In this document: one piece after another, positions 1-64,000 of the stretch
How the letters are laid out: each line of letters begins with the position of its first letter
Numbering within the stretch: the first letter of the stretch is position 1
Assembly: GCA_030390025.1 (NCBI GenBank)
Contig: CM059432.1
Location: 51,214,001-51,278,000, forward strand
From: Squalus acanthias
Lineage: Eukaryota
Length of the DNA: 64,000 nucleotides
Direction: 5' to 3'
Notes under the pieces: model-generated
Databases searched by the model: none
The model's input: only the letters and a program-made list of their open reading frames with translations
Told to the model about the DNA's origin: nothing
Program-made: the position numbers and the translations under genes

Positions 1-497
1 CTTGCCTTGTTAGCCCTCCCCAAATGTATTACCTCAAACTTCTCCTGATTGAATTCCATTTGCCATTTTTCTGCCCACCTGACCAGTCCATTGATATCTT
101 CCTGCAGTCTACAGCTTTCTTGCTCACTATCAACCACGTGGCCAATTTTTGTATCATCTGCAAACTTCTTAACCATGCCCCCTACATTGAAGTCTAAATC
201 AGTGATATATATCACAAAAAGCATGGGACCCAGTACTGAGCCCTGCGGAACCCCACTGGAAGCATCCTTCCAGTCACAAAAACACATGCCGACCATTACC
301 CTTTGCAGCCCGCCACTGAGCCAATTTTGGATCCAACTTGCCACTTTCCCTTGGAACCCATGGTCTTTTGTTTTTCTGACAAGTCTGCCATGTGGGACCT
401 TGTCAAAAGCCTTGCTGAAATCCATGTAGACTACATAAATACGCTACCCTCATCAACCCTCCTTGTTACCTCCTCAAAAAATTCAATTAAGTTAGTC
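1..497 (-). mobile_element. CR1-type LINE ORF2 (reverse transcriptase) fragment
   Basis: The minus strand reads as CR1 RT ([26 protein letters not shown]). It runs off the window edge. Confidence 0.85.
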
Positions 498-533
<36 letters not shown>

Positions 534-2301
534 GGAGGAGGCAGCCTGCAAATTCCCATTTTGGACGGGCTGTCCATGAGTGCATCATCAGACTGAGCTT
601 CCCCTGAAGGAAACCCCAGATCCCCGTTGCTCAACACTTCCCCACCTTACCATTCCTCTGTCACAGAACGTCACAGTGTCCTCTTGGGCACAATGCAGAA
701 ATGAAAGCCGCCATAAAACAAACATTCTAAACATAATTTATAAATGATTAATTCCAATATTACATTACAAAGCCAACTAATTACACATGCGCATTCTCTT
801 AGTGTCTGTCTTTCGTGTTCCTTTGCCTATTCATGTGCTTCTACGTAGTGCTACCCCAGTGGCTGCAGCATGGCTGGTGGAAGGCTGCTGACTTTCCATG
901 GGGGCACTGCAGGATGACCTCGAGCAGCTCTGGGCCTAAAAGGCCCAGCTGTAGATTACATCACCTCGGCATGGGTGGCTGCAGCCTGGGGTGGCTGCAG
1001 CCTGAGCTGGCTGGCTGACAGGCAACAGCAAAGGCTCTGGTGGAGTGGCAGTAGTGGAAGTACGAATGTTGTCATCCTGAGAGAGGACAGCAGGGTCGGC
1101 CTCCACGGAGGCAATGCCACTCCCCCGGGTCAGCGCCTCTGCATTTCTAGCCATCTGTTGCAGGATAGATTGCTGGACTGCTGGAAGAACCTGCAAGCCC
1201 CTTTCCAAACTCGTAAACCCAGCCACAATGGTAGCACTCTGAGCTTGTGTGGCAGCAAGCTGAGCCAGCATGACAGAAGTTTGAGCTTCCACTGCAGCAC
1301 TCAGACATTGGGTCGCTTCCACTTGTGCTGCAATGGAAGCTGCAATATGACCTGTCACACCCAGCATATGGTAGCGCTCTAATGGAGTTGTCCATCACTT
1401 CCATCCTGGAAATCATGGGCTCCAAGCTCAATGCAAAGCCCTGTGCAATTTTGAAGCTGGACTCCTCCATGCTCCTTGACAGTGACATGAGGCTCTCTGG
1501 CAGGCCTGCCATTCCACCAAGCATTTCTGTGTGTATGCCCTCCTTCTGAAGGCTGTCCCATCGAAGTCCTCATCTGAGTCCTGTGCAGCAGAACCCATAT
1601 GCGGCCTCGTCCTCCCGGGAGCTGGCACCTGCGTTACCTTTTCCCCATGGCTTGGCTGCATCCCACTTGTGCCCGGTGACTCATCGCATGCAGATCCCGT
1701 CTCTGTACTACCCTCTAAAATTTGCGCAGTGCCATTTTCTGAGCTGGTGCCTGGGAGTGTCAGATCGAGTAACGGTGCCTCTTCTCCTTTTGTTCTTCCT
1801 GCACAGACTGAGCTGGTTGGAGTTGTTGGGTATCTGAAAGGAGAAAGGCACAAGGGTCGGGTTGTGGTGAGGGGAGGGCAGGATAGCAAAATGTGCATGC
1901 TTATCACAGAATCATAGAAACATAGAATGGTTACAGCACAGAAGGAGGCCATTTGGCCCGTCGAACCCGTGCCGGCTCTCTGCAAGAGCACTTCAGCTAG
2001 TCCCACTCCCCCGCCCTTTCCCCGTAGCCCTGCAAATTTTTTTCCTTCAGATACTTATCCAATTCCCTTTTGAAAGCCATGACTGAGTCTGCCTCCACCA
2101 CCCTTTCAGGCAGTGCATTCCAGATCCTAACCACTCGCTGTGTAAAAAAGTTTTTCCTCATGCCGCTTTTGGTTCTTTTGCCAATCACCTTAAATCTGTC
2201 TCCTCTGGTTCTCAACCCTTCCGCCAATGGGAACAGTTTCTCTCTCTCTACTCTGTCAAGGCCCCTCATGATTTTGAACACCTCTATCAAATTCCTCTCA
2301 A

Positions 2302-2742
2302 ATTAATACAATAGCAAAATACTGTGGATGCTGGAATCTGAAATAAAAACAGAAAATGCTGGAAATACTCAGCAGGTCAGGCAGCATCTATGGAGAGAGA
2401 AACAGAGTTAACGTTTCAGGTCTGTGACCCTTCGTCAGAACTGGAAAAAGTTAGAGATGTAACAGATTTTAACCTGATCAAACATGAGAAGGGAAACAGA
2501 AAGCAATGAAGATGAACAAGGTAAAAGAGACAAACGGAAATCCTATCGGAGAGAAGAGCAGAACTTCTTCAAGGTGGGCATTCCTAGAAGAGAAGTGGCA
2601 GTGAATTAAACACTAATACAATAGTGAAATACTGCGGATGCTGGAAATCTGAAATAAAAACAGAAAATGCTGGAAATACTCAGCAGGTCAGGCCACAGAT
2701 GCGGCCTGACCTGCTGAGTATTTCCAGTATTTTCTGTTTTTA
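2302..2742 (-). mobile_element. Penelope-like element pseudo-LTR fragments (tandem plus inverted copy) nested in CR1
   Basis: Two direct copies of aaaaacagaaaatgctggaaatactcagcaggtcagg plus an inverted copy. The same terminus is linked to a GIY-YIG fragment at 42921-44340. Confidence 0.75.
2406..2442 (-). ncRNA. Minimal type I hammerhead ribozyme (Penelope-associated)
   Basis: Minus strand AGUU-CUGACGA-AGGGUC-ACA-GACCU-GAAA-CG-UU-AACU. It has the CUGANGA/GAAA core, stem II, stem I and a palindromic AACGUU stem III. Confidence 0.75.
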
Positions 2743-4443
2743 CTCCTCTTAACCTTCTCTGCTCTAAGGAGAACAACCCCAGTTTCTCCAGTCTATCCAC
2801 GTATCTGAAGTCCCTCATCCCTGGAATCATTCTCAGAAATCTTTTCTGCACCCTCTCTAAGGCCTTCACATCCTTCTAAAGTGCGGTGCCCAGAATTGGA
2901 CACAATACTCCAGTTGAGGCCGAACCAGTGTTTTATAAAGGTTCATCATAACTTCCTTGCTTTTGTACTCTATGCCTCTATTTCTGAAGCCCAGGATCCC
3001 GTATGCTTTTTTAACCACTTTCTCAACCTGCCCTGCCACCTTCAACGATTTGTGCACACATACCCCCAAGTCTCTCTGTTCATGCACCCCCTTTAGGATT
3101 ATACCATCAGCAGCTTGTAAGTGAGAAGAGATTGTGGGATGAGGGGGAAGTGGGATGTGAGAAGAAGGATTCGGTATGAGCATACCGTCATCATCAATGC
3201 TTTCAGCCTCGCCGATCGCCACAGCCTCAGTTATGGCCGCTCCAATTATCTCCTGCATGGTCTCCTCCAGCTGGGTCAGGTTCTGCAGCCGTGCTTGACC
3301 CCCGCCAGCTTGCTCCTGCTTGCGCTGTTTGTGAGCCACTTTGGTCTGCAAGAGAAAGGGAAGTGTGTCAGTGAGTGTGGTGCAATGTGTTTGGGTGATG
3401 TGCCTGTCATGGTTGAATAGTTGGCATTGTGTGCAAGGTGTGAGATGTGGGTGTGAGTCTTGCAGCAGTGGAAAGTGTGTGAAGGTGAGGTGAAGCTATG
3501 ATTGTGAGGTATGAGTCATGATTGCTGGAGATTGTTGGTAGGTGAGTGTTGGGTTGTGGTACATTGAACAGTCTGTGAGGTTAGTGGTGCAGTTGGTGGG
3601 ATATGCCATTTGAGGATGTATTCACTCACCTTGACCACTCATGTGAGGTCATTAAACTTCTTCCGGCACTGGATCCATGTCCTGGGGGGGAAATACTGAT
3701 GGCACTGATCACTTCAGCAATCTGCTCCCACTGTCTTCGTACAGTCTGTTTAGAAGGCCTCCTGGCCCCCTGTGGGTCGAGGGCCTGTCTGCTCCTATAG
3801 ACCCCCTGCACCAAGGCCTCCAGTGCTGCATCGCAGAACTGAGGTACCTTTTCTCTGCCCTGCTGAGACATTGCTTCGTTGCAGCTCCAGTCAGAATGAG
3901 GTACTTCTCTTTCTCCCCTTTAAGAAATGCAGACAGCCTTTCACTCTGCAGGCAACCTTTAAATGTAGAGCCAACTAGCAGCGTGTTTAGTGTTGGGCTC
4001 AGCACTGTAATCATGTTAATGAGCAGGCAGCACAAATTTCGCGTGATGCCTGCACTACTTTCAACGGGCACAGGCAGATCGCGATCCCCGCACCCGTTTT
4101 CAGGCCTTATCCAATTTAGCCCCCTTTTTCTTAGGCCTTTTATTTTTTATTAAAAACTCAAAAAGAGAAATAAATCCTTAATTATTTTCTGATAATTTAC
4201 AGCAAGAATGACATTTAAAAATACTTGCATTTTATCGCATTCTTGGTTTCTCCAAGGAGACAGTGCCTGAAAAAACCACTACCCCCCAGAGCAACCATTT
4301 GTCAAAATATCTGGTCACTATGGTTACCATTGTGGTGTGAAATATTTATGGAAGTGACCATGGATGCCAAAAGCAATTAAAACATGGGCCTATATTTTCC
4401 TGTCTTAGTTTGCAGAATTTAAAGAACCTGTTTTAAAATCATG

Positions 4444-5329
4444 GGGGGAAAAATTCAGTATCGCCCCGTTTGGGGCGCAATTATCGGCCGGGCACAAAGA
4501 TTAGCGCCCGGCGCTAATTATAGCCTCCGACTGCAAACTTGACTTTTATCACCCCTGGAGGTGATTGGAGCGCTAAATCAGGCGCTACACATCTGTCTTA
4601 AGGCGCAAAGGCCGAGGAGCGAGGCGTTAACTCAGAGCGCTGGCGAAGCTCATGTGATGTCAGTCAGTAATGGAACACAGACACAATGGCCCTGGCCAGT
4701 TCTTAAAGGGGAGGGTTGATCTTGCTTTCCATCCACATCCTGCTCATTGCAGCCTTGAATCTCGGCCTGGAGAGACCTGTACATCAAATCTGCTGGAAAG
4801 AACAATGGAGAGAACCAGGCAAAGAGCTCAGAGTGCAGCCCCCACAGTCTCTTCTAAATCGATACAAGCAAGGGCAAATCAAAATGAACCTGCAAAGTGC
4901 TGCTCAGTACCCCAAACTCCTTCACACAGCGTTGAATCTCTCCAGAAGTGTCTCTCTCTCTCTCTCTCTCTCTCTCAGAATGCGTGGTTCAAAAATGTCG
5001 CCAACAAAAAAGGCAGGAAGTGGTCGCCTTTAAATAGCGCTCCCCCAGTCCCTTCCTGACTGGAAAACGCTCCCCTCAACCTGTCGTTGCTAGCGGCAGG
5101 CGGTAAGGCAGGGGGCGCCACTCAATATCCGCTCCAGGGCGCACTCAACTGACGTCACGATCTGCCGGCGCAGGAGATCGTGGCAGTACTGTTTAGCGCC
5201 GCTGCAAAATGTCTAGTTAATTTTGCGAGCGGCGCAAACATCGCCGTGCCCGGGCGCTAGTTGCTTTGCGCCCCATTAGCGCCCTCTTAAGGCGCTAACG
5301 GGAGGCGCAACCAACTGAATTTTTCCCCC
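4444..5329 (+). mobile_element. Non-autonomous Harbinger deletion derivative (886 bp)
   Basis: TIR gggggaaaaattcagt/actgaatttttccccc with an ATG TSD. Both arms resemble the ends of 38241-42579. Confidence 0.9.
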
Positions 5330-6399
5330 ATGAATTGGTGTCTTTTTGCTTGTGCAGTCTCCACCATTTATGAATCTGTGAGCATTAGTTAAAGTGAACC
5401 AACTATTAAGGACCCATCTATAATAATTCTTTTTTCACCCTTGTTAAATATGCAATTTGAAAAAGGATTCTTGGATGTGGGCGATGCTGGCAAACCACAT
5501 TTATTGCCGAACCATATTGCCCTGGTGGTGGTAGGCCTTCTTGAACCTTTGATTACTATACCTAGCTATAGTAAAAGTGTTCTGTTACTGCTTGTTAGTA
5601 CAATCTTTTCTGACTCAGTGTAAATAAGGGTGAAGCAATTAATGATCATGTTTGGTTCTTGAAGCGTTAAAATCAGTTAGAGCATTTCGGTCTCGGTCAC
5701 CAGTAAGAACTTGGAGTTCTGTCACATTCTATAGCTGCTGCATGGAAAGTGCTTTACGACAATCAATCCAAACTGTCTTTCTTCATTTATCACATCTATA
5801 CCACAAAATGAAATGTAATCACTCTGACAAATACGATATCCCAGAGGTAAATTCAGTTGTGGTCTGCAGAAGATGAATGTCAATGATGGGTTGATTCGAC
5901 CGCAAAAAATCAAGTGGTCACTGAAGTAATAATTCAAAGCGCAGATTTATGCAGAGGCTATATTCACAATAAGAAATCAACTTCAGACGGTGAAGATTAT
6001 CCTTCTGTCAAGTAACAGTAATCTTCATTGAAGATTGCTCAGTCAATACAATGTTGCTCACTAACCTCACTCCCATTTGGTGGAGTCTAATTTTGTTGTA
6101 TTAGCAAGATCATAGGCTAAATGACTAAAATTGACATATAAATCAGCACAATTGTTGAATGATATTGCGCTAAATTATTTCTCGCTCAGTAAAAGATGAA
6201 TGACAAACTACCCTGTATTTACAAAGCGAAATACTGTGTCAAATACTTCAGTATCTCATAGTAATCTGTGTCTTGTTCTAGTTATGTTCTTTATTACCAT
6301 GCATATACCTATTTTTTTAATGGTGCTTTGTCTATAATAAGTTCTACATCAATTTCATCTCAGCTCCTCTTGCTCTCTCTCCTCTGTCCTCTCTAAACC

Positions 6400-7465
6400 T
6401 CTCCCTCCATGTAAACTCTCCTGTCCATATTCACAGTCAACCCCTGTGGCCTCTAACTCTCACTCTCAGCAGAATGTTCACTGTTTCCCATTCCTGTTGG
6501 TCTCCAAGTATGGCCCCCATCTTTGCTCCCTCAAGTCCAAGGGGTGCAAACTTGAGAATACTTAGTGCTTAACTGGATTAGCCATCCATTGCAATATCTG
6601 GCTGGATCACATCAGGCTTTACTAGGTCACAGGTTCCTTGCCATAACCAGCCACTAGAGAGCAAAGATAACCCAGGCTTACTTTTTTCACTACCATCTGT
6701 TTAAACCCATCTCCTCTGCCCTCCCCATTCTCAACTCTAACAGCATATGCAAAGAACTCATGGATTTCTTTGCCACCAACAAAGAGCCATCAGTTTGCTT
6801 TCCTCCTTGCTTAACAAGCCAAACCCCTCAGAGCCCCCTGCTCTAATCCTGAATTCTCTCTAGTTTCTCTCCAATTTCCTCCATGCCCTCTTCAAACTCA
6901 TTTTGTCCATAAGTTCCACTTCCTGCTCCCTTGACCCATTCCCACTATACTGCTGACCACACAGCTTCCCTTCCTAGCTCCCATGCTAGTGCAAATGATT
7001 CCCTTTTCCTAGTTACAGTCTCCTTCCCTTTCAAAATTACTATCATCATTCCCCCATCAAAAAACACCCTTGACCGATCTATTCTTGCAAACCTTTGCCC
7101 TATCTCCAACCTCCCTTTCCTCTTCAAAGTCTTTGAAAATGTTGTCACCTCCCAGATCCATGCCCACCTCACCCATAGCTACCTGCTTAAATCCCTATCA
7201 GGTTTCAACTGTTCACGCAGCACCAAAACAGCCCTAACAAAAGTCACAAACATCTGTGCCTGTGATCGTGATGTATTGTCCCTCTTTGTCCTCCTTAACT
7301 TCTCTGCAGCTTTTGACAGGATCAAACATTCCGTCCTTCAATGCTTCTCCTCTGTTGTCCAGCTCAGTGCGAACACACTCACTGAGTTCCACTCTCAGCT
7401 ATCTGATTGTACCCAGAGCAACTCTAGTAATGGCTTCTCTTTCCACCCATGCACCGTCACCTCTG
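6400..7465 (+). mobile_element. Old L2-type LINE ORF2 fragment
   Basis: PISNLPFLFKVFENVV, STKTALTKVTN and LL.FSAAFD RT motifs, degraded. Confidence 0.8.
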
Positions 7466-8520
7466 GAGAGCAGTGGTGAGAGCAGACCTGGTAAAAAATT
7501 AATTAACTAATCAAATAAATAAAGAAGGTTAGATAGACATGGCAGGGCAGGTGGTGTGCCGTAACTGCAGCATGTGGGAGTTTGTGGAGACCAGCGAGAT
7601 CCCGAACAACCACATCTGCGGTAAGTGTCTGCAGCTCAAGGAACTTCAGCTCAGAGTTGTTGAGCTGGAGTACGAAGTGCAGACGTTGTGGGGCATCAGG
7701 GAGGGGGAGAGTTACCTGGACACTTTGTTCCAGGAGGCAGTCACACTCCTTAGGTTAAGTAGCACTTTAGAGTTCGTCCATGGTCAGGGACAGGAGGGTG
7801 TGACTGCGAGTCAGGACGGTATGGGAACCCAGGATGTAGTGATGGAGGAGCCTCGGCCCTTGACTTTGACCAACAGGTATGAGATACTTGCTACCTGTGG
7901 GGATGAGAACAAGGACTGCAGGGTGGATGAGCAAACTGACCATGGCACCATGGTGCAGGACGCCATTCAAGTGGGGGGAGTGAAAAGGAATGTGGTAGTG
8001 GTAGGGGAAAGTATAGTCAGAGGGATAGATACTTTTCTCTGCAGCCGCGACCGGGAGTTCCGAGGTTGTGTTGCCTGCTCGGTGCCAGGGTAAAGGATGT
8101 CTCCTTGCGGCTGGAGAAGAACTTGGAGTGGGAAGGGGAGGATGCAGTTGTTGTGGTCCATGTAGGAACCATCGACATAGGTAGAACTAGGAATGAGGTT
8201 CTGCTGAGAGAGTTTGAGGAGCTATGGTCAAAATTAAAAGGCAGAACCTCACAGGTAATAATCTATGGATTGTTACCTGAGCCATGCGCAAATTGGATTA
8301 GGGACAAACAGATTAGAGATTTAAATGCATGGCTCAAAGAGTGGTGTGGGAGGCAGGGGTTTCAATTAATGAGGCACTGGCACCAGTACTGGGGAAAGAG
8401 AGAGCTGTTCCGTGGGGATGGAAAAGATTAGCAAAAGTAAACATGGGTCCCTTACAGGCTGAGACAGGAGAAATTATAATGGGGAATAAGGAAATGGCTG
8501 AGAAATTAAACAAATACTTT

Positions 8521-9442
8521 GGCCGGAATTTTGCTGGCACTCAGAGGGCGGGTTTAGAGGCTGGTTCGCTGTCAAAATAGCAAAGATTGACAGCAGGTAG
8601 AAAACCCACTGTCAACCCACCTCCACACGAGTCTCCCAGGTACTGGGTCTGTCAGCGGAGAACTGACCCGACACCAAGCAGCGGGGAGACAATTGAGCTC
8701 ATTAAATGGCTTGTTAAGAGCCAATTTAATGATATTTTGAGGCTTCTTTCCCATTTTAAATGCACTCCCACGGGTTACCCGCTGCTCGGGGAACATGCTA
8801 GCTCACCCTGGTGTGAGTTGAGTCTGCTCTGATGTATCTGATAAGCTGACAGCTGCAGAAGTGGTGTAAAGGATGCTATGTTGCAGATGGTCAGTTTCAG
8901 AGCGCAGAAACTGTTGGTTACTGCATTTGTAAGACTTATAGGGGGAGAAATTCAGTATCGCCCCATTTGGGGCGCAATTATCGGCCGGGCGCAAAGATTA
9001 GCGCCTGGCGCTAATTATCGCCTCCGACTGCAAACTTGAATTTTATCGCCCCTGGAGGTGATTGGAGCGCTAAATCAGGCGCTTCACACCTGTCTTAAGG
9101 CGCAAATGCCGAGGAGCGAGGCGCTACCTCAGAGCGCTGGCGAAGCTCATGTGATGTCAGTCAGCAAGGGAACACACACAAAATGGCGCCGGCCAGTTCT
9201 TAAAGGGGAGGGTTGATCTTGCTTTCCATCCACATCCTGCTCATTGCAGCCTTGAATCTCGGCCTGGAGAGACCTGTACATCAAATCTGCTGGAAAGAAC
9301 AATGGAGAGAACCAGGCAAAGAGCTCAGAGTGCAGCCCCCACAGTCTCTTCTAAATCGATACAAGCAAGGGCAAATCAAAATGAACCTGCAAAGTGCTGC
9401 TCAGTACCCAAAACTCCTTCACACAGCGTTGAATCACTCCAG

Positions 9443-9477
<35 letters not shown>

Positions 9478-11180
9478 AATGCGTGGTTCAAAAATGTCAC
9501 CAACAATAAAAGGCAGGAAGCGGTCGCCTTTAAATAGCGCTCCCCCAGTCCCTTCCTGACTGCAAAACGCTCCCCTCAACCTGTCGTTGCTAGTGGCAGG
9601 CGGTAAGGCAGGGGGCGCCACTCAATATCCACTCCGGGGCGCTACTGGGGCGTTGCGCACTCGACTGATGTCACGATCTGCTGGCGCAGGAGATCGTGGT
9701 GGTAGTGTTTAGTGCTGCCACAAAATGTCTAGTTAATTTCACGAGCGGCGCAAACATCGCCGCGCCCAGGCGCTAGTTGCTTTGCGCCCCATTCGCGCCC
9801 TCTTAAGGCGCTAACGGGAGGCGCAACCAACTGAATTTTTCCCCCATAGAGATTTCTTTAGCTTGCAAGTGTTTAGAGCCAACTGTATGTCCAGTGCCGC
9901 CTCATTGGAACAACCTCTCTCACCATTAACAGATCGCTTCTGTCATCTCACCTGCAGCTGCCATCTAGTCTTTGAAAAAATCAGAACTTGGTCCTCTGAA
10001 TCCTTCCACAATCAGCCCCAACACCAATATCACCAGGCACACCAACATCACCAACAAAATCACCAACCTGCTCTGCAATCACCTGATGTTGCACAGGACA
10101 CAGGGCATCAGCCCCTGACAACATTGCTGCCCGGTAGGTCAGTGATGGCATCACCATGGCCAGATTTACTTCACTTGATGCTGTAAACCCTGGCTGCCAC
10201 ATGATGCGCCAGGTTGACACCATCCCACACCAGCACTGTAAAGCGTCCCTTTAATGTCCAAGCCATTCCATGCACACTCATCGCTATAGCTGGGGGCTGG
10301 GGGGGGGGGGGGGGGGGGGGCGGCAGAGTTAGGTCACAACATTCACTGGAACTCAGTAAGAGACCCCTCAAGGTACGCACAGATCTGTCCAATAAGGGGC
10401 AGTGTTGAAAATATAGATTTCACTGTTTGATAACACATTACCAGAAACTTCACATGGACATTGGCTAAACCTCACAAGTGTCTACCCTTGTGTGTTGTTA
10501 GTTGGTATGCTAGCAGTAGGATGAGGGTGAGTGTGAGGGGTGGCTAATGAGATGGGGAAGTGATAAAGTAGATAGAGAGGGTTGGGTGGAGGTGCAAGGT
10601 AAGTTGGTGTGAGTAAGGATGTGCAGGAGAAGGGTATGGAAGGCAGAGTGATGGGGATGTGTTGAGTGGCACAGCAGGGTGAGTTTGAGTGTGGCTTTGC
10701 AGTAACGTTTCGTGATCCACTGAGATCATTGAAAGGTTGGCGCCACTGCAGCCAGGGACCACTGACGACATCCCTGCTTTTGCCCTCCTGTGCAATGTGT
10801 AACCAGGCTGCGTTGGTGTCCTGGGGAGGTCTATTCCACCCTTGTAAGGGAAGAGAACCTCCCTGCTTGCTGTGACTCCCTCCTAAGCATATGGAGGGAG
10901 TCATTGGAGAGCCTGGGTGCAAGCGTCCACCTCTGTGCAGTGCTTGTCAGTGTTTGCAGCACCTCAACGCTGTCAAACACTGACAGAACAACTGTCAAAC
11001 TCAATGTGGCCATGGTCCCTTTAAGGAAACCGGCTGATGACGCGTCACCAAATGACGTCATCAGACTCGTTTCCTGTTAATTGGCTGGGAAGCCCGCAGG
11101 GCGGGCTTAACAAGGCCAATCAAGGGAAAATCCCTTTGACAGAGTGGCTGCAGCCGGGATCGGGACTGGAACCCGGAAAC
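8521..11180 (-). mobile_element. Non-autonomous Harbinger-family element with Myb/SANT remnant
   Basis: Starts ggccggaatttt. The minus strand reads APRLSNDSL..AAWLHIAQE..WRQPFNDL. It is homologous, inverted, to ~42990-44100. Confidence 0.7.
8941..9845 (+). mobile_element. Non-autonomous Harbinger deletion derivative (905 bp), second copy of the 4444-5329 family
   Basis: TIR gggggagaaattcagt/actgaatttttccccc with an ATA TSD. Colinear and highly similar to 4444-5329. Confidence 0.9.
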
Positions 11181-11902
11181 CAAGTCGGAATAAACAGGTC
11201 ATTTTCGGGTTGGCAGGCTGTAACTAGTTGGGTACCACAAGGATCAGTGCTTGGGCCTCAGCTATTCACAATCTATATCAATGATTTGGATGAGGGGATC
11301 AAACGTAATATATCCAAGTTTGCTGATGATACATAGCTAGGTGGGAATGTAAGTTGTTAACATGCAGGTACAGCAAGCAATTAGGAAAGCAAATGATATG
11401 TTGGCCTTTATTACAAGAGGATTTGAGAATAGGAGTAAAGACGTCTTACTGCAATTATATAGGGCCCTGGTGAAACCACATTTGGAGTATTGTGTACAGT
11501 TTTGGTCTACTTATCTAAGGAACAATATACTTGCCATAGAGGGAGTGCAACGAAGGTTCACCAGACTGATTCCTGGGATAGGGGCATTGTCCTATGAGGA
11601 GAGATTGAGTAGACTCGGCCTATATTCTCTAGAGTTTAGAAGAATGAGAGGTGATCTCATTGAAACATACAAAATTCTTACAGGGCTTGACAGGGTAGAT
11701 GCAGGGAGGATGTTTGCCCTGGCTGGGGAGTCTAGAACCAGGGGTCACAGTCTCAGAATAAGGGGTCGGCCATTTAGGACTGAGATGAGGAGAAATTTCT
11801 TCACTCAGAGGGTGGTGAATCTTTGGAATTCTCTACCCCAGAGGGCTGTGAATGCTCAGTCATTGAGTATATTCAAGAGCGATATTGATAAATTTATAGA
11901 TA

Positions 11903-12492
11903 CAGGAAACTCTTTATTAACCGGCACCGACGGGACCAGCGTGGTGCCGGTTGATCAAAAAGTCCGGATTACAGAGAGGTATACTTACCAAGGTACGAGA
12001 GCCCCGTACACGGCCACAGGCTTAAAAATTGGGACCCGGAGAGGGAAAGTAAACTAACATGATGGGAGGAAACCTTTACAGTATTCCAATGTTTTAACAA
12101 TTGTTTAGAGTTTGTGGAAACCGAGCAGAGAGTGCTTGGGGCAAGCGCAACCATCATCGCACCCTTTATATCGAGGAATGCACACTTTTAGAGAAGGACG
12201 CTGCTATTTTAACCTGACAATTGAAATTCAAATAGGAAAATTGTTATTCCATCAAATATAAATGATAGAAACACTCCAAGAGGAGGGGAGTTGCCATTCT
12301 GATCACTGTACCCCCAAAACGGGACAAATCAGTATTCTGAGGCGAGCAAAGCCACACGGCCACAGATCCAGGAACCCCAGTTACATGGCCACTAATATAT
12401 ACTGTAGTAAAACTTACCTGAACCTACTCCTGAATTTTGCCGGTTAAGAGAGATTTCCGGATATTTAGGTGCCGGTTAAAAGAGAGTTTCTG
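11903..12492. mobile_element. Tc1/mariner (pogo/Tigger-like) MITE
   Basis: TA|caggaaactct...agagtttctg|TA, splitting a CR1 at a TA. It shares its ends with 29193-29555. Confidence 0.85.
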
Positions 12493-12959
12493 TATTAAGG
12501 GAATCAAGGGATATGGGATAGTGCAGTAAAGTGGAATTGAGGTAAAAGTTCAGCCATGATCTTATTGAATGAGGCTCGAGGGGCTGAATGGTCTACTCCT
12601 GCTCCTATTTCTTACGTTCTTATGTTCTTATGTTCCTCTTCCTCATCTACATGCTGGTCATTGGTGACATTATGTGCAGACATGGAGTTAGCTTCCATAT
12701 GTAGGTTGATGACACATAATCTACCTCTCCAACACAGCTGTTGACTCCTCCACTTCCTCTGTGCTTTTATACTGTTTGTCCAATGTTCAGTTTTGGAATA
12801 TCCATGCTCAGGCCATTTGGATGGCAAAATTGTACAGAACACAGCAAGCCACAACTCTGCAGTATACAAGCTCTAGAGCATAGTGACTCACCTCCTGAAC
12901 CAGATATTCTGGTCTCCCACACCTATACTACCAACCTTAGTGACTAGATCCTGTTCTGG

Positions 12960-13927
12960 ACTTCATTTCCAAAAATGAGAAAAATAGAGGTTGTTAGAGT
13001 AAATTCTTATGCAATTCTAATACTTGTTTCGATATGAGATTAGGTGAACATAAATTTTGACCTTGCATTGAGAATAACTAATTGCAAAATTGAGTTGCAA
13101 TGGATAATTGGACTAAATAGGGTCCTTCTAACTCCTCTGTTTGTTAGACTTAAAATAACCACCAAATGGCAGTATTTATCGTATACAAAGTATATATTCC
13201 AAATAGAATATATAATGAGTATGTCACTGCTTAGCAGGATAATTAGATTAGAAATATGTATATAAATTATTAGGAATATTAGAAATAGAATTCTTAGAAA
13301 TATCTATAAATAATCAAAAAAGGTTAATGGAATGTTAGCCTTTATAACTAGAAGGCTAGAATATAAAGGGGAGGAATTTTTACTACAGCTATACAAAGCC
13401 CTGATTAGACCACATCTGGAGTACTGTGTACACTTCTGAGGAACACACCTTAGAAAGGATATATTGGCCTTGGAAGGAGTGCAGTGCAGATTCACCAGAA
13501 CATTAATAGGGCTCCCAGTGTTAGCTTATGAGGAGAGAGTACATAAACGAGGCTTGTATTCCTTGTTTTTTAGAATTTTGAAAGGAATTGACCAGTTAGA
13601 TAGAGGGAAACTTTTTCCACTGGTGGGGAAGTCTAGGACAAGGGGCATAACATTAAAATCAGAGCCAGGCCATTCAGGAGAAAATTTAGGAAACACTTCT
13701 TCATGCAAAGGGTGATAGAAGTGTGGAGCTCTCTCCAACAAAAAGCAGCAGATGCTAGCTCAATTAATAATTTTAAATCTGAGATCGATAGATTTTTGCT
13801 AGCCAAGGGTATAAAAGGGATATGGAGCCAAGACAGGTGGATGGAGTTAAGATACAGATCAGCCATGATCTCATTGAATGGCGGAACAAGCTTGAGGGGC
13901 TGAGTGGCCAACTTCTGTTCCTATGTT
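12960..13927 (+). mobile_element. Decayed CR1 LINE 3' fragment
   Basis: LYKALIRPHLEYCV, ALEGVQ.RFTR and a CR1 3' UTR. Confidence 0.8.
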
Positions 13928-13936
13928 GTATACTAT

Positions 13937-14940
13937 AAGGGAGAAATTCAGTTGGTTAACGCCTCCCGTTAGGGCCTGGCGGGGACGCTAACAGGACGCT
14001 GATGCAGTTGCGCCGGGGCGAGGCGAATTCCGCGCCGCACGTCAAATCCGGCCTCCCTGTAGTGCTGCGCTAACAGTTACCGCCAGGCAGGCAGATCATG
14101 ACGTCAGTGAGCGTCTAACACTCACTAGGCGCCCGATCTGCCAACTTCATTGTCGCCCCCTGCCTTAGCGCCTCGCCCCGACAGCGACAGGGAGAGGAGG
14201 CGTCAAGCAGACGATGCCGGCTCCAGGGTGCTACTTAAAGGGATCATGAGTAATGAGTCGCAGCTGTCAGGTTAGTGCTGTTTCACTGCTTCCTTGTCAG
14301 TTTGAGATCGTGCAACAGTTTAATTCAGTCATTTACAGGTTCTTTAGTTTCAGGAGTGTTGTGGCTACTGAAAATTAGTTACATTTATTCTCATAACATA
14401 TCAAAGTGCTACACTTGGTTACATTGATGGGATTGTACTGGCAGTGGATTGCCCTCCAGGATCTACTGTGGAGGGAGCGGAGGCAGCGAGAAAGACTAGA
14501 ACATGTGGCCAGAGGGAGGAGGAGGGCCATCAGGGCTCTCAACAGGAGGCCATACCCTCTGAGGGTATTCCGACAGCACTTCTCCTACCTTCAATTAAGT
14601 GAGGAGCAGTGGATTAGACGGCTCCGCATCACCAAGGTGCTGGTCACAGAACTCTGCCACCTCCTCCAAACAAACCTCCAACCTCACACCAGGATGACTT
14701 AAACCCCAGATCCCCTTTGCTCACCATATGCCCATCATGCCGTCCATCTGCCATGCCATATCACAGCGTCCTCATGGGCGCAAAGTTGAAATGAGAGAGA
14801 CCACAAAATATTGCAAACTCTATGAATAAATTTATGCATAAACATATCACACATATCATAATCATTCCAACAACTAATGACCCTTGCGCCTGCCATAGTT
14901 GAATAGCTGTCATTGTGTGCAAGGCCTGAGATGTGGGTGT
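13937..14940 (+). mobile_element. Truncated Harbinger element (transposase-side end plus transposase N-terminus)
   Basis: Starts gggagaaattcagttgg, the reverse complement of the 42579 end. ORF 14406-14702 RRPYP.RVFRQHFSYLQLSEEQ..RRLR matches the 40909-42069 N-terminus. Confidence 0.8.
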
Positions 14941-14959
14941 GTAATGTAACATCTTACCT

Positions 14960-15185
14960 AAAATAAAAACAGAAAATGCTGGAGATACTCAGCAGGTCAG
15001 GCAGCATCTGTGAAGAGAGAAACAGAGTTAACGTTTCAGGTTGATGACCTTTCGTCAGAACTGGAAAAAAGCAGGAAATGGAACAGATTTTTAAGCAAGT
15101 GTAGGAGCTGGAAAAGGGGTGAGGGGATGAAAGAACAAAAGGGAAGGTCTGTGATAGGATAGAAGGCAGGAGAGGTTAAGAGACA
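14960..15185 (-). mobile_element. Penelope-like pseudo-LTR fragment
   Basis: Same terminus as at 2340; contains a hammerhead core. Confidence 0.75.
15026..15062 (-). ncRNA. Minimal type I hammerhead ribozyme, second copy
   Basis: Minus strand AGUU-CUGACGA-AAGGU-CAUCA-ACCU-GAAA-CG-UU-AACU. Confidence 0.72.
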
Positions 15186-15939
15186 TTCAACATCTTACCT
15201 TCTGTGAGTTGAACTACAAAGCAGGATTAGTCCTAGAAATAGGAGAAGTAGTCCATGGCCTGTTCATCAATCTGCCTGACTACAAACTAAATTATATTTA
15301 TGAGGTTGTTTTCTTTATAGATTAACCATTTTAAAGCATTCACTAGAAGTTGCAACTCTTCTGGAGTGGCATGATGGCAAAGCAGTTGAATCCAAAAGCC
15401 TTCAACAGTCACTAGTTAATTTTTGGTGCTTTATTAAACTTACTTTGCATAAACTAATTTTTTTTAATTAAAATGCTTTCTTGTTCTCAAATGTGTTACT
15501 CAATTGGATGGTGACTCACACAGAACAGAAAGTGCAAGGCAAGTCCTGAGAAACAATTACAACACATTATTATCAGTGGAATAATTTATTGATTCAGAGG
15601 CAAGTAGGATGAGTTTCAGAATAAATGTGCATAGTCTAGATTTTGAACTTTTGGACACTATAAGGTATATTTTTCAGTCTTAAAGGCTGGTGGAATAGAT
15701 GTGGGAAACCAGACCCATTTAGTTGGATGAGCACCACTTTAGTGCTGTAAAGGATGTTTTGCAAGGCCTTTTAAACTGGCCTAAAATTGCTCTCGTTGGG
15801 AAGGAGCCACAGCTTTATTTAAAAATTAAAATGGATTTAAATGAAGACTGGAGTGATTTTACATTTAGTTAGGATGGGATTTGGCTGAGGTTACCCTTCG
15901 CCCATCTCGAGTGGGCCAATGGGAAGCTCCATGGAGGAT

Positions 15940-17500
15940 CATAGATTCATAGAATGATAAAGCACAGAAGGAGGCCATTCAGTCCATCGTGCCTGTGCTG
16001 GCTCTTTGGTAGAGCTATCCAATTAATCAAACTCTGCTGCTCTTTCCCCATAGCTCTATAATTTTTTTCCCTTCAACTATTTATCCAATTCCCTTTTGAA
16101 TGTTACTATTGAATCTGCATCCACCACCCTATCAGGCAGTGCATTCCAGATCACAACAACTCGCTGTGTAAAAAAAAAAGGCTTCCTCATAAGATCATGG
16201 CTGATCATCGACCTCAACTCCACTTTCCCGCCTGATCTCCATATCCCTTGATTCCCCTAGAGTCCAAAAATCTATCTATCTCAGCCTTGAATATACTCAA
16301 AGACTCAACATTCACAGCCCTCTGGGGCAGAGAATTCCAAAGATTCACAACCCTCTGAGTGAAGAAATTCTTCCTCATCTCAGTCTTAAATGGTCTACCC
16401 CTTATCCTGAGACTATGCCCCCTAGTTCTAGACACTCCAGCCAGGGGAAACAACCTCTCAGCATCTACCCTGTCAATCCCCTTCAGAATCTTGTATGTTT
16501 CAATGAGATCACCTCTCATTCTTCTAAACTCCAGAGAGTATAGGCCCATTCTACACAATCTCTCATCATAGGACAGCCCTCTCATCTCAGGAATCAATCT
16601 AGTGAACCTTTGTTGCACCGCCTCCAAGGCAAGTATATCCTTACTTTAGATAAGGAGACCAAAACTGTGCACAGTACTCCAGGTGTGGTCTCACCAAGGC
16701 CCTGTACAATTGTAGCAAGACTTCCTTACTCTTATACTCCAACTCCCTTGCAATAAAGGCCAACATGCCATTTGCCTTCCTTATTGCTTGCTGTACCTGC
16801 GTGCTAGCTTTCTGTGTTTCTTGCATGAGGACACCCAAATCGCTCTGAACACCAACATTTGAAAGTTTCTCACCATTTAAAAAATATTCTGTTTTTCTTT
16901 ACTTCCTACCAAAGTGAATATGTCACCTCTGGTTCTTTTGTCAATCACCGTAAATCTGTATCCTTTGATTACCGACCCTTCTGCCACGAGAAACAGTTTA
17001 TCCTTTATTTACCATTCATGATTTTGAACATCTCTATCAAATCTCCTCTTATCCTTCTCTGCTCTAAGGAGAACAACCCCAGCTTCTCCAGTCTCTCCAC
17101 GTAACTGAAGTCCCTCATTCCTGGTAAAATTCTAATAAATCTCTTCTGCACCCTCTCCAAGGCCTTGACATCCGTCCTAAAGTGTGGTGCCCAGAATTGA
17201 ACACAATACTCCAGCTGAAGCCTAACTAGTGTTTTATAAAAGTTTAGCATAACTTCCTTTACTCTCATATTCTATTTTCTCCCTCCTTATCAATGTTTTG
17301 GTCATCCTTTGCTGGTTTCTAAAACTCTCCCAATCCTCAGGCTTACTACTCTTCTTGGCAACATTATAAGACTCTACTTTTAATCTAATATTATCTTTAA
17401 CCTCTTTAGTTAGCCACAGTTGGATTATTTATCCCATGGAGATTTTATTTCTCAATGGAATGTATATATGTTGAGAGTTATGAAATATTTCTTTAAATTA
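15940..17500 (-). mobile_element. Mosaic of nested CR1 3' fragments
   Basis: ORFs 16214-16627, 16641-16838 and 17005-17268 are CR1 ORF2 C-termini from two subfamilies. Confidence 0.85.
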
Positions 17501-17569
17501 AATTTAAATTAAATATTTACCTGTAACTTACCCCCTCTGCTGCTCCTTGTGCTGTGATGTCAATTTGCG

Positions 17570-18360
17570 ATTTTCCTCCCGCTCCATTATGGGCCTCGCC
17601 CTTTCCTCTCGCTCCACTCTCAGCCTCGCCCTTTCCTCCCGCTCCACTCTCAGCCTCGCCCTTTCCTCTCGCTCCACTCTCGGCCTCGCCCTTTCCTCCC
17701 ACTCCACCCTTGGCCTCGCCCTTTCCTCTCGCTCCACTCTCAGCCTCGCCCTTTCCTCTCGCTCCACTCTCGGCCTCGCCCTTTCCTCTCGCTCCACTCT
17801 CGGCCTCGCCCTTTCCTCTCGCTCCACTCTCAGCCTCGCCCTTTCCTTTCGCTCCACTCTCAGCCTCGCCCTTTCCTCTCGCTCCACTCTTGGCCTCGCC
17901 CTTTCCTCTCGCTCCACTCTCAGCCTCGCCCTTTCCTTTCGCTCCACTCTCAGCCTCGCCCTTTCCTCTCGCTCCACTCTTGGCCTCGCCCTTTCCTCTC
18001 GCTCCACTCTCAGCCTCGCCCTTTCCTCTCGCTCCACTCTCGGCCTCGCCCTTTCCTCTCGCTCCACTCTCGGCCTCACCCTTTCCTCTCGCTCCACTCT
18101 CAGCCTCGCCCTTTCCTCTCGCTCCACTCTCGGCCTCGCCCTTTCCTCTCGCTCCACTCTCGGCCTCGCCCTTTCCTCTCGCTCCACTCTCGGCCTCGCC
18201 CTTTCCTTTCGCTCCACTCTCAGCCTCGCCCTTTCCTCTCGCTCCACTCTCGGCCTCGCCCTTTCCTCTCGCTTCACTCTCGGCCTCGCCCTTTCCTCCC
18301 GCTCCACTCTTGGCCTCGCCCTTTTCTCTCACTCTGCTCTCGGCCTTGGCCTTTTCTCAT
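17570..18360. repeat. 30-bp minisatellite, ~26 copies
   Basis: Unit gctccactctc(a/g)gcctcgccctttcctctc, with exact 30-nt periodicity and degenerate edges. Confidence 0.97.
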
Positions 18361-18557
18361 GCTCCAATTTTGTTAGCAAGTCTATTATGTGGTACTTTAT
18401 CAAATACCTTTTGAAAGTTCATATGCACAATATCAACCGTACTACCCACATCAACCCTCTCTGTTACTTCAACAAAGAACTCAATCAAGTTAGTCAAACA
18501 TGATTTGCCTTTAACAAATCCGATCTGACTTTCATTTATTAGCTCATACTTTTCCTA

Positions 18558-21500
18558 GAGGGAGAAATTCGGTACCTTAGCACCTCCAGTTAGCGCCTGG
18601 CAGAGGTGCTAATGGGACGCTGAAGTAGTAGTGCCGTGGCAAGGCGGATCCAGCACCGCACGCCAAATTCAGCACCCCTGTAGTGGCACCGCTACGGATT
18701 AGCACCGGGGACTTCAGCGTCAGGCAGATCATGACGTCAGTGAGCATGCAACGCTCACTGGGTGCCCAATCTGCCAAATTGAGTATCGCCCCCTGCCTTA
18801 GCACATCACCCCAACAGCGACAGTGGGAGGAGGCGTGAAGCAGTTGGTAGCCGGCTCCAGGGGCGCTACTTAAAGGTATTATGAGTAATGAGTCGTAGCT
18901 CTCAGGATAGTGCTGGTTCACTGCTTCCTTGTCAGTTTGACACTGCGCAACAGTTTAAATCAGTCATTTAAAGGTTGTTTAGTCTCCGGAGTGTTGTGGC
19001 TACTAAAAATTTGTTACATTTATTCTCACAACATATCAAAGTGGTACACTTTGTTACATTAATGGGCGCTGTACTGGCAGTCGACCTTGCCCACCAGGAT
19101 CTATGGCGGAGGGAGCGCGGGTAGTGAGAAAGATTGGAACATGTGGCCAGAGGGAGGAGGAGGGCCATCAGGGCTCTCAACAGGAGGCCTTACCCTCCGA
19201 GGGCCTTCCGACAGCAATTGTCCTGCATTCAATTAAGTCAGGAGCAGTGTATTAGAAGGCTTCACCAAGGACGTGGTCACAGAACACTGTCACCTCCTGC
19301 AACCAGACCTCAAGCTTCAGATCAGGATGAAAACCACTCTCTCAGTGGCAGTCAAGGTCACCGTCGCCCTCAATTTCTTCGCCAGTGGATCCTTCCAGTC
19401 TGCAACAGGAGATATCGGTAACATCTCGAAGTTCGCCATCCATCGCTGCATCACAGAGGCTCTCTACAGTCGGAGAAGGGAGTACATTTCCTTTCCCATA
19501 ATGAGAGCCATCCGCCACCGGGAACATCATTGAGCAGACCATCGGGGTGCTCAAGCAACGGTTCCACTGACTTGACCACTCGGGAGGAGCCCTCTAGTAC
19601 TCGCCGGACCATTTCATCGTGGTGTGCTGCATGCTCCACAATTTGGCTATCATGAGGGCTCAGCCTTTACCAGCAGGGATTGCGGGACCACCTCAGGAGG
19701 AAGAAGAGGGAGAGTAGGAGGAGGAGGACAACAAGGAGGATGAGGAAGACGAGGAGGAGGAGGAACAGGAGCGCGGGAGGAGGCAGCCACTCAATCGGCC
19801 TTCCGGAAGTGTGGTCCGTGACCGCCTCATCAGACTGCGGTTCCAATAAATTAAACCCCAGATCCACATTGCTCACCACATCCCCATCATTCCATCCCTG
19901 TCACAGGCCATATCACAGCGCACAGCTGAAATGAGAGACAGTACAAAATTATCCAAAGTGAATTAATACATTTATCAATAATTAGTGAACACACCTTTAC
20001 AGTAACAATATTTACTATTCACCCTTGTGCAATCCCTTAGTGCCTCTCATTACTGTGCCTTTGCCTACTCTAGTGCTACTGAAGGGATAATTACTAGTCC
20101 TAGCCCCTTTAGGGCTACCCCGGATCAGGCGTATTCCCCAGACATTCACTTTCAACTAAAGTTTGAGGTAGCCGAATCCTGAAGATGCTTAATTGGGTCT
20201 AAAGGTCCAGACTATCTCTCCCTAAAGGAAAGGAACAACCTGAAGATGTTACCATCCTCCAGATAGCACTTTTAATAAGTTTAGCTAGACCGTAACGTTC
20301 TGGATATTATGAGGGTCCGGAAAACTCCCTCAGAATTCTGCAACTCCTCACCAAAGAGCGTACAGAGATTGAGTTCGCGAGTTTGATACAGAAGTATTAT
20401 TTGAGACAATTCTAAAAATATATAGATTTATTAAAGAACCGACATGTAATTACAGTTGGTGATTCAATCGCAACATTAACAGTTCCAAAAACAGAAATCT
20501 TACAATTCTATTATCAGAGATCCTTATTCTCAAATCTTAACTTGGTTACATTTTTACAGTTCTTAGTCTATTCCAGGATATCCACCAAAATCAAATACAA
20601 TACCGTTGATCCCCGAGATATAAAGAGTTGTAGACTTACAGAGCTTGCTTCTGAAGCCGAGAATCGCTTTGCCCCTTTACAGCGAGACTATCATCCCATT
20701 TAAAAGTTCAATATTTATATCCTTTCTCAGTGGTATTTCCTTTGAAGTTTTCTGCTGATGTAAGCTAATTATGTCTAGTCATTTTTCTGTTGACCCCTGC
20801 TATTCTTACAGTCAGTTCAGCTGGTTGCATTAAGAATCGTGTCTCTACCTTTAGGTGTTCGAAGCTTATCATAAAAACGATGTGGAGCAGGTGCATCTAT
20901 TTGATGTCATTCTTACCAAAGTCTTCTGTTTGTGTCTTTTTACGACGTGTAAATTAAAACAACCTCAACCAGGGTGATCTCTGCAATTCTTAAGTCACCT
21001 CAGCTGGTTGCAACACAGAATCGTGTCTCCTGTCCGTAGGTGTTCTAAGTTTAACATAAAAACGATTTGACGGCAGGTGTTTCTTTTACTTGATGTCATT
21101 TTTACGAAGGCATATGTTTCTTTTTCTTTTATGTGCCTGTTTACGAAATGTACTTTATAACACCTTAACAGGATGTACCATTGTCTTTTTTCCAAATCTG
21201 CAGACTTCAGGAGCCTCCAACCTCCTGTTTCAATAAGGCTATTGATTCAGTGTCAACAACTTATCTTATCTCAATAGCCTGTATGCTGTTTACAGCTTTT
21301 CCATTGTTAGGGTTTTAGATTTTCAAGCCCAGTTTGTCATGTTACAAAGGCCAGAATTCTTTCAGAGAATGGTGTATTTTTCTGAATATGGCTTATTCCT
21401 TCACAGTCCCAGTGGCTGCAGCAAGGCTGGTGGAAGGCTGCTGAGTGTCTGTGCGGGAGACTTCAGATGGCCTTGCAGGACGCCCTTGACCAGCTCTGGG

Positions 21501-23581
21501 CCTGGAAGGCCCGGCTGTAGACTGCACCACCTAAGCATGGGCAGGCCGCAGTCTGGGCTGGCTAGATGACAAGCAGCGACAAGGGCAATGACGGAGTGGC
21601 AGCGGTGGGAGCAGGAATGCTATCATCGTGAGAGAAGACAGCAGGTTCCTGCTCCACTGACCCACTGCTACTTCCCTAGGGCAGCACCTCAGCATCCCTA
21701 GCAATCTGTTGCAGTACAGATTGCTGGTCTGCTGCGACACCGTGAAAGCCCTGGTCAATGGTGGTAGACCCAGCCACGATGGCAGCAGTCAGAGCTGGCG
21801 TGGTATCAAGCTGAGACTGCATGAGAGCGTTCTGAGATTGGATGCCACCAAGCATAGACTGCATTACAGCACTAAGACATTGCATCACTTCCACCTGTGC
21901 TGCAATGGAAGCTGCCAGATCGCCCATCACACGTGGCATCAGGTCTGGGTTGCCACGGTCTCTCTGGGAGTCTACCATCCTTTCCAGACTGGAAATGATG
22001 GGCTCCATGGTGTGCGCAGAGCTTTGTGCAATGTTGGAGGTGGACTCCTCCACGCTCCTTACCATTGCCGAGAGGCTCTCGGGCACCCTTGGCATTGCAC
22101 CAATGATCTCCGTGTGTATGCTCATCACCCTTCTTCTAAAGGCATCCACATTGAGGTCCTAATCTCAGAACTCACGCGCGAACTCGCCCTCCGGAGAGCT
22201 GACCCCCGAGCTACCCTTTCCCCCTGGTCTTGCTGCAGCCCGCTCATTCCCAGTGCATCACCCTGTGCAGATCCCGCTACTATACTAGCCTCTAAAGAAC
22301 GCGTAGTGCCAGTATCTGAGCTGGTGCCTGCGGGTGTGACTTGCAGTGACACGGTGTGTTCTTCCTCCTCCTCTTCTCCTGCATCGCTCTCAACGGTGCC
22401 CTCAGGGACTGGCTGCTCCGGTGCTTGCTCATTATCTGAAAGCATAAAGGCACAAGGGACAGGTTAAGGTGAGGGGAGGGGGCAGGAAGGGAGAAAGGCA
22501 TGCATTCAGCATGATTAGCTAGAAAGTGCGAAAGGCTTGTGGGGTGAGGGGAAAGTGGGATGTGAGAAGGAGTAGGGTGATGATACCGTTGTTTTCCCCA
22601 AGGGGTTCAACGTCGCCGGTGGCCGCGGCGCCCACCACCTGGCACCCAATTATCTCCAGCACTCTGTTTTCCAGCGCAGACCGTGGTTGGGTGTCGGCTT
22701 GACCCCCGCCTGTGAGCTCCTTCTCCCTCCTGTTGTGAGCCACCTTGGCCTGCAAGAGAAAGGAAAGTGCGTGAGTGAGTGAGTGTGGAGCAATGTGTTT
22801 GGGTGACGTTCCTGCCATAGTTGAATAGCTGTCATTGCATGTAAGGTGTTAGATGTGGATGTGAGTGTTGTTAGGTAGAGATTGTTGGTGGGTGAGCTCT
22901 GGGGTGTGGTGCTTTGGGCAGTGACTGCAGACTATGGTTCAAATGATGGTATGTAGCATTTGCTGAGGCATTGACTCACCCTGACCACTCAAGTGAGGTT
23001 GTTTAATTTCTTCCTGCACTGTGTATGGGTCCTGGGGACCACAGTGCTGCCCAAGACCTGATGGGCAACCTCGCTCCACATGGCACGGAAGACTTGCGGC
23101 GAGGGCCTCCTACCACTTGCTGGGTACAGCACCGCCCTCCATCTCTCCACAGTGGACACCAACTCCTCCAATGCTTGGTCCGAAAATCTGCGAGCTCTCT
23201 CCCTGGGGCGTGGATCTGCCATGAGTACAGCTGGTTGAGTCGTCCGGCTCCTTGGACTTGGCCTGCTCCTGCTTGCTGACACAGCTTCACAGGCAGCAAT
23301 GCTGAGAATGAGGTTCTGCAGCATGATTGAACCTCCCCTTTAAGAACTGGAAAGAGCCTGTGGTAATGATGACTAGCGATTAGACTGCACCTGATATTGG
23401 TTAGCACTTTGAATGTAATGCCACTGAGCTAGGTCATTAGCATTTGATTTAGTGCTCCAGCCCTTTCTTTGAGCAATGACACTGAATTTTACATGCAGCG
23501 AGATTCATTAGCGCCTGGTGCTAAATCTCCAACTTTTCCAAAGTTAGCACCCACTCCTGGGCTGTAATGAATTTCTCCCCC
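18558..23581. mobile_element. Full-span but decayed Harbinger transposon (transposase pseudogene +, Myb/SANT pseudogene -)
   Basis: TIR gagggagaaattc/gaatttctccccc with a CTA TSD. The transposase at ~19062-19848 has an internal deletion (VAVKVTVALNFFASGSFQ, IEQTIGVLKQRF). Myb exons at ~22980-23222, ~22590-22750 and ~21405-22435. Confidence 0.85.
20080..21403 (-). mobile_element. Solo LTR (1324 bp) inserted in the Harbinger
   Basis: TG...CA ends with a 10/11 inverted repeat (tgaagggataa/ttattccttca). Minus-strand TATAAA (20714-19), GTAAGT (20634-39) and AATAAA (20427-32). Harbinger sequence resumes on both sides; there is no clean TSD. Confidence 0.7.
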
Positions 23582-23611
23582 CTAATGTCAGTTAATTTTG
23601 TCCCGGATTAC

Positions 23612-25195
23612 TGGGGGTAATTTTAACACCGAAAAACAGGTGGATTGGAATCGGGTGAGATGTTAAACTTTAAAAAATCTCAAATACGACCCCAACCTCC
23701 CTCCAACCCGCCCATTACCGGGTTTAACAGAAGTGGGACAGGGTCGGGCAGCCAACCCGCTCCCAGGAGACGGGTTGGCCATTTAAATTCTATAATGAGG
23801 CTGGGAGCCTCACATTTATCCTGCTTTATAGGTTTAACCCTGGCTGGCTTAAGGGAGGTGAGGACAGCTCTACAGCACTGCTTTTGGGCCAGGAGGAACA
23901 GCAGTGCTTCCCCCTGCCCCCCGAGCTTACCTCCTTCCCTTGGACCAGGCCCCCCTCCATCAGAAGCCCCCCATCCAAAGACTCCCCCCCGGGATCGGGA
24001 ATCGGACCCCCCCCACCAGATCGGAGCTATACCCCACGCTCCCACTAGATGCTGCAGGCTCCTTACCTGCGGCTGCGGCCTGCTCCAGAGCGCTCCCCGC
24101 CCAACTGGAAGCCAAGCCTGTCAATCAGATGATACTAAAGTCGGCTGTGTGGTTGATACTGAAGAAGGAAGCTGTAGACTGCAGGAAGATATCAATAAAT
24201 TGGTCAGGTGGGCAGAACAGTGGCAAATGGAATTCAATCCAGAGAAGTGTGAGGTAATGCATTTGGGGAGGACTAACAAGGAAAGGGAATACACATTAAA
24301 TGGTAGGACACTGAGTAGTGTAGAGGAACAAAGGGACCTTGGAATGCATGTCCACAGATCCCTGAAGGTAGCAGGCCAGGTTGATAGGTGGTTAAGAAAG
24401 CATACGGAATGCTTGCCTTTATTAGCCATGGCATAGAATACAGGAGCAGGGGGGTTATGCTTCAACTGTATAAAACACTAGTTAGGCCTCAGCTAGAGTA
24501 CTGTGTGCAGTTCTGGTCACCACATTACAGGAAAGATGTGATTGCACTAGAGAGGGTACAGAGGAGATTTACAAGGATGTTGCCGGGAGTAGGGAATCTT
24601 AACTATGAGGAAAGACTGGATAGACTGGGTCTGTTTTCCTTGGAACAGAGGAGACTGAGGGGAGACCTTATTGAGGTGTATAAAATTATGAGGAGCATAG
24701 ATAAAGTGGATAGAAAGGACCTATTTCCCTTAGCAGAGGGGTCAATAACCAGGGGGCACAGATTTAAAGTAATTGGTGGAAGGTTTAGAGGGGATTTGAG
24801 GGGAAATTTCTTCACCCAGAGGGTTGTGGGGGTCTGGAACTCACTGCCTGAAAGGGTGGTAGAGGCAGGAACCCTAACCACATTTAAAAAGTACTTGGAT
24901 GTGCAGTTGGGATGCTCTAACCTGCAGGGTTACGGACCAAGAGCTGGGAAGTGGGATTAGGCTGGATAGCTCTTTGTTGGCCGGCGCGGACACGATGGGC
25001 CGAAATGGCCTCTTCCGTGCTGTAACTTTCTATGATTCTATGATTCTAATCAGGCTAACTTCCGGGTGGGGAACCTGTTAAAAAAAAAAATTGCACACTT
25101 AAAACTGCACAGCATGTGGGTATACCCACTTCCAGGTTTCCTGGTCGAAACTCCGCGCTCCCCCATTTACCAAACCCTCCCCGTCAATATCGAGG
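23612..25195 (-). mobile_element. Harbinger-type MITE (same family as 62078-63309) interrupted by CR1
   Basis: 23612-23810 aligns by eye to the reverse complement of 63110-63309. The right boundary is approximate. Confidence 0.65.
24129..25047 (+). mobile_element. Young 5'-truncated CR1 LINE
   Basis: Nearly open ORF2 C-terminus (24388-24960), (ttctatga)n tail, and aatcag duplicated on both sides. Confidence 0.92.
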
Positions 25196-25239
25196 ACATT
25201 GTCTCTAAAAGTTTCCCCACACCGACAATTAAAAAAAAA

Positions 25240-25505
25240 ATGTGTTCACGGGATGTGGGTATCGCTGGCAAGGCCAGCATTTATTGCCCATCCCTAATTG
25301 CCCTTGAGAAGGTGGTGGTGAGCCACATTCTTGAACCGCTGATGTAGCAGTTTGGTACAACTGAGTGGCTTGCTGGGCCATTTCTGAGGGCAGTTTAGAG
25401 TCAACCACAATGTGGGTCTGGAGTCACATATAGGCCAGACTGGGTAAGGATGGCAGATTTCCTTCCCTAAAGGACATCAGTGAACCAGAGGGGTTTTTAC
25501 GATGA
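25240..25505 (-). mobile_element. SINE 3' portion sharing its tail with the LINE at 30050-32340
   Basis: Reverse complement of the gggcaattagggatgggcaataaatgctggcc tail, followed by non-LINE sequence. Confidence 0.6.
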
Positions 25506-27737
25506 TGGGACTCTGAATGTGCCTGAGGCTTTTTAGATTTTTTAAATTTCTATTTTACAGTACTGTTTCGTGCTATCTTTTGTTATTAATGTTTGCTAGC
25601 ATTTTTTTGAAAGGTTTTTCTTCTATTAAATTTCAACATTTTTTACCTTTCTCCGAACAGTACATAATATTTCTGTGGAATCTAAAAAGCTGAGTATTGT
25701 CTTCAAATATAATGAAAAGATAAAAGTAATTAAAGCATTTCCAAGACTTCAACAGACATGAAGAGATGCAAAAAGCAGGGAATATTAAAAATAAGCTGTA
25801 CAGTATCTTTCATGCGAGCTAAAGGAGCGACAAAGCATCTAAGTGGTATCTTGTAACAGCTGGTAAGTCAAGTTAAAATTAATGATGTAGGTTGGTTCCA
25901 AAGCACCAGAAGTACAGTATTTCATGGTTGAAGTGAGATGAAAGATGAAGGGAAGCATGCCAGGGAGATCAGCAGGCAGCAGAGACAAACCTAGTATGTT
26001 ACCAACAACCCTGTCTGCAGGTCCTGGAACAACTAACCTGGCAATGAACAAGGAAGTGACTCCACGGGGTCTGGGTCAGCATAGAGACAGTTACAGATCA
26101 TTTCCACCTGCTGCAAGAAGCCCCATTGTTGCAACGTGCCCCACTGGGAAAGTGCTTCCAGTGGCATCTTTTCCCTCGACCAGCAAAGATTTTAGCCCCA
26201 ATTTCAGCTGGGGATGTGGGGCCAGTAGGGCGAGCGTCAGGCTTGCTCTGGCTCACCAACATGAGGCCCAATTCATTTTAGATCAAATAATGTGTTTTTC
26301 AGCCTTTCTACATGGACTCAAGATAATGGCTTAGTTGCCTTTTTGCAGTAAAAATCTATGTTAGGGTTCCATTTGAAGTCTGAATGGTCAGGCACTTTTG
26401 TTGTGGTGTAAAGATGTCCATAAATGTTTAGAAATCTTGGTCCTGCAGATTGTACAAAAGTGCATATTAAAATGTGCCATCAGGCAGTCCAACCTGCAAT
26501 CTGCATGTGTTAATAATGGGTTTTGCAGATTCTTTGGAATGCCACTGTTAGGCACATTCTACAGTTTTTCTCCAGTCCTTACTAGAACCTTCTATAACAC
26601 AATTCTATAACTGAGATAATGTAGTATCTTTTACTTCGCTAATACAAACACAATTAGCAACACATTATAGCAAACTTGAAAAACATTATTAAGCATTTTG
26701 TAAGGAAAATAACGTGTACCAATTGTTTAAAGACTTTTGTTAGCAAAATGTAAGACCCACACTTGCCTCAGTTCTGAATCGGATGAGGTTGACCAACCTG
26801 CAGATACTACTGTAAAATTTGGGATGTGGTCACATCAGTGTAAAAGTCTGACTGTTACACTAGGCAGTAAACTGGCTAAATAGAAGAAAAGAAACACCAG
26901 CTCATACACCATCTTCCCATTTTGGTAGAGCAAAATAACTTGGGTGATGAAATAGCCTATGGATCAGACTTTCTAACAAAAACTATATAAGGTCTTAAAA
27001 TTATTTTATTAGATTTGAGTAAAATACTTAGAAAAAATATTCTAATCAAGTTTTATTAGTGAGCAAGTTTTATTAGAGAGAACATTTATTTTTGTGAAGG
27101 ATTGTAACAATCTGTCTTTCACGTGCAAAGCCAGAGACAACATCTCACTGATAATTCATCAAAAAGCTCCATGTGTAGTCAACAAAATGACTTTGATTAT
27201 GTAAGCTTCCCATTTGCTTGTAGAGTCTTGGTGAATCTTTATACCCATGTCTGATAACACATCTGCTTTAGTGCAGTATTTTAGGAAAAGCCAGAACTCC
27301 ATGACTTTGTGTCATAAATCACCCTATTTCCAAAGGCTATCTTGCATTCAGTTTAGGTGCAACCTTCAAAAGGCATTCACATTTTACATTCATATGTGCA
27401 GGAAAAGAAGTGAGGATTTTGATTAAAAGAGGAGTAACTATACTTGTACTTTGAAAATGAATTACAGTGTTGAAACTCAAAGTTGCCAGCTACTTTATAA
27501 ATTATTTTGACAACTAACTAGTCTCTTAGCGGTGTTCCACCTGACTTTGACTTTCTGAAAGTCTATTCATTGTTTACTGGCTTACCTTTCAAGGTTGATT
27601 TCAAATAGGACTACAATAATTATACTTTTGTATACTGATAATCAATGCAAGCATTGGTGCCTGCTAATTCTCATCTACTCTTCTATTCCCAGGTGTTTTC
27701 AGCCTACGTCACTGAAATTTACTGATGCAGTCTCCAA

Positions 27738-28400
27738 CTAATTATTTCCACCTCCGTAACATCGCCCGTCTCTGTCCCTGCCTCAGCTCATCTGCTGCTG
27801 AAATTCTCATCCATGCCTTTGTTACCTCTAGACTTGACTATTCCAACGCACTCCTGGTCGGCCTCCCACGTTCTACCCTATGTAAAGTTGAGGTCATCCA
27901 AAACTCGGCTGCCCGTGTCCTAACTCGCACCAAGTCCCGTTCACCCATCACGCCTGTGCTCGCTGACCTACATTGGCTCCCGGTTAAGCAACGCCTTGAT
28001 TTAAAAATTCTCATCCTTGTTATCAAATCCTTCCATGGCCTCGCCCCTCCCTATCTCTGTAATCTCCTCCAGCCCCATAACTCCCCGAGATATCTGCACT
28101 CCTCTAATTCTGCCCTCTTGAGCATCCCTGATTTTAATCGCTCAACCATTGGTGGCTGTGCCTTCCGTTGCCAAGGCCCTAAGCTCTGGAATTCCCTGCC
28201 TAAACCTCTCCGCCTCTCCACCTCTCTTTCCTTCTTTAAGACGCTCCTTAAAACCTACCTCTTTAACCAAGCTTTTGGTCATCTGCCCTAATTTCTCCTT
28301 ATGCGGCTGGGTGTCAAATTCTTTGTCTTATAACAGTCCTGTGAAGCGCCTTGGGATGTTTCACTACGTTAAAGGCGCTATATAAATACAAGTTGTTGTT
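27738..28400 (+). mobile_element. L2 LINE 3' end
   Basis: LIHAFVTSRLDYSN, LHWLPV and GPKLWNSLP motifs; L2 tail gcgctatataaatacaagttgttg. Confidence 0.92.
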
Positions 28401-29192
28401 CTTGTTTAACAAAAAGAAGCCATTCCTCTTCAAAGTCTTATGTTTCAACTAAAGTTTTCCAAATTAGGTTTTTTCAATAGGCTTTTCTGCTTATCATACT
28501 GTAAACCAAATCACAAACAGTTCAGTCATTCCTGTTCAATTACGATTAACAGATTGTGAGATTTGGTCCTTGGTCAATAATTTCCTCAGAGCTGCTTCTA
28601 TTCCACCGCTGTAACTTCCCCGGAAACGCAGTGGAAACCTTGTTTACATGCTTCAACGGGGTTTCCGCCGCACTTCTGGTGAAGTTACAGCAGCAGAGCC
28701 AAGGAGTATCTCTGGGAAAATGGCCAGCCGTAAACATAAGCATAAATATAAACCTAGGTTGAAGTGAAAAGACCCATAGTGAAGGACACCAGTAAGGTGA
28801 AAAATGTTAGAAGAGAAGCTATATAAATCAAGAAGTTGCGGTCAGCTGATGTCAGAAACCGTTTCTTTGCACAAAGGGTAGTGGAGATTTGAAACACTCT
28901 CCCCCAAAGATCTGTTGCGGGTAGGTCAATTGAAAATTTCAGAATTGAGATTGATAGAATTTTTTTAGGCAAGAGGATTAAGGATTACATAGCCAAGGTG
29001 GATAGATGGAGTTAAGATACAAATCAGTCATGATCTAATTGAATGGCGGAGCAGGCTTGAGGAGCTGAATGGCCCACTCCTGTTCGTATCTTCCTCTTCC
29101 TGTTTCTATCACTTTTTCCTTAAAAGATACAAAGGCATCTGTCTCAACTACTCCCTATGGTAAAGCATTACATGCTCCAATGAGTCACAATA

Positions 29193-29555
29193 CAGGAAAC
29201 TCTTTATTAACCGGCACCGACGGGACCGGCGTGGTGCCGGTTAATCAAAAAGTCGGGATAACGGAGAGTTATATCTCCCAACATATGAGAGCCCCGTACA
29301 CACTGACATGCGCCTGCATTCGGAGATCCGTCTCCCCGGGGACCGCCAGCTGACCATCTGTCGTGTCCGATGCCTACCCGGGCTGCACATTCCCCTCCTA
29401 ATCTACATGCTCCGATACAAGGCAAACGCCTTGGGGTTTTTTTTAAGTTATTTTTAAAGGAGAGATGAAGGAAAACCCTGGTTACCTACTGAAGAATTTT
29501 GCCGGTTAAGAGAGATTTCCGGTTATTTGGGTGCCGGTTAAAAGAGAGTTTCCTG
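29193..29555. mobile_element. Tc1/mariner (pogo/Tigger-like) MITE, second copy
   Basis: TA|caggaaactct...agagtttcctg|TA. Confidence 0.88.
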
Positions 29556-30049
29556 TAGTAAATAGTATGATGAGTTTTGATTTTAAAACAGTGGCGATGC
29601 AGGGAAAAGGAAGAGCATTTAGGATGGCTTATTGGAATTTTTAAGGGACAAAAAGGGAAAGTATGGGATTTTTTAATTTATTTGTTCTTGGGATATGGGT
29701 GATGCTAGTAAGGCTACATTTATTGTCCACTCCTACCTACCCTGAGACAGTGCTGGTGGGCTTCTTAAACTGCTCCAGTCCTTGCTGTGATAATGCTTCC
29801 ACAATGGTTTTACGTAGGGAATTCTGGGATTTTGACCCAGTGATGAGTAATATATATCCATGTATGACTTGGAGAGGAACTTGGGGGTTATGGTGTTCCC
29901 ACAATATTGCTTCTCTTGTCTTTCTTGAAGTAGAGGCTGCAGGGCTGGGAGATGTTGTTGAAGTACTGCAGCCATAGTGTGCCGATGATGGAGGGGGGAG
30001 ATATTAAGACCAGTGGCAGGAGAGATGTGATTAAGGATCACATGAATCT

Positions 30050-32340
30050 AGGCACCGGCTTCGGACATGACAATGGCACGCCCAGCCCAGTCAACCCTGC
30101 AAAGTCCTCCTCACTAACATCTGGAAACTTGTGTCAAAATTGGGAGAGCTGTCCCACAGACTAGTCAAGCAATAGCCTGACATAGTCATACTCACAGAAT
30201 CATACCTTTCAGCCAATGTCCCAGACTCCTCCACCACCATCCCTGGGTACGTCCTGTCCCACTGGCAGGACAGACCCACCAGAGGTGGTGGCAGCACAGT
30301 GGAATACAATCGGGAGGGAGTGGCCCTGCAAGTCCTCAACATTGACTCCAGACCCCATGAAGCCTCATGGCTTCAGGTTAAGCATGGGCATGGAAACCTC
30401 CTGCTTATTACCACCTATTGCCCTCCCTCAGCTGATGAATCAGTACTCCTCCAGGTTGAACACCACTTGGAAGAAACACTGAGGGTAGCAATGTCACAGA
30501 ATGTACTCTGGGTGGGGAACTTCAATGTCTATCACCAAGAGTGGCTCGGTAGCACCACTACTGACCGAGCTGGCCGAGTCGTGAAGGACATAGCTGCCAG
30601 ACTGGGCCTGTGGCAGGTGGTGAGCGAGCCAACATCAGGGAAACACCTACTTGACCTCGTCCTCACCAATCTACCTGTCGCAGATGCATCTGTCCATGAC
30701 AGCATTGGTAGCAGTGACCATTGTACAGTCCTTTTGGTGTCCAAGTCCAGTCTTCACACTGAGGACACCGTGTTGTGTGGCACTACCACCGTGTTAAATG
30801 AGATGGATTCAGAACAGATCTAGCAGCTCAAAACTGGGCATCCATGAGGCGCTGTGGGCCATCAGCAGCAGCAAAATTGTATTCCATCACAATCTGTAAC
30901 CTCATGGCATGGCATATCCCTCACTCTACCATTACCATCAAACCAGGGGACCAACCCTGGTTCAATAAGGAGCATGCCAGGAGCAGCACCAGGCGTACCT
31001 AAAAATGAGGTGCCAACCTGGGGAAGCTGCAACACAGGACTGCCTGCATGCTAAACAGTGGAAGCAGCATGCTATAGACAGAGCTAAGCAATCCCATAAT
31101 CAACGGATCAGATCAAACCTCTGCAGTTCTGCCACATCCAGTCGTGAATGCTGGTGGACAATTAAACAACTAAAGGCAAGAGGAGGCTCCATGAATATCC
31201 CCATCCTCAATGATGGCAGAGCCCAGCATGCGGGTGCACAAGACAAGGCTGAAGCGTTTGCAAACATCTTCAGCCAGAAGTGCCGAGTAGATGGTCCATC
31301 TCGGCCTCCTCCTGAGGTCCCCACCAACACAGAAGCCAGTCTTCAGCTAATTCGATTCACTCCACGTGGTATCAAGAAATTGCTGAGTGCACTGGATACA
31401 GTAAAAGCTATGGACCCTGACAACATCCTGGCTGTCGTGCTGAAGACTTGTGCTCCAGAACTAGCCATGCCTCTAGCCAAGCTGCTCCAGTACAGCTACA
31501 ACACTGGCATCTATCCAACAATGTGGAAAACTGCCCAGGTATATCCTGTCCACAAAAAGCAGGACAAATCCAATCTGGCCAATTACCACCCCATCAGTCT
31601 ATTCTCAATCATCAGCAAAGTGATGAAAGGTGTCGTCGACAGTGCTATCAATCAGCACTTACTCACCAATAACCTGCTCACCTGGGGGGTCACCATTGAC
31701 CAAAAACTTAACTGGACCAGCCACATCAATATTGTGGCAACAAGAGCAGTTCAGAGACTGGGTATTCTGCAGCAAGTGTCTCACCTCTTGACTTCCCAAA
31801 GCCTTTCCACCATCTACACGGCATAAGTCAGGAGTGTGATGGAATACTCTCCACTTATCTGGATGAGTGCAGCTCCAACAACACTCAAGAAGCTTGACAC
31901 CATCCAGGACAAAGCAGCCCGCTTGATTGGCACCCCATCCACCACCTTAAACATTCACTCCCTCCACCACTGGTGCACTATGGCTGCAGTGTGTACCATC
32001 TACAAGATGCACTGTAGCAATTTGCCAAGGCTTCTTCGGCAGCACCTCCCAAACCCATGACCTCTACCACCTAGAAGGACAAGGGCAGCAGGTGCATGGG
32101 AACACCATCACCTCCAAGTTCCCTCCAAATCATACACCATCCTGACTTGGAAATATATCGCCGCTCCTTCATCGCCGCTGGGTCAAAATCCTGGTACTCC
32201 CTCCCGAACAGCACTGTGGGTGTACCTTCACCACAAGGACTGCAACGGTTCAAGAAGGTGGTTCACCACTACCTTCGCAAGGGCAATTAGGGATGGGCAA
32301 TAAATGCTGGCCTTGCCAGTGATGCCCACATCCTGGAACA
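30050..32340 (+). mobile_element. CR1-group non-LTR retrotransposon ORF2 (APE endonuclease plus partial RT), internally deleted
   Basis: GNFNV, LDLVLTN and SDH endonuclease motifs; WK.A.V.PVHKK..NY.PISL RT motif. The RT core is deleted at ~31680 and the 3' tail is present. Confidence 0.88.
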
Positions 32341-32418
32341 AATTTTAAAAAATGGAGAGGAGAGTAGTTATTACGGATTCCAATATGGCTTCAGGAAACA
32401 TAAGTTCTGTTGCAGTAA

Positions 32419-32960
32419 GTATGACACCAAGGTTGCGAACAGTGTGGTTCAGCCTCAGACAGATGTTAGGGAGAGGGATGGAATCACTGGCTAGGGAACG
32501 GAGTTTGTGGTGGGGACCGAAAACGATGGCTTCGCTCTTCCCAATATTTAATCGGAGAACATTTCTGCTCATCCAGAACTGGATGTTGGACAAGCAGTCT
32601 GACAATTTAGAGGCCGTGGAGGGGTCGAGAGAAGTGGTAGTGAGGTAGAGCTGGGTGTCGTCAGCGAACATGTGGAAACTGACGCTGTGTTATCGGATGA
32701 TATTGCCAAGGGGCAACATGTAGTTGAGAAATAGGAGGGGGCCAAGGATAGATCCTTGGGGGACACCAGAGGTAACGATGCGGGAGTGGGAAGAGAAGCT
32801 GTTGCAGGTGATTCCCTGGCTATGAATAGATAGATAAAAATGGAACCAGGTGAATGCATTCCCACCCAGCTGGACGACGTTGGAGAGGCGTTGGAGAAGG
32901 ATGTAGTGGTCAACCGTGTCAAAGGCTGTAGACAAGTCAAGAAGGATGAGGAGGGATAGT
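32419..32960 (-). mobile_element. L2 LINE RT fragment
   Basis: LLDLSTAFDTVDH, GVPQGSILGPLLF and FADDTQLY. Confidence 0.9.
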
Positions 32961-33074
32961 TTAATATGTTCTGCTGCATTAACCTGGTTACATTTTCTGT
33001 GGGTGAACAGTATGGTGGATGATGCTATATACCATGATTTCCAGGAAAAAGTTTGATAAGTTACCACATACAAA

Positions 33075-33650
33075 GGCCCCAATATTAATCTGAAGGTGGC
33101 TTCCGAGCAGAGGGGTGGAATTGCATGGGAGAAACCCGGATGTCAACTCAGCGGGTCGGAATCTGCAATTGCAACTCAATTGAACCATTTAATTTTGACT
33201 TCCGGATTATGGGTCTCCAATCTGCACACCAGGAAAAAATGATCTCAGCTGTATTGAAAGGTCCAATGCACAAATGGAAATTGGTGGTGTTCACGATCGA
33301 TGGTGAACACAGAGCAAGTGCAGTACCCAGATTTAATGTCGCCTCACTGGAATTACTGCTGGGTGCAGTCAGGAGGAGGAGGGACATACTTTCCCCCCAG
33401 CAATGGGAGGAATAAACCTGCTGCTTTCATCAAGAAGGTGTAGTTGGAGGTAGCTGAGGAGGTGAGCAGCAGGGCCGTTGTGCTTGGAAGCAATATAGGA
33501 AGCGATTTAATGAGCGAACCAGGTCAGGAAAAGTGAGTATGTTTGCTGAATCAACTACATCTTGTGATTTAAGCCCCCACCCACTTTCACTCTGTCTTGC
33601 TAAGCGATCTCCATCACATCACTCATCACACCCGCTCAACTTTCAGCACT
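33075..33650 (+). mobile_element. Old Harbinger Myb/SANT-side fragment
   Basis: PRFNVASLELLLGAVRRRRDIL.P followed by ..KRFN and a gtgagt donor. Confidence 0.6.
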
Positions 33651-34705
33651 AGCTGGAGTCATACCTAGCACAAAGGAAGATGGTTGTGGTTGTTGGAAGT
33701 CAATCATCTCAGCCCCAGGACATCACTGCAGGAGTTCCTCAGGGCAGTATCCAAGGCCCAACCATCTTTAGCTGCTTCATCAATGACCTTCCCTCCATCA
33801 TAAGGTCATAAGTGGGGATGTTTGCTGATGATTGCACAGTATTCAGTTCCATTTGCAACTCCTCAGATAATGAAGCAGTCCGTGCTGACTTGCAGCAAGA
33901 CCTGGACGACATTTAGGCTTGGGCTGATTCATGCCACACAAGTGCCAAGCAATGACTATCTCCAACAAGTGAGAGTCTAACCACCGCCCCTTGACATTCA
34001 ACAGCATTGCCATCGCCGAATCCCCCACCATCAATATCCTGGGGGTCACCATTTACCAGAAACTTAACTGGACCAGCCACATAAATACTGTGGCTACAAG
34101 AGCAGGTCAGAGGCTGGGTATTCCGTGGCGACTGACTCATCTTCTGACTCCCCAAAGCCTTTCCACCATCTACAAGGCACAAGTCAGGAGTGTGATGGAA
34201 TACTCTCCACTTGCCTGGATGAGTGCAGCTCCAACAACAGTAGAAGCTCGACACTATCCAGGACAAAGCAACTCACTTGATTGGCACCCCATCCAGCACC
34301 TTAAACATTCACTGCCTCCACCAACGGCGTACCGTGGCTGCAGTGTGTACCATCTACAAGATGCACTGCGGCAACTCGCCATGGCTTCTTCGACAGCACC
34401 TCCCACACCCGCGACCTCTACCACCTAGAAGGACAAGGGTAACAGGCGTATCTGAACACCACTGCCTCCAAGTTCCCCCCAAGTCACACACCATACTGAC
34501 TTGGAAGTATATCGCCTTTCTTTCATCGTTGCTGGGTCAAAATCCTGGAACTCCCTCCCTAACAGCACTGTGGGAGTACCTTCACCACACAGACTGCAGT
34601 GGTTCAAGAAGACGGCTCACCACCACCTTCTCAAGGGCAATTAGGGATGGGCAATAAATGCTGGTCTTGCCAGTGACGCCCACATCTCATGAATGAATAT
34701 AAAAA
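33651..34705 (+). mobile_element. 3' part of the same LINE family as 30050-32340
   Basis: GVPQGS, FADD and YKAQVRSVMEYSPL motifs; same 3' tail. Confidence 0.88.
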
Positions 34706-35569
34706 AATTAGTTGCCCAGAAAACTAGTTAATTCCAAAAGCACCATTTTAAAATGTTTCAGTCTTTTCAATAACTTCCACTTGTTAGATTAAATACAAAT
34801 TGACTATAAATGGGTGATTAATCTAGCTGTATTTTTTAATGCTCCAATGGAATACTCTAAAGACCTATAAGTAAAGATAGTGTCCAATTCCTAAAGAGCT
34901 ACAATCAATCTCTTTGACCGATCGTCGACAATTGGAGTTAAGGTGAAGAAAGTTGTTATTCAGAAAACTTTTTGAGTAGAATTTATTGAAGATCAGGTTT
35001 AGTTTAACCTCTGCATCTCATCTGAAATCATTGTGTAACTTCACATGATTAAATTTATTTCTCGTGCTATAATGTGACTTCTTAGGTGCCAGAAATGCTT
35101 GTGATAATTCATGTATATTAATTATATGAGAACACTTTCTGCTACATAAGCTATGAAATACATATTAGATGTATCACTTCCTGCTGTTAATTTCTCAGAA
35201 CTGTTTAGAGAGTGTAAAGCTAAACTTGTATCCAGCTTGCTGTTCATTTATGAGCAGTGATCTTTGAGAATACTTAACTTGACAAAACATAAGAAAGCCT
35301 TCATTGAAAAACAAAGTTATAGCCCCCTTCACTATTTCTTAAATAATTCCAGGGATTTTGCTTATATCATTGTCTAATCCATAAATTGATCACTCTGTAT
35401 GACGAGGAGCTGGTGACATTAGTCTTCAAGTTTATCTTTTTCCAGTTTGAACCTGTGGCCCTTGTATGCTGTAGTTTAACTTGAAGTTGTGCTTCAGATT
35501 TATATTTTTTATACCATTTCATATCTTATATACTTCTGACATTGAGCCACAGTCATTTCCTTTCAACTA

Positions 35570-36205
35570 CAGCAACAGCAACTTGCATTTAGACGATGCC
35601 TTTAATGTAGAAAATGTACCAAGGCACCTCAGAGGTGCAATCAGACAAAAATACATGACAAATCAAAGAAGGAGATATTAGGAGGGGTGACTAAAGGGAC
35701 AGAGTCAGAGGAACAGTATTCTGGAGAGGTTGTAGAGCTGGAGGAGGTTACAGAGATAGATAGGAACAAGGTCATTAAAGGAGACAAGGATTTTAAATTG
35801 CAGGTGTTGGGGGACCAGGTGCCAATATAGATCAGCAAGGACATGAGTGATGGATGGATGGATTTGGTTCAGGATAGGATACGGGCAGCAAAGTTTTGGA
35901 TGAGCTGATGTTTGCAAAGTATGGAGGATGGGAGGCTGCCCAGTAAAGCAATGGAATAATCGAGTCTGGAGGTGGCAAAGATGTGGATGGATGTGTCAGC
36001 AGCAGATTGGCTGAGGCGGGGAGGAGGCGGGAAATGTTACGGAGGTGAAAGTAGGTAATCTTTATGATGGAGAAGATATGAGGTCGGAAGCTCAGCTCAG
36101 GGTCGAATAGGACATTGAGGTTGTAAACAGTCTGGCTCAACCTGAGACAGTGGCCAGGGTGGGGAATGGAATCAATGGCAAGGGTATGGAGTTTATGGCT
36201 GGTGC
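35570..36205 (-). mobile_element. Old L2 3' fragment
   Basis: FDPELSFRPHI..YFHLRNISRL motif; L2 tail near 35575. Confidence 0.75.
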
Positions 36206-36264
36206 CATTGACATCTTGGACAGACACTTACAGGACTCTGTCACTGCCAAATTGGAAAGACTTG

Positions 36265-37278
36265 GAGTGGTGTTCCCCAGGGGTCGGTTCTAGGATCACT
36301 GCTTTTCTTGATATATATTAATGACTTGGATGTGGGTGTACAGGGCACAATTGCAGATGACACAAAGCTTGGAAGTATAGTGAACAGTGAGGAGGATAGT
36401 GATAGACTTCAAGATGACATAGACAGGCTGGTGGAATGGGCGGACACATGGCAGATGAAATTTAATGCAGAAAAGTGCGAAGTGATTCCTTTTGGTAGAA
36501 AGAATGAAAAGAGGAAATATAAACTAAAGGGCACAATCCTAAAGGGGGTGCATAAACAGAGAGACCTAGGGGTATATCTGCACAAATCGTTGAAGGTGGC
36601 AGGGCAGGTTGAGAAACCAGGTAAAAAAGTTTGAGATCCTGGGCTTCATGAATAGAGGCATAGAGTACAAAAACGTGGAAATTATGATGAACCTGTATAA
36701 AAAAAAACACTGGTTTGGCCTCAACTGGAGTATTGTGTCCAATTCTGGGCACTGCACTTTAGGAAGGATGTGAAGGCCTTAGAGAGGGTGCGGAAAAGAT
36801 TTATGAGAATGATTCCAGGGATGAGGAACTTCAGTTATGTGGATAGACTGGAGAAGCTGGGGTTGTTCTCCTTAGAGAAGAGAAGATTGAGAGGAGTTTT
36901 GATAGAGGTGTTCAAAATCATGAGGGGTCTGGACAGAGCAGATAGAGAGAAACTGTTCCCATTGGCAGAAGGGTCGAGAACCAGAGGACACAGATTTAAG
37001 GTGATTGGCAGAAGAACCAAAGACGACATGAGGAAAAACATTTTTACTCAGTGAGTGGTTAGGATCTGGAATGCAATACCTGAAAGGGTGGTGGAGGCAG
37101 ACTCAATCACGGCTTTCAAAAGGGAGTTGGATAAGTACCTGAAGGAAAAAAAATTGCAGGGCTACGGGGAAAGGGCGAGGGAGTGGGACAAGCTGAGGTG
37201 CTCTTGCAGAGAGCCGGCACAGGCTTGACGGGCCAAATGGCCTCCTTCCGTGCTGTAACCATTCTATGATTCTATGAT
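36265..37278 (+). mobile_element. 5'-truncated CR1 LINE
   Basis: IYINDLD, ADDTKL and WQMKFNAEKC motifs; ttctatga tail. Confidence 0.9.
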
Positions 37279-37369
37279 TGTTGGAAGGAACAGTGATGCT
37301 GGGTTTCACCCACATTGCAGCGATAAGATCTCATTTAGCACTATTTGCAATAAGAAACATCAACTCCCA

Positions 37370-37482
37370 ACACCTAAATACAGATTATCTGGTCATTATC
37401 ACATTGTTGTTAGTGGGACCTTGCTGTGTGCAAATTGTCTGCTGCTTTTTCTACATTAGAACAGTAACTACACTTCAAAAGT
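37370..37482 (+). mobile_element. Deu-domain SINE fragment (SacSINE1/AmnSINE1-like)
   Basis: cattatcacattgt..gtgggaccttgctgtgtgcaaattg...acagtaactacacttcaaaag matches the DeuSINE 3' region as I recall it. Confidence 0.6.
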
Positions 37483-38616
37483 GTGTATATATGTAATTAT
37501 GTTGCCCAGCACCAGTAACGTGGCTGCTGGAAGCTTGCTGTAACCAAGCCCTACCAAGGAGTGAGCAAGTGCCTGACTGTGTGGTCTCTGCACGCAAAGA
37601 ATAACTGCTATCTCAGAAGCAACATTGCACCCCATCATTTCCTGCCAGCCAAGTCGCTCCTTCTACTTTGGGAGCATTTCGCCATAGATTATTATGAATT
37701 AGTGCTGGCACAGTCATCAAAGGGAAGCACAGGTATCAAAATAGATAAGGATGGTTTTGTGTAGGCACTGAGATAATTTTTTATAATTTATTTTTACTTT
37801 CCTTTGATGTTTCATTGCTGTTTGAGAAAGGGAAGTTTCTAAGTGGGGGAAACAGTGGGTAACCTAGCAGCTGAGCATGAGAACAAACATATTCTTTGTG
37901 AAGCAGCCACTGGATTGGAACTGCGAGTGAAATGACAGATGTTAAGTTGGTATTCCTTATTGGAAATATTTCTGATTGCCAGTGTTTTGGACCACTCACC
38001 CTGCCTTCACATCATGGGCTTCCATCTCAGCCTTCTCTTCTTCATTACCCTTTTTCTGTAGATCTGCTCCCCTAGTGGCCTCTTCATTTTGCAGCTACAT
38101 GCTCATCCCGCTTTGTATATAATAATTACGCAGTGGATGGTGATAACCTTGGACACTTTGGCTGGGCTGTACAGAAATCTCCTGCTAGAGCAGTTCAGGT
38201 GATAGTCTCACATACTTTGTACTTTAGAGCAGCACTCCAGGGGGTAGAAATTAGGTCGCGCCCCATTTGGGGCGCAAATATCGTCCGCGCGCAAATAATA
38301 ACGCCTGGCGCTAATATTAGCGCCTGGCGCTAATTATCGGCACTGACAGGAAACTTCACTTTTACCGCCCCGGGAGGTGAGTGGAGCGCTAAATTAGGCG
38401 CTGCACACCTCTCTTAAGGCGCAAAGGCCTAGGAGTGAGGCGCTAACTCAGCGCACGAGCGCAGCGCAGCTGCTGCCAGTTAGCGAGGGAACACAGACAC
38501 ACTGGCGCCGGACACTTCTTAAAGCGGGGGGGGCCACTTGCTCCCCAGCCACACCCTGCTCATTGCAGCCTTGAATCTCAGCCTGGAGAGACCTGTAATC
38601 CATTTTGCTGCCAAGC

Positions 38617-40614
38617 ATGGAGAGGGTGAGAGAACGCGCTCATCGCTTCACCGAGCGGGCCTTGGATGCTCTGGTTGACGCAGTGGAGCGCAGACGATGC
38701 ATGCTGTTCCCGGAGAGTGGCAGGAGGCCTTTGCCACGCGAGTTCAGAAGAGTGTGGAGGGAGGTGGCTCAGAGCGTCTCCTCCAGGAGCATGGTGCCCA
38801 GGACCCATGTCCAGTGCCGCAAAAAGTTCAACGACCTCACTCGGGTCGTCAGGGTGAGTGGCTTTTTCTCAATACCTCTCCATCCCTCCATCTCAACCTC
38901 ACTCTATGGCCAGAGGGTCTTAAAACCCCAATGCACAACACTCATGCAACACCTATGGCCCTTTCATCAAACACACACACACATTCCACACTTTGCATAC
39001 AGTAAGGGCTATTCACCTATGGGAGGCACATCAGGCAAGACCATGGCTGCATACAGTAAGGGCTATTCACCTATGGGAGGCACATCAGGCAAGACCATGG
39101 CTGTATATTGACTCAGATGTTGTCCTTTTTCTTGCAGGCTAAGCTGGCTCATAATCGGAGACAGCAGCAACGGACGGGTGGAGGGCGGCTTCAGCTGCAA
39201 CCCCTCAGCGATCTGGAGGAGCGCGTCCACAGGATTGTGGCAAGCCGGGTGATCGGTCCCGTCGCCACTGGAGACGCCGACCCCGTTGTGGACAGCAATG
39301 GTAAGGTCATCACCTTTTTGTCCTCTGTCCTTCCACTTGTCCCTCACAATACCAGCCTTTGACACTTTCAATCCAACTTGCTAACTCGCTGCACTTATTC
39401 CTCCCTTATTGCCACCCTGTCCTCACGCTAAAGCCACTCTTGTACCTCCCTGCTTTCAGATGGTGATTCACCAGCTGAGGAGATGGTCCCTGAAGCTGCC
39501 ACTGGGAGTGATGCTGCAGCTGAGGAGGAAGAGGAAGCCGGAGCATCAGTGCCACCCTCTCCCGAGGAAGCCCATGGCCACACTGGGAACACGCCTTCCC
39601 CGGAGGGGAGCAGGGGGGAAGGGGCTGATGATGGTGAAGTTCCAGGACCCAGCGGGCTGCAGCAACGCCATGGGGGGGGGAGGGAAGAACGGGGGAGCAG
39701 GGGGGAAGGGGCTGATGATGGTGAAGTTCCAGGACCCAGCGGGCTGCAGCAACGCCATGGGGGGGGGAGGGAAGAACGGGGGAGCAGGGGGGAAGGGGCT
39801 GATGATGGTGAAGTTCCAGGACCCAGCGGGCTGCAGCAACGCCATGGGGGGGGGGAGGGAAGAACGGGAGCCTTCTCCCCAGAGGGAGAGTATGCCAGAC
39901 ACTCCTAATGCAATGGACGCAGAGGAGGAGCGGCTGATTGCAGAAATGAACAGCCAGGCGGTGGGCATGCACACTGAGCTCATGGGTGCAGTGGGAAGGG
40001 TGCCCGAATGCATTGAGGCACTGGCAAGGAGTGTGGAGCACTTCGCTGTAGCACAGGCGGATGCCACACTAAAGCTTACTGCTGCAATTCAGTCACTGGC
40101 TGCCAGGAACCCATCTGAGCCTGCTCTCATGCAGACTCAGATTGAGGCCACGCGAGCACTGACTGCTGCCATCCTCGATGGTTCGTGCACATGTCCCCGG
40201 GGCTGTCACCGCGCCGCAGCAGGCCAGCAATCTGTTCTCAGGCAAATTGCTCCGGATGCTGAAGTGCTGCCCCGTGGGAGTGCCAGTGTGTCGGGCGAGC
40301 AGGGAGTTGCTGTCCTCTCTCACGATGACAGCATTCCTGCTGCCAACACTGTCACTTCTCCACTGCACTTGCCACCGCCTGTAGGACAGACTGCTGCCGC
40401 CCATGCAGAGTTGGTGCAGTCTGCAGCCGGGCCCTCCAGGCCCAGAAGTGGTCGAGGCCGTCCTTCAGGGGCATCTGCAGTGTCAGGGTCTGACAAGCAG
40501 CAGCCTTCCACCAGCCTTGCTGCAGCCACTGAGGTCCCATTACGGAGGAGCAGTAGGGTTAGAAGGGGGGAAGTGCGCAAGGGAAGGAGATCACCCTCGA
40601 AGGGCAAAAAGTAG
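38617..40614 (+). CDS. Harbinger Myb/SANT-like (trihelix) DNA-binding protein; exons 38617-38853, 39138-39300, 39460-40614; +1 frameshift at the G run 39846-39855
   Basis: RFTERALDALVDAV..W.EVA..V...R...QCRKKFNDL domain. The GT-AG introns have compatible phases (0, 1). Removing one G gives a 517-aa ORF. Confidence 0.85.
39606..39867 (+). repeat. 87-bp coding tandem repeat x3
   Basis: GSRGEGADDGEVPGPSGLQQRHGGGREER repeated; the units are identical except for G-run length. Confidence 0.95.
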
Positions 40615-40908
40615 GAGGTGTGCCAAAATGCTGGTCATTTTTTTATTAAAGGCCGAGGTTCATGGCCCAACTTTTGTTTAGTGTTTTGGACATTATCTCC
40701 AGGTTGTGAGAACCAGTTATGTTATTGACTGTTTTTTTGTGTTTATTTCTATGAGTTTGTCATGAGGAATTGACACACACAGAGTTTGTACAATAAATAA
40801 GTTTCTGTATTCAAAATATACATGGCTGGTGGTTGGAATTATTGGTGCCTTGGCCGGCTTAGGGGTTGCGTGCTGGGTTGATTCGTGTTTGTAGCACTGG
40901 CAGGGGCC

Positions 40909-42069
40909 CTAGAAGCGGCTTGCTATTAGTCGTTGACGGACGGCCCTTGCAGTTTGACCATTGTGGGCCGCCCTCCTGCCTTGGTGCTGCTGCTGATCAT
41001 CGTCCTCGGCCTGTTCCTCCTCTTCCTCCTCCTCCTCTTGTGGTGCTGCAAGGCCTGGTGGCATTGGCTGCGTCCTGAGGATTGCCATGTTGTGCAACAT
41101 GCAGCACACCACTACGAATTTGGAAACTTGCTCAGGCGAGTACTGCAGGGCTCCTCCGGAATGGTCCAGACAGCGGAATCGTTGTTTGAGCACGCCGATT
41201 GTGCGCTCAATAATGTTCCTCGTTGCTTGTTGGCTTTCCTGGTACCGCAGCTCAGCAGGGGTGTTTGGCGCACGGAGCGGTGTCATCAGCCAGGTGCTCA
41301 ATGCGTACCCCTTGTCCCCCAGAAGCCAACCAACTGGCTGATGCGGTGCCTCGAAAATTTCTGCCACAGTACTCTGGCGCAGGATGAAAGCATCGTGGCA
41401 GCTGCCCGGATAGTGGGCATTGACAGCGAGAATCACCTGTCTGTGGTCACAGACCAACTGCACATTCAAGGAATGGAACCCCTTTCTGTTCCGGAACTCC
41501 TCTGCATTCTCTCGCGGAGCACGCAAAGCCACATGCGTGCAGTCAATGGCGCCCTGCACCATGGGGAAGCCCGCTACCCTCGCAAAGCCCATAGCACGGT
41601 CATGCTGCTTGTCTGGGGTCATAGGGAAGGAGATGAAGTCTCGTCTCCTTGTGAAGAGGGCATTGGTGACCTGCCGGATGCAGCGATGCACCGCAAACTG
41701 GGAGATATTGGCGAGGTCCCCAACAGCAGCTTGGAATGAGCCAGTGGCGTAGAAGTTCAAAGCCACTGTGACCTTCACTGCCACCGACAGAGACGTCCTG
41801 GACCTCAGCTGAGGCTGCAGATCTGGCTGCAGCAGGTGGCAGAGCTCAGTGACCACCTCCTTGCTGAATCGCAGCCTTCGCAAACACAGCTCCTCGGACA
41901 TGTGGATGTAGGAGAGCTGTTCACGATATACCCTGGGAGGGTAAGCTCTCCTGTACATGCGCCTGATGGGCCTCCTCCGTCTGGCCATCATTGCCACTCT
42001 CTGTCTGCGTCTCACTCTCCTCCGATTGAGCTGGAGCAGGACGACGCCCCCAATCATTGCAGCCCCCAT
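40909..42069 (-). CDS. Harbinger (HARBI1-like, DDE_Tnp_4) transposase, 386 aa, intact
   Basis: Uninterrupted ORF with GAIDCTHV, NRKGFHSLNVQ.VCD, PGS.HD, LGDKGY, R..IERTIGVLKQRFRCL and CCMLHN, plus an acidic tail. Confidence 0.95.
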   Translation of the reverse strand: MGAAMIGGVVLLQLNRRRVRRRQRVAMMARRRRPIRRMYRRAYPPRVYREQLSYIHMSEELCLRRLRFSKEVVTELCHLLQPDLQPQLRSRTSLSVAVKVTVALNFYATGSFQAAVGDLANISQFAVHRCIRQVTNALFTRRRDFISFPMTPDKQHDRAMGFARVAGFPMVQGAIDCTHVALRAPRENAEEFRNRKGFHSLNVQLVCDHRQVILAVNAHYPGSCHDAFILRQSTVAEIFEAPHQPVGWLLGDKGYALSTWLMTPLRAPNTPAELRYQESQQATRNIIERTIGVLKQRFRCLDHSGGALQYSPEQVSKFVVVCCMLHNMAILRTQPMPPGLAAPQEEEEEEEEQAEDDDQQQHQGRRAAHNGQTARAVRQRLIASRF

Positions 42070-42920
42070 CTTCTCTTTGCCAGAAAAGTAATGAGGTACA
42101 GCAACGAAAGTAGCAGCAAAGTTAGGATGAACTAGGCCAAACTACCTCACAAAGCGTTGAGTCAATGTAGAAGTCTCTCTCTCTCTCTCCGAATCTCTCT
42201 CTCTCTCTCAGAACGAGTGGTGCATAAATGTCGACCACAGAAAAAGACAGGAAGAGGCCCCCTTTAAATAGCGCCCCCCCCAGCCCCACACCGATTGATA
42301 ACGTTCCAGTCTTCCGGTCGTTGGAAGCGCCAGGCGGTAAGGCAGGGGGCGCCACTCAATTTCCGCTCCGGGGCGCCCCAAGGGCGTTGCACCACGGAAT
42401 GACGTCACAATCTGCGCGCGCAGGTGGTCGCAGCGGTAAGTTTTAGCGCCGCCGCACAATCTCAAGTTAAGTTCTCGAGCGGCGCAAACAGCGCTGCGCC
42501 CGGGCGTTAGCGCCTTAACGCCCCATTAGCGCCCATTTAAGGCGCTAACGGGAGGCGCAACCAACTGAATTTTTACCCCCAGGTGTTCCAAACAATAGAA
42601 CTATTGCTTCAGCAACCCTGTGGTGTTGCTCCACTGTGACTCAAGTGGTGGCATGGGTCTTATAGTACCAATGCTTTGTTGCTGCGTGTGCATTGTGATT
42701 TGGTTTCGGGAGTCAAGCTGCAATGGGTAGCCTTGCTCTCCCAAGACCCATCTAGATATCCTGTTACCATCTTCAAACAACGTGGAAAATGCGAATGGTG
42801 TTCCCTGGATATATTACATTAGCATTATGGATGACAATGTGGTCTGAAACAACCTGCATGTTAAGGGAATGGAAACTTTTCTGGTTCCTGTGGGTATTCA
42901 GCTTATGCTAAACAGCCCTG

Positions 42921-44340
42921 ATAAAAACAGAAAATGCTGGAAATACTCAGCAGGTCAGGCAGCATGTGTGGAGAGAGAAACAGAGTTAACGGCCGTGATT
43001 TCCCCTACCTCGGCGGATCCGGTGCCAGTTTCCTTAAAGGGACCATGTGCAAATTGATTTTGACAGTTGTTCTGTCAGTGTTCTACAGCATTGAGGTGCT
43101 GCCAACACTGACAAGCCCTGCACAATGGTGCACGGCTTCACCCAGGCTCTCCCATGACTCCCTCCATATGCTTATTGAGGGAGTCACAGCATGCAGGGTG
43201 GTCCTCTTCCCTTCCCATGGGCAGAAGAGACCTCCCCAGGAGATCAATGCAGCCTGGTTGCACATTGCACAGGAGGACACAAGCAGAGATGTCATCAGGA
43301 GGACCAGGCTGCAGTGGCGCAAATCTTTCAATGATCTCAGTAGATCACAAAACGTTACTGCAAAGCCACACTCAACCTCATCCTGCTGTGCCACTCATCA
43401 CATCCCCATCACTCTGCCTTCCCTACTCTACTCCTGCACATCGTTACTCACACCAACTTACCTTGCACCTCCACCTATCCCTCTCTAACTACATTATCAC
43501 TTCCCCATCTCACTAGGCACCTCTCACACTCACCCTCATCCTAGTCCAATCATACCAACTAACAACACACAAGGGTAGGCACTTGTGTGTTTTAGCCAAT
43601 GTTCATGTGAAGTTTCTGTTAATGTGCTGTCAAACATTGAAATCTTTATTTTCAGCACTTTGCGTTCTGTCAATGGTGAGAGAGGTTGTTCCAATGAAGT
43701 GACACTGGATACAAAGTTTACTCCAAACACTTGCAACCTGCATAAAGCTCAATCTGTCTTCCAAATGCAGTAAGCAACAGTGAGCTTGGAAAGTGAACAG
43801 CTGTGAGATGGGAGCTTTTATAGCACATTTGCAGCTGTCAAGTAAAGAGATGATTTCATGGTAACACAACTCCCGACCTCCTTACCTGACGTGATCCCTG
43901 AGCAGCGTGGACCCCATTGGCGGCTTCATAAAATTTAAAGCTGAGCTCAAAATACTTTTTATGTGGCTCTTAACAAGTTCATAATGACCTAAATTGCCTC
44001 CCCCGCCACTGCGGGTTGGGTCTGTTCAGTGTTGACAGACCCAACATCTGGGAAAGTTGCGAGGCAGCGGGTTGACAGCGGATTCCCGACCCACTGCTGG
44101 AAGCTTGGGGTGACGCTTGCGGTCTGAAAGGAGGTGTTCCGCAAAGCAGTCACCCAAACTGCGTTTGGTCTCCCCAATGTAGAGGAGACCGCATTGTGAG
44201 CAGTGAATACGGTATAATAAATTGCAAGAAGTACAAATAAATCGCTGTTTCACTGGAAGGAGTGTTTGGGGCACTGGAAGGTGGGAAGGGAGGAAGTAAA
44301 AGGGCAGGTGTTGCATCTCCTGTGCTTGCATGGGAAGGTG
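42921..44340 (-). mobile_element. Penelope-like element fragments (pseudo-LTR plus GIY-YIG endonuclease) split by a Harbinger derivative (~42990-44100)
   Basis: FICTSCNLLYRIHCSQCGLLYIGETKRSLGDCFAEHL is a PLE GIY-YIG motif. The inner segment carries AAWLHIAQE..QWRKSFNDL (Myb/SANT). Confidence 0.8.
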
Positions 44341-44344
44341 CATG

Positions 44345-44850
44345 ATGGCTACTTTGGTGCAGTTTAAGATGTTCTGGACTGCCTGTTGGGAAGGCCTGCC
44401 AGTTTGTAAAGTTTTGTACCCTGTTCAGTTGCTGTCTCCTTTGCCCTAGGAAAATGATGAAGTGATTTCCCTGGCCAAGTATGGTATCAGGGATTTGGTT
44501 AATGGAGGTATGGACTACAGATTGGCTGATTTTTTTTCAGTGGCAGTATAATTTGGCACAGAAGCCAAATGAGTTTGTCACCTTCACAGCAATAGGCAGA
44601 GTTGCCCTAATCCTTGATGCAGTCTGCAACAGATGGCATAGCTCTGTCGCAGACAGCATAACTCTATTACTGCATTTGCAGTGAAGCTGAGGAGCCAAGG
44701 AGAGGTCTCATCTGACATTTCGTCAAAGGAGTGACGTGCACTGTACCAGGTCGTGAAGTAGTAGCCGTTTGTGAGGCGTCTTTGTACCTGCAGATATTGC
44801 CTTAGAGAGCATAGATGATAATGCCGTGGGCAGAGCCTCTCCTAAACTCA
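44345..44850 (-). pseudogene. Ancient Harbinger/HARBI1-like transposase remnant
   Basis: Manual minus-strand translation across frameshifts gives SFDEMSDE..LSFTANAVIELC, RATLPIAVKVT, ISQSVVH.SI.QI, AGLP and LNCTKVAI. Confidence 0.6.
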
Positions 44851-45036
44851 TGAAATTTGACGAGGGACCTGAAATGGTTTATCTAAATATTTAAAGGAGG
44901 CCCATGCATGCCAGTAGCACATCCTCCATGAACTGCACCAAATTGTGCCTCACAAACTGGATGCAGAAGGAATTGGAGGCACAAGGTCTTGTGCCTGATT
45001 TTATAACCTCTGCTGCCACATATGAATGATTGGGGT

Positions 45037-46678
45037 TGTAAAGTTTCGCAATTATCGCGATTCGAAATAACAAGATAGAAGCAGATTTGTTTGATCAGTT
45101 TATTTAAATGAAATGCTGTCATGATATAAAGGACACAGAAGCCTGTAAAATGGCCGCTGCGCATCGTGGCAGAAGCTTCTAGAATTACAGTGGGCAGACA
45201 AGATGGCGTTCGAATATACATTCAATATAAGATTGGATCATACTCGATAAACACTGATAAAGACAGGATGCAACCTGTTTGCATTTGTGACAATAGCAAA
45301 GATATAAGTGCTGGAATCGTTTTCCATGCACAAGTAAGGACCATTGTACTGGGCAATCGAAGGCCCATCCAGACACATCAATACACAAATACCCCCACGG
45401 CTCTACAATGAGAGAGACATTGACGGATGATTAAGTCAGTATTCGGGGGCCCCCAAAACCAGTCAGGGAGACGATTCATACAATCCTGGCTGGGTCAGCA
45501 ATGGGGAAAACATTAACGGGTAGTTGGCCAGTTTCAGGTGCTACCGAAACCCGTTAAAGAAGACAACCGCCCCATGCTGGGAGTTTTGTGCACCAGTATT
45601 ACACAAAGGACAAACATTAAGATTTGAGCGGGAGATAAGGGAACACAGCACTATAACTATAGTGAACAAATGTCCATCGGTCTCTTGATTCGACTCTTAT
45701 TCTCTTATTCTGATCCTCGGGTATCGCTCTGCTGGACGAGCAGCCTTCTGTGTTTCTCTGGACTTTGTTGACTCTTGACTTTTAGCCGTACTGGTCGGTT
45801 ATTCGAATGTGGGGTGGAGCTCAATCGGAACGAGCCGCCCCGACAAGGGCAAGTAACAGGGTGCACCATCCCGAGTGTCGGTAAACAGTGTCTGGACCCG
45901 GAGTCCCGAAGAGACGAGACGAGATGAGAAGAAAAGAAGAAGAATTCACGTGCCGCCACGGTCAGTAAACCCCGATCGCGCCCGAAAATATAAATAAAGA
46001 ACTCTTCATTGAAATCTACCGACAACCGGTGTCGGGAACAGGAAGACTCTTCTTTGAACTGTGTCCGAGTTCTACCGAGTTCTTCATGACAACAGAGAGC
46101 CCGGCCTGCTTGTCGCAGCAGCGAAGATAAACAAGTGGGGTACAGAGACCCCTCCAAACACGTGACAGTCAGGCGCTGCAGCGAACGAGCCGAGTGCCTC
46201 ATTTTAAAATTCTCCGAAGTATCACGAGTGGTGAGCATGTTTCCCGATCCTACAAATCTAGACGTAGTGTAGGTATTGATAAGGGAGGGTGGTTTTATTA
46301 AGGATAAAGTATAATGTGTTCCCCTTTTTACGATGTGCCGTGCGTTCTTCATTACCATAGACCAAGCTTTATGAATGTATGTATACTTGTACTCTCGTTA
46401 ATTTGCGCCTATGACATGTACTTCATGATCTTGGATGCTATGCAATAAAGATTTCCATTTTGTACTATTCAACCGAGTCTATTTGAGTTTTTCTCTGCAT
46501 TACTGCTCTCGCACCTAAGTCCAGTGTTAGAACCGTAAGGGCGAGTGGGTCGAACCACTCACAGGTGCTTATTGCAACAAGGCTGGCCGGAGACCAGAGC
46601 AAGCAATAGTTTTAGGCAATGAAGGCCTAACCTCGCACCAGCACCGTCTGTGATACAAGCACGACAAAACCCCTTACA
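45037..46678 (+). mobile_element. Solo LTR (1642 bp) of an LTR retrotransposon or ERV
   Basis: TGTAA...TTACA ends, a perfect 4-bp TSD GGGT (45033-36, 46679-82), AATAAA at 46444-49, CpG-rich. Confidence 0.88.
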
Positions 46679-48014
46679 GGGTCTCATAAAATTTATGTTT
46701 AATACTGTAGTGTTTCATATACAATTCCTGAACACATATGTTGCTGTAAATTGGATAAGCTAAATGCCTGATAGCAGCAGATAAGCCGATGTTTAAAATC
46801 CAGATGAGATTTGCTGATGATGTGGAACTCATTGATTTGTCTTTCATCCACAACAGCCCCAGCAGTTCAGCATAAATGATGTATGTCCCCAGTGAAAATA
46901 GCATACCATTTCTCTACAGTAAGTATGTAAGACCAGTTCCAGGGACAGCTTTTAACACAGTATCTTGGAAAAATCATTAAAACACATTCTTCATGTCTGG
47001 ACCTTTGCTGTAGTAGTGGAAACATGCAAAACAAATCCACTGCAGTGCATGTTCCTGATTTGAGAGTCCCGTTGGTAAACATGCCTGGTTTATTTTTTGA
47101 CATTAAATGAGAGCCTATTTCCCTGAGTGGCGTTCCCGGCAGTATGCGATTAAACATTAATAACATATTTGCTGCATCCATTCATAAAAGCAAACATGTG
47201 TACAGGCAGAGAGTGCAGGAAAATAGATTTGAGGAATGAGTTATGTACTGATCTCCCAAACCATTCTTATTATCTGTTCCTGTGGTTTTAGGCTGGTGAG
47301 TGCAATATAAAAGCATGACATTATTTGCTGCAGTCTTAACCATGTAGATTCTGAAGAATTTAATTTGTTAGACAATAAAATAATGTAACAGTAATGAAGA
47401 TAAATTACTTTGGTAATTTTTCTTATTCTGTTTAAAACCCTTTACGTTATTTACAAATGTATCAGCATATGAAAAAATCCTGTACTTGTTTATATGTACA
47501 GGACATCCAAATGCAAACTGTATTTCTAGTATATTTGAGGCTCTCGAAATTCAGCAAATTTTGTCAGAACAACAAATTAACTCTCATTTGCTTGAATTGT
47601 GTTATCATTATCAGCAGAACATTTGGCATTTGCAAGAAAAACAGATATTTTTTGAAAGGCACAGCGGGCAAGAAATTCGTGGCCTTAGCACCACTACGTA
47701 GCGCCATTAAACGGCCGCCATCTTTTCGCCAGCTCCCTACCTTTGCGCTGCCACTAACTGGCAGCGCCACCTCCAACAAAATGGTGGAATTGTGACGTAA
47801 ATCAGCGTGCAACGCCAATTTTAGGTCACTAGCGCGAACTTTGACCCTAGTGCTGAATTCAGTGCTGGGTCCTAAGCATGCGTGCAAGCAGGCTGACAGT
47901 GGCGATGTCTGCACCTCTTAAAGGGACACACACATCATTCAGGTAAGTTTGTGAAAAGTTTTTTAAGTGTGCAGGGAATGCTGCTGGATGCGTGCAAGGG
48001 CTCGGATGGTAAAT

Positions 48015-51000
48015 GAACATAAGAACATAAGAACATAAGAAATAGGAGCAGAAGTAGGCCATTCGGCCCCTCGAGCCTGTTCCACCATTCAATAAGATCA
48101 TGGCTGATCTTCTACCTCTACTCCACCTTCCTGCACTATCCCATATCCCTTGATACCCTTAATATCCAAAAATCTATCGATCTTTGTCTTGAATATACTC
48201 AATGACTGAACCTCCACAGCCCTCTGGGGTAGAGAATTCCAAAGATTCACCACCCTCTGAGTAAAGAAATTTCTCCTTATCTCAGTCCTAAATGGCCGAC
48301 CCCTTATTCTGAGACTGTGACCCCTGGGATATGGGATAGTGCAGGAAGGTGGAGTAGAGGTAGAAGATCCCCCATGATCTTATTGAATGGTGGAACAGGC
48401 TCGAGGGGCCGAATGACCCCTGGTTCCAGACTCCCCAGCCAGGGGAAACATCCTCCCTGCATCTACCCTGTCAAGCCCTGTAAGAATTTTGTATGTTTCA
48501 ATGAGATCACCTCTCATTCTTCTAAACTCCAGAGAATATAGGTCCTAGTCTACTCAATCTCTCCTCATAGGACAATCCCCCCATCCCAAGAATCAGTCTG
48601 GTGAACATTCGTTGCACTCCCTCTATGACAAGAAAGGAGGTAAGGAGACCAAAACTATACACAATACTCCAGGTGTGGTCTCACCAGGGCCCTATATAAT
48701 TGCAGTAAGACATCTTTACTCTTATACTCAAATCCTCTTGTAATAAAGGCCAACATACCATTTGATTTCTTAATTGCTTGCTGTACCTGCATGTTAACTT
48801 TCAGTGATTCGTGTACAAGGACACCCAGGTCCCTCTGGACACCAACATTTCCCAATCTCTCACCATTTAAAAAATACTCTGCTTTTCTATTTTTCCTACC
48901 AAAGTGGATAACTTCACATTTCTCCACATTATATTCCATTTGCCATGTTCTTGCCCACTCACTTAGCTTGTCTATATCCCCTTGAAGCCTCTTTGCATCC
49001 TCCTCACAACTTACATTCCCACCCATCAGCAAACTTGGATATATTACATTTGTTCCCCTCATCCAAATTATTGATAGTTACAGCCTGCCAACCCGAAAAT
49101 GACCCGTTTATTCCTATTCTCTGTTTTCTGTCCATTAACCAATCTTCAATCCATGCTAATATATTACCCCCAATCACATGAGCCCTAATTTTGTTTAATA
49201 ACCTCTTGTATGGCACCTTATCGAATGCCTTCTGAAAATCCAAATACACCACATCCACTGGTTCCCCCTTATCTATTCTGCTAGTTACATGATTTCCCTT
49301 TCATAAATCCGTGTTGACTCTGCCCAATCCTATTATTATTTTCTCCAAGTGCCCGGTTACCACGTCCTTAATAATAGATTCTAGCATTTTCCCTACTACT
49401 GTTGTCAGGCTAACTGGTCTGTAGTTCCCCATTCTCTTTCTCCCTCCTTTCTTAAATAGTGGGGTTACATTTGCTACCTTCCAATCCGCGGGAAGATGAC
49501 AACCAATGCATCCACTATCTCTATAGCCACCTCTTTTAAAACCCTAGGATGTAGGCCATCAGGTCTAGGGGATTTATTGGCTTTCAGTCCCATTAATTTC
49601 TCCAGTACTATTTTTTTACTAATACTAATTTCTTTCAGTTCCTCATTCTCCACACTATTACTGCAAATTTGGTTTGCCCAGTCTATATGTAGGTTAAAGT
49701 CCCCCATGATTACTGTATTACCGTTGTTACACGTGCCTCTAATTCCTGATTTATACTCTGCCCTACATTACAACTATTGTTTGGAGGCCTATAAACAACT
49801 CCCACCAATGTTTTCTGCCCCTTGCTGTTTTAAGCTCCACCCAAACTGATTCTACTTCTTGATTTTCAGCGCTAAGATCCTTTCTCTCTACTGTCTTTAT
49901 CCCATCCTTTATTATCAGGGCTACCCCTCTTCCTTTTCCATTTTGCCTATCTCTTCTAAAAGTTAAGTATCCTGGAATATTTAGTTCCCAACCTTAGTCA
50001 CTTTGCAACCACATCTCTGTAATAGCTATTAGATCAAACCTATTGGCCTGAAAATTAAACCTAATACACGAGAGTACGCACTGTGTACTCTCGCGTATTA
50101 GATCCCGAATTGCCGGTTTCCTGCATGCACTGTGCATGCGCGGGAAACCGGCACTTCGTGAATTGAAAAGGGGGCGGTTCCTAAGTGAACCGCGTGCGCA
50201 CTACAGGCTATGCGCATGCAGTGCACTTATTTTTTTTTTCAGCTTTGAACGCGCAGGTAAGTGGTAAGGATTTTACACACAAAGAAAGCAGGCGTAGGAC
50301 CCCCTTTTAACAAGGTAAGTAGTTAATTAAGTGTTATTTTTAATTTTTTTCAACAGGTTTATCTTTTTTAGAGACTTTAAAGAAAGGTAAGTTTATTTTT
50401 ATAACTTTTAAAAAGATTTTAAATTTTTTCAAAAATTAAATTTTTTGTTTAAAGTGGTTAATTTATTTAACTATACTTATTTTATTAATGTGATGGATTT
50501 TTTTAAATTTAATTGAGGTTTAGCTGTTCTTTTGGGGGTTTGTAGTATTCATAGCTTTGACAGCTCTTGCCGTCAAAACTATGAATGAAAGATGGTGTGC
50601 TGCCATTGGCTCTAACTGAATCACGTGATCCCAGAGCTCGCACAAACTAATTGCGCCTCTGGGTCACGCAAGCACTGCACGGTTCCAACAGAGAGAGCCT
50701 TTGAAACTAAAGTTCGTGTGGGCCCGGAGCAAAAAGGTAGGCGCGGAGTGCGATATCGCGGGGAATCCTTACCCCCGCGGGAACCATCCATATTTAATTT
50801 CTGGGCCAATAATTTCTATCTCCGCTATTAATTCATCTATTTTGTTGCAACTGCTTCACGCATTCAGATATAATGCGTTTAGCTTTGATTTTTTTTCTAT
50901 TTTTCCCTGATGTTACCTTAGTCACTGTTGCCCTATTACCTTTGTTACACTCTCTGTCCCTTCCTGACCCACGCTGCTTATTTTTATCCAAAACTCTGCT

Positions 51001-51840
51001 CTGCTCTAGAGCCTTGACATTTCCCTTGCTGCTTTTAAATTTACTCTTTCCTGAATCCTTCCACTCCCCCTTCATTAGTTTAAAGCCCTGTCGACTGCCC
51101 TAGTTATTCGATTCGCCAGGACACTGGTTCCAGCCCGTCCCAATGGAACAGCTTCCTCTTTCTCCAGTACTGGTGCCAGTGCCCCATGAAGCAAAACCCC
51201 TGCCTCACACACCACTCTTCGAGCCACGCATTTAACCTTCTAATCTGCTTATCCCTATGCCAATCCAGAGACTATTACCTTTGAGGTTCTGCTTTTTAAT
51301 TTGGACCCCAACTCCTCAAACTATCTCAGCAGAACCTCATTCCTAGTTCTACCTATGTCGTTGGTTCCTACGTGGACCACGACAACTGGATCTTCCCCTT
51401 CCCACTCTAAGTTCTTCTCCAGCCGCAAGGAAATGTCTTTAACCCTGGCACCGGGCAGGCAACACAACCTTCAGAACTCCTGGTCGCGGCTGCAGAGAGC
51501 AGTATCTATCCCTCTGACTATACTGTCCCCTACCAAAACTACATTCCCTTTCACTCCCCCCACTTGAATGGCCTCCTGCGCCATGGTACCATGGTCAGCT
51601 TGCTCATCCATCCTGCAGGCTTTTCCCTCATCCACACAGGCAGCAAGTACTTCATATCTGTTGGATAAGGACAAATGCCGAGGCTCCTCCAGCACTTTAT
51701 CTGGGGTCCCCTTACCTGCCTGAGTTGCAGTCACACCCTCCTGTCCCTGACCACTAACCAGACCTGTACCACTACCTAACCTAAGGGGTGTGACTGCTTC
51801 CTGGATCAAAGTGTCCAAGTAACTCTCACCCTCCCTGATG
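48015..51840 (-). mobile_element. Long, multiply deleted CR1 LINE (3' tail to ORF1)
   Basis: (aacataag)n tail at ~48016, RT motifs (YLDFQKAFDKV), endonuclease MGDFN, and ORF1 VLVGDSIVRG at 51471-51818. Confidence 0.88.
50045..50807 (+). mobile_element. Hairpin-rich Harbinger-type MITE nested in CR1
   Basis: Termini ggcctgaaaattaaa/tttaatttctgggcc with flanks att/aat. Homologous, inverted, to 61005-61769. Confidence 0.75.
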
Positions 51841-51989
51841 AAGGCCTTTGAGAAGACAGAACACGCTGCAAATACTCAGCAGGTCATGCAACATCCGTGG
51901 AGAGAAAAACAGAATTTATGTCGCAGGTCGAGATGCTGCTTGACCAGCTGAGTATTTCCAGCATTTTATGCTGTCATTTCACATTTACA

Positions 51990-52800
51990 GCATCCGCTTG
52001 CAGAGGGACGAGGAAGACACAGAAGAGGAGGAAGCAGAAGAGGAGGACTCAGATGGAAGGATGCATCCCAGACAGCCCCTGTGTGGCCGGGATATCGTGG
52101 ATGGAATCATCTGCCTGTGGTCCCAGTGACCACAACCCTAATTCCCCTTTCAACACTAGTCCCACACCTTACCTTCCATCTGTTACTGACCATCACAATG
52201 TCTTCTTGGCCACGATGCTGAAATAAAAGCCACCACAAACCAAACTTTCCAATCCACCTATATACACCTATCCATCCAATGTGACATCAAAAAAATCAAC
52301 TCATCACCCATATGCATTCTCTTGGTGAGTATCATGTGTGTGCCTTTGCCTATCCTACTGATGTCATGCAGTGGCTGCAGCATGGCTGGCGGAAGGCTGC
52401 TGACTTTCAGTGGGGAACACTGCAAATGTCCTTGCTGGCTGACCTTGAGGAGCTGGTGGCTGGGAGTGTCAAATCAATCTTCTTCTTGTTCTTCTTCACT
52501 CTCCTCTCCCTCTTCTTGGTCACCCATTGGCTGGTCAGGCTGCATTTCTTGGGTGTGTGAAATGAGGAAGGCACAAGGGTGGAGTTGTGGTGACAGGAGG
52601 GCAAGAAAGCAGGAGGTGCATGCCAGAAGGAGGATAACATATGAGGATACCTGCATCTTGTATCCTTTCAGCCCCACTGTTGGCCAAGGGCTCAGCCATG
52701 CTCCTGTCAAGAATGGCCTGCACTGTCTCCTCCAAGGAGGTGAGGTGAGGCTAGGAATGGGAGATGTGCCTCTTGATTGGTGCAATTGTTGGTAGGTGGG
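51990..52800. mobile_element. Decayed Harbinger inter-gene region with Myb exon remnants
   Basis: Acidic transposase tail (+) and minus-strand exon pieces, homologous (inverted) to ~58560-59400. Confidence 0.6.
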
Positions 52801-53992
52801 TGATGAATGAAAAATGATCTTAGCTCAGTTTTGAATAATTATTATTGCCAGACATGGCCCAAGACCAACTAGAGGTGAACCAATTGGATGTTGTTAAAAT
52901 AAAGTCAGGTCATGAGAACATAAGAAAAAGACAAGATTTAAAAAAAGGCAATTCAGCACATCGAGTTCATCCCTTGAGTACTCCAAGTTACCCAGCCTAC
53001 CATTCAACTACCTTTTGACCTCACCACTTTACCTGGATGATTATTTCAAATAATTATCCTTTGAGTAAAGAAATGAGGGCTGAAATTCCATGGGGACATG
53101 ATCCTGACAGTAAGTGCCTGGATTGCATCTGTCAGTGACCTCTGCCACTGATCCTGCTGGAGTTTGGGGGTCGGGGGGGGGGGGGGTGTGGTGCTGGGTC
53201 AGTGAGAGATCGGGTCAGCTCATTTGCATGGAGCTTGTGCAAACCTGCACCACTAGGAGCACATCTCAGGTTCTCGCTGCCCCAAGTTGTCAGGCTTGGG
53301 TGGGGACAGTGTCAGGTTTCCCCCCCCTCCCCGAGAAGGTGCAAAATTGTTCCTTCAGTGGCCCACTTGCCATGAGAGCCATTCTACAAATGTGATGCCC
53401 AGTTCTGCCCTGCAGAAGGTTTGTATGCCTCTTCTCACTCAGTGCACCAGCCTCTAAATTTACACCAGGTCTCCTTGAGGCCAAAGGCGTGAGAACTCCC
53501 AGTGTAGGGAGACCGCACCCTCAGCCATGCCCCCTCTGTGTCAGAAGGCCACAAAAAATTTCAGACTTCAGCTAAGTTTGCAAAAGGTCTGGTGGACTCT
53601 CGCTGGAGTTATGGTGCGAGTTCACCAAAACAGATAAGCAATTTTGGCATCAGGTTTTCTGAGATCAGTTTTAAATCTATCTTTCACTAATTTAAATTTA
53701 TATCTTCTGATCCTACTACTCTGACTTTTGAAGCAGTATTCTGGGTTAATCATATCAGTGTAGCGTTTAATAATTTATATATTGCGATGAGATACCACTG
53801 TTTCATTTCTCCAGGCTGTAGAATGTAAACTTCTCTAATCCTCTCTCCTAGCTCATCCACATTACAATTAGAATTACTCGCCTAGTTCCTCTTTACCCTC
53901 TCTCAGTGCATGTATGTCCCTTGTGATGTATGGTGACCAAAACTGCACACAGTACTCCCACTGTGAATTCATCAGTGCATTAAAAACACTCA

Positions 53993-54635
53993 GGGCTGGA
54001 TTTTCATTGACCTGTGGATGCGGGTTTGGAGGCGTGTGGGGGGTTAAAATTGCGAAAACTGGCGGGCGGGCACAAGCCCGCCTCCATCCCGCCTCCACGC
54101 AATTTTCATGAAATTGTGTCTGCTGGTCCTGACTGCGTCCCGCCTTTAAGAGACAGGATAGGCTGTTAAGGCCCTTAACAAGCACTAAATTGGCTCTATA
54201 ATGCAGTTTTGAAAGGCCTTTGTGATTTTAACCCTTGTTCTATGTGAAGCACGCCTGTTCTGAACCACGATTGTGAAACCTGGCGGGAGCACATTTGGCT
54301 GGCTGGATCTCTCTCTCTCTCTCTCTCTCTCAGTGGTGGTGTAAAAATATCTGGGAGCAGACTTCGGGCTGCTGCTGCTCATTTTGCATCCAGGTCCTCT
54401 CACAGCAAAGGCCAGGCAGTCTCTGAAGACCTTCAATGCAGCAGCAACGATGACATCATCAGAGGCGACTTTCAGACTGAAAACACTAATTGGTTCATTG
54501 GTTCCCACATGCTGGAACTCAATTGCCCAATTAGGTGAAAATTGCATCAATCTCCCACATCCAATTGCAGTCGGGTGGATAACACGAAAAGTGGATGACA
54601 CGACACCAACCCGCCCCAGTATCAAAATCCAGCCC
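53993..54635. mobile_element. Harbinger-type MITE
   Basis: Perfect 12-bp TIR gggctggatttt/aaaatccagccc with a TCA TSD, inside an old CR1. Confidence 0.85.
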
Positions 54636-57600
54636 TCAGTATAACCTCTTTACATAACTGGTCCACTGTTCTGGTTATGTATCCCAACATTCTATTTCTA
54701 CATTAAATTGTTTCTTCGCATTGGGGGTAATTTTAACTTTTATTGCCGGCTGAAAAATGAACGAATCGGCAGCCCATTTTACACCTCACCCAATTTTATT
54801 TTCCAATGGCGATAAAAGTTAACATTACCATTGTCTTGATATTAAAGACATGAATATACCTGTTTGGGACCTCACTGGCTATAATTAAATGGTTACCATG
54901 AACTGGCTTTGCACAATTGCAGTATATTGGTGCATTTTAACAATTCTGTACCCAAGTTCTAGGCAACCTAATTATAACACAGATTATGGCTGGGAATTTC
55001 CTTGAAGTTACTCCTGCTCCACCACCACAACTGTGCCAGAAGTGCAGTGGTAACCCTGTTTACATGTGAAATCAGGGTTTCCACTGCACCTATGGCAGCG
55101 GAGTGGAGAAGCTCCAAGCAAATTGCTGGTTGTATTTACTGTTTGTTCTCTGTATATTGTAACAATTCTGATGGCCAAAGGTATACAAAAGTTAAAAATA
55201 TTAATAAAACAAGGCACCCAACTCTGTTTAATCATGATATTCATAATATAGATTACGGGTCACTTGTAGCCCAATTTCCTTCACCTGTGACTCTCAGTTG
55301 GTCTATCTACTCTGGAAATTCCTTGAGCTAGGATTTCCTCTTCACTACAATAACCCCAGTGAGAAAAAAAGCAGAGGAATGCTATTTTGGAGGCAGGGCT
55401 CTTCCAGCATGTAGAGTACAAGTGAAAAGGCCATTCAGTAACTGCTCGCTATGGCACATTTGAAATCAGGAGCACCCAAAGAGTAGAGTTATGGGGTAGA
55501 TTCACGTCCCATCATTCCATAGGACAGCATGCTGGAAAATATCTGAGAGTGACGTTTAAGAAAGCTGCTGTTTTTCTTAAATAAAAACAGAAAATGCTGG
55601 AAATACTCAGCAGGTCAGTCAGCATCTGTGGAGAGAGAAACAGAGTTAACGTTTCAGGTCGATTACTTTTCTTTCCTTCTTGTGACTCCCAGTAGCTTTT
55701 GGGCCTCTATGACAGAATTTTCACACTATTACTACATCATAGAATTCCTGTTCATCATAGGGTCTGATAGAATATCTATGAAAATTTCCTGGGTTTCATG
55801 CTTTATGATGGGCCTGTGTCGATGACTGGTGTTCCTTGGTGTTCCTGTATCCTCTACAAACTGAATTTGCATAGTGTTTAATAATGTCGATTATTTGGAG
55901 GCTTTAGCAGAGGTTTTCTGATCGGGTTTGTCCAACTTTCATGTGTAAAGTGGGTGAGCTTGATTGGAAAAGCAGGCAGAGATCCATTATGCATCACACG
56001 CACGTCTCGGGGTTGGGAAAATGTGCTCAGGTCAAGCTCATCAAACGTCACTTAAATATTCATTTGAGGCAGGGGATCCTGAACATCATTTCCTAATGTT
56101 CTGGTGTGTAGAACATCCATTCCTAATTATACCAATGTGAATTGGCCATCCAGACTTGCTAGGTGGTGTTAAATATATAGAAGTTCTTTTAAAGGTCACA
56201 GTAATGTTGAGGTAATTGCATTGCAGTCACTTCCTGACTGCTTTTCTTCCTTTTGTTCTGCTGGCAACTTGGTTCTCATGAACCTTTGTGCCAGTTCTTT
56301 ACAATTTTTTTTTTTTTGCCCCAGCGCCATTATTGGCAACAATGGGAATCCCCCTAGGGGCGCAGGATGTTAATCCCTGAAATTGAGCCTTCTAGCACTT
56401 ATTTTATGCACGTAAAATGGGTGCTATGAGGCCCAATTTCTACCCCAGTGTTCTTGAAGTTTGCGTTGAGCTTCATTGGAAAAGTGAAGGTCATAATCTG
56501 TCTTTTCTCTTTACAGAGCTGAGCTTCCAACGGCATATCCTCCCCCTCTCAAAGACCGTCAACTTCGACCTCCATAACATCGCTCGTCTCCACTCCCGGC
56601 CTCAGCCTATCTGCTGCCAAAAATCTCATCTATACCATCTTCATTTCCAGACTAGACTATTCCAATGTTCTCCTGGCCAGCCTCCCATCTTCCACACTCC
56701 ATAAACTTCAGCTCATCCAGAACTCTTCTGCTCATATCTTGGTGAGTGCCAGATACTTCTCATGGATGGTAAAAATATGAGTGAGTGGCTTTATTCATGT
56801 GCAGCTCCCAGCTGCTGGCTACTGAATGGCAGTGACAGTGGCCTGGAAGCAATTAACATTACCATCCTCTAAAGATAGAAATGCAGGAGAATCTAACAAC
56901 AGGAAGAAAAATGATCATGTAAAAGCCAAGGAAATCAAGCTGTATGTTCTGCAAACAATAGCACTGGCTAAACATTACAATATCTCATTGCTGAAAATAT
57001 ACTGTGTAAAGAAATCTTACTGATACTAATTAACTGGAACATAGGCTGAGGCATTCAGTGCTGACCTGGTAGGTTAGTTTCTTTCTGTTTCCTTTGTCAC
57101 ATGAATTTCTCCCTGCAGGGTAACTTCATCATTAGAACTCAACAGGGCAGTGAAAATTGTACCAAGATCGCAACAGATCAGTACAATCATACAGGTTCAT
57201 TTATTTGCAAGAACATCTGCTAATAGTAACAGAGTGCAGTGCAGAATATTCAGAAAATAGCAGCAAATAGCTGGGAAATAATTGCTGTAATTTGGGGAAA
57301 GGCTTAATTCCTTTATCTCTGTAATAGATTATTCTTAAGGCATACTTCTGAGTGTGAAATGGAACAGAATTGGAAGTTATTGGAAAGATAATCTCAGGTT
57401 TCATTTCTCCACTATCAACCACATCCATAAAACCCTTTCCTCTACCCCCTCCACTTTCAACAATAACTGGTGTGAGGAGTCCAGGAGGGCCTTAAAGAGA
57501 GCTGGAGTGGCAGAGGGTTTTAGGGAGGAATTTTCAGAGCTTAAGGCCTAGGCAGCTGAAGGCATGGCCGCAAATGGTGGAGCAATGGAAATCGGGAATT

Positions 57601-57777
57601 CACGAGAGGCCAGAATTGGAGGAGCACAGAGATCTCGGAGGGTTGCAGAGAAAGTCTTTCTTTCTATTTGTGAAATGTCTTTGGTCACTTTAAATTTGGT
57701 TACTACTAACTTGTTTTATACTCATCGGAGGGATACACATCACTACCTGGTATGCAAAATGGCACTTCAAAGGCCTT

Positions 57778-59924
57778 GGGGGTGAAATTCGATAAAGCCC
57801 GAAAATGGGCGTTGGCCCATTCAGAAAGCGCAGGCAGCATATCAATTTGGTGCTGCCTGCAACTTTACATGATAGGAGCACACAGCCTAGCGACTTTCGT
57901 GCTGCTGACAGGCTGTGTGCTCAGCAGGGGGCCCAAGGTAGCGTCACTGGAGCGAGGCTGCCTTTCCTTAAAATTGCCTTTTCTTTTTCAAGGCAGTCTC
58001 TAGCCCTTAAAGGGGAACTGCCTTCTGAAAATAAAATCATTCTGAACTAGGCAGTCTGCAACTCTGACAGCTGAATTGCCTTCTGCAAAAAAAATTAGAA
58101 ATCCTTCAGAACTAGGCAGTCTGCAGCTCATAAAGCTGAACTGCCTTCTCCACATAAAAATTGCTAAAAGTGCTTCAGCACTAACATAAATGGCTCAACA
58201 GGCCAGGGAAAGGTCTCAGATGCAGCACTCGAGCTTTGTGCAGGAGAGTCAATATTAGAAGAAAGGTCCTCTACTTACAGGGGGCCAGGAGGCCCTCCAG
58301 AAAGAAGGATGTGGGACCTGATCACTGAGACCGTCACGGCCAGCAGTGTTGCCCCCAGGACTTGGCTCCAGTACCCAAAGAAGTTTCATGAACTCAGACC
58401 ACTGGTCAAGGTCAGTGAATGCATCTTCAAAAGCTGTCTCCTACCAACTGCACAACTAGCCTCACACACTGCTCAATGCACGATGCCCCCATCACTCCAC
58501 TCACCTACCAACAATCTCTACCAACCAGGAGGCACACCTCACATTCCTAGCTTCACCTCACCACCTTGAAGGAGATGGTGCAGGCTATTTTTGGCAGGGG
58601 CATGGTTGAGCCCTTGGCCAGAGGCAGGGCTGAAAGGATACAAGATACTGGTATCCTCATACGTTATCCTCCTTCTCACATCCCACTTCCCCCTCATCCC
58701 ACAATCTCTTCTGATTTACAAGCTGCACATGATGTAAGCATGCACATCTTGCTTCCCCCAGCCCCCCCTCACCACACCCTACTTGTGCCTTCCTCATTTC
58801 AGACCCAAGAAATCCATCCTGCCCAGCCAGTGGTTCACCAAGAAGAGGGAGAGGAGAGTGAAGAAGAAGAAGAAGAAACACTGTCACTTGATTTCACACT
58901 CGCAGCCACCAGCTCCTTGAGATCATCCTGCAAGGTCATTTGCAGTGCCCCCCACTGAAAGTCAGCCATGCTTCCACCAGCCATGCTGCAGCCACTGGGG
59001 TAGCACTGTGTGACAGCACTAGGATAGGCAAAGGCAGATGCAAGACAATCACTAAGGGAATGCACAAGGATGATTAGTTGATTTTTTGATGTAATATTGG
59101 ATGCATATATGGGTAAAGTTGGATTGGAAAGTTTGCTTTGTGGTGGCTTTTAGTTCCGCATTGTGGCCAAGAGGACGCTGTGATGGTCAGGAATAAAGGG
59201 AAGATAACATGTGGGACAAATGTTGAAAGGGGAATTGGGGTTGTGTTGCCGCAGGCAGATGATTTGATTCCAGGTATCCTGGCCAGAAAGGGGCTGTCTG
59301 GGATGCCTCCTTCCTCCTCTTCTGCTTCTTCCCTCTGCGAGCAGCTTGTTCCCTTTGCTGCCTCTGCTTCATCTCAATGTGATGTCGCAGCCCAAGGGGG
59401 ACTGCAACTAGAGCCCCCAGGACGGTGAGCAAGTGGTCTTCTCAGAGGCCTTCCTTTAACATCCAAAGCCTTGCAAGTGTCCTGCAGCACTCTCTACACA
59501 CTTTAACAACTTTTTAAATGTATTGCACCAAGCCACTACTCTGATAAAATGTAAATAAAACAGTCCAAAAGCTAAAATCTAAACTTACCTGAAAGATGTG
59601 TGTGTCCGTTTAAGAAGCACTGGCAGTGTCTCTGAAGTACTGTTGCAGGCGCGTTCTTCCGTGCGTGGTTTGAAGAGGGCGGTATCCAGAGTGGCGACAT
59701 CCAAAATCACAGTCGTGCGTCAATTGAAGCGTTGCACACCAATTGACATCACGATCTGCATAATTTACATGTGGGCAGCGAGTGCAGGCAACAGCAGCGC
59801 TACCGACCTCCTCAAAATGGCAGCCGCCGTGTTCCGCATTGGCAGCAGGTGGAAGTGAGGCAGCTGCCATTTTTCAGCAAAACCAACCTTAACAGCTGGC
59901 GCAAGACCTCCGAATTTTGCGGCC
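57778..59924. mobile_element. Internally deleted Harbinger element
   Basis: Termini gggggtgaaattcg/cgaattttgcggcc. Myb remnant WDLITETV..PRTW.Q..KKFHEL (+) and an acidic transposase tail (-). Confidence 0.7.
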
Positions 59925-61004
59925 ATTATTCTCACACATATATGTTTAATTGTAAAGCAGGTAGAAGCCACTTAACACACACTGCCTGCTTTATCCTGAA
60001 ATCAATCAAATTAAGGTAATTATGGGGTAACAATACAAATGAGCTGGGGTTTAGAATACCTTAGCAATCATTTGACAAGCTTTATTTAACAATGAAAGAC
60101 AACTTTTGTTCCTCTATACTGAGATTTTCAACTTCATTGGCACTTGCAGTACTGTATATCCCAGGCAGCGTGCTCCCAGATGCCCAGTTCTTCTGGGTTC
60201 ATCAAGATAACAAGGAAAAGTTAAAGATTCTGTGGTTGTCGGAAATGCCTCATATTTTTCCACATTGGACTGCATCTGCCACCTGGTTATCCATCCAACT
60301 AGCCTATCCATATCTCATCGCAGTCTTTCACAATTCTTGTCACAATTTGCCAAACCCCCAATTTAGTGTAATCATCAAATTTCAATACTGTTCTCTCAAT
60401 TACTAAGTCCAAATCAGTTATGGGTATAAGTCTCGATTTTGCGGGATCCCACTGGTGGCATCGGGCCTTGTGATGCGGGTCGAAAAATTGGTCGCTGAAC
60501 TCTTGCATTCAAATCGATTTTCCAATGGGTGTTTTGGGGGCAGATAATGAGGCTATGCTAATGTATACTTTTACATTTTGGCATATATTGGATAAGCAAG
60601 TACATGATTGTACGTTATATAGATTCAGGTCTTAATTAAAAAAAAGCAGAAAAATTAAACCTTTCTCAGCTTCTATTCTAGCTAGTACGTATGTGTCAAC
60701 AGTTGGAACTATTTATAAAGGCAAGCCTGGAACTTAGTGTGTGCAAATATTACTGTACAATATTACATTTATTCATCTACTATCTTACCAGAGGTGTTAA
60801 ATTGCTTAAAACAAATGGGTTAATGGATTTGTTCGAACAGAAGACAAAAGAATTTGATACATATATGTCAAATGTTTGTTATACTGCGAACAAGACAGCA
60901 ACAACAAGTTACATTTGTATAGCTCCTTTAGTGTAGGAAAACACCCCATGGTGATTCAGAGGGACCATGTAATATCAAGGCCAAAGTGTTCATATAAACT
61001 TAAT

Positions 61005-61769
61005 GGGCCAGAAATTCGGCTCTCCGGCTTCCTGCGGGTGCAAGCATCGCGCGCGTATTTACCTACCGCGCCTGCCGTTGTGCTTCGGGCCCACGAGGAA
61101 TTCGGGTCCTGGGCCTTCTCCAGCTGTCGGCGCGCAGTGTTTGCGTATCCCAGGGGCGCAGTTAGTTCGAAGCGTCCCCTGGGATCACGTGGGCCATGGA
61201 GAGCCAATTGTAGCAGGGAATTTTCATTCATAGATTTGACAGGAAGACCTGTCAAATCTATGAACAGAGATCGGCCCCAAAACCACACTAAAACTTCAAA
61301 TAATTTTTTAAAAAACCATCACATTTTTAAAATAACGATAAATTACATAAATTAACTACTTTAAACAAAAATTAAAATTTTTGAAAAAATTAATTACACT
61401 TTTTAATGGTGCTAAAAAAAAACTTACCTTTCTTTAAAGTATCTAAAAAAGATAAACCTGTTGAAAAAATGTTTAAATTGTCATTAATTAACCACTTACC
61501 TTGTTAAAAACAGGCCTTGCACCTCCTTTTTAAATGTGCAGCTTCTCCATACTTACCCTCACGGAGAAACCTGGAAAAAAAAACGAAGTTCGCTGCGTGC
61601 ACGCTGCCTCTCCCGCGCATGCGTTCGACTTCTGAACCCCTTCCTTCAGGGGAATGGAAGTTCCGGTTTCCAGCGCATGCACAGTGCATGCGTGAAACCG
61701 GCACTTCAGCTGGCCTTACGGGTGAGTACACAGCGCGTACTCACCTGACAAGAGCCGAATTTCTGGCCC
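61005..61769 (-). mobile_element. Hairpin-rich Harbinger-type MITE
   Basis: Perfect 19-bp TIR gggccagaaattcggctct/agagccgaatttctggccc; the TSD is not clean (aat/atg). Confidence 0.82.
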
Positions 61770-62077
61770 ATGTTTTAATCCAATTTGTAGAATATTATCC
61801 TTTAATAACACAAGGAGATTTGAAAGTATTAACCACCTAGTTTTCAATGCAGAAATTCCTTCAAAAGTAATTCTCCTTTTTGCTGCAGAGAAAGCATTGA
61901 ACCGATTGGAATGAACATATCTGTTCCATCTCAGACAAATTAAATCCGAAATATATCAGAGTTGTTCTCCTGGATTATTGAGTGCAACTCCTCTCAAGGG
62001 ATTAAATCTCTCAGTTATAAGACACCAAAATATTCTCTAGCCTTGTAGGAAGCATGATTCAACCCCTAAGAAAGATT

Positions 62078-63309
62078 AGCCCGAATTTTAATCGGGAGGC
62101 GGGTTGGGAGCGGCGAAATGGGGGGGCGGGGGGTGGGGGGTGGTGGGTGGTGGCTAGGAAACAGTCAGGAAACCCAGGAGAATGGGTTTCCAGCGGGCCC
62201 TGCCGAATTTAACGGCAGGTACTGATTTGCATTTGAAACCTCTGTTTCTCACCAGCGGCCAGCCAGGTGGAGAGGCTGGCTGGCTGCGGGCTGGTAGGCC
62301 TGCGTCACTAGGCCGCAGAGAGGAGAGCGGAAGGGATCGGGTGAGGGCCAGGGGGCCATGTTCCTGTTAGTTTTTTTTGGGTGCGCAGCCACTTTTAGGG
62401 GCTGCACGGCCCATTTAAAATACCGCTCATGCGCGTTTTTTCCTATTAAAAAGCCGCGAGCCACCTGCGCGGGAGGTCCATTGCCGGGGTGGGGGGGGGG
62501 TGTGGTCGGGGGCCGGACTCAAGCATCAGGGGGGCGGGTAGGGAGAGAACATTGAGGGCCAGAGAAGGATCTGTGGGGAGGAAGAGAACATCGGGGGCTG
62601 GAGGAGGATTGGGGGAGAGGAGAGAACATCGGGGCTGGCCTGAAGATCATCGGTGAGGGGAGATGGAGGCCGGGAAGGCGATCAAAGGTCTCGTGGCGGG
62701 TGCAGGGAGGCCGGGAAGATGAACGGAAGCCTCGGTGGGGGGATGGGAGGCCAGGGGGTGGAATCGGAGGCCTTGGATGGGGTAATCAGAGGCGTCGCGG
62801 GGGGGGGGAATCAGAGGTCTATGGGGAATTGGAGGCCTTGTGGGGGGTATTGGAGGCCTTGTGGGGGGGACCAGAGGCCTCATGGGGGGTATCGGAGGCC
62901 TTGTGGAGGGGATCGGAAGCCTCGTGAGGGGTCTCCGATCGCGGGGGGTGGTGGGTTAGGTAGTGATGCTGGGTCCAGGAGGTAAGTGTAAAGGCATTAA
63001 CTTCTGGATCCAGCAGTCCTCGCCTTCCATTAGCTGTCGGGTTTCCTGAGGCCTGCAAACCCGACCAGCCACTGTTAAATTTAAAATGGTGGTTAAATCT
63101 GAGTCACACAAGCCTCATTATAATATTTAAATAGATGACCCGCCTCCTGGGAGCACGTTGGCTTCTCCCTCGCCCCTCCCCACCCCAACTTCCGTTAAAA
63201 CTGGAAGTGGGTGGGTTGGAGGCGGGTTTTGGTCAGGATTCAGTTTTTTAACACTTTAACTTCCTACCTGACTTCACCCCACCCATTTTTTGGGGTTAAA
63301 ATTCCCCCC
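62078..63309 (+). mobile_element. Harbinger-type MITE with a G-rich internal repeat tract
   Basis: Termini agcccgaattttaa/ttaaaattcccccc with an ATT TSD. Degenerate ~21-bp ggaggccttgtgggggg repeats at ~62760-62930. Confidence 0.7.
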
Positions 63310-64000
63310 ATTGTATCAGCTTTCCACTAAGTAGCTGCAATTGCTTCTGATGTGTCATTGAGAACAAGATATTCCTCACATTCCTCTTTGCAAAGTCTGT
63401 GTTATGGTCCTGCATTACAGATTCATTGACCCCTAGAACTAAGATTATACGATATAGACAACAGACAACAACCTGGTCCCAATGTGAATGCTATCTGATG
63501 CAATAATATCAATCATTGATGAAAGTAGGCCTGTAAGGGAAGACAGAATAAATTTGCTATGAATTCTAATGTACAATTTTAAAATCTGAATCTATACAAC
63601 GTACAGAGTGATATAAACAGACTAAAGGTAACTGCAGCATTTGAGTGAATAGTTCTGCAATAATCCACAGGACTCATTTCTCTACAGCACCACAAAGCTG
63701 TGTGGAAATCTGCTACAGCATGACTTGGACACCTCCTTGATTTCTCTAGCTTTGGGCCTGTGATTATATTCCAATCATTTTCTAGTATGAGAACAAGTAT
63801 GTGGAATCAGGACATATCTGAGGTTATGGATGTGTAAATAGGACTGGGGCTTTGATAAGTGGAATAATCATTTTTACCCTCCCACTTCTCTATTATCTGT
63901 GCCATATAATTGCAGCCTCCATCTCTACTGGATGAGCCTTATATCAATCCTACATTACACTTTAGCAAATTCAATTTAGCAGGCCAGGCCAAAACCAATC

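What the first reader, a model, noticed from the sequence alone, without database searches (positions are those of the whole stretch)
38241..42579. Near-intact two-component Harbinger transposon, a candidate active vertebrate DNA transposon
Seen: TIRs, a CAG TSD, an uninterrupted 386-aa transposase with candidate catalytic D (GAID), D (LGD) and E (IER), a spliceable Myb/SANT gene, and abundant undecayed CpG. Established: Harbinger transposition needs both proteins, and intact autonomous vertebrate copies are uncommon. Inference: a recent insertion from a possibly still-active family that could drive local MITEs and be tested as a gene-transfer tool.
Basis: partly seen in the sequence, partly recalled or inferred. 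Interest (0 to 1): 0.8.

Follow-up and report, generated by a model that had tools for sequence, protein, structure and literature searches.

The report
Fast-evolving, recently mobile shark Harbinger transposon
This is one complete copy of a two-gene cut-and-paste transposon with about 1,300 near-identical and roughly 14,700 total relatives in what is likely a shark or ray genome; two other DNA samples show the site empty, and the family's surviving lineage has changed about ten times faster than the copies it left behind, likely through error-prone copying, although movement today is untested.

Summary
Confirmed: a 4,339-bp PIF/Harbinger element (12-bp TIRs, CAG duplication, open 386-aa DDE transposase, three-exon Myb/SANT gene). 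This copy's Myb gene is frameshifted by one extra G (282 aa instead of 517), so it likely needs help in trans; 23 of 40 close copies have both frames open. The genome holds 1,299 exact matches to a youngest-clade marker, 14,737 to a catalytic motif and 13,894 to an 893-bp MITE. Two independent DNA runs contain the empty site with one CAG; intron 2 is spliced in 3 of 4 putative RNA runs. The target is a 15-bp palindrome like zebrafish Harbinger3_DR's, but with A/T-rich duplications. Unexpected: copies form one nested, L1-like ladder. About 200-240 substitutions accumulated on the trunk (transposase dN/dS 0.25, transversion-rich) while copies branching there gained 16-38. MITE ends match successive autonomous stages. 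Likely cause: many rounds of error-prone gap repair with template switching. Present-day activity is not shown: at a published shark mutation rate, 0.1% divergence is over a million generations. Known kind of element, unusual evolutionary mode.

The parts
38238..38240 (.). left target-site duplication CAG
   Evidence: empty-site contigs carry one CAG
38241..38252 (+). left terminal inverted repeat, 12 bp
   Evidence: same boundary in 37 of 39 other copies
38253..38540 (.). left subterminal region rich in GCGCC-type motifs (likely Myb-protein binding sites, inferred); includes a 19-bp duplication (38289-38326) absent from all 37 other full-length young copies
   Evidence: 26 motif hits in the outer 630 bp against 3 in 3,709 bp of interior
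38617..38853 (+). Myb/SANT gene exon 1 (DNA-binding domain)
   Evidence: PF13873 E 1.3e-9
38854..39137 (+). intron 1, GT..AG, with two 54-bp repeats (1-7 units in other copies)
   Evidence: splicing not seen in the RNA runs laid
39138..39300 (+). Myb gene exon 2
39301..39459 (+). intron 2, GT..AG, 159 bp
   Evidence: spliced joint in 3 of 4 putative RNA runs
39460..40614 (+). Myb gene exon 3 with three 87-bp repeats (1-4 units in other copies); extra G in the run 39846-39855 ends the frame at 39906-39908
40615..40908 (.). region between the convergent stop codons, with AATAAA on + (40792-40797) and on - (40642-40647, 40742-40747); likely overlapping 3' UTRs
   Evidence: sequence; function inferred
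40909..42069 (-). intronless DDE transposase, 386 aa; D176, D226, D252, E288
   Evidence: model pLDDT 85.5
42250..42567 (.). right subterminal region with GCGCC-type motifs; youngest-clade changes at 42513 and 42535-42536 lie in or beside a perfect 14-bp inverted repeat
42568..42579 (-). right terminal inverted repeat, 12 bp
42580..42582 (.). right target-site duplication CAG

Best explanation
The element is a full-length PIF/Harbinger transposon from the youngest wave of a large family in a likely shark or ray genome, inserted here after this haplotype split from those of two other samples, and it likely moves by two-component cut-and-paste with help from other copies' Myb protein. Shown: anatomy, copy numbers, empty allele, family-level splicing of intron 2, a 15-bp palindromic target (consensus AGACAC-WWW-GTGTCT), a single nested lineage whose trunk changed about ten times more than the copies it left behind, and MITE ends that match successive autonomous stages. 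From established Harbinger biology: the Myb protein binds the ends and brings the transposase into the nucleus; the transposase cuts at the TIRs and inserts with a 3-bp duplication. Inferred: copy number rises when the donor gap is refilled from a sister or homologous copy; that repair synthesis is error-prone and switches template, which would give the fast transversion-rich trunk, the variable 54-bp, 87-bp and G-run lengths, recombinant copies and MITE end capture. Also inferred: purifying selection on the trunk means copies encoding working proteins were favoured, an effective cis advantage such as only a few unsilenced copies being both expressed and cut. Odds by part: Harbinger member 0.98; insertion younger than the haplotype split 0.9; ladder with fast trunk real 0.85; gap-repair mutagenesis its main cause 0.5; family moving in living animals 0.55.
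For: 24 other loci with an identical 1,161-bp transposase frame; 23 of 40 close copies with both frames open; counts 1,299 / 14,737 / 13,894, controls 0. Empty site: one 960-nt contig in X1 and one 1,188-nt contig in X2 join 38236 to 42579; flank single-copy. GT..AG joint at intron 2 in X17, X18, X20; none of 62 aligned genomic copies lacks that intron. Ladder: 197 differences between old-stage and young majorities over 3,811 sites while old-stage copies lie 19-45 from their own majority; old alleles 80-100% nested; not blockier than shuffles in 9 of 11 intermediates; outgroups carry the old allele at 152 of 197 sites. Trunk 239 substitutions, transposase dN/dS 0.25, Myb exons 1-2 0.32; older terminal branches 0.70 and 0.54; CpG transitions 8% against 30%, C>G 21% against 10%, Fisher p 2e-5. 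MITE outer ends 0-3 mismatches from the matching autonomous stage while the inner left part stays about 20% diverged.
Against: No de novo insertion or excision was observed. At 7e-10 per base per generation (another shark, PMC10587355) the 0.10-0.12% private divergence of young copies is about 1.5 million generations. RNA contigs carry the family's older majority alleles, the runs are only guessed to be RNA, intron 1 splicing was not seen, and contigs give no strand or level. Trunk change is uneven: introns 1-2% and the last third of exon 3 under 1%, against 19.5% at synonymous transposase sites, which uniform mutagenic copying does not predict. The MITE's own interior shows only 6-7 trunk changes against about 2 per copy, a weaker effect on small numbers. 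Exon 3 has dN/dS 2.9 on the trunk (p 0.04, uncorrected). The ladder rests on 21 older copies from the first 21 Mb of one chromosome, picked by an exact 24-mer.
Confidence: 0.7

Rival explanations
1. The family is no longer moving: the last wave ended long ago, and near-identity and the empty allele persist because sharks mutate slowly and have large populations, or because organism A is a sister species.
For: Mutation rate 7e-10 per generation, CI 1.4-14.1e-10 (PMC10587355); young copies average 0.10-0.12% private change; the empty haplotype differs from the window flank at 3 of 703 sites; 17 of 40 close copies have a broken Myb frame.
Against: 2 of 37 young copies have no terminal change over 3,812 sites and 11 of 30 none over about 1.45 kb; 23 of 40 keep both frames; the lineage produced copies at every step of the ladder without a visible gap; if copying itself adds mutations, private counts overstate age.
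Confidence: 0.4
2. The fast trunk reflects positive selection on new variants, to escape piRNA or methylation silencing or to escape the parasitic MITE, rather than a raised mutation rate.
For: Uneven change along the element and exon 3 dN/dS 2.9; the youngest right-subterminal variant occurs in 925 places, and 0 of the first 30 are the MITE; MITE ends follow the autonomous ends.
Against: 53 synonymous changes in the transposase and 84 non-coding changes on the trunk would nearly all need to be selected; the mutation spectrum itself differs from that of inserted copies, even without CpG sites (p 0.005).
Confidence: 0.25
3. The element lives in a faster-evolving reservoir (parasite, virus or other fish) and re-invaded the shark germline repeatedly, each wave leaving a rung.
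For: Purifying selection on a transposase is the usual sign of passage between hosts (established theory, recalled); runs labelled as organisms B to F hold 41-79% of the element's words; X9 and X12 cover the element but not the unique flank.
Against: X9 and X12 contigs carry the same mixture of older alleles as the host runs, at depth 12-60 over most of the interior, as expected from trace host DNA or a related species; at least a dozen separate invasions would be needed; relatives down to 70-74% identity sit in the same genome; the 64 best protein relatives are all from sharks and rays, the best outside them 45-48% identical.
Confidence: 0.1
4. The locus is a domesticated HARBI1/NAIF1-like gene pair.
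For: Databases name nearly all relatives 'putative nuclease HARBI1'.
Against: TIRs, TSD, over a thousand dispersed near-identical copies, an empty allele and neutral change after insertion.
Confidence: 0.01

Closest known systems
Harbinger3_DR of zebrafish (reconstructed element; primary paper not held, seen through passages of PMC3016246, PMC9179366, PMC9392472)
   Same: Two genes (DDE transposase and Myb-like), 3-bp duplication, 15-bp palindromic target: AAACACCWGGTCTTT fits the shark preference at 13 of 15 positions.
   Different: The duplicated core here is mostly A/T-only (ATA/TAT, TAA/TTA, AAA/TTT: 57 of 83) rather than CWG; natural copies have both frames open, so no reconstruction is needed; TIR is 12 bp against the 25-50 bp given as usual in PMC9179366. 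Sequence identity to Harbinger3_DR was not tested.
Harbinger elements of teleosts and coelacanth (PMC9179366, passages and Introduction read)
   Same: Same two-gene plan; transcribed.
   Different: They cover 0.002-0.14% of teleost genomes; here 14,737 motif matches, most sampled ones near full length, imply very roughly 1-1.5% plus 0.3% for the MITE (my extrapolation). That paper found none in elephant shark and asked for other cartilaginous fish to be checked.
Mammalian L1 single-lineage succession (recalled, not from a call)
   Same: One lineage gives nested subfamilies; trunk under purifying selection and faster than the host clock.
   Different: L1 is a retrotransposon with cis preference and reverse-transcriptase errors; this is a TIR DNA transposon whose proteins also act in trans, as the MITE shows.
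Long-lived Xenopus Kolobok / T2-MITE families (PMC6004289, passages read)
   Same: A vertebrate DNA transposon and its MITEs persist despite expected vertical inactivation, with purifying selection on the transposase.
   Different: That paper invokes domesticated source genes; here the source is a moving lineage of dispersed copies.
Co-evolving autonomous and non-autonomous retroelements (wheat, PMC9744471, passages; pararetroviruses, PMC5491270, search listing only)
   Same: Non-autonomous partners keep pace with autonomous ones.
   Different: Those replicate through reverse transcription; here the partner is an 893-bp MITE of a cut-and-paste element.

Membership tests
PIF/Harbinger superfamily | DDE transposase of the DDE_Tnp_4 type with intact acidic triad | tested here: met
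   PF13359 E 5e-38; D176, D252, E288 and D226 present; model has the expected strand-helix core; PDB fold hits are weak (E 0.004 and above), the best four transposases
PIF/Harbinger superfamily | second gene with a Myb/SANT domain | tested here: met
   PF13873 E 1e-9; open spliced frame in 23 of 40 copies, truncated in this one
PIF/Harbinger superfamily | terminal inverted repeats | tested here: met
   12 bp, 11 matching; shorter than the 25-50 bp quoted in PMC9179366
PIF/Harbinger superfamily | 3-bp target-site duplication | tested here: met
   34 of 37 copies; one CAG in the empty allele
PIF/Harbinger superfamily | both proteins needed for transposition; Myb protein binds ends and transposase | not testable with these tools
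   known for Harbinger3_DR and mPing (PMC9179366)
Harbinger3_DR-type target selection | 15-bp palindrome around the duplication | tested here: met
   83 sites, about 9 bits; sites are not all independent, 17 fall in two recurring repeats
Harbinger3_DR-type target selection | CWG duplication | tested here: not met
   CAG/CTG at 1 of 83 other sites; centre A or T at 82 of 83
Currently active transposon family | presence/absence difference between samples | tested here: met
   empty site in X1 and X2; one locus only; same species not proven
Currently active transposon family | transcripts of both genes | tested here: inconclusive
   intron 2 spliced in 3 of 4 putative RNA runs; contigs carry older alleles; transposase gene has no intron to test
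Currently active transposon family | de novo insertion or excision | not testable with these tools
   needs trios, gametes or a cell assay
Domesticated HARBI1/NAIF1-type genes | single copy, fixed, no TIR or TSD | tested here: not met
Named Dfam/Repbase family | match to a library consensus | not testable with these tools

The most novel reading that the evidence does not exclude
A vertebrate cut-and-paste transposon that is still active and has escaped vertical inactivation without horizontal transfer by evolving like L1: one master lineage under purifying selection, mutating 10-30 times faster than its host through its own copying, while a 14,000-copy MITE repeatedly captures its newest ends by recombination. 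Hundreds of natural two-gene-intact copies with a 15-bp target would also give a ready site-selective vector.
Probability: 0.3. Interest if true: 0.8.

Novelty: new variant of a known kind. Interest (0 to 1): 0.55.

Why it matters
DNA transposons are expected to die out within a host because their transposase acts in trans and is not conserved by selection (vertical inactivation, PMC6004289 passages). This family shows a continuous, selected, fast-evolving lineage and a MITE that tracks it, preserved rung by rung because the host mutates slowly. That makes the question of how such elements persist, and how mutagenic their copying is, directly measurable. It also answers a published open point, whether Harbingers exist in cartilaginous fish other than elephant shark, and offers natural rather than reconstructed vertebrate Harbinger proteins for a transposition assay. 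The element's anatomy itself is ordinary.

Tried and rejected
Circular excision intermediate: the right-to-left end joint with one base between in X1 is matched by a genomic head-to-tail MITE pair; 2 such junctions exist in the assembly. Paralogous origin of the empty-site contigs: the flank has one close match in the assembly, others at most 76%. Ladder as block mosaics of two parents: rejected for 9 of 11 intermediates by a runs test; L119 is a clear recombinant, L084 borderline. No listed holder is on record as RNA; intron 1 joint not seen; the intron 2 joint is absent from the 15 of 59 joints shown for the DNA runs, a partial control. No solved structure of a relative by sequence (1 unrelated hit at E 0.013) or fold (none at E 0.001 or below). 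The exon 3 C-terminal part matches no Pfam family. No complex prediction was run. The primary Harbinger3_DR and coelacanth papers are not held. Ten literature searches listed no paper on a shark Harbinger burst, a ladder-like DNA transposon lineage or MITE end capture; most subscription papers and all repeat libraries are outside these searches, and no supplements were read.
Full report
Observation. The element spans 38241-42579 (4,339 bp). Its 12-bp ends match at 11 positions and are flanked by CAG on both sides. The minus strand carries an open 386-aa frame matching DDE_Tnp_4 (E 5e-38); the plus strand carries a Myb/SANT exon (E 1e-9). Two GT..AG introns give a three-exon gene. In this copy a run of 10 G at 39846-39855, where open-frame copies have 9, ends the frame after 282 aa instead of 517. 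CpG is moderately raised (0.56 against 0.42 for the window), mainly in the ends.

Host. The 64 best protein relatives are all from sharks and rays (best 65% identity); the best from other fish are 45-48% identical. The genome is 3.71 Gb. I infer a cartilaginous fish.

Family size and state. A DNA search scored 40 of 1,563 candidates: 24 other loci have an identical transposase frame and 15 differ by about one base. Of these 39, 37 had both ends found and 34 a perfect duplication of their own site; they differ from this copy by 6-21 substitutions and by the number of 54-bp intron repeats (1-7) and 87-bp exon repeats (1-4). Both frames are open in 23 of 40; most of the 17 breaks are length changes in the G runs. 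This set was chosen for transposase identity, so it overstates intactness. Whole-genome pattern counts, each with a control of 0: 1,299 for a youngest-clade marker, 925 for its right subterminal variant, 8,592 for the 30-nt left end, 14,737 for a 24-nt catalytic motif with up to one mismatch, 13,894 for an 893-bp non-autonomous element. In a position-ordered sample of 42 motif hits, 7 were at least 99% identical to this transposase, 11 were 94.5-99%, 12 were 90-94.5%, 8 were 77-90% and 4 lower; 20 of 42 passed a strict open-frame test that may miss diverged copies with shifted starts.

Recent insertion. In two DNA runs from different studies (X1, X2; organism A) a single contig joins the left flank directly to the right flank with one CAG. 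The flank is single-copy in the assembly and differs from those contigs at 3 of 703 sites. The insertion is therefore younger than the split of these haplotypes. Contigs drop rare variants, only one locus was tested, and organism A could be a sister species.

Expression. The intron 2 joint, GT..AG, stands in 3 of 4 runs guessed to be RNA, from two studies. It is not among the 15 of 59 joints shown for the DNA runs, and none of 62 aligned genomic copies lacks the intron. The long contigs carry alleles of older stages, so this shows the family is transcribed, not this copy.

Target. From 83 other sites (50 autonomous, 33 MITE) the preference is a 15-bp palindrome, consensus AGACAC-WWW-GTGTCT, about 9 bits, with A or T at the centre in 82. 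The zebrafish Harbinger3_DR target AAACACCWGGTCTTT (PMC3016246, passages) fits at 13 of 15 positions; the difference is the duplicated core. Earlier scan notes on this genome report the same kind of preference; they are not independent support.

The ladder. Trees of the transposase (48 distinct rows) and of 62 full-length copies over 3,812 columns with tandem repeats masked (three young copies with an end not found or N, and partial or very old sample copies, were left out) show one lineage with copies branching off step by step; most trunk nodes have bootstrap 85-100, two of them 40 and 31. Without a tree: the old-stage and young majorities differ at 197 of 3,811 sites, old-stage copies lie 19-45 from their own majority and young copies 1-14 from theirs; outgroups carry the old allele at 152 of the 197; old alleles in intermediates are 80-100% nested and in 9 of 11 no blockier than shuffles. 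By parsimony the trunk has 239 substitutions while copies branching at its old end carry 16-38 (slope 0.09). Trunk dN/dS is 0.25 in the transposase (53 synonymous, 43 not) and 0.32 in Myb exons 1-2; older terminal branches give 0.70 and 0.54, not different from neutral, as does an unselected young sample for the transposase (0.61). The trunk has fewer CpG transitions (8% against 30%) and more C>G changes (21% against 10%, p 2e-5). Against a simple story: change is uneven (introns 1-2%, last third of exon 3 under 1%), exon 3 has dN/dS 2.9 (p 0.04), at least one copy is recombinant, and the older rungs come from 21 Mb of one chromosome.

The MITE. Forty distinct MITE loci (31 with a perfect duplication) also form a series. 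Their outer 150 bp on the left and outer 300 bp on the right closely match one autonomous stage after another (0-3 mismatches per segment at the best stage for the younger MITE groups), while the inner left 220 bp stays about 20% diverged. Independent parallel mutation is implausible, so I infer repeated capture of ends by recombination. The latest sampled MITEs match the stage just before the youngest autonomous clade, and 0 of 30 loci with the youngest right-end variant are the MITE. The MITE's own interior shows 6-7 trunk changes against about 2 per copy, which only weakly supports a general copying-linked mutagenesis.

Mechanism. Established for Harbingers (PMC9179366 Introduction; PMC9392472 passages): both proteins are needed, the Myb protein binds the ends and imports the transposase. 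Inferred here: GCGCC-type motifs, 26 in the outer 630 bp against 3 in 3,709 bp inside, are its binding sites; this copy likely supplies transposase and intact ends but a truncated Myb protein; copy number grows by gap repair, whose errors and template switches would explain the trunk rate, repeat-number changes, recombinants and end capture; selection on the trunk implies an effective cis advantage. None of the inferred steps was tested.

Age. At 7e-10 per base per generation (epaulette shark, CI 1.4-14.1e-10; PMC10587355 abstract and passages), 0.10-0.12% private change is about 1.5 million generations, and even an unchanged copy could be up to a million generations old. The rate is from another species, and copying errors would inflate the count. 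'Recent' is thus relative; activity today is open.

Comparison and verdict. It is a member of PIF/Harbinger by every feature I could test. It works like Harbinger3_DR but differs in its duplicated core, short TIR, abundance and natural intactness. Its evolutionary mode resembles L1 succession (recalled) more than the burst-and-decay expected of DNA transposons (PMC6004289 passages). PMC9179366 found no Harbinger in elephant shark and asked for other cartilaginous fish to be checked. An active but partitioned Harbinger family is described in a nematode (PMC13668399, abstract). Ten searches of the held library listed no report of this family, the ladder or MITE end capture, but repeat libraries and most subscription papers were not searchable. 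Novelty: new variant of a known kind; interest 0.55.

Noticed in passing
window 4444-5329 and 8941-9845: Two older copies of the 893-bp MITE lineage, 85-86% identical to the current MITE.
   Followed up: partly
window 23210-22980, 3865-3630, 43144-43344, 58303-58410; 19261-19843, 14574-14693, 44674-44387, 42928-42565: Decayed Myb-like and transposase fragments of other Harbinger families; the window is dense in them.
   Followed up: no
L013, L018, L021, L043, L063, L069, L076: Independent autonomous and MITE insertions, in both orientations, at the same base at the start of a LINE endonuclease frame (PF03372 E 1e-6); 6 of 83 sites share this 11-mer and 11 of 83 share an octamer-repeat site.
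   Followed up: partly
L052:1500-1530, L053:619-2410: Head-to-tail junctions: a MITE and an autonomous copy sharing one TTT, and two MITEs separated by a single base with non-matching outer triplets.
   Followed up: partly
window 42505-42550: Youngest-clade changes add a perfect TAGCGCC motif and complete a 14-bp inverted repeat; could be a quasi-palindrome template switch.
   Followed up: no
alignment A1: 16 of 29 database proteins named 'putative nuclease HARBI1' lack the catalytic E288 (K, R, Q, G or D instead); many are likely decayed transposon copies rather than the host gene.
   Followed up: no
window 17508-18414: A short-period tandem array open in five frames.
   Followed up: no
runs X6-X16: Runs labelled as organisms B to F, or unlabelled, hold 51-79% of the element's words; the two laid carry the host-like allele mixture without the unique flank.
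   Followed up: partly
window 42921-42991: A very abundant short repeat with high depth in all four putative RNA runs.
   Followed up: no
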